Source of the DNA: Eledone cirrhosa
Taxonomy: Eukaryota
Length of the DNA stretch: 64,000 nucleotides
Direction of reading: 5' to 3'
Assembly (NCBI GenBank): GCA_964016885.1
Contig: OZ024748.1
Coordinates: forward strand, 6,386,001 to 6,450,000
Shown here: positions 1-64,000 of the stretch, piece by piece
Layout: every line of letters starts with the position of its first letter
Position numbering within the stretch: position 1 is the first letter of the stretch
Notes under the pieces: generated by a model
Databases searched by the model: none
Told to the model about the DNA's origin: nothing
The model's input: only the letters and a program-made list of their open reading frames with translations
Translations under genes and position numbers: made by a program

Positions 1-264
1 GACAGAACAAAGGAGAGGCACAAAAACAAAGAAAAGAATCCCCAGTCACTGAAGAGGTCACAGAATGTGTGACGAAAGAACTTTGACAATATATAAACAA
101 TCATCTGGTTGTGGAACCAACCAACCGGAAATTTATAAATTCCTAAATTTATAAATTTATTATAATAAATTGAAGTGAAAGCAACTGGTGCGTGTGTTTC
201 TTATTGGCAACATGACCCTCCCAAAGTATAACAATATCGGTTTCAACACACGTTTTTAGATAAA

Positions 265-267
<3 letters not shown>
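1..267 (+). mobile_element. Hammerhead-bearing Penelope-like/retrozyme-type element fragment (5' end outside window) ending in a (TA)n tract
   Basis: Contains the hammerhead motif at 45-87. Downstream GTTGTGGAACCAAC is shared with the elements at ~8009 and ~31534 (GTTGTGGAACTAAC). Ends directly in (TA)n. Confidence 0.55.
45..87 (+). ncRNA. Minimal type-I hammerhead ribozyme motif
   Basis: Stem I GTCA(45-48)/TGAC(84-87); core CTGAAGA(49-55) plus one extra G; stem II GTCACA(57-62)/TGTGAC(68-73); GAAA(74-77); minimal helix III AG-AA-CT; predicted cleavage after CUU at 83. Confidence 0.7.
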
Positions 268-305
<38 letters not shown>

Positions 306-309
306 TGTA

Positions 310-378
<69 letters not shown>

Positions 379-660
379 CGTATATACGTGTATGTATGTA
401 TATGATTTAGTTAGCTTTACATTTGTTTGTCATAGTTGTATTATGGTTTTCTGAGTTTACATGAGGTATATTGTTAGATATTTGTTTTATATATATATAT
501 ATATGCATACATGCGTGTATATATATACATATATGCATGCATACATGTATGTATATATGTATGTCTGCCTGTATGTATGTATACATGTATGTATGCATGT
601 ATGTATGTATACATGCATGTATGTATACATGTATGTAAGTATGTATGTATATATGTGTCC

Positions 661-1263
661 CAGGTCACCAGTTGGTGCTACTGGTAACATGTATCCTAGT
701 ACAACCTGTCTCATGGTCGGGTCGTTGGCGACTAAACTGGCAACCCCACCAAGGTTTCTTGGTGAGGAGGGTGACTTTGGACATCCTGCAGGACTAAAAA
801 CAAAACCTGTCAAAGGGCAAAGGAGCCCTTAAGTGTCAAAGGCCATCCAAAATCACCGGGAGAGATGACCCCTTAGCCTTTGTCAAGGCAGAATTCTAGA
901 AGGAAAACTCTGATATAACACCTGCAACCCTGATGGTATCCAATGATGTTGACTTGTTCTTCTTTTTGGTAAATATCATCTTGGCTAAGAGAGTGGGATT
1001 GGCTTTGTGCAGTGCCTTTGCTCACTATAAAAGCTTCACGGCACAGGCATTGCTTTATATCTGGAGATCTCTCTGCACTTGTCGTCACATGGTACCATGG
1101 GCCAAGCACTATGTGTCAATAATTGTCACAAGTGTAGTGTTTGTACCAGAGTTTTCAAGTCGCTGGCTGGACTAAAAAGTCACACTCGTTCAGTGCATCG
1201 GTAGGGGTTCTCCTACATGGATATAAAGTAGTGGCCGTACTCGAAAACGAGTTGGCAGCCATC
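661..1263 (+). mobile_element. ~605-bp non-autonomous RTE-related retroposon (family A), copy 1
   Basis: Near-identical to 14675-15280 and, inverted, to 8229-8516. Contains GGCAGAATTCTAG(G)AGAAGGAAAACTCTGA, which resembles RTE/Expander 5' UTRs. Preceded by a (TATG)n-rich tract. Confidence 0.8.
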
Positions 1264-1438
1264 ATATATGTGTCCAGTCTTCCATTTACAGATATATGAG
1301 GATCTGACCCTGTATTTTTATCTGAGTAGCAATGGTTGCTCAAACATATATATATATATGTATATATATATATATTATAATAAAATGTGGAGAGGAAGCA
1401 CATATTTTTCTTCCTAATAATCGTCTCTTTCTCCCTGT

Positions 1439-1497
<59 letters not shown>

Positions 1498-2094
1498 GTT
1501 TCTTGTTTTGTTCTATATTTTTTTTATTTATTTGTTCATTTATATATTATTTTAGCTTATTGATCTGAGCTGCGTTATGCGTTTTGACTGTTGATATTTG
1601 AAAAAAAAAATGAAAGGAAGATATGGAAGTGGGTGCGAAATATTATGAGAGAGAGGAGAGGGGGGAGTGATAGGAGGAAAAGTGAGAGAGAGAAGGATGG
1701 GTGAGGAAGGATGTAGAGAAAGAGGGAGTGACAGTGGGAGAATGAAACACAAAATATGAAATATATAAATAAATATGTACATGCAAGAAAAATATTACAT
1801 AAATAGTTAAAGAGAGAGAAAGAAAGGAATATGAGTGCAAAAGAGAAACAAGGAGAAAGTAGAAGAAAGTAAAAAGAAAGAAGGATAGGAGGCAGAGAGC
1901 GAAAGAGTGAGAGAAAGATAGGAGACAGAGAGAGTGAATGAAAATATGAGAAAAAACGGTAAAGGTGGAGAGGGAGGAAGATGAAATATAAATTTATCGT
2001 ATATCCGCCATTTTATCCCTGAATGTTTGTTTCTTACCAAGTTATGTGGTTAACATAATCAATAGCACAAGCTGCTATGGGCATATATATATAT

Positions 2095-2132
<38 letters not shown>

Positions 2133-2184
2133 ATGTATATGTATGTATATATATATAATGTATATGTATGTATATATATATATA

Positions 2185-2250
<66 letters not shown>

Positions 2251-2338
2251 CTATATAGCATGTGTATATATATATATATGCCATTGAAAAGCGATGTAGA
2301 AGTACACTAATCAATCATAATTTCTCCCACTAAATTCC

Positions 2339-2486
<148 letters not shown>

Positions 2487-2839
2487 TGTGAGTGTGTGTA
2501 TGTGTGTGCATAAGTAATAAAAAGAAATTTCTTTATTCATATTTTTCATTTTTTTTTCTTTTTTAATCACTTAAAATATCCCGACGTCAGAATTATTTGA
2601 TGAATGCTGGTAAGATTACCGGATTTGGGACAGGGTTTTTATGGATTACGGCAGTAAATAGAAGATTAAGAATTTTAAGAGGTGAACAAATTTCATGACA
2701 TTAACAATTATTTAAGAAACAAATTCCATGTAAATTAAATAATTTTTTCCAAAATAAATAAGCAACAGAATTTGGTGAAATATAGGAATCGGAGAATTAT
2801 AAGTGACCAAGTAAGATAATGTTCATTGTAATAAATATT

Positions 2840-3210
2840 TCTAACATTGGCATAAACAAGGCTATTAATTTCACAGGGGGGTAAAGCCGATTATATTGAT
2901 CCATATACTTAACTGGTACTTTATTGACTCCAGAAGGAGGGATGGTAGCAAGGACAACATTTAACTCGGCCTAATTTGAACTCAGAGTGTAGATAATCAT
3001 AACTAAATACGAAATAAGATTTGTCTGATGCTTTACCGATTCTAATGCTGATATTAATAATGATGTCTAAATCAGCCATAAGGCTAGAATTTGGCGGGGA
3101 TGAAGGACGATTAGATCGATCCTCTTATTTCACTGGCACTTTATTTTATTGCCCTTAGAATAATGAGGGGCAAAATTGGCCACAGCGAGATTTGAACTCA
3201 GAACACAAAG
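2840..3210 (-). mobile_element. Two degenerate tRNA-derived SINE copies
   Basis: Reverse-strand B box (TTTGAACTCAGA) at ~2975 and ~3190, each with an ACTGG(T/C)ACTTTATT core matching the SINE at 26653-26835. Confidence 0.6.
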
Positions 3211-4614
3211 GGCTTGGGAAATGTCTAGTGAAACAACGTTACGTCAATTTAATGATCCCGAATCAAATCTTGCCAGGGGATCCTTTCGTGTGGTGTGCAC
3301 GTATGTTAAAGTTGTTGATATTTACAAGGAAAGAAGAGCAGTACCCATGACCAATTTAAAGAGCCTAGTGACTAGAGGGAGGGAGGAAATTTGAACCAAA
3401 GGTCTACAACAGAGTTCACTCAGCTAAAAACTCCCAAGACCCTTAGGTTAACTGGCTACTTGATAAAGGCTTTCTCCTAACATGTTGTTTATATCCCTAT
3501 AAAATAAAACTGAAATACTTTATAATATAATTTTTTTTTAAATATTTAATAAACATTTATAATAAATTCAGTGACTAGCATCAATAAAAGAGATACATCA
3601 GTATTTCAAAGGCTCTTTACGAATTAATTATTTCATATAGAGAACTAAAGTTATAAAAATCTATACATAATCTTAGAATTTAGTATTGCTCAAGAATTCT
3701 GCAGTCATTCACTCAGTATTTAGTAAAAGTCGATAAAAATAATAAGTTGTCAACCCAAGCGATATTCGAACTCGGAATCTCTAGCTTTGTATCTAAATAC
3801 TACAGAATGTTGAACTATATATATATATTTCAGTTTTCTGGCGAACTATGTTTCTTCGCTGTAACCGTAGTAACTTGATACGATTCGTGGGGTTCACCTG
3901 TTCGCTGATTGGCTGATTGCCTTAGAAGGCGGTCCTAATGATTGTCGACTAACTCTCTGCGCATGTTCAGCAATAACATCAGTCAGGCGTTGATATATCT
4001 GATCAAGTCAACTTAGAGAAGGAGAGTTTCTGTTGTTATAATTAGTTAGTTGTTACTGTTGTTATGGTTGTCGTTGTTGACGTTGTTGTTGTCGTTGTTG
4101 TTGGTGGTATTGTTGTCGTTGTTGTTGCTGTTGTTGTTCAGGTTTTCACCATCATTGTTGTTATTGTTTTGCCCTATCTCTAACGTGACAGCAGATTTAT
4201 TGATAAGCGCACTTTTTTTTCTTTTACCCGTTGGTGGTGTATGTAGAGGAGACAACGTTGAGAAGATGTTTTTATTCCTTACGTTGTTTTTTCAGGTTGT
4301 TTAACCTGGGTCTACTCTCATCTGACACTTTCTAATCAACGGAATCCAGCCGTGACAAACCTGTTTTGTCTTTTTCCGGTTTTTAATATATGTCGAATGT
4401 CAAAGTATAGAAATGTTATTATTACAGTTATTGTTTAACCTTGGTCTACATTTATCATCAACTGTACTCCTGACATGGTGTAATCTTGAGCAAGAAACTT
4501 CCTTTTATGTTGGTCTAGTCTCTAGTCCAATAAGTTGTAAACCTGGGTATCAGCAGCAATTTGGCGGGGATGGATTAACCATTAAGCAATGTATTTGTCA
4601 TTTTTTATATATGA

Positions 4615-4733
4615 TCTGAGTTCAAATCCTGCCGAGGTTAGCTTTGCCTTTCATCCTTACGGGGTCGATAAAATAAAGTACTAGTCATGCACTGGGATAA
4701 TTTCTGGCATTGTGTCAAAAGTAGAAGCAATTA
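4615..4733 (+). mobile_element. tRNA-derived SINE, 5'-truncated
   Basis: B box GAGTTCAAATCC, then core GCCTTTCATCCTTACGGGGTCGATAAAATAAAGTAC, then tail AAGTAGAAGCAATTA running into (TA)n. Confidence 0.85.
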
Positions 4734-5520
4734 TATATATATATATATGTATAAACATATATATATATATATATATGATCTATTTTATTCTCTATAACCA
4801 ATGTGTTTCCATATATTTACCAAATTCAAGTGACGGTATACCTTTCTGTAAGGGATAAGAAAGGGCAGATCTGGCTGTATGGGAAGGTACAGGAATGGAC
4901 TTTCGGCAGAGTTTATATAAGGGAAGAAGGAGGTGGCATCATCTTATTTTAAGTCCTTGGTGTCACAAAAGGAACTATATGTGACCCTGCAGCTGGAAGT
5001 TAAATTTTCGCTGAACTTCTATTTCGTGCAAGGTCGTAGGGATATGTGGCAGAGTTGACTTCGGACGATTTGGAATCAGGGAACAGAGATTCGGAACAAA
5101 TGCGGCAAGCAGTTCTAATATTTGTAGCAATTGGTCACCTTTGTAACATAGGTACAATGATGTCAATTATTAAATGGGTTCTTCTGGACTTTGAACGCGA
5201 ATCTTAAAGGAACATACTGATGTAAAGACTGCAAAGTATTTAGTGTAGTACTGTAACAAACTCTAGCAATAAAATTCACATCACGACAGCATATACGTTC
5301 GTTCTTGTTGTACCAGATTACACACACACAAACACAGACATTTACACACACATGCACACATACATACACCTTTACACTGCATTTACATAAACGGAAAAGG
5401 CACTATGGCCTGACACTTTACATTCAAGAGAGTTAAAACTGCACACACAAAAGTAAAATATATGTGTGAGTGTGTGTGTGTGTGTGCATCAATATACAAT
5501 ATACCAATATATACATATAC

Positions 5521-5572
<52 letters not shown>

Positions 5573-5814
5573 TCATATATATTTGTATATATATTCAAAT
5601 ATACATATATATATATATATATACAAATACATCCAACACATACTGCCATCTATATAAGCCAGACAACCTCCATACCGCTATAAGAATTAATTACTTTCTA
5701 AGCTCTCAGTCCACGCTGGTAGGTTTCTTGTTTATTCCATTATGTATTTTAAAGTGTGAGCACAGTGAAGCACGGTAGAACAGAGATGAAAGGATTTCGA
5801 AGCAGAAGCATTTA

Positions 5815-6400
<586 letters not shown>

Positions 6401-6649
6401 TATGTATATGTGTGTGTGTGTCTGTGTGTATGTGCCTGTGTTTGTGTGTATGTATGTATATATACTACTACTACTACTACTACGACTACTGCTGCTGCTG
6501 CTGCTGCTGATGCTGCTGCTGATTCTGATGCTACTACTACTACTACAATGGTAGAAATAGCAGTAGTAGTAGTTGGTGTGGTAAGGCACATGTATTAACA
6601 TACGCAAAATGACATGCATCCACATACTCTTATTTTAATAGTACTCTTG

Positions 6650-6712
<63 letters not shown>

Positions 6713-6880
6713 ACACACTTAATTTCACATATAGACACTCATACATACATACACACAGATATATGCATACATAGACATATACATGCTCACATACTCATAA
6801 ATATACATACATATACATATATGTGTCTGCATGAAAGTCTTTTGTGTGTTAATGTGAGTGTATTTGTGTTTGTATGTGTT

Positions 6881-6922
<42 letters not shown>

Positions 6923-7675
6923 AACTCCTAGTCAAAGCAGGACTGTCTTGTAGTTTTATATATTTTTATTTGGTTTTCTTCATATTTTCTTACCTGTTAC
7001 TTGCATTTTCTTTGAAACAATTAAATTCCTAAATCATTGATGAATATCTTAAGGCTTCAACACTCTCCTCTTCTGGATGAGGGTATGCTAAAGTTAGTTG
7101 CTACCTCTTCTTCTGGGTGCTAAAGTTAGTTGCTAGCGTATTGTAGTAAGTATAATAAATATGATTTGAATTTGAATTTTTTTACCTTTAGATTAATATT
7201 TTGCTGTATGATTAGTGTAAGTTTTTTTAATGTCTATTTTCTCATTGTGTTATGTTCTGAATATTGCTACCAACAATTTTGTGTGGAATTCTGTATATTA
7301 TATATATATTGTTTCCTGATATTTTCCTTCCCAGCAACCGTTTTGAGATGTGGTATGTAAAAGTAAAAGAGATTGTAAAATTCATTCTATCAAACTATAA
7401 ACTAATATTAATGATATACATAAGAAATTTCAGAAAATACACAATATTCTTATCAGTAATAGAAGACGAGCTTATAAATCCAAGAACATGTTAGTAACGA
7501 CTAATGGGATTCAGAAATTTGATTGCAAATGTAAATGGTAAATTTCAAGACTCCAATTGTTATATTAACCACATAAGGTTTGCAATCTTGATTCACATTT
7601 GCATAAAAGCCATTACAGACTACACGGTCTTAATGAGAAATGACTTTTACTTAATTTACATTTCAAACTTGTGAG

Positions 7676-7750
<75 letters not shown>

Positions 7751-7860
7751 GTCAAAGTAATAACAAAAATAACAAAACAAGCGGCGCAGTACATGGAAGA
7801 AATATATTAGTTTAACGCTTGAAATAGAAGGAAGAGTCATATATATATATATATATATAT

Positions 7861-8065
7861 TTGTGTGCTTCCCTTATTGACAAGTTACCGACATCTACTG
7901 CGCAGAATCCACCCAGTTCGTATATACTTCCGTTCCCACTATAGCCATACACGAGTTGAAAAACCCCTCTGGTGAAACACGTGACCCTCGAATATAGTTT
8001 GCTAATTTGTTGTGGAACTAACTATATACCTAACTCTTGCTTAGGACTGAGTGCTCTACCAACTT

Positions 8066-8067
<2 letters not shown>
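7861..8067 (+). mobile_element. (TA)n-embedded short element with a degenerate hammerhead-like motif
   Basis: 7944-8025 aligns with 31471-31550. Pattern CGAG-TTGAAAA-ACC..GGT-GAAAC...CTCG, with tail motif GACTGAGTGC near the 3' end. Confidence 0.5.
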
Positions 8068-8105
<38 letters not shown>

Positions 8106-8107
<2 letters not shown>

Positions 8108-8200
8108 CAAAAGTGATATTCAATTTGTTGGTAATTCAACAAATATAAATGTTTATAACTGATTCAGAGCACTCGACAAGTTTTCTGGAGTATAATAATT
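8106..8200 (-). mobile_element. Family C tail fragment (TA-inserted)
   Basis: Reverse complement matches 16980-17062 and 33353-33437 (ACTCCA..AAC(T)TGTYGAGTG..TCAGTTATAAA...TTTGC). Confidence 0.7.
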
Positions 8201-8228
8201 GAATTGTATATATATAGAGATATACATA

Positions 8229-8516
8229 GTGGTGGCTGCCAACTCGTTTTTCGAGTACGGTCACTACTTTATATCCATATAGGAGAACCCCTACCGATGC
8301 GCTGAACGAGTGTGACTTTTTAGTCCAGCCAGCGACTTGAAAACTCTGGTACAAACACTACACTTGTGACAATTATTGACACATAGTGCTGGGCCCATGG
8401 TACCATGTGACGACAAGTGCAGAGAGATCTCCAGGTATAAAGCAATGCCTGTGCTGTGAAGCTTTTATAGTGAGCAAAGGCACATCAAGTCCCACTCTCT
8501 TAACCAAGATGATATT
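8229..8516 (-). mobile_element. Family A retroposon, 5'-truncated copy
   Basis: Reverse complement of the 3' half of 661-1263. The 3' end is retained and the 5' part is replaced by a (CATA)n tract. Confidence 0.85.
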
Positions 8517-8537
8517 ATACATACATACATACATACA

Positions 8538-8568
<31 letters not shown>

Positions 8569-8750
8569 GTGTATATGTGGTTTAAATCAACTGTTGAGTA
8601 AATATTTAAACTGTCGTAAATACTTAATGTATATGTGAATGTTCCCTATAGTGGGGTTTGTTTTGTTAACACAAAACTAACGTAGAACTCTGTGTAGCAG
8701 ATATGTACTTGTCTCTTCTCCCCCCCCCCATCCCCCTTTTCTCTCTCTCT

Positions 8751-8786
<36 letters not shown>

Positions 8787-8864
8787 GTTCTGACTTTGTA
8801 ACTCACGGAGTCTATTACTAAAAACACGTACGCGCGTAATTGTGTATCTTTATCTATCTCTCTC

Positions 8865-8929
<65 letters not shown>

Positions 8930-9069
8930 TTTGTCCCAAAAACGTATACATATAATTATTAGTATGTTGTTGAAGTGTGTATACATATTTTTGGAACACC
9001 CTGTATATATAGAGAGTGAGAGAAAGAAAAAGATATTTTATACTATTTATATATGTATATTTATATATG

Positions 9070-9110
<41 letters not shown>

Positions 9111-9336
9111 TCATATATAAGCTGTGTATATGTACGTCTGGTTGTGCGTGCTTGTATACTGGTGTGTGTGTGTGAATAGATGAATGAATCAAAGCCGACA
9201 TACTAACACATATCCCATCCCGGTACATAGTAGTGATGATAAACATCTACAGATTAAAGAGGAGTTTACTACTTCTGATATATATCTGATTTTATATGTG
9301 GCTTATAGCTTTGTGCCTCGTAGTGCGTTTCATTAG

Positions 9337-9409
<73 letters not shown>

Positions 9410-9411
<2 letters not shown>

Positions 9412-9612
9412 GGAACGAGTAGGACCCCGACGGCTGAGCTCAAGCCGTTTCGACGGCTAATTCTGGACTTTTTTTAGTCCAGAATTAGCCGTCGAAACGG
9501 CTTGATCTCAGCCGTCGGGGTCCTACTCGTTCCTATTACCCACTCTACTACCTTAAGTATTGAGTACTTTGGTGCGTTATGGTCCACCTGGTTCCTTACC
9601 ACATTTCCTTCG

Positions 9613-9615
<3 letters not shown>
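9410..9615 (+). mobile_element. Family B hairpin-plus-tail element inserted in (TA)n
   Basis: ~60-bp inverted arms around a short T loop, then an ~80-bp tail with TATTGAGTAC (9558-9567). The direct arm holds GAAA-CGGCT-loop-AGCCG-TC (9494-9516), a hammerhead 3' half. Confidence 0.85.
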
Positions 9616-9644
<29 letters not shown>

Positions 9645-9651
<7 letters not shown>

Positions 9652-10012
9652 TTCAAAATATTAACAAAAATAGACATTCGTGTGATCAAGTATATTTTGT
9701 TATACATATTTCAGAGGTACTGAGCTATCTTCAACAGTACGTCCTCAGTATACTACCATGACTGAATTTTAACCATCTACTATGTCAGGGTATGTCATGC
9801 ATCATCTTATTTTATCTGATGAGGACGTACTGTTGAAGATAGCTCAGTACCTCTGAAATATGTATAATAAAATATACTTGATCACACGAATGTCTATTTT
9901 TGTTAATATTTTGAATTAATATTAATAATTCCGGAAAACCATATCTGTTGAGTGCTTCTAATCTATTGTAAAACTCATTCTTTGATTTATTCATTGAACC
10001 TTGTTTAACCTT

Positions 10013-10014
<2 letters not shown>
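9645..10014 (+). mobile_element. Hairpin-plus-tail element with ~100-bp arms
   Basis: 9645-9747 is the inverse of 9820-9922. CTGATGA at 9816-9822, tail motif TGTTGAGTGC at 9946-9955, (TA)n on both sides. Confidence 0.8.
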
Positions 10015-10085
<71 letters not shown>

Positions 10086-10106
10086 ATTTATGTATATATA
10101 TATATA

Positions 10107-10314
10107 TAACGAAGGAATTGTGGTAAGGAACCAGATGGACCATAACGCACCAGAGTACTCAATACTTAGGGTAGTAGAGTGGGTAATAGGAGAAAGTATG
10201 ACCCCGACGGCAGAGCTCAAGGTGTTTCGACGGCTATTTCTGGATGTATGTATGTAGTCCAGAAATAGCCGTCGAAACGGCTTGAGCTCTGCCGTCGGGG
10301 TCATACCTTTTCCT
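10107..10314 (-). mobile_element. Family B element, opposite orientation
   Basis: Tail (reverse complement) on the left, ~60-bp arms, loop TGTATGTATGTAG, flanked by (TA)n. Confidence 0.85.
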
Positions 10315-10339
10315 ATATATATATATATATATATATATA

Positions 10340-10639
10340 TAGGAAAAGGGTCAAGATCCCGACTGCAGAACTCAAGCCGTTTCGACGGCTATTTCTTGGT
10401 CCAGAAGCTGTCGAAACGGTTTGAGCTCTGCCGTCGGAGTCTTGACTCTTTATTTATATATATATATTTATAGCTATATATATATCAAGAAAGAGGGTAT
10501 GGTAAGATACAAGGTAGACCATAATGTACCAGAGTACTCAATACTGAGGGTAGTAGAGTCGGTAATATTAAGAGACTCAGGACCCCGACGGCAGAGCTCT
10601 GGCCGATTCGACAGCCGTCGGGGTCCCGAATCTCTTACT
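10340..10639. mobile_element. Two further partial family B copies (10340-10452 hairpin only; 10487-10639 tail plus shortened hairpin)
   Basis: Share CCCCGACGGCAGAGCTC and GCCGTCGGGGTC with other family B copies; the second also has the tail segment CCAGAGTACTCAATAC. Confidence 0.8.
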
Positions 10640-10651
10640 ATATATATATAT

Positions 10652-10850
10652 ATTGTATTCATTTTATTAAGGGTAAAATCTGGGTCTTGTTACTCTGGAA
10701 TTTTGCCTATTTATCCTCGGACCTCTTTCCATTCTATTGACGAAACTCCAGAGTAACAAGACTCACATTTAGCCATAATAAAATGAATATTAAAACTCTA
10801 CTTCGTTATTTAGGACTCTTTTCCCTCAGCCGTCACAACTTATCGAAGAA
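10652..10850 (+). mobile_element. Hairpin-plus-tail element with a hammerhead 3' half
   Basis: Imperfect arms TATTCATTTTATTA..GTCTTGTTACTCTGGA / TCCAGAGTAACAAGAC..TAATAAAATGAATA. GAAA-CTC-CA-GAG-TA at 10742-10755. Confidence 0.65.
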
Positions 10851-10996
10851 TATATATATATATATATGTGTGTGTGGTGTGTGTGTGTGTGTGTGGCAGA
10901 ACGTATAGTATAATATAGATTATATTATACTATACTACATATACACTGGGGAGACGTTTTAACTATAAACGTAAAGCATCGTACTGAATTCATTAC

Positions 10997-11205
10997 ATTG
11001 ACAGAATCGGTAGAGCGACGGACACAATGGTCTTACGGTATTTAGTAACGGCTCTTTAAGTTTTGAGTTCAAATCCTGCCAAGGTCACCTTTTTCTTTCA
11101 TCTTTATCGAGTCGATAACATAAAGAACTAATCAAATAATTGAGTCGTTTTAATCAACAAAGAATCTCATGTATTTCTGGCCTTCTGCCTATCTTAGACA
11201 TAATT
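10997..11205 (+). mobile_element. Degenerate tRNA-derived SINE
   Basis: A-box-like TGACAGAATCGG, B box GAGTTCAAATCC, and a diverged GTCGATAA core. Confidence 0.7.
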
Positions 11206-11333
11206 ATTTAGTTTTGACTCTTTCCGTTTTAACGTGAAATATGCGCGCCAGGATCTCAATAAAATATTGTTGTTTTTGTTGTTGTGAAGTCATTGTTTTA
11301 CTTTATATATATATGTGTGTATGTGTGTGTATG

Positions 11334-11374
<41 letters not shown>

Positions 11375-11614
11375 CCTAGCCGCTCTGATCAACGAAGCTG
11401 ATCTATGATCAAAGGCGTTCCAGCTGTGACTATCTCATTGATTTCTCCATGTTTATGGTTGTTTATCACTTAGTAACGCTAAAATTAATGCATACACACA
11501 CTCACACGCACACTCACACACACACATACACACAAATATATATACGTATATATATATATATATGTGAGTAAGAGAGAGTGAGAGATGAATATCTATCTAT
11601 CATATATATATTTG

Positions 11615-11659
<45 letters not shown>

Positions 11660-12109
11660 TTAATATCTATCTATCAATTTATCGACCTGCCTCTCTTTCA
11701 TTCTTTCTCTTTTGCTCTCTATCAAATATTTATTAATATACTTGATACTATTATATATATTCAATACCCCTTTTGGATTAAACAAAACTGTTAGAATCAA
11801 ATAGAATACACAAATAGTAATTCATCGCCTTTCGTAAAGTTTCTCATATTTTTACTATTCCGCTTACAGAATATCGCTTTCAAAGTGCACATTATATGAA
11901 CTAGTCACTGTTAGCCCTTTAGCATTCAAACCGGCCATATCCGGCCAGAATTCTCTCAACTCTTTCTGTTCAAACCGGCTGTAACTGGCCGTTCATACTG
12001 ACGTTAAGGTATTTTTCTCAAAATGAATAATAACAAAATCTCATAGATTCAATACTATGTGAGATAATTATGTGAGATAAAGACTTTACTGCGAAAATAC
12101 AATAATAAA

Positions 12110-12660
12110 TATAGAGTCATGTAAATGCTCTGGTCACTTTCGAAGTATGTGTTATGTTAACTGTACGTATTGTGTTAGTTGGTCAGTTTCAAAGTACACG
12201 TTAATTTTCAATGGTCATTTTAAAAACATATGTCATGTTTAGCTGGTCACATTCAAAGTACATAACATGTTTAACTGGTCACATTCAATGTACATGATAT
12301 GTTTAGCTAGTCACATTCAAAGTACATGTCATGTTTAGATGGTCATATTCAAAATATATGTTATATATATTATATTTAATTTAACACCTTCAAAGTATAT
12401 ATTCTGTTAACATAGTACATCTTAAGTTTAAATGGACATTTAAAAAATAAATTATGTTAAGCAAGTCCCATTCAAAGTATGTGTTATGTTTAGGTGATCA
12501 CATTCAAAGTACATACTATATTAACTAGTCACTTTCAAGGTATATATTATCATAGCCGGTCACATTCAAAGTACATATTATATTAACTGGTCAATTTCAA
12601 GATATATATTATAATAGCTGGTCAGTTTCAAAGCAAATGTTATGTTAGCTGGTCAGTTTC
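12110..12660. repeat. Degenerate ~31-32-bp minisatellite
   Basis: Consensus about TGTTAACTGGTCACATTCAAAGTACATATTA, repeated roughly 15 times. Confidence 0.8.
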
Positions 12661-12943
12661 TTTATGTATAAATACAGCCTTTGCAAATTACCACTTAGCT
12701 ATTTACAAACATTGCACACTACATTCAGTAATTATAGGTTCAAATGTAAATTTATAATCTGAGAAGAGGAACTGTCGACTTCCAGGCAGTTAACAATAAA
12801 TATTGTCTTTCTCACTGACTTTGAAAGAAATTTTCAAATTTGCAGGGCAGCTGACCTCTATAAACTGGACATAATTTCTATTTTCTTTCCTAATGTATGT
12901 ATGTGTACGTATGTATGTATGTGTGAGTGTGTGTGTATGTATG

Positions 12944-13007
<64 letters not shown>

Positions 13008-13091
13008 GTGTGTGTGTGTGTGTATGTATGTATAAATATATGTGTATATACAAATACAAATATAAATATATCTATATATGTAAATATATAA

Positions 13092-13122
<31 letters not shown>

Positions 13123-13128
13123 AACACA

Positions 13129-13164
<36 letters not shown>

Positions 13165-13353
13165 AGTGCGTCTGTGAGTGTATATATATTTGGATATATA
13201 TGTTAGCGCATAACAATCCTTAGTATATATCTATTTCTATATGTATGGGTAATATCTGGTTTTGCAAATGTGATTTATATAATAAAGTTAATGAATATAT
13301 AATGCAAATATATTCATATATACATATACATTATATATATAGATAATAATATG

Positions 13354-13389
<36 letters not shown>

Positions 13390-13442
13390 TGATATACATA
13401 TATATAATGTATATATATTATATATATAATATATATATATTC

Positions 13443-13497
<55 letters not shown>

Positions 13498-13584
13498 ATA
13501 TATATAATATATATATATACAAATAAATAAATAAATAAATAAATCTCCATCTCTCTCTATATATATTTATATTTATATATACAT

Positions 13585-13664
<80 letters not shown>

Positions 13665-13857
13665 GTAAAGCGTAAAGCAAAGTATGTATGTAAGGATTTT
13701 CTGTCCTATGTTTAAACTTTCATCGTTTCGATAGTAAATGTAAAACACAGTTTCTCATTTTCTGTTGAAACCGTTAGAAAAATATTTTCTGTTCATGTAA
13801 TAATATAAATGAATATTTGATGAATGTACACACACACACATACACACACACACACAC

Positions 13858-13940
<83 letters not shown>

Positions 13941-14062
13941 TATATATATATTCATATATATATACATATTTATATATATATATTTATAAATAAATACATA
14001 TAAATATAGATAAATATATATACGCACACACACACACACACACACACATATTTATGTGTGTA

Positions 14063-14101
<39 letters not shown>

Positions 14102-14174
14102 ATCTATATATTTCTATAGTATAAAGTATAAATATATATGTATATATATATATAAATAAATATATATATATGTA

Positions 14175-14268
<94 letters not shown>

Positions 14269-14592
14269 TATACATATATATATATACATATATATACACA
14301 CATACATATTTGATTAACAAATATCCGTAATTATACATGCTATATACACATATTTAAATATATATATAGAGAGATATATAATGCATATAAATGTATTTGA
14401 AATCCTCGTGCATTAAAAACGATTATTCTATTATGCACGAGTATAAATAACATATATACATATTGTTATATAAATAATATATAAATATATATTATTATAG
14501 ACAGTGATAAACATTGTAAGATCAGTGAAACATTAATTATTCAATGATGTTAATTTATAGATCACAGCAAACCTTTATTCAGACAAGCTCGC

Positions 14593-14652
<60 letters not shown>

Positions 14653-14674
14653 GTGTGTGTGCATTTATTTATGT

Positions 14675-15280
14675 CAGGTCACCAGTTGGTGCTACTGGTA
14701 ACATGTATCCCAGTACAACCTGTCCCATGGTCGGGTCGTTGGCGACTAAACTGGCAACCCCACCAAGGTTTCTTGGTGAGGAGGGTGACTTTGGACATCC
14801 TGCAGGACTAAAAACAAAACCTGTCAAAGGGCAAAGGAGCTCTTAAAAGTCAATGGCCATCCAAAATCACCGGGAGAGATGACCCCTTAGCCTTTGTCAA
14901 GGCAGAATTCTAGGAGAAGGAAAACTCTGATATCACACCTGCAACCCTGATGATATCCAATGATGTTGACTTGTTCTTCTTTTTGGTAAATATCATCTTG
15001 GTTAAGAGAGTGGGACTGGCTTTGTGCAGTGCCTTTGCTCACTATAAAAGCTTCACGGCACAGGCATTGCTTTATATCTGGAGATCTCTCTGCACTTGTC
15101 GTCACATGGCACCATGGGCCCAGCACTATGTGTCAATAATTGTCACATGTGTAGTGTTTGTACCGGGGTTTTCAAGTCGCTGGCCGGACTGAAAAGTCAC
15201 ACTCGTTCAGCGCATCGGTAGGGGTTCTCCTACATGGATATAAAGTAGTGGCCGTACTCGAAAACGAGTTGGCAGCCACC
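14675..15280 (+). mobile_element. Family A RTE-related retroposon, full copy with long target-site duplication
   Basis: Homologous to 661-1263. ATTTATGTGTGTGTGCATTTATTTAT occurs on both flanks (14647-14672 and 15295-15320). Confidence 0.85.
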
Positions 15281-15316
15281 ATATATATATATACATTTAT
15301 GTGTGTGTGCATTTAT

Positions 15317-15394
<78 letters not shown>

Positions 15395-15564
15395 GTATAT
15401 ATATATATTTATATATATATATATACATTTATATATATATATTTACATCTATATATATATACATAAACATTTATATATATATATATATAAATATATATAT
15501 ATATTTATATAAATAAATACATACACACATAAATATATATACATATATATATATACATACATAC

Positions 15565-15610
<46 letters not shown>

Positions 15611-15613
15611 ATA

Positions 15614-15655
<42 letters not shown>

Positions 15656-16144
15656 TATATATACATATATATATACAAACAAATTTATGTGTATATTTTA
15701 TTTATGTATTTATTTATATGTATGTATATATATATACCTGAGTATGCAATCATATATACATATGTGTGTGTGTGTGTCTGGGTACATATACATTAATATA
15801 TATGTGTATATAAATATGTAAGAATTAATGTCTGTATAAAAAAATCTGTTATGTTACAATTATGTTTAATTTCCTGTAAAACAAACCGCAAAAACACAAG
15901 GAAAACGACCCGCCCCGCCCCGCCCATGCATAATCAATAAATAATATACTAAAAAAATCATAACAAAGAGGTCATCGATGCTTCCGCAATTAATATAAAT
16001 TTAACGATCTACATGATAGAGGATCAATCGATATGATCTGTAGGTTGTTGAAACTGATGTATCGAGAAGCGCGAATACGGAGAGACAAAATAAATAAGGA
16101 TATATGCATATAAATAATTATATATGCATATACATAAATTTTCC

Positions 16145-16181
<37 letters not shown>

Positions 16182-16202
16182 GTATATATACATATTTATT
16201 TA

Positions 16203-16265
<63 letters not shown>

Positions 16266-16758
16266 TCATTCTTTGAGTAAAAGCACAATCTGTTCGTGAC
16301 ATTAGCTGGTTTCTAAGCGCGATTCCGTGTGACTTTCCCGGCCTTTGATTTGCTGGTCCAACTTCTTATTGTGTAGATTTGTGTGTATATATGGTTCAAA
16401 ACATAAATATGTATTATTATTGTGTAGATTTATGTGTATATATGGTTCAAAACATAAATATGTACAGTACGAGGTAGATGAATAAACTAATTTGAAATTA
16501 TACCAAAACAAGTAATATAAGGAATTATATAAAGCTATAAACAAATATTTATATAGAACAAGTGAAATTAAAGTTTAAGCAAAGAATTTATGCTTTTAAT
16601 GATAATGAATAGTTGCTTCACATGTTCATATATATCTTATATCTTATATATATATATATATAAATTAATATGTAAGTGATGAAACACAGATACCAACATA
16701 TCTGTATATATATTTTTCCTCATTCGAGCTGATTCCATTGTAAAAGAATTCATTACCT

Positions 16759-16806
<48 letters not shown>

Positions 16807-16853
16807 CCAGTAATTATAAATACGAATACCAAAGTGAGCTCGATAAGGATTGC

Positions 16854-16890
<37 letters not shown>

Positions 16891-16940
16891 TATACTCACA
16901 CACAAACCCACACACACTCATATATATATATATATATATA

Positions 16941-17062
16941 CGATATTAAACAAATGCATTTGTTTAATATCGTATATATACTCCAAAAACTTGTCGAGTG
17001 CTTTATATCAGTTATAAAATATTTACTTGTTGTAACCCAACAATTTAAAATAAAACCTTTGC
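16941..17062 (+). mobile_element. Family C element: 32-bp palindrome plus tail
   Basis: CGATATTAAACAAATG|CATTTGTTTAATATCG (16941-16972), then a tail with TGTCGAGTGC (16992-17001) homologous to 33353-33437. Confidence 0.75.
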
Positions 17063-17067
17063 ATATA

Positions 17068-17146
<79 letters not shown>

Positions 17147-17262
17147 TGTATTAAAAGTAGTTACAATTTAAAATTTAACAAAAGGACGTATCAGTATATA
17201 AAGAGTGGGTAAAAGGAAAGTTAACAAAAAAAATATTATGTATTTAACAAAGTATATTAACA

Positions 17263-17313
<51 letters not shown>

Positions 17314-17588
17314 AGATTGTGTAAATATACATATATATATATGTATATATTTATACACACACACACAAACACAGACACACAGACAACACACACAATCAAA
17401 AATATATAAAATGATTAACATAACTGTCTATATAAATCTGCGTGTGTACACTTATATATGTATAGTTGTATTCATTTGCCTCTAAAACACCCACACACAC
17501 GCAGACAACCAAACATTTTATTTCTCAATTTTTGCCTCTCTTTCTTTCTATATCTTACTATGTGTGCACACACTCTCAAATTTATGTC

Positions 17589-17630
<42 letters not shown>

Positions 17631-17727
17631 TATATATATATGAATATGTATTTATATATATATATATATATGTGTGTTTGTGTGTTTGTGCATATATAAA
17701 TATATACATATTTATATATTCATATAA

Positions 17728-17763
<36 letters not shown>

Positions 17764-17785
17764 TATATATATATGAATATGTATT

Positions 17786-17816
<31 letters not shown>

Positions 17817-17879
17817 TTGTGCATAAATAAATATATACATATTTATATATTCATATACATATATATTTCTCCGATATTG

Positions 17880-17931
<52 letters not shown>

Positions 17932-17954
17932 TATATATAAATATATATATATAT

Positions 17955-18210
17955 GAATATTTTCGAAACAGCCAGTGGGTTTGAAATTATTAGAAATGTA
18001 AATTATCGCCGTATTTTGACTAAAGAAATTAAAGAAATTATTTAGCCTGATAGAGGGGTTAAGAACCCTCGGAGAAATGGAAAAAGATGAGTATTGAAGT
18101 ACATGGGAGTCAATACTCATCTTTTTCCATTTCTCCGAGGGTTCTTAACCCCACTATCAGGCTAAATAATTTCTTTAATTTCTTTAGTCAAAATACGGCG
18201 ATAATTTACA

Positions 18211-18219
<9 letters not shown>
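17955..18219 (-). mobile_element. Family D hairpin-plus-tail element with 110-bp arms
   Basis: Arms 17988-18097 and 18110-18219, 12-nt loop, tail 17955-17987. Homologous to 32866-33128. Confidence 0.9.
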
Positions 18220-18269
<50 letters not shown>

Positions 18270-18378
18270 GGGAGTGTAACTTGGAGTTACTGTAGGTTCA
18301 CCCGGATGAGCACTCGATGTTTAGGTTCACTTCTGTGTCGAGGTGTAGAACTAGACAGTCTATTATATTGAAAAGAGA

Positions 18379-18452
18379 ACGGGGTCGATAAAATGAAGTA
18401 CCAGTAATGCACTGGGTAATTGCTGGCCTTGTGCCAAAAAGTAGAATCAATT
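18379..18452 (+). mobile_element. SINE 3' fragment
   Basis: ACGGGGTCGATAAAATGAAGTACCAGTAATGCACTGGGTAATTGCTGGCCTTGTGCCAAAAAGTAGAATCAATT. Confidence 0.8.
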
Positions 18453-18547
18453 ATATTGAAAGGATAACAAGGACCATTGGTTACTCCTTTATTACATTTA
18501 AATGTAATGAAGGAGTAACCAATCGTCCTTGTTATCCTTTCAATATA
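18452..18547. repeat. ~95-bp near-perfect palindrome
   Basis: ATATTGAAAGGATAACAAGGAC...ATTACATTT|AAATGTAAT...GTCCTTGTTATCCTTTCAATAT, with 2 mismatches. Confidence 0.85.
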
Positions 18548-18676
18548 TATATTCATGTTCATGTGTACATATTTATACATAAGTATGTTATATATATATT
18601 TATGTGTGTATGTGTGTATATATATAAATATTTATATACATATACATATCAATTTTTATAAATATGTATATATGTG

Positions 18677-18723
<47 letters not shown>

Positions 18724-19112
18724 ATATATATATATATACATATATATACTCCTGTCTCAGTACGCATTCACATTTACGAAGAAAAATGTGCTTTAAATTG
18801 GAACAACTAGCATTCAGTAAAAGTACATGTGAACGTCTGTATGTCTCTGTGGTTGTGCATCTGCATCCATGACTGCATATCTATGAATATGTGCATATTA
18901 TTGCATGTGTGCACATTACTGCATGTGTGATGTATGTGTATATTTAGCAAAAATTAACCGTTATATCTGGATTGGAGAGAATTTAAGTTTTCTGCTTCCA
19001 ATAAAATTATTGTATTCCTAAATAATCAAACACACACGCACACATAATAGCTACCTCTCGCTAACTCGCTCTCTCAAACACGTACACACAAACACAGATA
19101 CACACACAAACA

Positions 19113-19176
<64 letters not shown>

Positions 19177-19179
<3 letters not shown>

Positions 19180-19349
19180 TTATTAAAATAACAGATTAAA
19201 GTTTAAGCAAAGAATCAGTTTTCAACCTTAACGGGATCATTTAATCTGCTATTTTAATAAATATTTGCTCTACGGTTATATTTGATATATATATATTATC
19301 CTTATCGAGCCCTCTTTAGATTTTAGTCTTCAAATTTATTATTATTACT
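19177..19349 (+). mobile_element. Family E hairpin-plus-tail element
   Basis: Arms 19177-19200 and 19240-19263, tail motif TATCGAGCCC (19303-19312). Homologous to 47003-47178 and to tail fragments at 29837-29887 and ~16806-16852. Confidence 0.7.
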
Positions 19350-19382
19350 ATATATATATATATATATGGAAAGAAAGTGACC

Positions 19383-19468
<86 letters not shown>

Positions 19469-20522
19469 ATGCATACATATACACACACATATATATATAC
19501 ACACACACTCATACACACACATACACACACACATATATATACACACACATATATACAGACGCAGAGTATTCTATGCTAATAAATATGTATTTGACGTTAA
19601 AACCGCTAGAAATAGCACCGAAATGCCCCTCAAGTATACGTACATACACACATGCATACATACATATATACATAGTTGATGTTTTTTAAATTCCAATGTA
19701 ATAGTCTTGTGTCTATGTTAGAAACCAACTCTCTCTCTAACATTTGGTAAACATTTATGAAATTATAAAACCAGAACAACATACATACATATACGACGAT
19801 TATGTTAAATATAACCCATAAAATAATTTATTTATTAAGAAGGGAAAAATATATTTTAAACCTATTTCTCCGTCTTTACATTCTTCTCGTTTTCATTTTT
19901 CATATCTTCGTTCATTCCTTCTTTCACCTCTCTTTATATAATTTATAAATATTTATCTATATATATATTGATTCTCGGGGCTTTTTATTCTTACAGACAT
20001 TGGTGAGCGACCATCCTGGAGCACTGTCACTTTGATATAATTGATTATATACGATTGCGGTACTTATATTTCTAAGTTTGGTAATTATACATTCATCTCT
20101 TTTGTGTCGATCTGCAAAGCTATGAGAATTAAACACAAAGAGAGTGAGAGAGATACTCGTAAACAACATACATGTAAGAAAGGATTTCTACAAATACTCT
20201 CAACCAAATTCCACTCACAGGTCAACCCGATGCTATAGCAGAATGCGCTGGTCCAAACTAAGAAGAAACTGAACTAAATCCAGAACCAACTAGATGCTAA
20301 AATAACTCCTTAAACGATCAAATATTTTGCCATTAAAATATATATTGTTGGTATGATTTCGTTATTTAAAATAAATTAATTTGATTTGAAATAATAAAAT
20401 ATATTATGTCTCATCATTTTGTTTTTTTTTGCATTTTCTAAAAGTTAAGATAAATATGATTGGGAGGAAAAGCAATATATATATATATATATATATATAA
20501 TATGATATAATATAGTATAATA

Positions 20523-20603
20523 TAATTGTTTCTACTTTTGGCACAAGGCCAGCAATTATACCAGTGTATTACTGGTACTTTATTTTATCGACCCCGTAAG
20601 GAT
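20523..20603 (-). mobile_element. SINE 3' fragment
   Basis: Reverse complement of the SINE core and tail (TAATTGTTTCTACTTTTGGCACAAGGCCAGC...TCGACCCCGTAAGGATG). Confidence 0.8.
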
Positions 20604-20631
20604 GTAATATAGTATAATATAATATATTTTA

Positions 20632-20682
<51 letters not shown>

Positions 20683-21120
20683 CATATTTGTATAACATGG
20701 ATTATATATATATAATACATATTTATATATGTATATATAAATTATATATAAAATATATGTGTATATATATAATTTATATATTTATATATGAATATATAAT
20801 ATATGTAATTATATATATATAAATATATACAAATATATGCATATGTGTATATATACATATTTTATATATTTTAATTCATCGACCCCGGTAAAATGAAAGT
20901 TCTCTTTTGGCGAGATTAGAACTGAGAACCTAAAGGATCATAACCCTAACCACCATCTTATTAATTCTTTATTTAATGTCTTGTGTTGTTCTTATTTCTT
21001 TGTTAAATATTTCTTTATTCAATAAATATTAATTATTTCTAATGTAATACATGTATATACATTTATCCCTATGTAAATATATATATATTTGAGTGTGTGT
21101 GTATATGTCAGTATATATAC

Positions 21121-21160
<40 letters not shown>

Positions 21161-21162
21161 GC

Positions 21163-21176
<14 letters not shown>

Positions 21177-21196
<20 letters not shown>

Positions 21197-21258
21197 ATGA
21201 AAATACTATTAATTAGTACGGTGGTTTTAATATTCTAACATATTAGAAGGTCACCTAA

Positions 21259-21294
<36 letters not shown>

Positions 21295-21376
21295 TTAGGT
21301 GACTTTCTAATATGTTAGAATATTAAAACCACCGTACTAATTAATGGTATTTTCATTACTACTACTACTACTACTA
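21177..21376. repeat. 200-bp palindrome centred on a (TA)14 tract
   Basis: Arms 21177-21262 and 21291-21376 are inverse complements with 2 mismatches and include (AGT)n/(ACT)n. Confidence 0.9.
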
Positions 21377-22939
21377 ATACGAGAGCCCTACATACAAACA
21401 CGCAACCATTATTAAAAGCAGTTAATAATGTCCCGGAATCTTGCTGATGTCATTTAATTTCGATTACATCCTAATACTAACCCTTCCTGTACTGATTTCA
21501 TTTCTAATAACTGAAAACTAATTAATTATATACAAAAAATAAATTAATGAAATGAACTTGCTTCTGTTTCTACAATGATTTTACCAGTTGTTTATACAAC
21601 GGAACAACCCGCTTATGAAATTAACGTGTAATTGGTTGAACATTCCAATTGGTTGAACATTCCACATAATTCTCAGGCAGATTTAACATGAAACTTTGTG
21701 TGAATAAGACGGCTGGTCCTCCAAATGACAGGTACAGACCATCCACCGGGACCCCCAAAAGATCGCACCCATTCAATTTCCATCACATTACATAGGCTTA
21801 ATCAAGGTTATAGTAAATGTGATCAAACTCAAGACCTAACGATTATGAAACGTATGGCTTAAACCATTTGCAAATAATGCGTCCACACACATAAATATTT
21901 AAATACATAATTGTAAACTTTTTAAAACTTATGCAAATATATTTAGAAATCAATATTTAATGATGTTCAAATACTGTCAAAATCAAATTTGGCTCACTGG
22001 CTGCTAAGATCAATAAAATAAAATACCGGTGAAGAACTGTGATTGATTCTAAGTAAGAGATCAAAATTTGACCTTATAAGAGTGATAAGAAATTAGTAAA
22101 TGAAGAGATTATGAATTCACATAATTTTTGTTCAACTCATGCTACGGTCAACTTTGATTTTCTTGATTCTTGTTTGATAAAATGACCGCCAATCACTTAT
22201 AATGGTGGGTTATAATCAACTAACCCACCCAAATTTAAAATTCAAATATTAAAAATTAATATTTTATTCTATGAAAGGAAAATCAACGGAGGAAACCCTA
22301 GAGCAACAGATTAACAGACTTGGTGTGTTTTACTCCTTATTACGAGAGATTAAAAAGCTCAGAATAAGTGTACTACATACTAACTCTACTTAAGGTTGTA
22401 TCTCATACATGTCAGACTTCCTACTCTTTCCTCAAGATTCCTCTTTTCGATATCTTGGTTCTTATTTGTGACGATGTACCACAGTTCGAAGCGTAATATA
22501 TATTTCTTGGCGTAATAAAAGAAAGAAAAAAACATTTGATTTTCACACTTAGAATGTCTTTGATAATGGAAATAATGTTAATGATTGTTATGATGGCGAC
22601 GATGATGATTGTGATGACAATAATGGCGATGACTGTTTACATGAAGATGAGGATGACCACGGCGATGAAAGTTAGTGGAATGGCAACGAGATGAGATGAT
22701 TTTTGTTGTTGTTGTTTCTTTTTTGTTATGATAATGACAACGAAGGCAATGATGATGATGATAAAGATGATAAAGAGCTAAGGGGTGGGGTGGAGGAGGA
22801 GAAGGATCACAAATACAAATAAGTGTATTTTTTTTTTCTTTCATTTCCTATTAAGTATAAAAATGAATAAATAGATATAAAAATCCATCCTGAAGAAAGT
22901 ATAATTAAAAATCGATGGAAATTGCATTAAACATCAACA

Positions 22940-23177
22940 TCATTATCATCATCATCTTCATCATCATCATCGTCTATAATAATAATGATCATCATCATCA
23001 TCATCATCATCATGAGAAGAAAAAGAAAAAGAAAAAGAAAAAGAAGAAGAAGAAGAAGAAGAAGAAGAAGAAGAAGAAGAAGAAGAAGAAGAAGAAGAAG
23101 AAAAAAAAGAAAAAGAAGAAGAAGAAGAAGAAGAAGAAGAAGAAGAAGAAGAAGAAGAAGAAGAAGAAGAAGAAGAA
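22940..23177. repeat. (CAT)n and (GAA)n microsatellites
   Basis: Read directly; source of the poly-K, poly-R and poly-L ORFs. Confidence 0.9.
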
Positions 23178-24000
23178 TCACCACAATAACAACAAGAATG
23201 CCAATATCGTTAATATCCTTCCATTTCCCAGGGATAGGTAAGGTAATTTCCTGTGCAGTGATTGATATAAACAGTTGTAAATCCTAAAATCCGTTTCATT
23301 TTTTTTCTTAAAGGACGGTTTACATTTCATTTTCTCCATGTCTTCCTTGTGTTGTTGTTGCTGTTGTTGCTGTTGCTGTTGTTGTTGCTGTTTAATTTCC
23401 AATTTCTGTCTTTTGCTTTTTTGTTTTGTATGGTTTTGGTATTTATTCCTCGTGATCTTGGTTTTTCTTGATACATTATTGCACTCTAAGTCCTTCACTG
23501 ATGACAAATATAAACATTCTTAACACTAGTGTTATTTTTAGGTTTATTTTTATTTTTCCCTTATTTTATTATCTTCTATCCTTATTTCTATTCCACTTTC
23601 AATCTCACAATATTTCTGACCATTGTGGGAAAATAATTATTTTTCAAGATTGAACCTTTACAGAACTTGTGTATTTTTAATAGAAAAAATGATTCGTTTT
23701 TGTATTTCTTTCAGCATTTTTACTAATTACAAAATATTTTCCTAAATGTATATTTTTACTAAACGCAGAATATTTTACTAAAAGTATATTTTCAAATGTA
23801 TTTTATATGCGTGTAGTGTTAACTCAATGCTGTGGTTTAGTGTGATAGGGTTTGGAATGGAATGTTATCATTTGATAGACTTGGTATGGAATGGTACCAT
23901 TACTTGTAGTTGTGGCATGGTCTTGTACAATTCAGGAGAAACGGTATGGTGTATCGTGTGTTATGTATGCTATAATGTTGTATATATAGTATAGTATCAT

Positions 24001-24090
24001 TTTGCCTTTCATCCTTACGGGGTCGATAAAATAAAGTACCAATAATACACTGGGTAATTGCTGGCCTTGTGCCACAAGTAGAAACAATTA
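24001..24090 (+). mobile_element. SINE 3' fragment within a degenerate TGGTATA-rich region
   Basis: TTTGCCTTTCATCCTTACGGGGTCGATAAAATAAAGTACC...AAGTAGAAACAATTA. Confidence 0.8.
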
Positions 24091-25615
24091 TTTTGATATA
24101 GAATGGCATCAATTGGTAGATATTGTATGGCAACATATTGTATAATTTGGTTTAATGCGGTACATGTTGAATGGTATAATTTGATGTCAATTGTGTGGTA
24201 TCAAAGATATCAAATTGGTAAATATTGACTGGTATAATATCAGTTGGTATAATCTGTATGGTATAATACCATTTGATATAAATTGTATAGTGTGGTATTG
24301 CTTGGTATATGTACTCAGGTTATAATATTATTTGGTATAAATTGTATGAGTGGTATGATGGAACGGCTTACACTAATTATTGGAGGTATAATCCGGTATA
24401 GATATAATGTATGGTATAGCATATAATATGGTAACTTCCTCTAGCAAATCTCCGAGTGTCTTTCGTCTCTGGTCTGGTCTGAACAGATCTTCACTGATCC
24501 GGCTATAAACGTACTCTAAGATTGATATGAATTAATCTTTTCAATTTATACCAAATGTTGAAGTCACTACTCCTTATACACAAACTAAGATATATAAATT
24601 ATACATCAACACACACACATACATAAATACATACGTACAAACTCACATATATATAAAAATACATATATACACATATATATGAACACATACATACATGTAT
24701 ATATATATATAGAGAGAGAGAGAGACACACACACACACATACATGCGTACACACATATATAATCATACACATATTGTATTTTATAACCTTAGTGCCCACC
24801 TTCAAACCCACTCTGTCCATGATCGCATCCCGTATCTCAACCCACCCTACCCCTTACCAAAATATAAAACAAAAAAAGACCCAACAAAAAACAGCTCTCT
24901 AAAGAGGGAAAATACTAACCGACCCTATAAATACGTTTTATTGCAGTTTATAGGGGAGGAGATGCCGGAGTCGAGGGTAGGTCTCTTCTATTTATGACTT
25001 ATTTAGTTGCTTTTGTATATATTTGTTTATTTAGTTTGATATTGTTTTGTTGTTTATAGGTTATTTCTTTTTTATATATTTATTGCTTCTTTTTGTTTTA
25101 TTGTTCTTGTTGACATTTTATGTTTATGAACTAATGTGATGGTTGTTTTATTTATAATTAAGGCAACAACTACAACTACAACTACAACAGCAACAACGGC
25201 AGTAATAACAACTACAACAACACCAATAGCAACAACTGTAAAAACAACTACAACAACTACAACAAAAACTACAACAGCAAGAACAACTGTAACAACAACT
25301 ACAACAACAACACCAATAGCAATAACAACAGCAACAATCGCAGTAACAACAACAACTACAACAACACCAATAACAACAACTATAACAACAACTACAACAG
25401 CAAGACCCATAAAGAGGGAAATAACAAATGAGTGTGAAGAACGATGAGAGAGAGAGAAGAGAAGAGAAATGAAAGAGAGATAAGAGAAGAAAACAAAAAG
25501 AGAGAGAAAAATAAAGGGGAACATAAGGAGAGAGATAGCGAGACATAGTAATGGTAAAAAAATAAAAGACGAGAGATAAGGAAGAGAGACGCCGTAAATA
25601 TAGAGATAGTGAATG

Positions 25616-25656
<41 letters not shown>

Positions 25657-25716
25657 AAAGAGTAGGGACCCCCGACGGCTGAGCTCTTGCCATTTCAACA
25701 GCTAGTTCCGAAGAGG
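25657..25716. mobile_element. Family B fragment
   Basis: AGAGTAGGGACCCCCGACGGCTGAGCTC. Confidence 0.7.
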
Positions 25717-25741
25717 TGTATATATATATATATATATATAT

Positions 25742-25904
25742 ATATTTAATATAGAAAGGCTTCTACGGGACTAAGTCTGATGATTTCTACCGAATTAAAC
25801 AGTTCTAGTCCTCTAGAAGCCTTTCTATATTAAATATTTATACTCTGTTATGTATTGAGTTCCTTACTTACTGTGGTTACCCCCGATTGAACCCGGGATA
25901 AACT
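25742..25904 (+). mobile_element. Family F hairpin-plus-tail element with a degenerate hammerhead core in the loop
   Basis: Arms 25742-25773 and 25806-25837. Loop contains CTGATGA(25777-25783)-TTTC-TACC-GAAT-TAAA-CAGTTC. Tail TATTGAGTTC (25853-25862), homologous to 40671-40780. Confidence 0.75.
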
Positions 25905-25953
25905 TATATATATATATATATATACCAGTTATATATGGTTGTGTGTGTATGTG

Positions 25954-26069
<116 letters not shown>

Positions 26070-26416
26070 AAGAAACAGAGATAGACAGACAGACCCTATG
26101 ACAGAGTCATATATGAAGATATGGAGTGAGGGAAGATTTATTATTACAAGAGTTCAAACAAGTATGTGGCCATAAAAATCCAAATCTTTTGGAATCATGC
26201 GACACCGTTTAGAGTTTACTGCCCCACAACTTATAACAGTGCTGAACGGTAGTGGCTACCCCCGGGGTGAGAGAAGTAGCTGCGATAAAATAAAATATAC
26301 CGAAAAGAAATAAATATATAAACTGTCATATATTTTATGGGTTGTTTCTGTAATTGTGTTTGAGTACATATATATATATACATATATTGAGTATATATTG
26401 AGTATATATATATATA

Positions 26417-26652
26417 TTGTGCATTGTTGCATAATATATGCAGACGGATGGGGCAGTGCACCTTACTGCTGTATTAAGTGCGGCCGAAACTCGAGTCCGG
26501 GGACTATTATAGGCACCCGTTTTACGTGTGATGTATTGAGGCGAATAACTATGTGTATACTCTGGGAATGTATCCTACATTGCCTATTGAGTACGCTGAG
26601 ATACAACCAGTCCTGGCATTGATAAATATGCTGAGTCCGTCAACTCCTTATT
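26417..26652 (+). mobile_element. Degenerate hammerhead-bearing element
   Basis: CGGATGG(26445-26451)-GGC..GCAC/GTGC..GCC-GAAA(26486-26489)-CTCGAG-TC, giving a palindromic helix III and GUC triplet. TATTGAGTAC at 26585-26594. Confidence 0.55.
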
Positions 26653-26830
26653 ATTGGCAGTATCGGTAGAGGGTCGGACGCCATGCTTTGACGCATAGAG
26701 TTACGGCCCTTGCTATTCTGAGTTCAAATCCCGCCGAGGTTAACTTTGCCTTTCATCCTTACGGGGGTCGATAAAATAAAGTACCAGTAATGCACTAGGT
26801 AATTGCTGGCATTGTGCCCAAAGTAGAAAC

Positions 26831-26835
<5 letters not shown>
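26653..26835 (+). mobile_element. tRNA-derived SINE, near full length
   Basis: A box TGGCAGTATCGG (26655-26666), B box GAGTTCAAATCC (26720-26731). Central GCCTTTCATCCTTACGGGGTCGATAAAATAAAGTACCAG resembles, from memory, a conserved Meta-type SINE core. Ends in (TA)n. Confidence 0.9.
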
Positions 26836-26868
<33 letters not shown>

Positions 26869-26870
<2 letters not shown>

Positions 26871-26978
26871 CAAAGAAAGTGTGGTAAGATACCAGGTGGA
26901 CCTAATACGGCTGGCTTAGTTCGGATCTAGCTGTCGCAACGGTCGGAGCTCAGCGGTAGGGGTCCTGACTCTTTTCCT
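26869..26978 (-). mobile_element. Internally deleted family B copy
   Basis: GTGTGGTAAGATACCAGGTGGACC (tail) joined to GAGCTCAGCGGTAGGGGTCCTGACTCTTTTCCTA. Confidence 0.7.
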
Positions 26979-27445
26979 ATATATATATATATACATGAAC
27001 ACAAATACACAGTGAAAATATATATATTCATATATATATTTCTTTTCGAGTACAGTGTGATGTACTTGATGTAATGAGGTGATATTATCGCCGTAATGAA
27101 AACAAATTTCATTAGTGTTAATGAAAATTACTCTCAAAAGAGGCAAGGGGGCGCAACTCCAATAATTTCATTTAACCAAACCTGAATTTTAAATTGATGG
27201 AAGGGATTGACTGTAACCATTTAATAGGTAAATGGCAACATTAGACATACTTCAGTACTTGTTGCAAATCATTCTGTTCCGAGTTCAAATCCCATTTAAG
27301 TCAATATTGGGTTTACAACAATTTGTGGCTGATAGAATAAAGAGTCTCTGAAGTACTGGAATAGATTTAATAGATTTTCCTTTCCTCACCAAAATAGCTT
27401 GTATTTTGCCTAAATTTAAAGCCATATTTTCTATGATAGCTTTCT

Positions 27446-27505
<60 letters not shown>

Positions 27506-28444
27506 TTTCTTTCTTACTTTCTGTCTTTCTTTCTCTCTCTCCATCTTTCTCTCTCTCTTTCTATAAATGTTGCTTTTTGTCAGATTCTTTGTCTCTGAAT
27601 CTCTCTCCTTCTCTACAGCTCCTTCTGTCTTTCTCTCTCTGTGTCACTCTCTCTCTCACTCTCTCTCTCAATCCCTCTCTCATTCTCTTCACCATTAATC
27701 CTGCCTTCAACACCACCAACACGACAATAAACACACCGTTTACTCCCCCACTCTATCAGCACCATATCAAGGAGGAAGCTCAGAAACGGTCCAATAAACA
27801 TGGCGAACTTTTCGTGACATTAATGGCTGCGCAATTATGGCAGAAAAAATACACATGTGACATAAAATGGAAGAAAATTAGATGATAGTGGTGGTTGGTG
27901 GTAGCAGGACATGAGAAAAGACACTGTGTTGGTTAGATATGCATGAAATAGCAGCCAAATATCCCTCGAAACTCAGTCGACTTAAAAAGAGAAATGACAA
28001 AATGGAGAATATAGTCTCTGATATACGAAAAATATGTAAAATTCATATGTGGAATGGTTTTGATGATAGGTCTGCAAATTAAGAGTTGATTCCAGGTCAA
28101 TTAACAATTATGAATAACATTTCACTAGTGAAAGATGAATCGCAAAGGTGACTCCAGAGGGGATTTGAAATCAGAATATAGAAATTTATAACTAAATACC
28201 AGATGGTAGTTTGACCATTGCACTGCTCTGCGGGACACTAGATAAAATTATCACGTCCTTTGGTGGCGAGAACAGTACTTTATGTCTCATGGTCTAAATC
28301 TCAACACTAAAAGCCATGGATTTGAACTCAGAGCTCTGAACGTAACCACCTAAACGAAATGAAACGACCTCAACATTGAAGACGAAGGCAACAACAAAAA
28401 CAAAAGCAGCAATGGCGACGTCTATTACAATGATCCTACAACAA

Positions 28445-28665
28445 TAACGATTTCGGAGTTAGGCAGAAGACCAATAATTTTAGGGGAAGAGGAAAGTCGA
28501 TTAAATTGACCCCAGTGTATTACTGGTGCTTTATTTTCTCGGCCACTTAAGGATGAAAGGCAAAGTTCATCTCGGAGGGATGTGTACTCAGACCGTGAAG
28601 GGCCATAACTCGATGCTGCAAATCATGGTGTCCGACGCTCTACCGATACTGCCAATCCACTGCCC
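28445..28665 (-). mobile_element. tRNA-derived SINE, long 3' variant
   Basis: Reverse-strand A box (CCGATACTGCCA), diverged B box, and the GTCGATTAAATTGACCCC segment. Confidence 0.85.
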
Positions 28666-28935
28666 AATCAGCGACAACGATAACGACAAGTACTATGTAT
28701 AATAACAACATCAACAACAACGACAACAACAAAACAACAACATAAATGGTGGCAGGAGATTCTGGTTTTCTCCGTCGCACGTTCGAGTCCGATGAATAAT
28801 GAAAGAGGGACCAGCTCTGGGTCATACTCCCAATAAAACAAAAGGGAGGTGAAAAGTCATCGGCCAAGTTCAAACTGACAGATAATTATTTTCTTTTTCT
28901 TTTGGGAGCTGACATGAAGGAGGGTGTGTATATAC

Positions 28936-28989
<54 letters not shown>

Positions 28990-29078
28990 GTACATCTCTC
29001 TCATTCTCTCATTCACACACATATATACATATGCACATACACAGACATGCACACACGCATATACATACATATACATAC

Positions 29079-29140
<62 letters not shown>

Positions 29141-29794
29141 TGTTCAGAACGTTCGTGTCATTTTCTTTTTATTCTTTATGTATTTCTCATACTCATTCTC
29201 ATTCACTTCCCCCTCCCTTCCTCCTTCTCCCCCCCCCCCCCCCTCCTCCTCCTCCTCGTCCTCCTCCTCTATACACATTCAAACAGAGCTGCCATCTTGC
29301 TATTTCAATTTCCGTTCTTGCTTTCTTTCTATCTCTCTTTCATTCCTCATCTCTTTCTGTCTTCTTTGTCCTCTGACAACCCCCTCCAATAACCATCACC
29401 CCCCCCCATCACCACCTCTATCAGCACCATCAATATCATCATCATCATCCGTCATCATCACCGCCACCACCACCATCAATATCATCACCATTACCACCAC
29501 CATCAATATCATCACCATTACCACCACCAACATCATCATCACCATCGCCATCATCACCAGCATCACCGCCACCACCTCCATCATCACCCTTTTTTAGCTT
29601 CTACCCATCTTCTTCTTCTTCTTCGTCTTCTTCTCTCTCTCCCTCTCCTCCCTCTCTCTCTCTCTCTCTCTAACTATCTATCTATTTCTCCCTCTCAGTC
29701 TCATTTCTACCACAGATATAGGAAGGCAGGTGGTGTCAATGCGACTGATTCGTAATTGTGTGATGCTGTATTGCACACATAAATGTCTAAACAC

Positions 29795-29837
<43 letters not shown>

Positions 29838-29923
29838 GTAATGATATATGTGAAGACTAAAATCCGAAGAGGACTCAATAAGGATTATATATATATATAT
29901 TCATTTTTTCTCTATATATCTAA

Positions 29924-30112
29924 GGGCGGTGGATTGGCAGTATCGGGAGAGGGTCGGACGCCATGCTTTCCAGCATAGTTACGTCCCTTTACGGTCTGAG
30001 TTCAAATCCGGCCGAGGTTGACTTTGCCTTTCATCCTTACGGGGTCGATAAAATAAAGTACCAGTAATGTACTGGGTATTTGCTGGCCTTGTGCCTAAAG
30101 TAGAAACAATTA
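29924..30112 (+). mobile_element. tRNA-derived SINE, full length
   Basis: GGGCGGTGGATTGGCAGTATCGG...GAGTTCAAATCC...core...AGTAGAAACAATTA. Confidence 0.9.
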
Positions 30113-30157
30113 TATATATATATATACAGAGAGAGAAAGAGAGGGAGAGAGAGAGAG

Positions 30158-30965
30158 ATAGTCTGTAGTACTGAGACCTGGGAGACCACAATTCATGGGA
30201 GGACTCAATGCAGGTGAGAGAGGGAGAGAGAGAGAGAGAGATAGTCTGTAGTACTGAGACCTGGGAGACCACAATTCATGGGAGGACTCAATGCAGGTGA
30301 GAGAGGGAGAGAGAGAGAGAGAGATAGTCTGTAGTACTGAGACCTGGGAGACCACAATTCATGGGAGGACTCAATGCAGGTGAGAGAGGGAGAGAGAGAG
30401 AGAGAGATAGTCTGTAGTGCTGAGACCTGGGAGACCACAATTCATGGGAGGACTCAATGCAGGTGAGAGAGGGAGAGAGAGAGAGAGAGATAGTCTGTAG
30501 TGCTGAGACCTGGGAGACCACAATTCATGGGAGGACTCAATGCAGGTGAGAGAGGGAGAGAGAGAGAGAGAGATAGTCTGTAGTACTGAGACCTGGGAGA
30601 CCACAATTCATGGGAGGACTCAATGCAGGTGAGAGAGGGAGAGAGAGAGAGAGAGATAGTCTGTAGTACTGAGACCTGGGAGACCACAATTCATGGGAGG
30701 ACTCAATGCAGGTGAGAGAGGGAGAGAGAGAGAGAGAGATAGTCTGTAGTACTGAGACCTGGGAGACCACAATTCATGGGAGGACTCAATGCAGGTGAGA
30801 GAGGGAGAGAGAGAGAGAGAGATAGTCTGTAGTGCTGAGACCTGGGAGACCACAATTCATGGGAGGACTCAATGCAGGTGAGAGAGGGAGAGAGAGAGAG
30901 AGAGATAGTCTGTAGTGCTGAGACCTGGGAGACCACAATTCATGGGAGGACTCAATGCAGGTGAG
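30158..30965. repeat. 83-bp tandem array, 10 copies
   Basis: Units start at 30158+83n. Only one site varies (GTAC/GTGC), in the pattern AAAGG-AAAGG. Confidence 0.95.
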
Positions 30966-31470
30966 GTGCAGAGTTGGTATAGAGATATGTATAATCTCGA
31001 CAGTTTGGCGCCGCGATCCGGATTTTACGCACACACACACACACACACGCATATATATATATATATTATATATGTTATATATATTGTATATATTGTATAT
31101 ATATATATATTGGTAAATAGAGACTAGTCAAGTGAAATACCATACTCTCAGTTTGGGTGGATCATTCTCGAGAGGGGCTATGGGTCACCTTGTTGACTAC
31201 AGAAATAGTGACAAATAGGGCTTGAACTCTTACACCTTTCTGTCACAACATAAATATTATTGTCATCCTATCTCTTCTCTCGTCTTTCAGTTGGTGTTCT
31301 TTTTAATTTCGTGTGTCTCTTGATTTTCATGGCGGCGAGTTGGCGGAGTAGTTAAGGCGTCGGTTTGAAAATGCATCGGTTTATGTTACGGCATACTGCG
31401 CCCTCAATTCAAATCTTGACAGATGTTGTACCTCCCTTTCAAGACTGATGAATAAAACACGAGATCCGCA

Positions 31471-31550
31471 GCCATTCACGCGTTGAAAATGCGTTCGGTG
31501 AAACGCACGTCCTCGGGTATTGTTTGCTTATTTGTTGTGGAACTAACTCT
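31471..31550 (+). mobile_element. Homologue of the 7944-8025 segment (degenerate hammerhead-like)
   Basis: GCCATTCACGCG-TTGAAAA...GAAACGCACGTC-CTCG...TTTGTTGTGGAACTAACT. Confidence 0.5.
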
Positions 31551-32292
31551 AGAGAATAAGTAAAAGACCGTTCTTTTTTCTATGAAAGCCACGACCAGAG
31601 AGTTTTAATGGATGTACTGTAGCTCATGTGCGATCCCTTAGGTCCATAACTCCTAATTGAATTATAGAGGGTGACATAGTGATATAGTGTATCTTAGGGG
31701 AGCTCATCTTTCTGTAAGTATATATATACGTAGCCGTTTTCTTCCAGAGAGAGAGAGAGCGGAGGAAATGCAGAAGAGATATAGAGGAAGAATCAAAACC
31801 AGTAGTTGACTGGTATTTTATTTCTTGAACTCGAGAGGATGAAATGAAACGTTGACTTCAGTGTTATTTGATCTTAGTGCAGAAAACCAGAACGAGAACG
31901 AATACAGCTATTTTTTATTTTTATTTTTGGTACAGATACACCATTTCCATCGCGCTGTTTCTCTCCCATCCACACATAAACTCCATCTATCTATACATCT
32001 TTCTCTCTCATTCTTACTTTCTTACTCTCTCTCATTTCATCTCTCTTTTCTTCTGTCTCTCTCTCTCACTCAATCTTTGTCTCTTTTTCTCTCTCTCAAA
32101 AATACACATAGACTTTTTCTCTACCTTTCTCTCTTCATCTCTCTCTTATTCTCTCCCCCTCCCACACAAATTGCCTACTCAAACATACGCACACTCTCAC
32201 CTTCTCTATATCTCACTCTATATATATCTCTATCTATCTATCTATCTAACTCTATCTCTCTCGGACACTCACACACCACATCCTCACACACA

Positions 32293-32323
<31 letters not shown>

Positions 32324-32865
32324 TCTCTCACATTGTATTTATCTATAGGTGCATACACTGTTGCCTATTACTGTTAATGGAAGTTTGACCAACCTATCCT
32401 AGATTACGATCAATATCAGTTGACACCAGAGGTTGGAATATATAGCAAATTAGTAAATTACGTTAGTAACGTTACTCCTATTGGTATTATTGGCTATTTT
32501 CTATATTCTATATACTATTTACTCTTCACTATATACTATTTAGTAGAGCTAGTGATGGAGAGATTATTATCATTCATGTGTACAAAACCTGGCGTAGCAT
32601 ATAACTAGCATTACAAAATGTCTGCCTGTTATATTTATTTATTTTGTCGTTATGTTGTTCCTGTTTGAACTCCATTTGTAAATTATGTAATGTACGTTAA
32701 TATAATTTCCAGAAAAATATATTAAGGTATTTATCAATTTTGTTGAATTATAGAGTTGTCTTTTGTTTCTCCTTTATAGTTATTTATCTTTCTTTATTTT
32801 AGTATTTTTATTTTTTTATTTGATGTTGCTTATTTGATATATATATGTATGTATATATATATATA

Positions 32866-33125
32866 TATTAGAAATGTAAGCTATCGCCATATTTTGACTA
32901 AAGAAATTAAAGAAATTATTTAGCCTGATAGTGGGGTTAAGAACCCTCGGAGAAATGGAAAAAGATGAGTATTGACGTCAATACTTATCTTTTTCCATTT
33001 CTCCGAGGGTTCTTAACCCCACTATCAGGCTAAATAATTTCTTTAATTTCTTTAGTCAAAATACGGCGATAGCTTACATTTCTAATAATTTCAAAACCAC
33101 TCGCTGTTTCGAAAATACTCTTACT

Positions 33126-33128
<3 letters not shown>
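32866..33128 (+). mobile_element. Family D element, 222-bp loopless palindrome plus tail
   Basis: Centre TTGAC|GTCAA at 32976/32977, arms to 33087, tail 33088-33128, (TA)n flanks. Confidence 0.9.
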
Positions 33129-33160
<32 letters not shown>

Positions 33161-33164
<4 letters not shown>

Positions 33165-33436
33165 ATCTATCCTGAGAACATTCAACCGTCAAGGTTGTTT
33201 TTCTGCGGGTATGTCAACATTTCCTAAAACAAATTTTGTATTTTATCTGAAGAAAGCGCACCAAAATTTGCCTTGGTTGCCCTAGAAATATATATAATAA
33301 AATAATTATGGTTTTATAAATATAGTTTCCATTTATTAATATATTGAATATTTACTCCAGTAAACTGTTGAGTGTTTTATATCAGTTATAAAACTTTTAA
33401 GCTTGTTGAATCCCAAAAGTTAAATATAACTTTTGC

Positions 33437-33437
<1 letters not shown>
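33161..33437 (+). mobile_element. Family C element with hammerhead ribozyme
   Basis: Hammerhead at 33239-33304, followed by a tail with TGTTGAGTGT (33366-33375). (TA)n on both sides. Confidence 0.75.
33239..33304 (+). ncRNA. Type-I hammerhead ribozyme motif with palindromic helix III
   Basis: Stem I TATTTTAT/ATAAAATA (8 bp); CTGAAGA 33247-33253; imperfect stem II AGCGCACCAA/TTGGTTGCCCT; GAAA 33285-33288; helix III ATATATAT; predicted cleavage after AUA at 33296. Confidence 0.7.
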
Positions 33438-33475
<38 letters not shown>

Positions 33476-33495
33476 TACATATATATGTGTGTGTG

Positions 33496-33530
<35 letters not shown>

Positions 33531-33534
<4 letters not shown>

Positions 33535-34059
33535 GAAAAAATGTGAAGAATAACATGGTCAACAGTACAAAAAAGGCGAATGTATTTACAGTCTAACAAT
33601 TGTTTCTCTGATTGAGTTGTCTAAAAATTGCTGAACACTAGAAGTAGTGCCATTCAATTTTAAATACGATGCTAGCTCAATCATGTCATCAGAAACTGTT
33701 ATAAAAAATATATATTTTTTATAACAGTTTCTGATGACATGATTGAGCTAGCATTGTATTTAAAATTGAGTGGCACTGCTTCTAGTGTTCAGCAATTTTT
33801 AGACAACTCAATCAGAGAAACAATTGTTAGACTGTAAATACATTCCCCTTTTTTTGTACTGTTGACCATGTTATTCTTCACATTTTTTCAATTTTATTAC
33901 TCCAAGATAAACTTACATAGGAATACAAGTTAAATCATAAACTCGCCATCTACGTGAACCTTTTGTTGAGTCAAACAAAGCCGTACGCTAAAACTATCCA
34001 TAATAAGAAGTATTCACAACCTCTAACTGGATTACCTATAACGATATTTTGTTATCCCT

Positions 34060-34061
<2 letters not shown>
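33531..34061 (+). mobile_element. Largest hairpin-plus-tail element: 363-bp palindrome and ~170-bp tail
   Basis: 33531-33893 is palindromic about TATATA (33709-33714) with ~5 differences. Tail has TGTTGAGTCA at 33964. (TA)n flanks. Confidence 0.85.
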
Positions 34062-34131
<70 letters not shown>

Positions 34132-34718
34132 TAAACGGAATAGAAAATGCTAACAAATTGTTCACAGTTGAAAAATGGTTTAATTAGGAATAAAAGAGTA
34201 TTAGTGATTGTATAGGTTAGTATTCAGTTGTGGTTTTAAGTTTTTAAGTTTTTTCCGGTTGCGCATTTCTAAATGCTTTTCAAAAATAATTTTGAGATAG
34301 AGTGTCCGTGCTGTTTGCTCTGATCTGATTAGTTTTGGGAATTCTACCTGTTTTTATGTTAAAAAAGTGGCTCCAGCGTTACTTTGGTGTTGCAAAAATT
34401 CTTGTGGTCAAAACAATTTTGATTGGTCGGTAGAGGTCATGTGAATGTAAAAAATTGATTTTGATATATATATATATATATAGTAGTGGCTGTTTACATT
34501 GTGAGTTCAAAACCAGTAAAATCAACTTTGCTTACCTTTCAAGGATGATAGAAAATCTATCAGTCAAGTAGTGAGGCTATTTGCCTCCCTGTGTTAGAAA
34601 GTATTATCAATATGTACGTATGTATATATTATACAATGCGTGTAAGTGGCTGTGTGTGTGTGCGGTCGTTCACTAAAAAAAATTGATTAAGAAAACAATA
34701 AATGTTGAAGACAAAAAC

Positions 34719-34937
34719 AATGGTTTCTGATTTCGGCACAAGGCCAACAATTTTGGGGGAGGGGAAAGTCGATTAAATCGAACCCAGTGTATTACTGGTA
34801 CTTTATTTTATCGACCCCGTAACGATGAAAGGCAAAGCAAACCTCGGCGGGATTTGAACTCAGAATGTAAAGAGCCGTGACTCTATGCCATAAAGCATGT
34901 TATCCAATGCTCTACCAATACTGCCGATCCACCGCCC
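34719..34937 (-). mobile_element. tRNA-derived SINE, long 3' variant, full length
   Basis: Reverse-strand A and B boxes, core TCGACCCCGTAACGATGAAAGGC, and GGGGAAAGTCGATTAAATCGA. Confidence 0.9.
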
Positions 34938-36304
34938 AAGACAATAAAAATAACATCAACAAACAAAATTTACATAAAAGAAAAATATAAAAAAATGTAA
35001 AAGTGAGTAAAAATGTTGTCAATGAAATAATTAAGAGGGATAATGATGTTTTATTTTGGACTTTAAACGGAATCTTTCATTTCCTGGTCGTTAATAGAAA
35101 CATCTTCACTGTATAAAGTCGCCATTCAGGATTACAGTCTCTGTTACATAAACATAAACGACCAACTGCCAGCTGCAACTCAACCTCACTTCTCAGATTT
35201 CCTGTAAACTAACAATCAATTCAACGTTTACAGGAAGGCTTCTAGTTGGTCGTTTGACATGGTAGAACTAGCAACCAAATCTTCCGCAAACTATATTTTA
35301 TTTTAAAAGTCACAACGAAATTTTACGTAAATTCACTCGATCTACTAGACCTGTTTGCCAAATCTCCTGCCAATTATACCCAAATGTATTACATAAAGAT
35401 GCTTAACTATTAGATAATGTAGTTCTTGATAAGTAAAACAAAAATGAGGTAGTCATGGCCGGAACGCTTTTCGTCATTGGTCACTACGTTCAGCATCAAA
35501 ACCTATCTACTAGAATCAGAAAACATATTTCTAGACAAACGAATACAAGCACAATTTTGATTTCATATTGGTTTGCTTATCAATGTTAATCGGGGTCGAC
35601 AAAATAAAGTACCAGTAATACACTGGAGTTAATTTAATCAACTTAGCCCTTCCTCAAATTGTTGGCATAGTGTCTAAATCAGAAACCATTATGATGGTCA
35701 TGGATTGAACGTTTTTCAACATAGGTCTGTAAGTACAGGAGTGATTGTCACTAAACAACAACAATGACAACAATAAACTATGGGCTAAACAACAACAACG
35801 ACAACAATAAACTATGGGCTAAACAACAACAACGACAACAATAAACTATGTGCTATACAACAACAACGGCTACAATAAATTATATAACAACAGAACAAAA
35901 CAATTTTGTGACAAACAAATATCTACCATTTTATTTTTTATATTTGTTGTTGTTATTTTATGCAATTACATCTTTTATTTCTATATTTTTCTTCCTTTTG
36001 ATTTGTTTTTTTATTGGGTGGGCGGAGTGGTGGGGATTGACGGGGAGGTGTAATGTTTTATCTTTAGTTTCTATCAAATCTCCTGATTTCATCTTTGTCA
36101 TTCCATTATCAATTTGTTCCTCTCAAGTATTACACCATTTCTCAGTGACGTCATGCACGCGACTGCTGTTTCCGGTGGGCTTGTGGTCGACATGAACACA
36201 AGCATATATAACAACATGGCCGTTTGTGTTTCTCTACGAATAACAGAGTCTTCCTCTTTGCATCGGTTCTGTCTGGTTATTACGACATATTATGTCTTTA
36301 AATG

Positions 36305-36414
<110 letters not shown>

Positions 36415-36752
36415 TGTGTGTGTGCTGAAGGTGTTCTCTATTATGTTTCTGTCTGTCTGTGTGTCTCTCTGCGTTTGTAAATGCCTGTTTTCTGATATAC
36501 AGATATAGTAGTATCAAAGACAACAATATAAGTCACCCATATAACTTTCTTTCACTCTGTGTAATTTGCATACACTCACAACATGGCAACACCGGAGACA
36601 GACATAGAAAACAATCAGGCCCATCGTCATACAGTCACACATAAACACATGTGGATATATATATATATATGTCTACATTTATATATGTATATATGAATAT
36701 ATATATATATATATGGGTGTGTGTTTGTCTACATATATATATGTATATATGA

Positions 36753-36833
<81 letters not shown>

Positions 36834-36857
36834 CATATATATATATACATATACATA

Positions 36858-37073
<216 letters not shown>

Positions 37074-37126
37074 TATATACATATATATGGGTGTGTGTTT
37101 GTCTACATTTATATATGTATATATGA

Positions 37127-37208
<82 letters not shown>

Positions 37209-37397
37209 ATGTATGTATATATTATATAATATGTGTACGTTTGCTTTAGATCATGAAAAGTAAAACATGGCATAGAGACATTGAAACGGCGGTCACCATT
37301 TAAGTTATTTCAATTACTATATTCCGGTCCCCCAAGTGTCAAACAATCTATTCTTATTAAGAAGATGACAGAAACTCCGGAATAAACCTATTTCACG

Positions 37398-37447
<50 letters not shown>

Positions 37448-37922
37448 CACAATATCATTAAACACAATAATAACAACAACAATAACAACAACAACAAAAG
37501 CAATATCAATAATCAAAATAATAATAACAACAACAACAACACCATCAATAAAATAAACACAATAATAACAACAACAATAATAACAATAACAATATCAGCA
37601 AACACAACAACATCATAACAATAGCAACAATGAGGTAATATACACTACATAGGTTTGTGCATGCCTTACGTTTTTCAAAACATTATTCATCATTTTATTT
37701 TATGTTTCTTTATATTATGGTTTTATTTGGTTGTTTTTCTGACTATTATTTGCCTGTTTTTGTTACTATGTTTCGTTTTATTATAATATTTAGTTTCAGA
37801 TTCATGTATTATGTTTTTCTATCTATGTTTGCTGAATTTTATTTTTTTTTAAATGTTCTTGTACGAACAATAATTACGTTGCACATTCAATTAATATATA
37901 TAAAGAGAGAGTAAGTGTGAAT

Positions 37923-38290
37923 GTGCGTGGCTTAATGGTTAGAGAGTTGGATTCGCAATCGCGAGGTTACGAGTTCAATTCTTGGACCGGGCGATGCCCT
38001 TGAGCAAGACACTTTGTTTCACGTTGCTCCTGCCAACAGTTGCGACCGGTAGATAGTATCAGCAATGGAAAGACCAATGGAAACAGTTTTTCCTTGGTAT
38101 GATTTGACGAAGTCCACTCCACTCGCCAAGCAAATGAGGTCTGGGATCTTGTTGATCGATCAGAACGTAAGAGTAAGTGAGAGAGAGAGAGAACTGGATA
38201 TATGTGCGTGTGTGTTTACTGTGGTCAATACACTCGACTAAAACCCTTGAAGGTTGTGCTCCAGTACATTGAGTGAAAGCTATAAAAGAC
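37923..38290 (+). mobile_element. Second tRNA-derived SINE family, degenerate and interrupted
   Basis: A box TGGCTTAATGG, B box GAGTTCAATTC (37971-37981), then CCCTTGAGCAAGACACTT, a core motif common in tRNA SINEs. Confidence 0.65.
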
Positions 38291-38301
38291 TATGTATATA
38301 T

Positions 38302-38482
38302 ATTGTTTCTACTTTTGGCATAAGACCAGCAATTATCCCAGTGCATTACTGGTACTTTATTTTATCGACCCCATAAGGATGAAAGGTAAAGTTAACCTCG
38401 GTGGGATTTGAACTCAGAATGGCAAGGACCGTAACTCTATGCGTCAAAGCATGGTATCCGACCATCTACCGATACTACCAAT
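38302..38482 (-). mobile_element. tRNA-derived SINE
   Basis: Close reverse complement of 26653-26835. Confidence 0.9.
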
Positions 38483-39423
38483 GTAGATGCCTATCGCTAA
38501 CATTTAGTGAACCAATTGTGGGGTAGGTGCTTCCGAATATTTCGGATGGATACTCCAATACCCTTGGGAATATTTTGACCTCATTCTTCAGTTTATAATT
38601 TTTTTAATTCCCTGTTGTTCTTTGTTCATTGAGAATAAAAGTTAGTAAATTTAAGACTGCAAGGATGTTAATATAGAATATTTATGTACTCTGATTTATA
38701 AACCTGGGGGTGCACCAATGGAAAGTTTACAGTCGGGGGGCGGGGGGGGGGGGGGACATGGCATCCAGTCAACCTCCTTTGGTGGTGAACTCGGGCGTGT
38801 ATGTCCGCCGTGTGTGTACTCACTTGTATTTGAGTGAGTGTATACGGTTTAGAAAATGTATGCGATTTAATATATCATGCGATATGTCTCAGTGTTCTAG
38901 TAACATGATTATCCGAATATACAGTATACATGTGGGGGGGGGGGGGGCGTATGTGTGCGTGTGTGTACATGTGTATGTTCACACACACGTACTCACTCAT
39001 ACAAAGATATATTACAATATTACACAGCCCATTATTCGCATGAGAGGATATAATAGGGTAGAAACAAAATATATTTCTATATCTAATCTCATTGAATGAA
39101 TTCTATCATTTAAAATACAATAAGTAACATGTTATAATATTTTGACTGTTAAAGAACAGTCAACACTGTCTGACTATTCCTACAAATGATTTATAAACGA
39201 CCTATCTTCACATGTGAAATTCAATTATATCTATATTCATCTATATATATATATGGAAATAACTCACACACAAATGAACCCATTGCATCTGTGCAGAGAG
39301 CGTGCCTTACACGCCACAAACAATACCTCGTTGGCACTCCTTCTTCATATAAATATGTTTATATCATATATATATATATATGTGTGTATACTTATTTATA
39401 TATATATATACATACTTACATAC

Positions 39424-39461
<38 letters not shown>

Positions 39462-39660
39462 GAACAAGTAAGACCCCGACGGCTGAGCTCAAGCCGTTTC
39501 GACGGGTAATTCTGGACAGGAGTCCAGAATTAGCCGTCGAAACGGCTTGAGCTCAGCCGTCGGGGTCTTACTTGTTTCTATTACCCACTCTACTACCCTA
39601 AGTATTGAGTACTTTGGTGCGTTATGGTCCACCTGGTTCCTTACCACATCTCCTTCGTTA
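39462..39660 (+). mobile_element. Family B hairpin-plus-tail element
   Basis: ~56-bp arms and a short AGGA loop. GAAA-CGGCT-TGAGCTC-AGCCG-TC at 39539-39561, TATTGAGTAC at 39603-39612. Confidence 0.9.
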
Positions 39661-39757
39661 TATATATATATTTGTTCTGCGTTCTAAAATCATAACCCAC
39701 TGCGGGTCACTTCACCTATCGATTCAGGGTCGATAAAGAAAGTACCATTTGCTGCAA

Positions 39758-39836
<79 letters not shown>

Positions 39837-40589
39837 TGTTTCATGCTTACGGGATCGATAAAATAAAGTACCAGTAATGTTCTGGGTAATTGCTGGCCTT
39901 GTGCCTAAAGTAGAAACAATTATTTTAGTCACTGGTGTTGGGAGGACTACATTTCATTTTTATTTATATACTATTATCAAGTTCGGTTCTATAAGCTAAT
40001 TCGGAATTGGTTTTACAGGTTACATTTCGTTGTTGAATAATTTTATAAAAGTTTTATCTAAAGCCAAAGCGACTGTCCACTCCTAACGTTATTTTCGGTT
40101 GACCAGTTATATTCAAGATGTTAATCATATTTTTGTATATAAGCAGTAAATTTTTATGGTAATTGCTCCTCATTGTTAAGCACTGATGAAGGCATCACAT
40201 TAGTTATGTTATTGGTGGATGCACTAAAAACACAGCCACGATTTCGAAGGATATACTGCATATATATATATATATAACCACACATACATACAACACATAC
40301 ATACTCTCTCTCTCCCTTTCTCTCTCTCTCTAGATCAGAACAGAACCACTATCTTCCAAACAAGGCGAGAGAGTGATGAAGACGAAGTGAGAAAGGGATA
40401 CAAAGAAAGAATCAACCCCCGTGCAAGACTGGTAGAATTTTCATCGATATCTGAACGATGAAATGCAAAATTGACCATCGGAAGATTTGAACTTAGAACG
40501 CAGAGACCAGGAATGACGCAAAGCTATGTATCCGACCTTCCAACACCTCTGACAATTACCCATCTCATATATAAGTATATATATGTATG

Positions 40590-40670
<81 letters not shown>

Positions 40671-40673
<3 letters not shown>

Positions 40674-40780
40674 GTACTAGTCCTGTAGAAGCTCCTTCTA
40701 TAAAATAAAAAAATGTTTACTCTGCCATGTATTGAGTACCTTACTTACTGTGGTTATCCCCGACTCAACCCGGGACCTAC
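40671..40780 (+). mobile_element. Family F copy lacking the inverted arm
   Basis: TAGTCCTGTAGAAGC...TATTGAGTACCTTACTTACTGTGGTTATCCCCGACTCAACCCGGGA matches 25806-25900. Confidence 0.8.
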
Positions 40781-40793
40781 GTATATATATATT

Positions 40794-40826
<33 letters not shown>

Positions 40827-40854
40827 CTGTGTGTGTGTGTGCGTATATATATAT

Positions 40855-40968
40855 AACAACAGAAATGTGGTAAGGAACCAGATGGACCATAACGCACCAG
40901 AGTACTCAATACTTAGGGTAGTAGAGTGGGAAATAGGAAAAAGTATGACCGGGGTCATACTTTTTCCT
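40855..40968 (-). mobile_element. Family B copy with collapsed hairpin
   Basis: Tail plus TAGGAAAAAGTATGACC-GG-GGTCATACTTTTTCCTA. Confidence 0.85.
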
Positions 40969-41020
40969 ATATATATATATATATATATTGTTATATTTGG
41001 GGAGGGTCATATTGCAAGAA

Positions 41021-41071
<51 letters not shown>

Positions 41072-41364
41072 TGTATATAATGTATGTATGTATATATGTA
41101 TATATGTATATATGTATGTATGTATATATGTATATATGTATGTATGTATGTATGTATGTAGGTAGGTATGTAGGTAGGTAGGTAGTCAAGACAGTCATTG
41201 CCGTTGTTGCTGTTGTAGTGGTGGTGGTAGCTGTCATGAGGTGAGGTGTGTTGTGATGATGGTGATTCTAGTGGTGGGCCAGAACCTGGGGTTGTAGTGA
41301 TGCTGGTTGTGGTCGTATTTGCGCAAGTAGCGGCCATATAGTTGTTAGGGTGCGTCGGCGGTGC

Positions 41365-41970
41365 TGGTGGTGGTGGTAGTGGTAGTGGTGGTGGCAGTGT
41401 TTGTGGCAGAGGTGGAGGTGGTTTGGCGACGGTGTAGGTGGTGGTGGTGGTGGTAGTGGTAGTGGTAGTGGTGGCAGTGTTTGTGGCAGAGGTGGAGGTG
41501 GTTTGGCGACGGTGTAGGTGCTGGTGGTGGTGGTAGTGGTAGTGGTGGCAGTGTTTGTGGCAGAGGTGGAGGTGGTTTGGCGACGGTGTAGGTGGTGGTG
41601 GTGGTGGTAGTGGTAGTGGTAGTGGTGGCAGTGTTTGTGGCAGAGGTGGAGGTGGTTTGGCGACGGTGTAGGTGCTGGTGGTGGTGGTAGTGGTAGTGGT
41701 AGTGGTGGCAGTGTTTGTGGCAGAGGTGGAGGTGGTTTGGCGATGGTGTAGGTGCTGGTGGTAGTGGTAGTGGTAGTGGTGGCAGTGTTTGTGGCAGAGG
41801 TGGAGGTGGTTTGGCGACGGTGTAGGTGCTGCTGGTGGTGGTAGTGGTAGTGGTGGCAGTGTTTGTGGCAGAGGTGGAGGTGGTTTGGCGACGGTGTAGG
41901 TGCTGCTGGTGGTGGTAGTGGTAGTGGTAGCAGTGTTTGTGGCAGAGGTGGAGGTGGTTTGGCGACGGTG
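41365..41970. repeat. G-rich ~74-80-bp minisatellite, 8 copies
   Basis: Core GCAGTGTTTGTGGCAGAGGTGGAGGTGGTTTGGCGACGGTGT separated by variable (GGT)n(AGTGGT)n. Confidence 0.9.
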
Positions 41971-42343
41971 TTTGCGGTGGTAGTGAAATATTGCTAGTTC
42001 GATGATGAGTAAGTAGAAGATGATATGGGACCAGAGAGAAGGATTATCCATGCTAGTGAACCGATTGATTACCCATCGGAATAGTCAGAGATTTGACCAC
42101 ACCCACCTATGCCTCACCCTCCGCCACCTTTATGTCACCCCACCACACAACTACACCTTACCCACCCTATGCCCACTGTCTTAAAGTGATTAATTCGGCT
42201 GTCATGTAATGGTGTCTGAAAGGTATATCAAGGTTTGGTTACGTAGTTGTTGTTGTTGGTGGTGGTGGTGGTGGGAGGGGTGGAGTTTGTAGTGGGGGGT
42301 GGGTGGATGTGTTGGTGGGATTGGTGGTAGTGGTGGTGGTGGT

Positions 42344-42374
42344 GCAGCAGCAGCAACAGAAGCAGCAGCAGCAA

Positions 42375-42422
<48 letters not shown>

Positions 42423-42497
42423 AAGCAGGAGCAGCAGCAGCAGAGCATCAGCAGTAGTAGCAGTAGTAGTAGTAGTAGTAGTAGTAGTAGCAGGAGC

Positions 42498-42541
<44 letters not shown>

Positions 42542-42554
42542 AAGCATGAGCAGC

Positions 42555-42598
<44 letters not shown>

Positions 42599-42605
42599 CA
42601 GAAGC

Positions 42606-42652
<47 letters not shown>

Positions 42653-42689
42653 AAGCAGCAGCAGCAGTAGTAGTAGTAGAAGCAGCAAC

Positions 42690-42748
<59 letters not shown>

Positions 42749-42758
42749 AAGCAGCAAC

Positions 42759-42814
<56 letters not shown>

Positions 42815-42824
42815 AAGCAGCAAC

Positions 42825-42877
<53 letters not shown>

Positions 42878-42923
42878 CAGCAGCAGCATCAGCAGCAGTA
42901 GTAGTAGTAGTAGTAGTAGTAGT

Positions 42924-42991
<68 letters not shown>

Positions 42992-43001
42992 AAGCAGCAA
43001 C

Positions 43002-43036
<35 letters not shown>

Positions 43037-43082
43037 CAGTAGTAGTAGTAGTAGTAGTAGTAGCAGTAGTAGCAGTAGCAGT
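42344..43082. repeat. (AGT)n/(AGC)n compound microsatellite
   Basis: Read directly; source of the poly-S, poly-T and poly-L ORFs. Confidence 0.95.
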
Positions 43083-43384
43083 TGAGGTAGTATCGGTTGC
43101 AGTAGTGATACTTCTAAAAGTATTCAAACGCCCTTTGTAAGTGTTCCAGCGGAGAGGCGGTGATACGACCCCGTGACCACAGTAGAGTCATAGTAGAATG
43201 GACAATGGAGGAAGAAAAACAGGGTGGGCTGATAGGAGTGGTCAAGTATAGTCTTGTATGTATGTGTGACGGTGTGGGGGTTAATGTTAGGCTGTGATGA
43301 GAGGGGGACCGTGGAAACAACGGTTAAGTGTGGACAAAACGGGAAAATTATGAAATTTAAGAAATGATTACGAAGTATTAAAAA

Positions 43385-43945
43385 ATGTATATATGTATAT
43401 GCATTTATGTATATGTATTTATGTATATGTATTTATGTATATGTATTTATGTATATGCATTTATGTATATGCATTTATGTATATGTATTTATGTATATGC
43501 ATTTATGTATATGCATTTATGTATATGTATATATGTATATACATTTATGTATATGCATTTATGTATATGCATATATGTATATACACTTATGTATATGCAT
43601 TTATGTATATGCATTTATGTATATGCATTTATGTATATGCATTTATGTATATGCATATATGTATATGCATATATGTATATACACTTATGTATATGCATTT
43701 ATGTATATGTATTTATGTATATGCATTTGTGTATATGTATATATGTATATGCATTTATGTATATGTATATATGTATATGCATTTATGTATATGCATTTAT
43801 GTATATGCATTTATGTATATGCATTTATGTATATGCATTTATGTATATGCATTTATGTATATGCATTTATGTATATGCATTTATGTATATGCATTTATGT
43901 ATATGTATTTATGTATATGCATTTATGTATATACATTTATGTATA

Positions 43946-43950
<5 letters not shown>
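43385..43950. repeat. 14-bp minisatellite (TATATGCATTTATG)n, about 40 copies
   Basis: Read directly. Confidence 0.9.
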
Positions 43951-44018
<68 letters not shown>

Positions 44019-44705
44019 ATCCCAAGCTTTAATATGTAAAACATTCTCTTAACATGAATGACAGTTGACAAAGGATACTTGAGCAATGTTGTAAGGTTAA
44101 TATGTTCGTCTCACCGTGTGAAATAACACAACACAAATCCAAAAATAAACACACACATACACACACTTAAACACACACTTACACACACTCACAAACACAC
44201 AACCACACATACAGACGTGTACACTCTAATATATTCCATAAATATGTATATGAATGTGATAAATTGTTTATATGATATAATGTATAAGCCCGCATTCCTA
44301 CATACTTTTCATTCAGGCAGGATATCAATGAGTATATATCACTGACTAACATTCTATCGTCCATATTGTAATCTGCTATTTATATCATTGTTGTAGTTGT
44401 TATTGATGAGTTGTTGTTTTTGTCATCCAATTATTGATTCAATAAATACCAGGATTTAAACTGTTCATAAATAGAGATTTAAATCATAAAACAGGTTGTT
44501 GAAATGGGAATATTATACACGGATAGGTGGATACATGAACGGTTGGTGAGATGAATAGAAGAGAAGGAAACGAATTTTAAAGGATGTACTGATGCATGTG
44601 TGTACGCATGTCATGCATACACACATGCATATATATATATAATATATATATTTATATTTTGACATTACTGTTGGCTTCTTGCTCACACTAATTTCTATAT
44701 TTTCA

Positions 44706-44755
<50 letters not shown>

Positions 44756-44787
44756 GTGCAACCAAGCAGTATTCTTCTCCCCATGTT

Positions 44788-44864
<77 letters not shown>

Positions 44865-45014
44865 TATATATATACACAATGCTTGAACCTAATATAGCTG
44901 TGTAATTTTGCTTCCTGTGTTTTGTTTTGTTTCATTTATTAACTATACACACACACCCACATATATATATATATATATACACACATATATATATATATAT
45001 ATACACATATATAT

Positions 45015-45092
<78 letters not shown>

Positions 45093-46660
45093 GTAGATAT
45101 AACTCTACAGTTATAGGAAATTAGCGAATTGTTTCCAGCCATGAGTTTTCCAGTTCCATGCTACAATTTGGCATTTTCGGCAATTGTGTCTTTCTTACCT
45201 TTGGTCGATCTAAGCTCAGGCAGAAAACCTAGGTTGGCAGAAATACCTGTCTAATGGATTGCATCTGTAATTCTAGCCTTTAAACCACAAATCTACGAGA
45301 CAACGAGGAAACCTTTTCAGGATCGCTCGACCTGCTAGAAGTAACGCTGAAATCTTCCTCAGATCGCACAACACGGCATCCTTTAGTGGGATACATTGTT
45401 AATGTAGTTCTGGGTTCATAGCTCAAAGGAAAACGATGGGATGGACACGGCTGAAATACACTTATGCTCTATCAGTGACAAACTAAGTTTAAACAATAAC
45501 GACATCATGATTATGAGGTATTGAGGAGGGCTTTTCTTGGCCAATCAATCTGCTAGAATTAGGAGCCAAGTCCATCTCAAATCACACTCCACTCCATCAT
45601 TTTCTTGCGCATAGGAATAAGATGAGATTGGCCTAGCTAGAATGTATTTGACCTGGGGTCTGATCTATGAAAGCTGATGTGGTTCTAAACAACAACAACT
45701 ATAACAACGACAACAACAACTACTACACCAGCAACAAATACAAAAACAGCAACTAGAACAAAAACAATAACAATTATAACAACAATAACTACAGTAAAAA
45801 CAACAACTACAACTATAATGAAACCACCACAACCAACACCACAACCAACACCACCACCACCACCATCACCACCACCACCACCACCACCACCATCACCACC
45901 ACCACCACCACCATCCTCACCGCCAGTGACGCCATTGCGGTAGCAACGGTGATTGTATACACAGGAGCGAGAAATTGAACGAGAGGTTCTCGGATAGTTA
46001 GAACAAAGAAGAAAGAGAAAGTGAGGGATGTATTTATTTAAATGAGGGATTAAATTTAAGCTGGTAAGGGCTGCATCTGTCCATCCGTCAGCCTGTCTGT
46101 CCATTCGTCCTCCTTCTAGTGTGTGTGTGACCAGGATGACAGGCGGACAAGAGGGCGGACTGACTGACACACAGACAGACACAATCGGGATCAAATAAAA
46201 AAACGACGTTTATCATAGCTTAAGTTATTCCAACACTGAATTAACTCCCAGCTACCTACTCACGCACATACAGGTGGTGGTGGTGGTGGTGTCGGTGGTG
46301 TCAGTGGTGTCCGTGCCGGTGGGGATGGTGGTGTCAGTGATGGTAGGGGTGGAGGTGTCAGTGATGGTAGGGGTGGAGGTGTCAGTGGCGGTGTTCGCGT
46401 TCGTGATGGTGGAGGCGATGGTGGAGTGCCTTAGAAAGGATGGCGATGATGATGATGATGATCATGCCAGCAATGAGGTACAATGGGGAAAGAAAATATG
46501 AAAAAGCGAAACACAGGAGACTGTGAGTGTTTGTTTGTTTGTATGTCCGTGTCATCTTATGATATTGACCAATGGAACTTCATGTTGAGAGTTGGTCCTC
46601 TATAGACAACCAATCACATACAAGGGAGTAGAACTCCAACACAAACACTCACACACTCTG

Positions 46661-46743
<83 letters not shown>

Positions 46744-46747
<4 letters not shown>

Positions 46748-46990
46748 GATTGGTGCTATGAAATAGCGATGTATACATGAATGTATGTATAGTATAAATA
46801 GCAATATAATGTATGTTTAATTAACAACATTTAGAAGACCATCCGCTATCAGTTTTACAGTAGTCACTTTTTTTCTCCGAAAAGAAGTAAGTGACATAGT
46901 CACTACTTTAAAACTGATAGCGTATGGTCTTCTAAATGTTGTTAATTAAACATACGGTATATTGCCAAATATACTTTACATACATTCATA
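46744..46990 (-). mobile_element. Hairpin-plus-tail element with ~85-90-bp imperfect arms
   Basis: ATGAATGTATG...TTAATTAACAACATTTAGAAGACCAT.CGCTATCAGTTTTA inverts onto TAAAACTGATAGCG.ATGGTCTTCTAAATGTTGTTAATTAA...CATACATTCAT. ~30-bp unpaired tail on the left. Confidence 0.75.
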
Positions 46991-47002
46991 TATATATATA
47001 TA

Positions 47003-47178
47003 ACTAGTTTCAGAAGATCCCTTAATAGGGTGAAAGCAGCGATTCTTTATTAAATTTAATCTGTATGAATAATAAATATTTGCTGTACGGGTTTATATAT
47101 ACTTTTTTTATATATAAAATCTTTATCGAGCTCTCTTCAGATTTTGGTCTTCGTAATTATCATTATTATTATTATTAT
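47003..47178 (+). mobile_element. Family E copy with a degenerate hammerhead core
   Basis: CAGAAGA(47011-47017)-TCCC-TTAATA-GGGT-GAAA(47032-47035). Tail motif TATCGAGCTC (47124-47133). Confidence 0.65.
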
Positions 47179-48170
47179 ATATAGCGGTTCGATGAAAGAA
47201 ATAGCCTGCTCAGGGTCTTAATGTGTAAGTGGCTGAGAATTCAACAAGTACGGGTACTAATGATATAATTTTCAAGGAGATTCAACGTGACGGAGATCAG
47301 CCCTTGGAATTACCAAAACACTTTATCCATCGAGCTTCCAAACAGTTACCGTCTACATTAATTCAATCACAAGGCATGGGTCGATACATGATAATGTTAA
47401 AAGGGTCATGCTCAAGAAGTCATTGCTTTGGACCCAACCAGTGATCCAGTGATTGCGAAGCCTACCACTTAGAAATTCGACCATGCTGTGCCCATGTTAG
47501 CTGAATATTTATATAATAAATGTGGAGGTTTAATTATGGCTAATGTTTTCTAAATTAGCAATAATCACTATAGCGAACATGCTAGGAGATATTTAACGTT
47601 ATAGTCAGGCCGAGCAAGCAAGGGGCATAATTGCGAATGTTTCTGACTTCTTAATACTCGTCGGTGGCTGATCTTTGTACTTCCTAGCTTCAAGAATCTA
47701 GCTTGCTGTACAAAGATATATTGAAATAATGTAATTATTTAAAAGCGTGTATCTGTGTGTGCGCATGACTGTGTGTGTGTTTTTGAGTGTGCGAGTGTGT
47801 TTGTGTATATGTGTGTGTGTCAGTATGCGCATGTCTTTTTGTACATGTACAGTGCGTATATGACTGTGTTCATGTGTTATGCTCGCTTAGCAGAGAGGCA
47901 ACACATTGTCTACGCTTGCACGCATGCACACGTAAACACACACATAATCTCCCACACAAACAGACACACACACACGCACACACACACACACACATGCACG
48001 CGCACACACATTTATTTACACAAACACTCACATACAGTCTTACACACACATTGACAAGAATACACTTAAATGCATGTACATATATATATTACTAAGAGTA
48101 CACATATAAGGACACACACACACGCGCGCGTGCATATATATATATATATACACATACACACACACATATA

Positions 48171-48241
<71 letters not shown>

Positions 48242-48415
48242 GTATGTATGTATATATATACACAGAGAATCCTGTCGAGGTTGGTATATTCATGAAACAC
48301 ACCAACGCTGCTCTCCCGCCCTTTAGACGCTGTACATTTTTTATCTTTTGTGCATTATCACATGACTAATACGTACTGAGCACGAACACTGGAGTGAATT
48401 TTGCCTGGTTATATA

Positions 48416-48449
<34 letters not shown>

Positions 48450-48502
48450 CTCTATGTATATATAAATATATATATATATATTTATATATATATACATATT
48501 TG

Positions 48503-48556
<54 letters not shown>

Positions 48557-48594
48557 AACACACACACTCACTCACACTTAAATGTACATACATA

Positions 48595-48636
<42 letters not shown>

Positions 48637-48804
48637 TCTGTGCAGCATATATTACTACACGTGCATGAGTGATTCGGTGTGCAAGTGATCATATATCGGG
48701 GTAGGTGGGTTATGTCAATGACACTGTGTCTATGAATAGAAGGGCTTCTTATTATACTATACGTTGATGTCTAAACATGTATGTATAAAGTGGTGTGTGT
48801 ATTG

Positions 48805-48845
<41 letters not shown>

Positions 48846-49069
48846 ATGTGTGTGTGTGTGTGTGTGTGTATGTCTCTGTATGAGTGTGTGTGTATGTCTC
48901 TGTATGCCTGCGCGTAGATATACATTATAAGTACCTTCACATGTTCTCTTTACGTGTGGTATTATATATAATACATAACCATATATATATATATATATAT
49001 ATACATATATAAATATATATATATGTGTGTATATATATTTATATATATATATGTATATATATCTACATC

Positions 49070-49125
<56 letters not shown>

Positions 49126-49186
49126 CGTGTGTGTGTGTGTGTGTACATCTCTATTCGTACTTGTGCATTTGTTAATGTGTATAGAA

Positions 49187-49260
<74 letters not shown>

Positions 49261-49515
49261 TCGTATCTCCATGTGTAGGCTCGTGCGGTGTAGCGTGAGT
49301 GGCTGTTAGGCCATGGCACGTGTGTTGGAGATAACACTTAGATTACTAAAGATAGGCCACCCTCCTCTAAACCTGCCGTTAATCTGATCCTCTTTTACGA
49401 CTAACTAATGCCTCTTGTAATACAATATAGAATCATTTTAATCCAGGCTTTACATTTACCTACACCCTTATTTCATTGGGTCTTTATTCCTGTTGTTTTG
49501 TTGTTGTTATTGCTG

Positions 49516-49923
49516 TATTGGCAGTATCGGTAGAGTGTCGGCACCATGAGTTCAAATCCTGCCATGGTTAGCTTTGCTTTTCATCCTTACGGGGTCGAAA
49601 TATAAAGCCTCCAGTAATGCACTGAGGTTGATTTAATTGAATTCCCCCTCCCCCAAATTGCTGGCCTTGTGCCTAAATCAGAAACCATTATTAATAATAT
49701 TAAAGGGAGGTGGATTGGCAGTATCGGTAGAAGATCGGACGCCATGCTTTGAAGCATAGAGTTACGACCCTTTATGATCTGAGTTCAAATCCCGCCGAGG
49801 TTAACTTTGCCTTTCACTCTTACATAGTCGATAAAATAAAGTACCAGTAATGCAAAGGGATCGATTTAATCGACTTCCCCTCCCTTAAAAGTACTGGCCT
49901 TATGCCTAAATCAGAATCCATTA
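49516..49923 (+). mobile_element. Head-to-tail pair of tRNA SINEs (49516-49690 internally deleted; 49704-49923 full)
   Basis: Two sets of A box, B box, core, and tail CCTAAATCAGAA(A/T)CCATTATTAATA. Confidence 0.9.
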
Positions 49924-50141
49924 TTAATATTATTAATAATATTGTTGTTGTTTATTTCTGAACCGTATGCCACGCTTGTTTTTGCTCTGTAAATTCTGTT
50001 GTTTTGTACCGGTTTTACGAACGTTTTTTTGGTAATTGTGCATAGTTCTGTGACTAATGCGATCAACTTCCGATGGAGTTGGTCGTTTTATCCCTTACCT
50101 TTGTCCCCTAAAATTTGCATTTATAATTATTCCCATCACAG

Positions 50142-50446
50142 CTCGAGCCGGCGGGGTTGGATCGAAGAGACGGCAAATGGCCAGACGGCATAACCATCTT
50201 GCGGTTCCACGGTGTTAAACCCCTCATCTGGGATGCGACATGCAGTGAATCTTTCTCCAGCGGCAACCTGCTGCAGACTGCGACTAACCCCGGCTCTGCT
50301 GCACTTTGAGCCGAGGAGGTGAGTTTTTCACCAGATATCGTTCGCTTTCCGACAGGTTTACAGTCGAACCCATAGCAATAGAGATTTCTGGTGTCCTTGG
50401 CCCTAGGACCACCTCCCTACTCACAACCATAGGCATGGAGTTGGCA
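50142..50446 (+). pseudogene. Restriction-like endonuclease (RLE) domain fragment of a CRE-clade non-LTR retrotransposon, with stop and frameshift
   Basis: Translates LEPAGLDRRDGKWPDGITILRFHGVKPLIWDATC...NPGSAAL*AEE and then RYRSLSDRFTVEPIAIEISGVLG. This matches the EPxGL..DGKRPDG..WDxT..AE..K..Y..P.A.E..G signature. Confidence 0.8.
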
Positions 50447-50796
50447 ACCCCAAATATTATTGTTGTTGTTTCTGTTACAGTTATTTCTATACAAGCAATA
50501 GTTGTTGTAACGACCCTTTTAACTTTTTTGTTTTTTTATTCCTTCATATATTCTATGTATTTACTATAAATCAGAAATGTGGAGATATTTATTTATATAT
50601 TTATATACTAGATTATTTGTATGTTGATGTATATATATGTTTATTTACATATATATATATATATTTGTATATATTTTTATATGTATTTATTTACGTTAAA
50701 TGCTGATGTATACTTTGTGATTTTGTTTAATTTTTGGCTTTTTGTTTTAATTCTTCTTTAAGAGATTTGCATTTCTCACAACTGGCACCACATGTT

Positions 50797-50860
<64 letters not shown>

Positions 50861-50914
50861 GTGTGTGTGTGTGTATATATATATATATTTATATATATAT
50901 ATATATATATATAT

Positions 50915-50983
<69 letters not shown>

Positions 50984-51306
50984 TGTATGTATACACAAAT
51001 ATGTATATATATTATATACATATATACACACATACACGTAAACCCTGCCACACGATAAGCTCATTTTTCTCGCCTGCTTCAGCAAAAGTGTAATCTTCAG
51101 GCATTTTTTTTAAATTTATCCTCCTCTCTTTCTTTCTTTCTTTCTTTCTATCTATCTATCTATCTCTATTTCTCTCTCTTTCTTTCTCTCTCTCTCTCTA
51201 TCATTCTCGCTCTCTCATTTTCTCTCAATGTTTCTCTCTCTTTCACTCTCTCTCTCATTTTCTCTCAATATTTCTCTCTCTTTCTCTCTGAAATTTTCTC
51301 TCAATG

Positions 51307-51364
<58 letters not shown>

Positions 51365-51471
51365 GCATTCTCTTCCTTTCTTACGTTCTTTACCAGCTAA
51401 ATTCTCTCTCCCTCTATCTCTCTATATATCTCTGTCATTTTCTCTCTATATATATATATCTCTGTCTCTGT

Positions 51472-51516
<45 letters not shown>

Positions 51517-51801
51517 GCATTCTCTTCCTTTCTTTCGTTCTTCACCAGCTATAATTCTCTCTATATCTCTATCTACCTCATCCTCTGGTTTCTACTCTAT
51601 CTGATATTTTATGTAAACTGTGCAATCTAGACACCATTAGTCAGCAGCACATATGCAGATTATGGTGCAGTTGGCCTGATAAGTCCCCAACAAAGTTTTC
51701 TTTCAAATCCTTCCGGAGATTCTGAAGTATCTCTCATTTATCTTTGGCGTCTGGAATAGAAACTGCTCGAATCTAACTTGTTACATTGATACATACAATT
51801 T

Positions 51802-52250
51802 ATGGACTAACACACACATCTCTGTACTGTGTGTGTGTTGGTGTCTTTGATGGTGTGTTTGAATGGACTAACACACATACATCTGTCTTCTGTGTGTGTG
51901 TGTTGGTGTCTTTGATGGTGTGTTTCAATGGACTAACACACATACATCTGTCTTCTGTGTGTGTGTGTTGGTGTCTTTGATGGTGTGTTTCAATGGACTA
52001 ACACACATACATCTGTCTTCTGTGTGTGTGTGTGTGTTGGTGTCTTTGATGGTGTGTTTCAATGGACTAACACACATACATCTGTCTTCTGTGTGTGTGT
52101 GTTGGAGTCTTTGATGGTGTGTTTGAATGGACTAACACACATACATCTGTGTACTGTGTGTGTGTGTTGGTGTCTTTGATGATGTGTTTGAATGGACTAA
52201 CACACATACATCTGTGTACTGTGTGTGTGTCTGTGTGTGTGTGTTGGTGC
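51802..52250. repeat. ~65-bp minisatellite, 7 copies
   Basis: ATGGACTAACACACATACATCTGTCTTCT(GT)nTGGTGTCTTTGATGGTGTGTTT repeated. Confidence 0.9.
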
Positions 52251-52876
52251 CTTTTAATGTGTATGAATATGTGTGAGGGTGTTGGTGTCTTTTACTGTGT
52301 GTGATGCTGTGCTTAAATGTGTGTTTGAATGTGTGTGCCTATGTATGTGTCGTGTAAGTGTGTATGAGTGTGTTTGAATATGTGTGTTTATGTATGCGTC
52401 ATGTGAGTGTGTATGACTATAAGTGTGATGGTGTGTTTGAATGTGTGTGTTTATGTGTGTGTGAATGTGAATGTGTATATTGAGACTACTTATTATATCC
52501 AGTATATGTATATGTTGATGTATGTTTGTGTGTGGGAGTATTCTGTTTTTAATTATATATGATAGAATTTATGGCGATGTTGTTGTTGTTGTTGGTAGTG
52601 ATGGTGAAAGGAAGATTATCGATGTATATATAGAGTCGTCCATAGGTTTCATAGTATTCTGCTGTATATGGATAGATATATCTGTGTGTGCGCGTGTATA
52701 TATGTATCTATATATCTGTATATGTTTATGTCTATATGCGCGTATGAGTATATGCGTTACTTGTGCGTGAATTTCAATTCTCGATATTTTTACAAGAAAG
52801 AACAATAATATGATTGTGTGCAAAAGTGTACGTACACAAATACACATAAACAAACGCACACAACACATGCATGTGC

Positions 52877-52930
<54 letters not shown>

Positions 52931-53144
52931 ATATGTATGTATGTAAAGAAAATTAGAATTTGGTTTCTCGCTCTAACATAGCGGATACGTAAATGTATTC
53001 GTGACCTTTATGTCGAATAATAATGATATTATTCAATTCGTTTGTAAGCAAACAGCCTCATTATGATATGTTTTTTAGATGACCATCGTCATCCTTTTGT
53101 TCTAGTGGTGGCACATATATATTCTCAAAAGTTCTAGTAAACAC

Positions 53145-53210
<66 letters not shown>

Positions 53211-53375
53211 TTTAGCACATCATCAACGAAGCTTTTGGGTGCAGCCAAGCTAACGAATGCAGTTTCGGTGTGCAGCTAAGCACTCAATAGGGAATAATCC
53301 CTAGAGTTATAACATTACGTTTAGACAGCTTTGCAAATCAAATACAGCGATATATATATATATATATATATACAT

Positions 53376-53427
<52 letters not shown>

Positions 53428-54204
53428 TTGTGTGTGTGTGTGTATACACATACTTGTATACAGACATACACATGCATACATACATACATGTATACATACA
53501 CACACATACATAAACACACACATACATACATATATACATACATACATATACATAAATACATACATACACACACATGCATACAAACATACAGACATACATA
53601 CATACATAGATATACGCAGGTGTAGGTAGCCATTACGATAAATGTGTCCGACCTGTCACAAAAGTCACCAATCTCGCGAGAGGGCGTCCATTTTTCACGA
53701 GTCTTTCTTTTCTTTCTATTTCAATGAAGTTTACAAACAACCACCCCCAATAGATACTATCAGTTGTGGCCAAAGGGTAAACAAAAAGGAAGTTGATTCA
53801 GAGAGGTATTCTCGGCTTTTAGGGGCCGTTACATAAATCATAGGATGTCTTTAGTAAAAGTAAAAAACAAAATGAGATGAAAATAAGGAAAACGAGGAAA
53901 CGAACATTTTTTATGAAAATCAGATATCTGACCCGATTGTTTGACAAATATACACATGCACCACAAACAAATAAACACACACACACACACTCAAATACAG
54001 AGACACATGCACACACCTCATATGCTACACACATAGACACACGCTCACACATGTACTTACATATACAGAGACAAACAAACAAACATACACACAAATAGAC
54101 ATCATATGCCACACATATACATATAATCACACAAATATATAGGTATGTGCGTGTGTAGGTGGGTTTGTATATTCACACACTCATACACACATATTAAAAC
54201 ACAT

Positions 54205-54262
<58 letters not shown>

Positions 54263-54409
54263 CCAGAGAGAATGTAGTAAATGAATACCAGAGAGAATAT
54301 TACTGTACTTTCCGTTCTGAGTTCAAATCCCACCAAGATCAAATTTACCTTTTATCCTTCAGGTCTCAGTACAATAAAGTACCAGTAACGTCCTGGGGTT
54401 GATAAAATT

Positions 54410-54501
<92 letters not shown>

Positions 54502-54570
54502 TATAATATATATATACAAATATATAATATATATATATATATACATATATATAATATATACATATATATA

Positions 54571-54651
<81 letters not shown>

Positions 54652-54827
54652 ATATGTAGATAAATCTACCAAGAGTAGATTTATAATTTTGTATAATTTT
54701 GTACATAGATCTGTTGAATATGCATGCCAATTCTAACACATATATATCCTAGAAACGATCGTTAAATAATGAACTTTTTTTGTTTAATATAAGGAACTGT
54801 TTCATTGTTTTATTCATTATTTTTTTA

Positions 54828-54858
<31 letters not shown>

Positions 54859-54926
54859 GAAAAAAGGAAAAGAATGACTTCACTTCTAAACAATTTAATT
54901 TTATAATATTATAATTTTACAATTTG

Positions 54927-55003
<77 letters not shown>

Positions 55004-55110
55004 GTTTTATGCTTTTGCTTACTATCGAGTACGATGTGTGATGAAGATAATATTGTGTATAATTTTCATTTCGTTGGTCCCTGGTTGGGAATATAGCGAA
55101 TATTCGTCTT

Positions 55111-55250
55111 GAACCTACTTGGTTATAGGTTGTCATTATAGTATGGAGCTGCCCTATTAAAGATCTTCATACTATACTACAGCTTCAAGATTATTCTACT
55201 TAGATTCTTAAAATCGATAGTGAGAAGCTAGATTCAATGAGGAAGATAAG
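55111..55250 (-). pseudogene. Possible highly degenerate Penelope-like RT C-terminal fragment
   Basis: Minus strand reads IFNRAAPYYNDNL*PSRF (55164-55111), resembling the IF..A.P.Y..AL..SG[YF] pattern of Penelope-like RTs. Short and interrupted. Confidence 0.3.
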
Positions 55251-56042
55251 ATAATGTTTCTCTAAGTTTTCTATTCAACCTCCTTCGAAGTCTTGATTTT
55301 GAATGTCATCATATCGGGGACGATATTTAATAAGTAACTGTCAAGTATTTACTGGATCCAACTACTTGACTATAATCCTTCCACAACTCACAAAACGTGT
55401 TATTGTTGTTGTTGCTATTGATGGTAGTGTTAATGGCGTTGGTAGAGATGATGGTGATAACGGCAATTTCCTCAAGAGAAGACAAATAAAATAGGGGTTT
55501 CTCCCTTTGTACTAGAGGTGATGTACAGTAAATAAATCGTTTTTGTTAATGGTGGCGTTTAAAATAATAGCTTTGAGCAGCATTTTAATTCTGAGATTTT
55601 TCGAATTATGGGAAGGCGGTAGGCGGTACTGGAGGATGTTCCGATTGATGATAGTTAAAGATTAGTTATTAGAAATATATCAGTCATAGTGAAAGAATCC
55701 TTTTATAGATTTACTTTTGCATTATAGTAGCCATCATTCAGCACATTCTGTAGTTAATTGAATTAAGAAGAACACGAAAGGATGGTATTGCTTACTTTCA
55801 CTAGATTTGGTCGAATGTTTTTGAAGAATATGACAAGGCCACATGAAAGACATAGTAACTGAGAGGGAGGGGGGAATGGGTTTGACTGGGTGGAGTGAGA
55901 GTTTAAAGTAATAATGAATGTGTGTGTGTCTGCTTGTGTGTGTTTTCGTTTGTGTGTGAGTGTGTAAGCGGGAAATGGATACTTTTTACGAAAATATGCT
56001 GCCGAAGGGTTATACATACATACATGTATACATACATGAATG

Positions 56043-56190
56043 AGCATGGCTGGTCTCGCTTAGGGATCGAGCCAGATGAGATGGAATTGGTTGATTCTAA
56101 CAGGCCCGGCTGGAAGGAGTGTTTGAGGACTCTGCCCCTGCGACCCTCTCAGGAATAAATGGAAGAAGAAGAAGAAGAAGAAGAAGAAGA
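56043..56190 (+). mobile_element. 5'-truncated RTE (Rex3/Expander-like) LINE 3' end with (GAA)n tail
   Basis: GWSRLGIEPDEMELVDSNRPGWKECLRTLPLRPSQE* resembles the Expander C-terminus (AWERLGIP.EEL...W..LL.LLPPRP). Very short 3' UTR followed by (GAA)n. Confidence 0.75.
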
Positions 56191-57002
56191 TATTTATGTA
56201 TGGGTGTATATGTATGTACGTATGTACCTATGGATGTACGCATGCATATATGCAGTTATGTATGATTTAATGTATGTATGTAGGTAGGTACGTAGGTACG
56301 TAGGTAGATATATAGGTATGTATGGTATACGTGTATGTAAACACATACATAAACTAAAATACAAAGATACAGAGAGGGAGTTTAAATATATGGGTGTGTA
56401 TAAAGGAAGAAATATGCTTACGTATGTACCGTGTTGCTTTTCTTTATATATACACACTGCCACACGAACACATATGTCAATGTACATTTATAGATAGCAT
56501 GCGTGTAATGTGTGTATATATGTGTGTATTGTGTGTTTTTATGTGTATGTGATGTGTGTGTATATGTGTGTATTTTGTGTTTTTATGTGTATGTAATGTG
56601 AGTATATGTGTGTATATGTGTGTATATGTGTGTATTGTGTGTGTTTTATGTGTATGTAATGTGAGTATATGTGTATGTACTGTGTGTTTATATGAGTGTG
56701 TGATGTGTGTATAAAATGTAAGTAAGTATGTATATGCAGTGTATACGTGAGACTATAAACAGTAGAGGAAGTGTAATGATAAATTTAGGTGATGATAATA
56801 AGATGATGAAATGAAATATACAGAGAGACGTTAGCAGACGATAATTAGATAAGGAGATATTTGAAATAGTAAGAAACGGAGAAAATATCAATGGAATCTT
56901 TAAACCATAAAGAATGAACAAGAAAGGAAAGAAGAAATGAATGAAAGGACTTAAATACACAGGAAAAAAAACAAAGAGATAGAATGAGTGAGAGTGAGTA
57001 AG

Positions 57003-57059
<57 letters not shown>

Positions 57060-57382
57060 TTGAGAAAGAGAGTGTGTGTGAGAGAGTGAGTGTCTGTGAG
57101 AGAGAGAATGAGAGTGATTAAGAGTGAAAGAGAGAGAGTGTGTGTGTGTGTGTGTAAGTAAGTGTGTGAGAGAGTGTGACAGTGAGAGAGAGAGAGAAAG
57201 AGAGATTGAGGGAGAGAGAGGGAGAAGAATTGTACCTAGTATTTAACTGGTATGTTATTTTTTAAGAAATTACGAAACGCCAAGTCGATCTCGGTAACAA
57301 CGGAACAACTACAACAGACAGTAGCGACACCACCTCCAAATATTACAACAATAACATCATCAACAACAATAACAGCACCATC

Positions 57383-57978
57383 ACAACAACAACAACAACA
57401 ACAGCAACAACAACACCATAATCATCAACAACAACAACAACAACATCAACGACATCACCAATAACAACAACAACAACAACAACAAAAACATCAACGACAT
57501 CAACAATAACAACACCACCACCAACAAAAACAACAACGACATTAACAATAACAACAACACCACCAACAAAAACAACGACATCACCAATAACAACAACAAC
57601 ACCACCAACAAAAACAACGACATCAACAATAACAACAACATAATCATCGACAATAACAACAACATCAACGACATCACCAATAACAACAACAGGAACAACA
57701 ACAACAAAAACATCAACGACATCAACAATAACAACAACAACACCACCAACAATAACAACAACGGCATCACCAATAACAACAACAACAACACCAACAAGAA
57801 TATCAACAACACCACCACCACCAACAACATCAACAGCACCACAACAACAACACCACCAACAAGAATATCAACGACATCAACAATAACAACAACACCAACA
57901 AGAACATCAACAACAACACCACCAACAACAATACCACCAACAAGAATATCAACAACACCACCACCAACAACAACAACA
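57383..57978. repeat. (AAC)-rich degenerate triplet repeat
   Basis: Read directly. Confidence 0.9.
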
Positions 57979-58230
57979 TGCTATTTATCTTTCAACATAT
58001 TCCTATCGTCCGTCTTATGTCAAGATAAAACATCGCCTAACAACCAGAGCCTGCTCTCTTTGAAGAAATTTCACCCTCGGAACATAATGTCTTTCATGGC
58101 CGCCATTTTGTTTGTTTATTTGTTAGTTTCGTTGTGTGAGTAGGTGGCTGTTTGTGTGTGAGTGTGTGTGTCTGTGAGTGTGTGTGTGAGTGTGTGGGTA
58201 GGTGTGTGAGTGTGTGTGTGTGTGTGTGTA

Positions 58231-58263
<33 letters not shown>

Positions 58264-58376
58264 GACTGTTTCCCTCTCAATGTCTTTTGTGTAACTAATC
58301 AAGAATACAGTAGTATATGGTTTCTCTAATCCCCACCCTCCACACCGTCCCATCACTCAATATGTGTGCGTATGCG

Positions 58377-58482
<106 letters not shown>

Positions 58483-59212
58483 TTGCCATCTGCAATTATA
58501 TATCCTTCGCTCTTCTAATGAAAAATGTTTCTTTCTCGTCGTCTTCAAAGCAGTGGGTGAATAATTATATACTTGTCTTTGATGTAAATACAAATGTATA
58601 ACTATACATACATACACACATACACACACATATATATATATATATATATAATCACACACAAACATATATGTATAGGTCTTTTATTCGGCGACTTCGTTTT
58701 CTTTTCTTTTAAATTAGATTAATTATATTTATGCTCGCTGGTCGTTTGTCATTCAATGGAGTCTAATTTTAATAGACGCTTATTCTTAATGTGTATGAGA
58801 CGTTGAAAACTGAAATGATGACTGATATTTGTAGATGGAGGGTACAGCTCTTTGGACGACGAAAGGGGGAATTCGTTTGTTCATGACCTAATCTTGTGGC
58901 GATATATATCCCTAAGTTTCGGTAGCAGGTTTACCAGGATTCATGCTAAATCTGATCCTGACATGGTGCACAAGTCTCCAGCGATTGTGAAAATCGTAGG
59001 TCCCTTCTAAACCTAAGTCAAAAAACCATTGGCAATAATTGAGAACGAGTAGACAGCACGAGGCCAATTTGCAGGCTAACATAACAGGCTTCGCACGTGT
59101 TTTCTTATGATATATCACACACAGCTTTTCAGAATAGATCACATATATCCGCACTATCAAAATCTACCATGCTGATATCAAATGAAACTGTGGGATCAGA
59201 AATTTTACATTT

Positions 59213-59286
<74 letters not shown>

Positions 59287-59456
59287 TATCTGTATAAATA
59301 CCGAGTATAACCAAACCATCCTCAACCTGTATAAATATATACGTCGGCTGATAGTGCACTTACTATATATCTTAATTAATTACCAACACAAGCTCTAATC
59401 GTATCCAAATTAGTATCTCCACAAGTATATACACATATCTAATATGTGTATCATTA

Positions 59457-60467
<1,011 letters not shown>

Positions 60468-60777
60468 ATATTTATACACGTTAGTATAGTCTCGGTTATA
60501 CACTCTGTATTTATACATATATGTCTTTATGGTACACATTGGCTACAAACACAATTTATATATATATATATATATATATATAGGAAGTTATAGTTCACTT
60601 GAAGCATTTAGAACACTGGTTTAACCGCTTTACTTCCCTCCGAAGAAGAGATATTATCTCGAAAATTACTAGACTAATTGTCAACAATATCTTTTGCATT
60701 TGCATTCTTTATTCTATGTCCATACCTGCATTGTTTTGGCTTTATTATACATATACAAACGTTTATATATATATATA

Positions 60778-61400
60778 TACAATATATAGAGGGGAAAGAC
60801 ACAGGAGAGTATGTTTTTCATTACAGAATTCCTTTGAGCTCATTTAATTACATGATTATACGCGATTCCTTTGCTCCGTTATTTTTACTTGATATTTGCT
60901 CCTTGCGCTCTCTCTGCTGTTGAGCACCTTAAATTGAATAGTATAGGCTGCCATCTCTAGCAGCTTGTTCTGTTCATGGCACCAGTTACTGCTCCGAGCA
61001 CGCATTCCTCTTATGTCTACACGTGCGAAGGGTGGTTTATTTTAGTTCTCTCTCTAGTAGTGCGGACAATATCGGCCTTCCACATGCTGATGACCCACCG
61101 GGCTGTATTGGAACCCACTGAAATGGCGAAACATGCTCCTGGTGAGTGTGTACATGTGTGATTTAGGTGAGGATCGTCTTTCATTTCAATTTATACTTTT
61201 AATTTTAATGTTTTACCAATGCCTCTAGTAGCTTATATTCTTCTCACGCTGGTGGTTCGAAATTCCTGTAATGAAAAACACACTCTCCTGTGTCTTTCCC
61301 CTCTATATATTGTATTTTAAAGTGCCCAGGTAAACTATTTCCTTTGAACTCATTTAATTACAGGATTATACGCGAGTCCTTTGCTCCGTTATTTTTACTG

Positions 61401-61401
<1 letters not shown>
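60778..61401 (+). mobile_element. Retrozyme/Penelope pLTR-like element: 510-nt unit with terminal redundancy, 5' inverted segment and hammerhead
   Basis: Direct repeat 60829-60889 = 61339-61399 (3 mismatches). Inverted repeat 60778-60826 vs 61266-61314 (1 mismatch). Hammerhead at 61081-61158. (TA)n on both sides. Confidence 0.85.
61081..61158 (+). ncRNA. Type-I hammerhead ribozyme with all three helices
   Basis: Stem I CACATG/CATGTG; CTGATGA 61087-61093; stem II (C)CCA...TGG(C) with inner GGG/CCC; GAAA 61128-61131; helix III ACATGCTC/GAGTGTGT; predicted cleavage after GUA at 61152. The closing pair of stem II is a C-C mismatch. Confidence 0.8.
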
Positions 61402-61445
<44 letters not shown>

Positions 61446-61507
61446 CCATCTAACGCATGCTAACGTGGAAGAACGGACGTAAAACGGTGATATTATTATG
61501 ATGATGA

Positions 61508-61540
<33 letters not shown>

Positions 61541-61543
<3 letters not shown>

Positions 61544-61714
61544 CAAAGGAAGTGTGGTAAAGAACCAGGTGGACGATAACGCACCAGAGTACTCGATACT
61601 ATGTGTAGTAGAGTGGATAAGTGGGTAATAGAAAAGAGTCAGGACCCCGACGGCTGAGCTCCCTAGCTCTCGAAACGGCCGGAGCTCAGCCGTCGGGGTC
61701 CTGACCTTTTCCTA
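61541..61714 (-). mobile_element. Family B element with asymmetric arms
   Basis: Tail with GTACTCGATA, arms GTCAGGACCCCGACGGCTGAGCTCC / GGAGCTCAGCCGTCGGGGTCCTGAC. Confidence 0.85.
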
Positions 61715-61793
61715 TATATATATATATATATATACATAAATACATATGCCTATGTATTAAATATGCTTAGGTACATGAATATACACACAGTGA

Positions 61794-61844
<51 letters not shown>

Positions 61845-62625
61845 CACACATATATGATGTGAATGTTAGGAACGATGTGGTCGTTAATTTTATTATCATG
61901 TGATATGTTTCAGTTATGTCGCTGTTGTTTTTATTATTATTTTCTCTTTGTTTTTGTTTTGATTTTGTAGTTCTTAGATGTTTGTATTTTTCTACTCCTT
62001 CACCTGTCTTCACACCTCCTCCTCCCACAACCCACCTCCCACTCCCTCTCTTCAACACACTGCTTTCATATTTCTACTTCCTGTGAGATGTGTCTCTCTC
62101 CTCTATAATTCTCATAATTCCTCTAATACCCATAATTCCGCTAATCTGCAGTCAACCAATCTTGAATTGAATGACGTCCCACAAACTCTACAGCTGTGAC
62201 CATTAGTAGTGGAGAGGGTGAGAGGGTGTTATTATAGTAAGGATTACCTCCCCCTGTCAATCCAAAATGTCACTGGGGTTTTCCCATTGGATATTTATGG
62301 ACTTTCCACTAATCCTTCGTCACTCTTTCTTTGACAATTTTTACTATTATTTTTATTATTATTTAAATTGTTATTGTTATTGCTGTTGGTGTAGTAGTAG
62401 TAGTAGTAATAGTAGTAGTAGTTGTTGTTGTCGTCGTTGTTGTTGTTGTTGTGTAAACATCTATTATTTCTTCTCATATTTATTTTACAAAGAATAAATA
62501 TTATTCAGCATTACATATGTATGAGTGTATATATGTGTGTATATATATATACATATATACAAATATATATATATATATATATTGTATATCTACACCTATA
62601 TGTAGGTACATATATATATATATGA

Positions 62626-62664
<39 letters not shown>

Positions 62665-63515
62665 TCCATATATGTCTGTGTGTGTGTGTGTGTGTGTTTT
62701 TCTCCTCTGCCATATTTTAGGTGATTCTTGACTGCTGCTGTTGACAGTTACATTACTGGTCACTGAATAGTGTGGAATATATATATAGGTGTGCGTGTGT
62801 GTGCGTACGTGTACTATGTGTGTATTGGCATATATGATTTCTGTATGTGTGTGTGTGCGAGAGACAGAGAGTCTTCTTATCTGACCAAACTAGACGTGTT
62901 CCTAACAGATCTTTCCATGAAAGATGATAAAGGTTATTCTAATAATATTGTTGTTAGTGTTGTTGTTATTTTTAACCTAACACAAGGAGATCAATTCTAA
63001 CAAACAGGGATAAAAGTTAGAAGGAAAGAAGACTGACCAAGACACGAAATGTTAGCACAAATGTTTATTTTTGTTTATTTTTTCTATCTATTTTGATATA
63101 TATTGCAATAATTCTTTCAGTAATTTTATTTATATATTTTAATTTAACTTTTATATATTAATATATATTTATTTATGCATTTTTCTGATTCTTGACTCCT
63201 ATCTAAAAACCATCTTGAAATTCTTGTCACCCGTTGAGATTACTTACAATCCTATTTCAGGGATTTGGTGTAAACATTCGTATAAGAGAATTCTATCTAT
63301 ATTCGATTTATATATACGCGATATTCTTAAATATTTACAAGTACATACATAAGTGTTTTTATGTTTGTTTGTTTGTTTGTTTTAGTATGTATGGGTGTTT
63401 TTGTGCGTGTGTTTTTGAGAGTGAGAGCAGATGAAAGAGTACAGCTCTCCTGACTTGAGGAAACATGTTTCCACTCACAGAGTTGCTGAAGCATGAAACA
63501 AACTACCTGCATACG

Positions 63516-63715
63516 TTAGGCACAATGACAGTTATTTGAAGGGTAGGAGCAAAGTCGATTAAATCGACACCAGTACGTGACAGGTACTTTATTTTATCGA
63601 CCTCGTAAGAAAGGAAGGCAAAGCTAATTTCGGTGGGATTTGAACTCAGAACGTAGATGATACTAACTCTATGCTACGAAGCAGGGTGTGCGATGCTCTA
63701 CCGATACTGCCAATC
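63516..63715 (-). mobile_element. tRNA-derived SINE, long variant
   Basis: Reverse-strand A box CCGATACTGCCAAT, B box GGATTTGAACTC, and the core segment. Confidence 0.85.
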
Positions 63716-64000
63716 AACTGACTTTACTGCTATCCATAGTTCAGCATGTAACGGCTAGCCAAAATTTTTGTTTGCAAATTCCTAATTATATTAATTTATC
63801 TTATGTTAATCTTGATCTTAACTTCCGTTAAGAATTGATGAATGGGAAGGGAGGTAATTCACAAATGATGTCAAGAAACGTAAGGAACCAATCACCGAGG
63901 CCAGCAGAAACATGATATCGAGGAGATAATTAAGAATTAGTTTCGTAGTAATTAAACTGGTGTTAGTGATTATATACCAAATATAATATATATATTCAAT

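Follow-up and report, generated by a model that had tools for sequence, protein, structure and literature searches.

Short fold-back copies of a Penelope-like element in Eledone cirrhosa carry half a hammerhead ribozyme and suggest an RNA start inside it

Results

Family B in the window

We analyzed a 64,000-nucleotide stretch of Eledone cirrhosa DNA (contig OZ024748.1, positions 6,386,001 to 6,450,000), referred to here as the window. BLAST located nine loci of one repeat family, family B, within it. At 9410-9615, a 60-nt minus-strand arm (9469-9410) and a 140-nt plus-strand arm (9476-9615) stand head to head with six T between them (9470-9475), and (TA)n lies at the outer ends of both. Element positions are numbered with the A of AGTCCAG as +1, which puts GAAA at +19 to +22 and the end of the GUC triplet at +41.

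9410..9469, minus strand: short arm, about +1 to +60 of the element, with the hammerhead 3' half and (TA)n outside
9470..9475: junction T6; three of the T may be the natural -3 to -1 bases or A added to a cDNA end, the remainder filler
9476..9615, plus strand: long arm, about +1 to +140, with the hammerhead 3' half, an 80-nt tail and (TA)n outside
9476..9482, plus strand: AGTCCAG, the 3' end of loop II; putative capped 5' end and transcription start at 9476
9483..9493, plus strand: 3' strand of stem II (AATTAGCCG-T-C11.1), its partner present in long copies only and missing here
9494..9497, plus strand: core GAAA (G12-A15.1)
9497..9515, plus strand: helix III (strands 9497-9502/9510-9515) and loop III, a GAGCTC palindrome in the family and GATCTC in the 9476..9615 arm
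9514..9516, plus strand: GUC triplet, predicted cleavage after 9516 (+41)
9517..9521, plus strand: 3' strand of stem I, GGGGT, its partner ACCCC in long copies
10107..10316: family B fold-back, minus long arm and plus short arm, filler TGTATGTATG
10355..10451: family B fold-back, degenerate
10500..10640: family B fold-back, inner ends trimmed back
25656..25713, minus strand: lone arm of a diverged subfamily (B2)
26870..26980: B2 fold-back, about 8 natural bases 5' of +1 retained on the plus arm
39458..39660: family B fold-back with an AGG junction; a cap-type G precedes +1 on the plus arm
40854..40970: family B fold-back; plus arm begins at +41/+42, the predicted cleavage site (one case)
61541..61715: B2 fold-back

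The preliminary description had read the direct arm at 9410-9615 as the 3' half of a hammerhead ribozyme, and that half is all that any of the nine loci carries. Its three loops at the turn were recovered (the T-run at 9470, TGTATGTATGT near 10246 and AGG near 39519). The CTGANGA half was absent as stated, and no hammerhead 5' half was found in the nine loci or in the 10 kb to either side. Without both core halves in cis, the window copies are not type I hammerheads by themselves, and an Rfam search of the window gave no hammerhead among the best 150 of 333 matches.

A 20-nt head pattern (+6 to +25) matched the 3.0-Gb genome exactly at 52,740 places and its reversed control at none, so that family B is not a product of chance. 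Moving the 5' edge of the pattern from +6 to +1 and then to -9 lowered the count to 27,184 and 4,848, a drop that is partly due to mutation in a longer pattern. In contigs of two public runs, of unrecorded kind and possibly from the source sample, summed depth rose about 20- to 30-fold around +1 and fell after +140; transcript starts are not visible in such contigs.

The parent element

Long pairs contain the parent of these arms, a 3,542-bp unit with one ORF of 717 aa (+232 to +2385) and a ribozyme that straddles the unit boundary. By eye, its protein (P0001) has motifs of a reverse transcriptase (RT) and, at the C-terminus, of a GIY-YIG endonuclease (FDIES, YRDD, FLDV, VIYQC...YIG). It also carries DKT (as SDKT), LRWR in place of RWK, the CxCx5C linker CNCPDRSIC, CNLCSEE and a CxH motif (CKH/NKKDELVTACKH). 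Searches with the 717-aa ORF matched no Pfam family and no PDB sequence, and a single-sequence structure prediction had a pLDDT of 32.

The Hydra clade comprises Penelope-like elements (PLEs) with a C-terminal endonuclease (EN+), such as Hydra-1_Obim, and a typical length below 3 kb (Craig et al. 2021, PMC8557442); here and below, published systems are compared as described in the portions of the cited papers that were consulted. P0001 closely resembled the first 400 aa of Hydra-1_Obim in a by-eye alignment with the supplement proteins. The parent shares with the clade a single ORF joining RT and GIY-YIG, in which DKT, RWR for RWK, YRDD, the CxCx5C linker, CxxC and CxH occur beside conserved E and N. 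It also shares the layout of the clade, with (TA)n targets, partial tandems, inverted 5'-truncated copies and a tail at one end. It differs in being a separate family with a 3.54-kb unit and in its ribozyme: the Hydra-clade rows of File S2 (PMC8557442) have CTGANGA and a loop II of 3-10 nt in 26 of 26 cases, whereas the parent has TTGANAA and about 34 nt. A canonical hammerhead and a unit under 3 kb are general traits of the clade, not diagnostic ones. On its motifs and the by-eye comparison, we class the parent of family B as a Hydra-clade PLE. Family B itself consists of short arms, abortive copies of this element.

Copies with the ORF (205 matches of one subfamily pattern) are a small minority beside the short fold-backs, as they would be if family B were an independent non-autonomous element, MITE-like or a retrozyme, that spreads as a short fold-back unit. 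We give this next to no credence: junctions vary from locus to locus, the unequal arms bear the subfamily marks of coding elements, and the signals beyond the arm ends are absent from short copies. In non-LTR retrozymes, tandem units without coding capacity each hold a whole type I hammerhead; the arms do not qualify as such, being pieces, with half a ribozyme each, of a coding element.

A different arrangement was seen at L330:2286-4522 (356.03 Mb), where seven tandem 299-nt units with 0-1 differences end in a long tail. Each unit fuses -62 to -26 to +1 to +262 of the parent, and so retains both ribozyme halves with a shortened loop II. This array fits the retrozyme layout and looks like a retrozyme newly derived from the parent; the account of retrozymes as PLE derivatives (10.64898/2026.07.22.740005) is relevant to it alone.

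The ribozyme of the long copies

Upstream of the family heads (30 heads examined) lies a common extension, TACCCC-TTGANAA-GNTCGGCTA, with 3,616 exact copies in one subfamily group. The 5' half that had been expected in longer copies is thus at the predicted place, with TTGANAA and not CTGANGA as its core. A genome search for CCCC-CTGANGA-GACGGC, the form expected at first, returned 5 matches, all unrelated to family B, against 2 for the control. We also rejected 31 genome matches with CTGANGA upstream of the family core, as the 20 inspected were junction filler, chance matches or chimeras with the 5' half of another family.

TTGANAA was read in 58 of 71 candidates, about 6 of which are falsely anchored rows, and N7 took all four bases (TTGAGAA 40, TTGATAA 13, TTGAAAA 4, TTGACAA 1). 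The remainder were TTGAAGA (2), four other single variants including CTGAGAA (1), and 7 without a call. The long copies therefore depart from the canonical CUGANGA core in that C3-G8 is replaced by U3-A8. Among 18 copies picked for diversity, positions 3 and 8 were U-A in 13, U-G in 2 and other in 3, with N7 free. GAAA, the NUH triplet, G10.1-C11.1 and helices I-III are all present, the helices pairing at 86-94% with modest statistics. Over the same copies, 89% of cells paired, compared with 29-51% in slid controls, and stem II had three compensatory pairs, mainly from two diverged copies. The covariation score was modest, being reached by 13 of 500 shuffles, and the other four measures were not significant. 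The hammerhead was the lowest-energy fold in 2 of 4 complete copies, with weak z-scores (-2.2 to +0.6). AGTCCAG forms the 3' end of the roughly 34-nt loop II, 7 nt past the top of stem II. Loop III has 7-9 nt, and helix III, first described as 6 bp, has that length in some subfamilies and 5 bp in others. In sum, the hammerhead of the long copies is complete, of type I and of the U3-A8 form, and is predicted to cleave itself.

The same replacement of C3-G8 by U3-A8 occurs in PLEs of S. mansoni (Cervera and de la Pena 2014, PMC4209133); a literature search for activity of a C3U/G8A hammerhead, with subscription papers outside its scope, found nothing. The S. mansoni element Cercyon (PMC4209133) resembles the parent in its U3-A8 pair, type I form, long helix II, short helix I and palindromic loop III, and in having motifs close together on opposite strands. 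Cercyon has a minimal helix III, whereas that of the parent has 5-6 bp, and most copies here are halves cut in loop II. In the consulted part of that paper, no transcription start is placed within the Cercyon ribozyme.

Two arms at L144:6748-7164 have the core TTGAAGA, whose U3 and G8 may represent a step between C3-G8 and U3-A8. At L007 and L020 near 1500, family B heads are fused straight to the CTGANGA half of another hammerhead family; that family also opens the window (about 25-77), a case of inner-junction joining across families.

Inner and outer ends of the arms

Arm starts clustered between about -4 and +8, with a tail to about +28. The turn at AGTCCAG that was first described is real as a cluster and is not fixed to that base. 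We discarded an x-drop best-of-many mapping, which overcalled extension to -4 since partner arms mimic ATTC. The 59 short junctions comprised 32 with filler, a class inflated by diverged arms, 21 with microhomology and 6 that were blunt, so that untemplated joining, as originally proposed, fits the first class and not the other two.

Among 100 arms, the first matches listed for a downstream pattern, 49 began after +1, 31 stopped near +1 and 20 continued. Of 205 matches of one subfamily pattern that ran on toward the ORF side, we followed the first 30; 25 of these extended beyond 1 kb, and every one of the 25 (about 21 insertions) crossed +1 into natural upstream sequence, as against 20 of 51 arms (Fisher p 4e-8). 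Single arms held up to four whole units and crossed +1 up to five times, and the 5' ends of long arms scattered along the unit. The short and long arms of family B, by comparison, stopped at the same base despite 58 versus 138 nt of synthesis. Two kinds of template are the simplest reading of passage through +1 in one set and a stop there in the other.

The preliminary description had explained the stop by an RT that stalls at stem II on a continuous RNA, uncleaved or re-ligated, with the ends joined by untemplated bases. Stem II is real, a weak hairpin involving AGTCC is possible in loop II, and both the filler class and the 49 of 100 listed arms that begin downstream of +1 are compatible with stalling. 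The end, however, lies in loop II and not in the stem, 7 nt beyond its top, and is crossed by 25 of 25 ORF-long copies and repeatedly by single arms. From these ends, stalling at stem II/loop II appears unlikely, and the account as a whole very unlikely. One part of it was borne out, in that the cDNA does cross the hammerhead cleavage site. Re-ligation is dispensable for the short copies, since their template appears to begin at AGTCCAG and would lack the half needed to cut in cis.

There was no pile-up of arm starts at the cleavage site or +42 among 211 arms reaching the tail, a set that misses very short arms. The plus arm at 40854-40970, which starts at +41/+42, could come from cleaved RNA; it is one case only.

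Runs of 13-16 A or T occur at inner junctions at L138:5011-5077, L185 and L141, consistent with repeated addition of A to cDNA. At L333:3517-4174 we found 257-nt tandem units (+1 to +254) with T-run joins, the identical junction occurring twice. The array suggests that cDNA ran off at +1, gained A and then jumped to a short RNA's end, or else that the template was a small circle without the whole ribozyme.

The outer ends of arms fell near +58 or +138. Of 82 head-to-head pairs, one of which may have been counted twice, 69 were short with long, 6 short with intermediate, 2 short with short, none long with long, and 5 other. Since either arm could reach further 5' (24 versus 20, with 7 ties), plain copying of the long cDNA does not account for the short arm, and simple self-copying fold-back of a single cDNA was ruled out.

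By analogy, the pairing fits two internal start sites with both strands extended, as in PAc, a Poseidon element of Anolis carolinensis (Frangieh et al. 2024, PMC11167929). PAc nicks and extends both strands at AT-rich DNA, has two internal start sites 3' of its hammerhead and uses uncleaved RNA as its main substrate, all of which may be likened to the parent. In vitro, PAc uses an equal start site on both strands (PMC11167929), whereas 69 of our 82 pairs have one of each. The tail of about 80 nt is also unlike PAc, and the ORF, which starts in stem II in PAc, starts about 190 nt beyond the cut site here.

The base at -1

Position -1 naturally holds T or C; in 6,172 copies it holds a purine. 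Among the 100 of these listed, a hand count gave 87 G and 13 A; the window is 33% A and 18% G. We examined 94 purine junctions, 90 from the listed places and 4 from partner arms, and found G in 83 and A in 11. Where the partner arm did not explain the purine, G outnumbered A by 44 to 8. Where it did, the figures were 38 and 3, an excess that matches, as expected, pairing of a terminal cDNA C with G. In a control one base downstream, the non-natural base among 100 listed matches was G in 17, C in 40 and T in 43 (hand count).

The -1 G was mostly single, with a second G before it in 14 of 83, and was spread evenly over short (42) and long (41) arms. At 6 of 15 loci with both arms at +1 the mark stood on both (CTGGACT-C...G-AGTCCAG). 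In a diverged subfamily of 612 copies, with another loop II and the same TTAGT, G was present in 24 of 30 examined; the TYAGT motif at +1 is kept while the rest of loop II diverges. A natural -1 G in a hidden master copy was ruled out, as the bases before the G vary and the G occurs in all subfamilies. A single G at the +1 boundary but not at +2, in a position held where the loop differs, also counts against a stall at stem II.

The comparison of G with A leaves out pyrimidines by design. In the 31 arms that stopped near +1, the base at -1 was T in 13, C in 12, G in 4 and A in 2. Added A, the end of the partner arm or a start lying a few bases upstream can each account for T or C there, and some arms keep natural bases to -3/-4, so that starts may scatter or ends be rewritten.

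The m7G cap is known to be copied as one extra G in full-length L1 insertions, and many invertebrate promoters have TCAGT/TTAGT as their initiator. A single G at -1 in both arm types points to run-off at a capped 5' end, which in turn would mean that transcription likely starts inside the ribozyme. With the extra G at the inner ends as the clue, the genomic copies suggest that the short arms were copied from capped RNA, and that this RNA likely begins at AGTCCAG, within loop II of the ribozyme. By eye, we saw no DPE match at +28 to +32. Literature searches, with subscription papers outside their scope, found nothing on a cap-derived G and, for a start site within a PLE hammerhead, plant retrozymes only; an RNA start inside a ribozyme combined with two template classes was not found in the portions of the literature examined.

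The template could instead end at +1 through processing, either by a nuclease cut in loop II or by decay blocked at stem II, the G then reflecting a preference of the enzyme for adding C; the same G would be expected from an RT with a general bias toward C addition at template ends. All of the genomic data show the template end only, G is in the minority among arms stopping at +1, and starts scatter by a few bases. On the other hand, the added base is mostly one G, the end sits on a motif that is kept while loop II diverges, and Drosophila Penelope has internal promoters (PMC2377424). We consider processing unlikely.

The boundary might also be a splice acceptor or branch point, with copies made from spliced or lariat RNA. 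A pyrimidine tract and AG occupy -9 to +2, where TTTTCATTTAG resembles a 3' splice site, and Penelope of D. virilis has introns that overlap its hammerhead (PMC4209133). Splicing is nonetheless highly improbable here, given that the copies keep the AG and that the 94 junctions examined show no constant upstream exon or leader.

Discussion

We propose that the short arms lack the 5' half of the hammerhead because they were probably made by run-off on capped RNA beginning at AGTCCAG, that their parent is the 3,542-bp Hydra-clade element, and that the long copies came from another template. RNA polymerase II would start at the A of the initiator-like TYAGT in loop II. The resulting mRNA would have only the substrate half at its 5' end, could not cut in cis and would keep its cap; an mRNA with that half alone would not remove its own cap. 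The element's enzyme would nick the (TA)n target and prime both strands at fixed internal sites, at about +58 and +138. Because these sites would lie near the RNA 5' end, the products would be run-off cDNAs of 58 and 138 nt which, once joined, are family B. Both cDNAs would run off at +1, often gaining a few A or, across from the cap, a single C. Their two ends would then be joined by trimming, microhomology or filler to give the fold-back.

Long and multi-unit copies cross +1 without a stop, which points to a template with no end at that site. This template is most likely a circle formed by hammerhead cleavage and ligation, and otherwise read-through RNA from tandem copies. Circular RNA templates have been proposed for PLEs (PMC4209133; reviewed in PMC6765202), and the role of the hammerhead, with the choice between a linear and a circular template, is stated to be unresolved in the consulted portions of PMC8557442, PMC4209133 and PMC11167929. 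Neither the element class nor the U3-A8 core nor the inverted layout is new. What family B would add is a transcription start predicted to the single base from DNA alone, an explanation of how the mRNA would escape its ribozyme, and evidence that one element is copied from two classes of template.

The internal promoter of D. virilis Penelope lies in a pseudo-LTR with an initiator, and its expression needs a partial tandem (Schostak et al. 2008, PMC2377424). Transcription there begins 46 nt ahead of an intron of 75 nt that ends at helix I, which puts the start upstream of the ribozyme, whereas ours is predicted to lie inside it. The plant LTR retrozyme NbRZ1 (PMC12029980) likewise has a promoter and a hammerhead in one repeat, and there the intact ribozyme cuts off the capped end and prevents translation; initiation within the ribozyme would sidestep this problem. 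NbRZ1 differs in being non-coding and in starting upstream of the whole ribozyme.

The two halves of one natural unit co-folded into the exact hammerhead at -23.4 kcal/mol, and in this model end-to-end assembly of ribozyme halves is possible. We raise as a rather doubtful extension that the split ribozyme is a life-cycle switch, in which the enzyme half of the 3' copy would pair with the 5' end and cut off the cap, and a second cut would free a 3.5-kb circle. If so, RNA begun in loop II would carry the substrate half at the 5' end, next to the cap, and a whole ribozyme copy at the 3' end. The capped RNA would yield protein and abortive mini fold-backs, the circles would yield full, more-than-unit and multi-unit copies, and tens of thousands of insertions would record both templates in the genome.

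Several other repeats were seen alongside family B. One arm spanning L326-L327 holds four whole 3,542-bp units at 99.8-100% identity, and the 5' end of this arm continues as a tandem array, more than 45 copies long, of a 55-bp ORF piece (about 1755-1812). Further retroelement ORFs lie at L087:456-2597 on the minus strand and at L095:8168-9556; one has a Pfam RVT_1 match, and the other encodes another protein of Hydra type with 34% identity to P0001. Within the window, 9650-9920, which adjoins the locus at 9410-9615, is a fold-back of another hammerhead family with the core CTGATGA and arms that differ upstream of the core. A perfect-stem hairpin at 32920-33033 belongs to a further repeat family and gave a sub-threshold chance match to a miRNA model.
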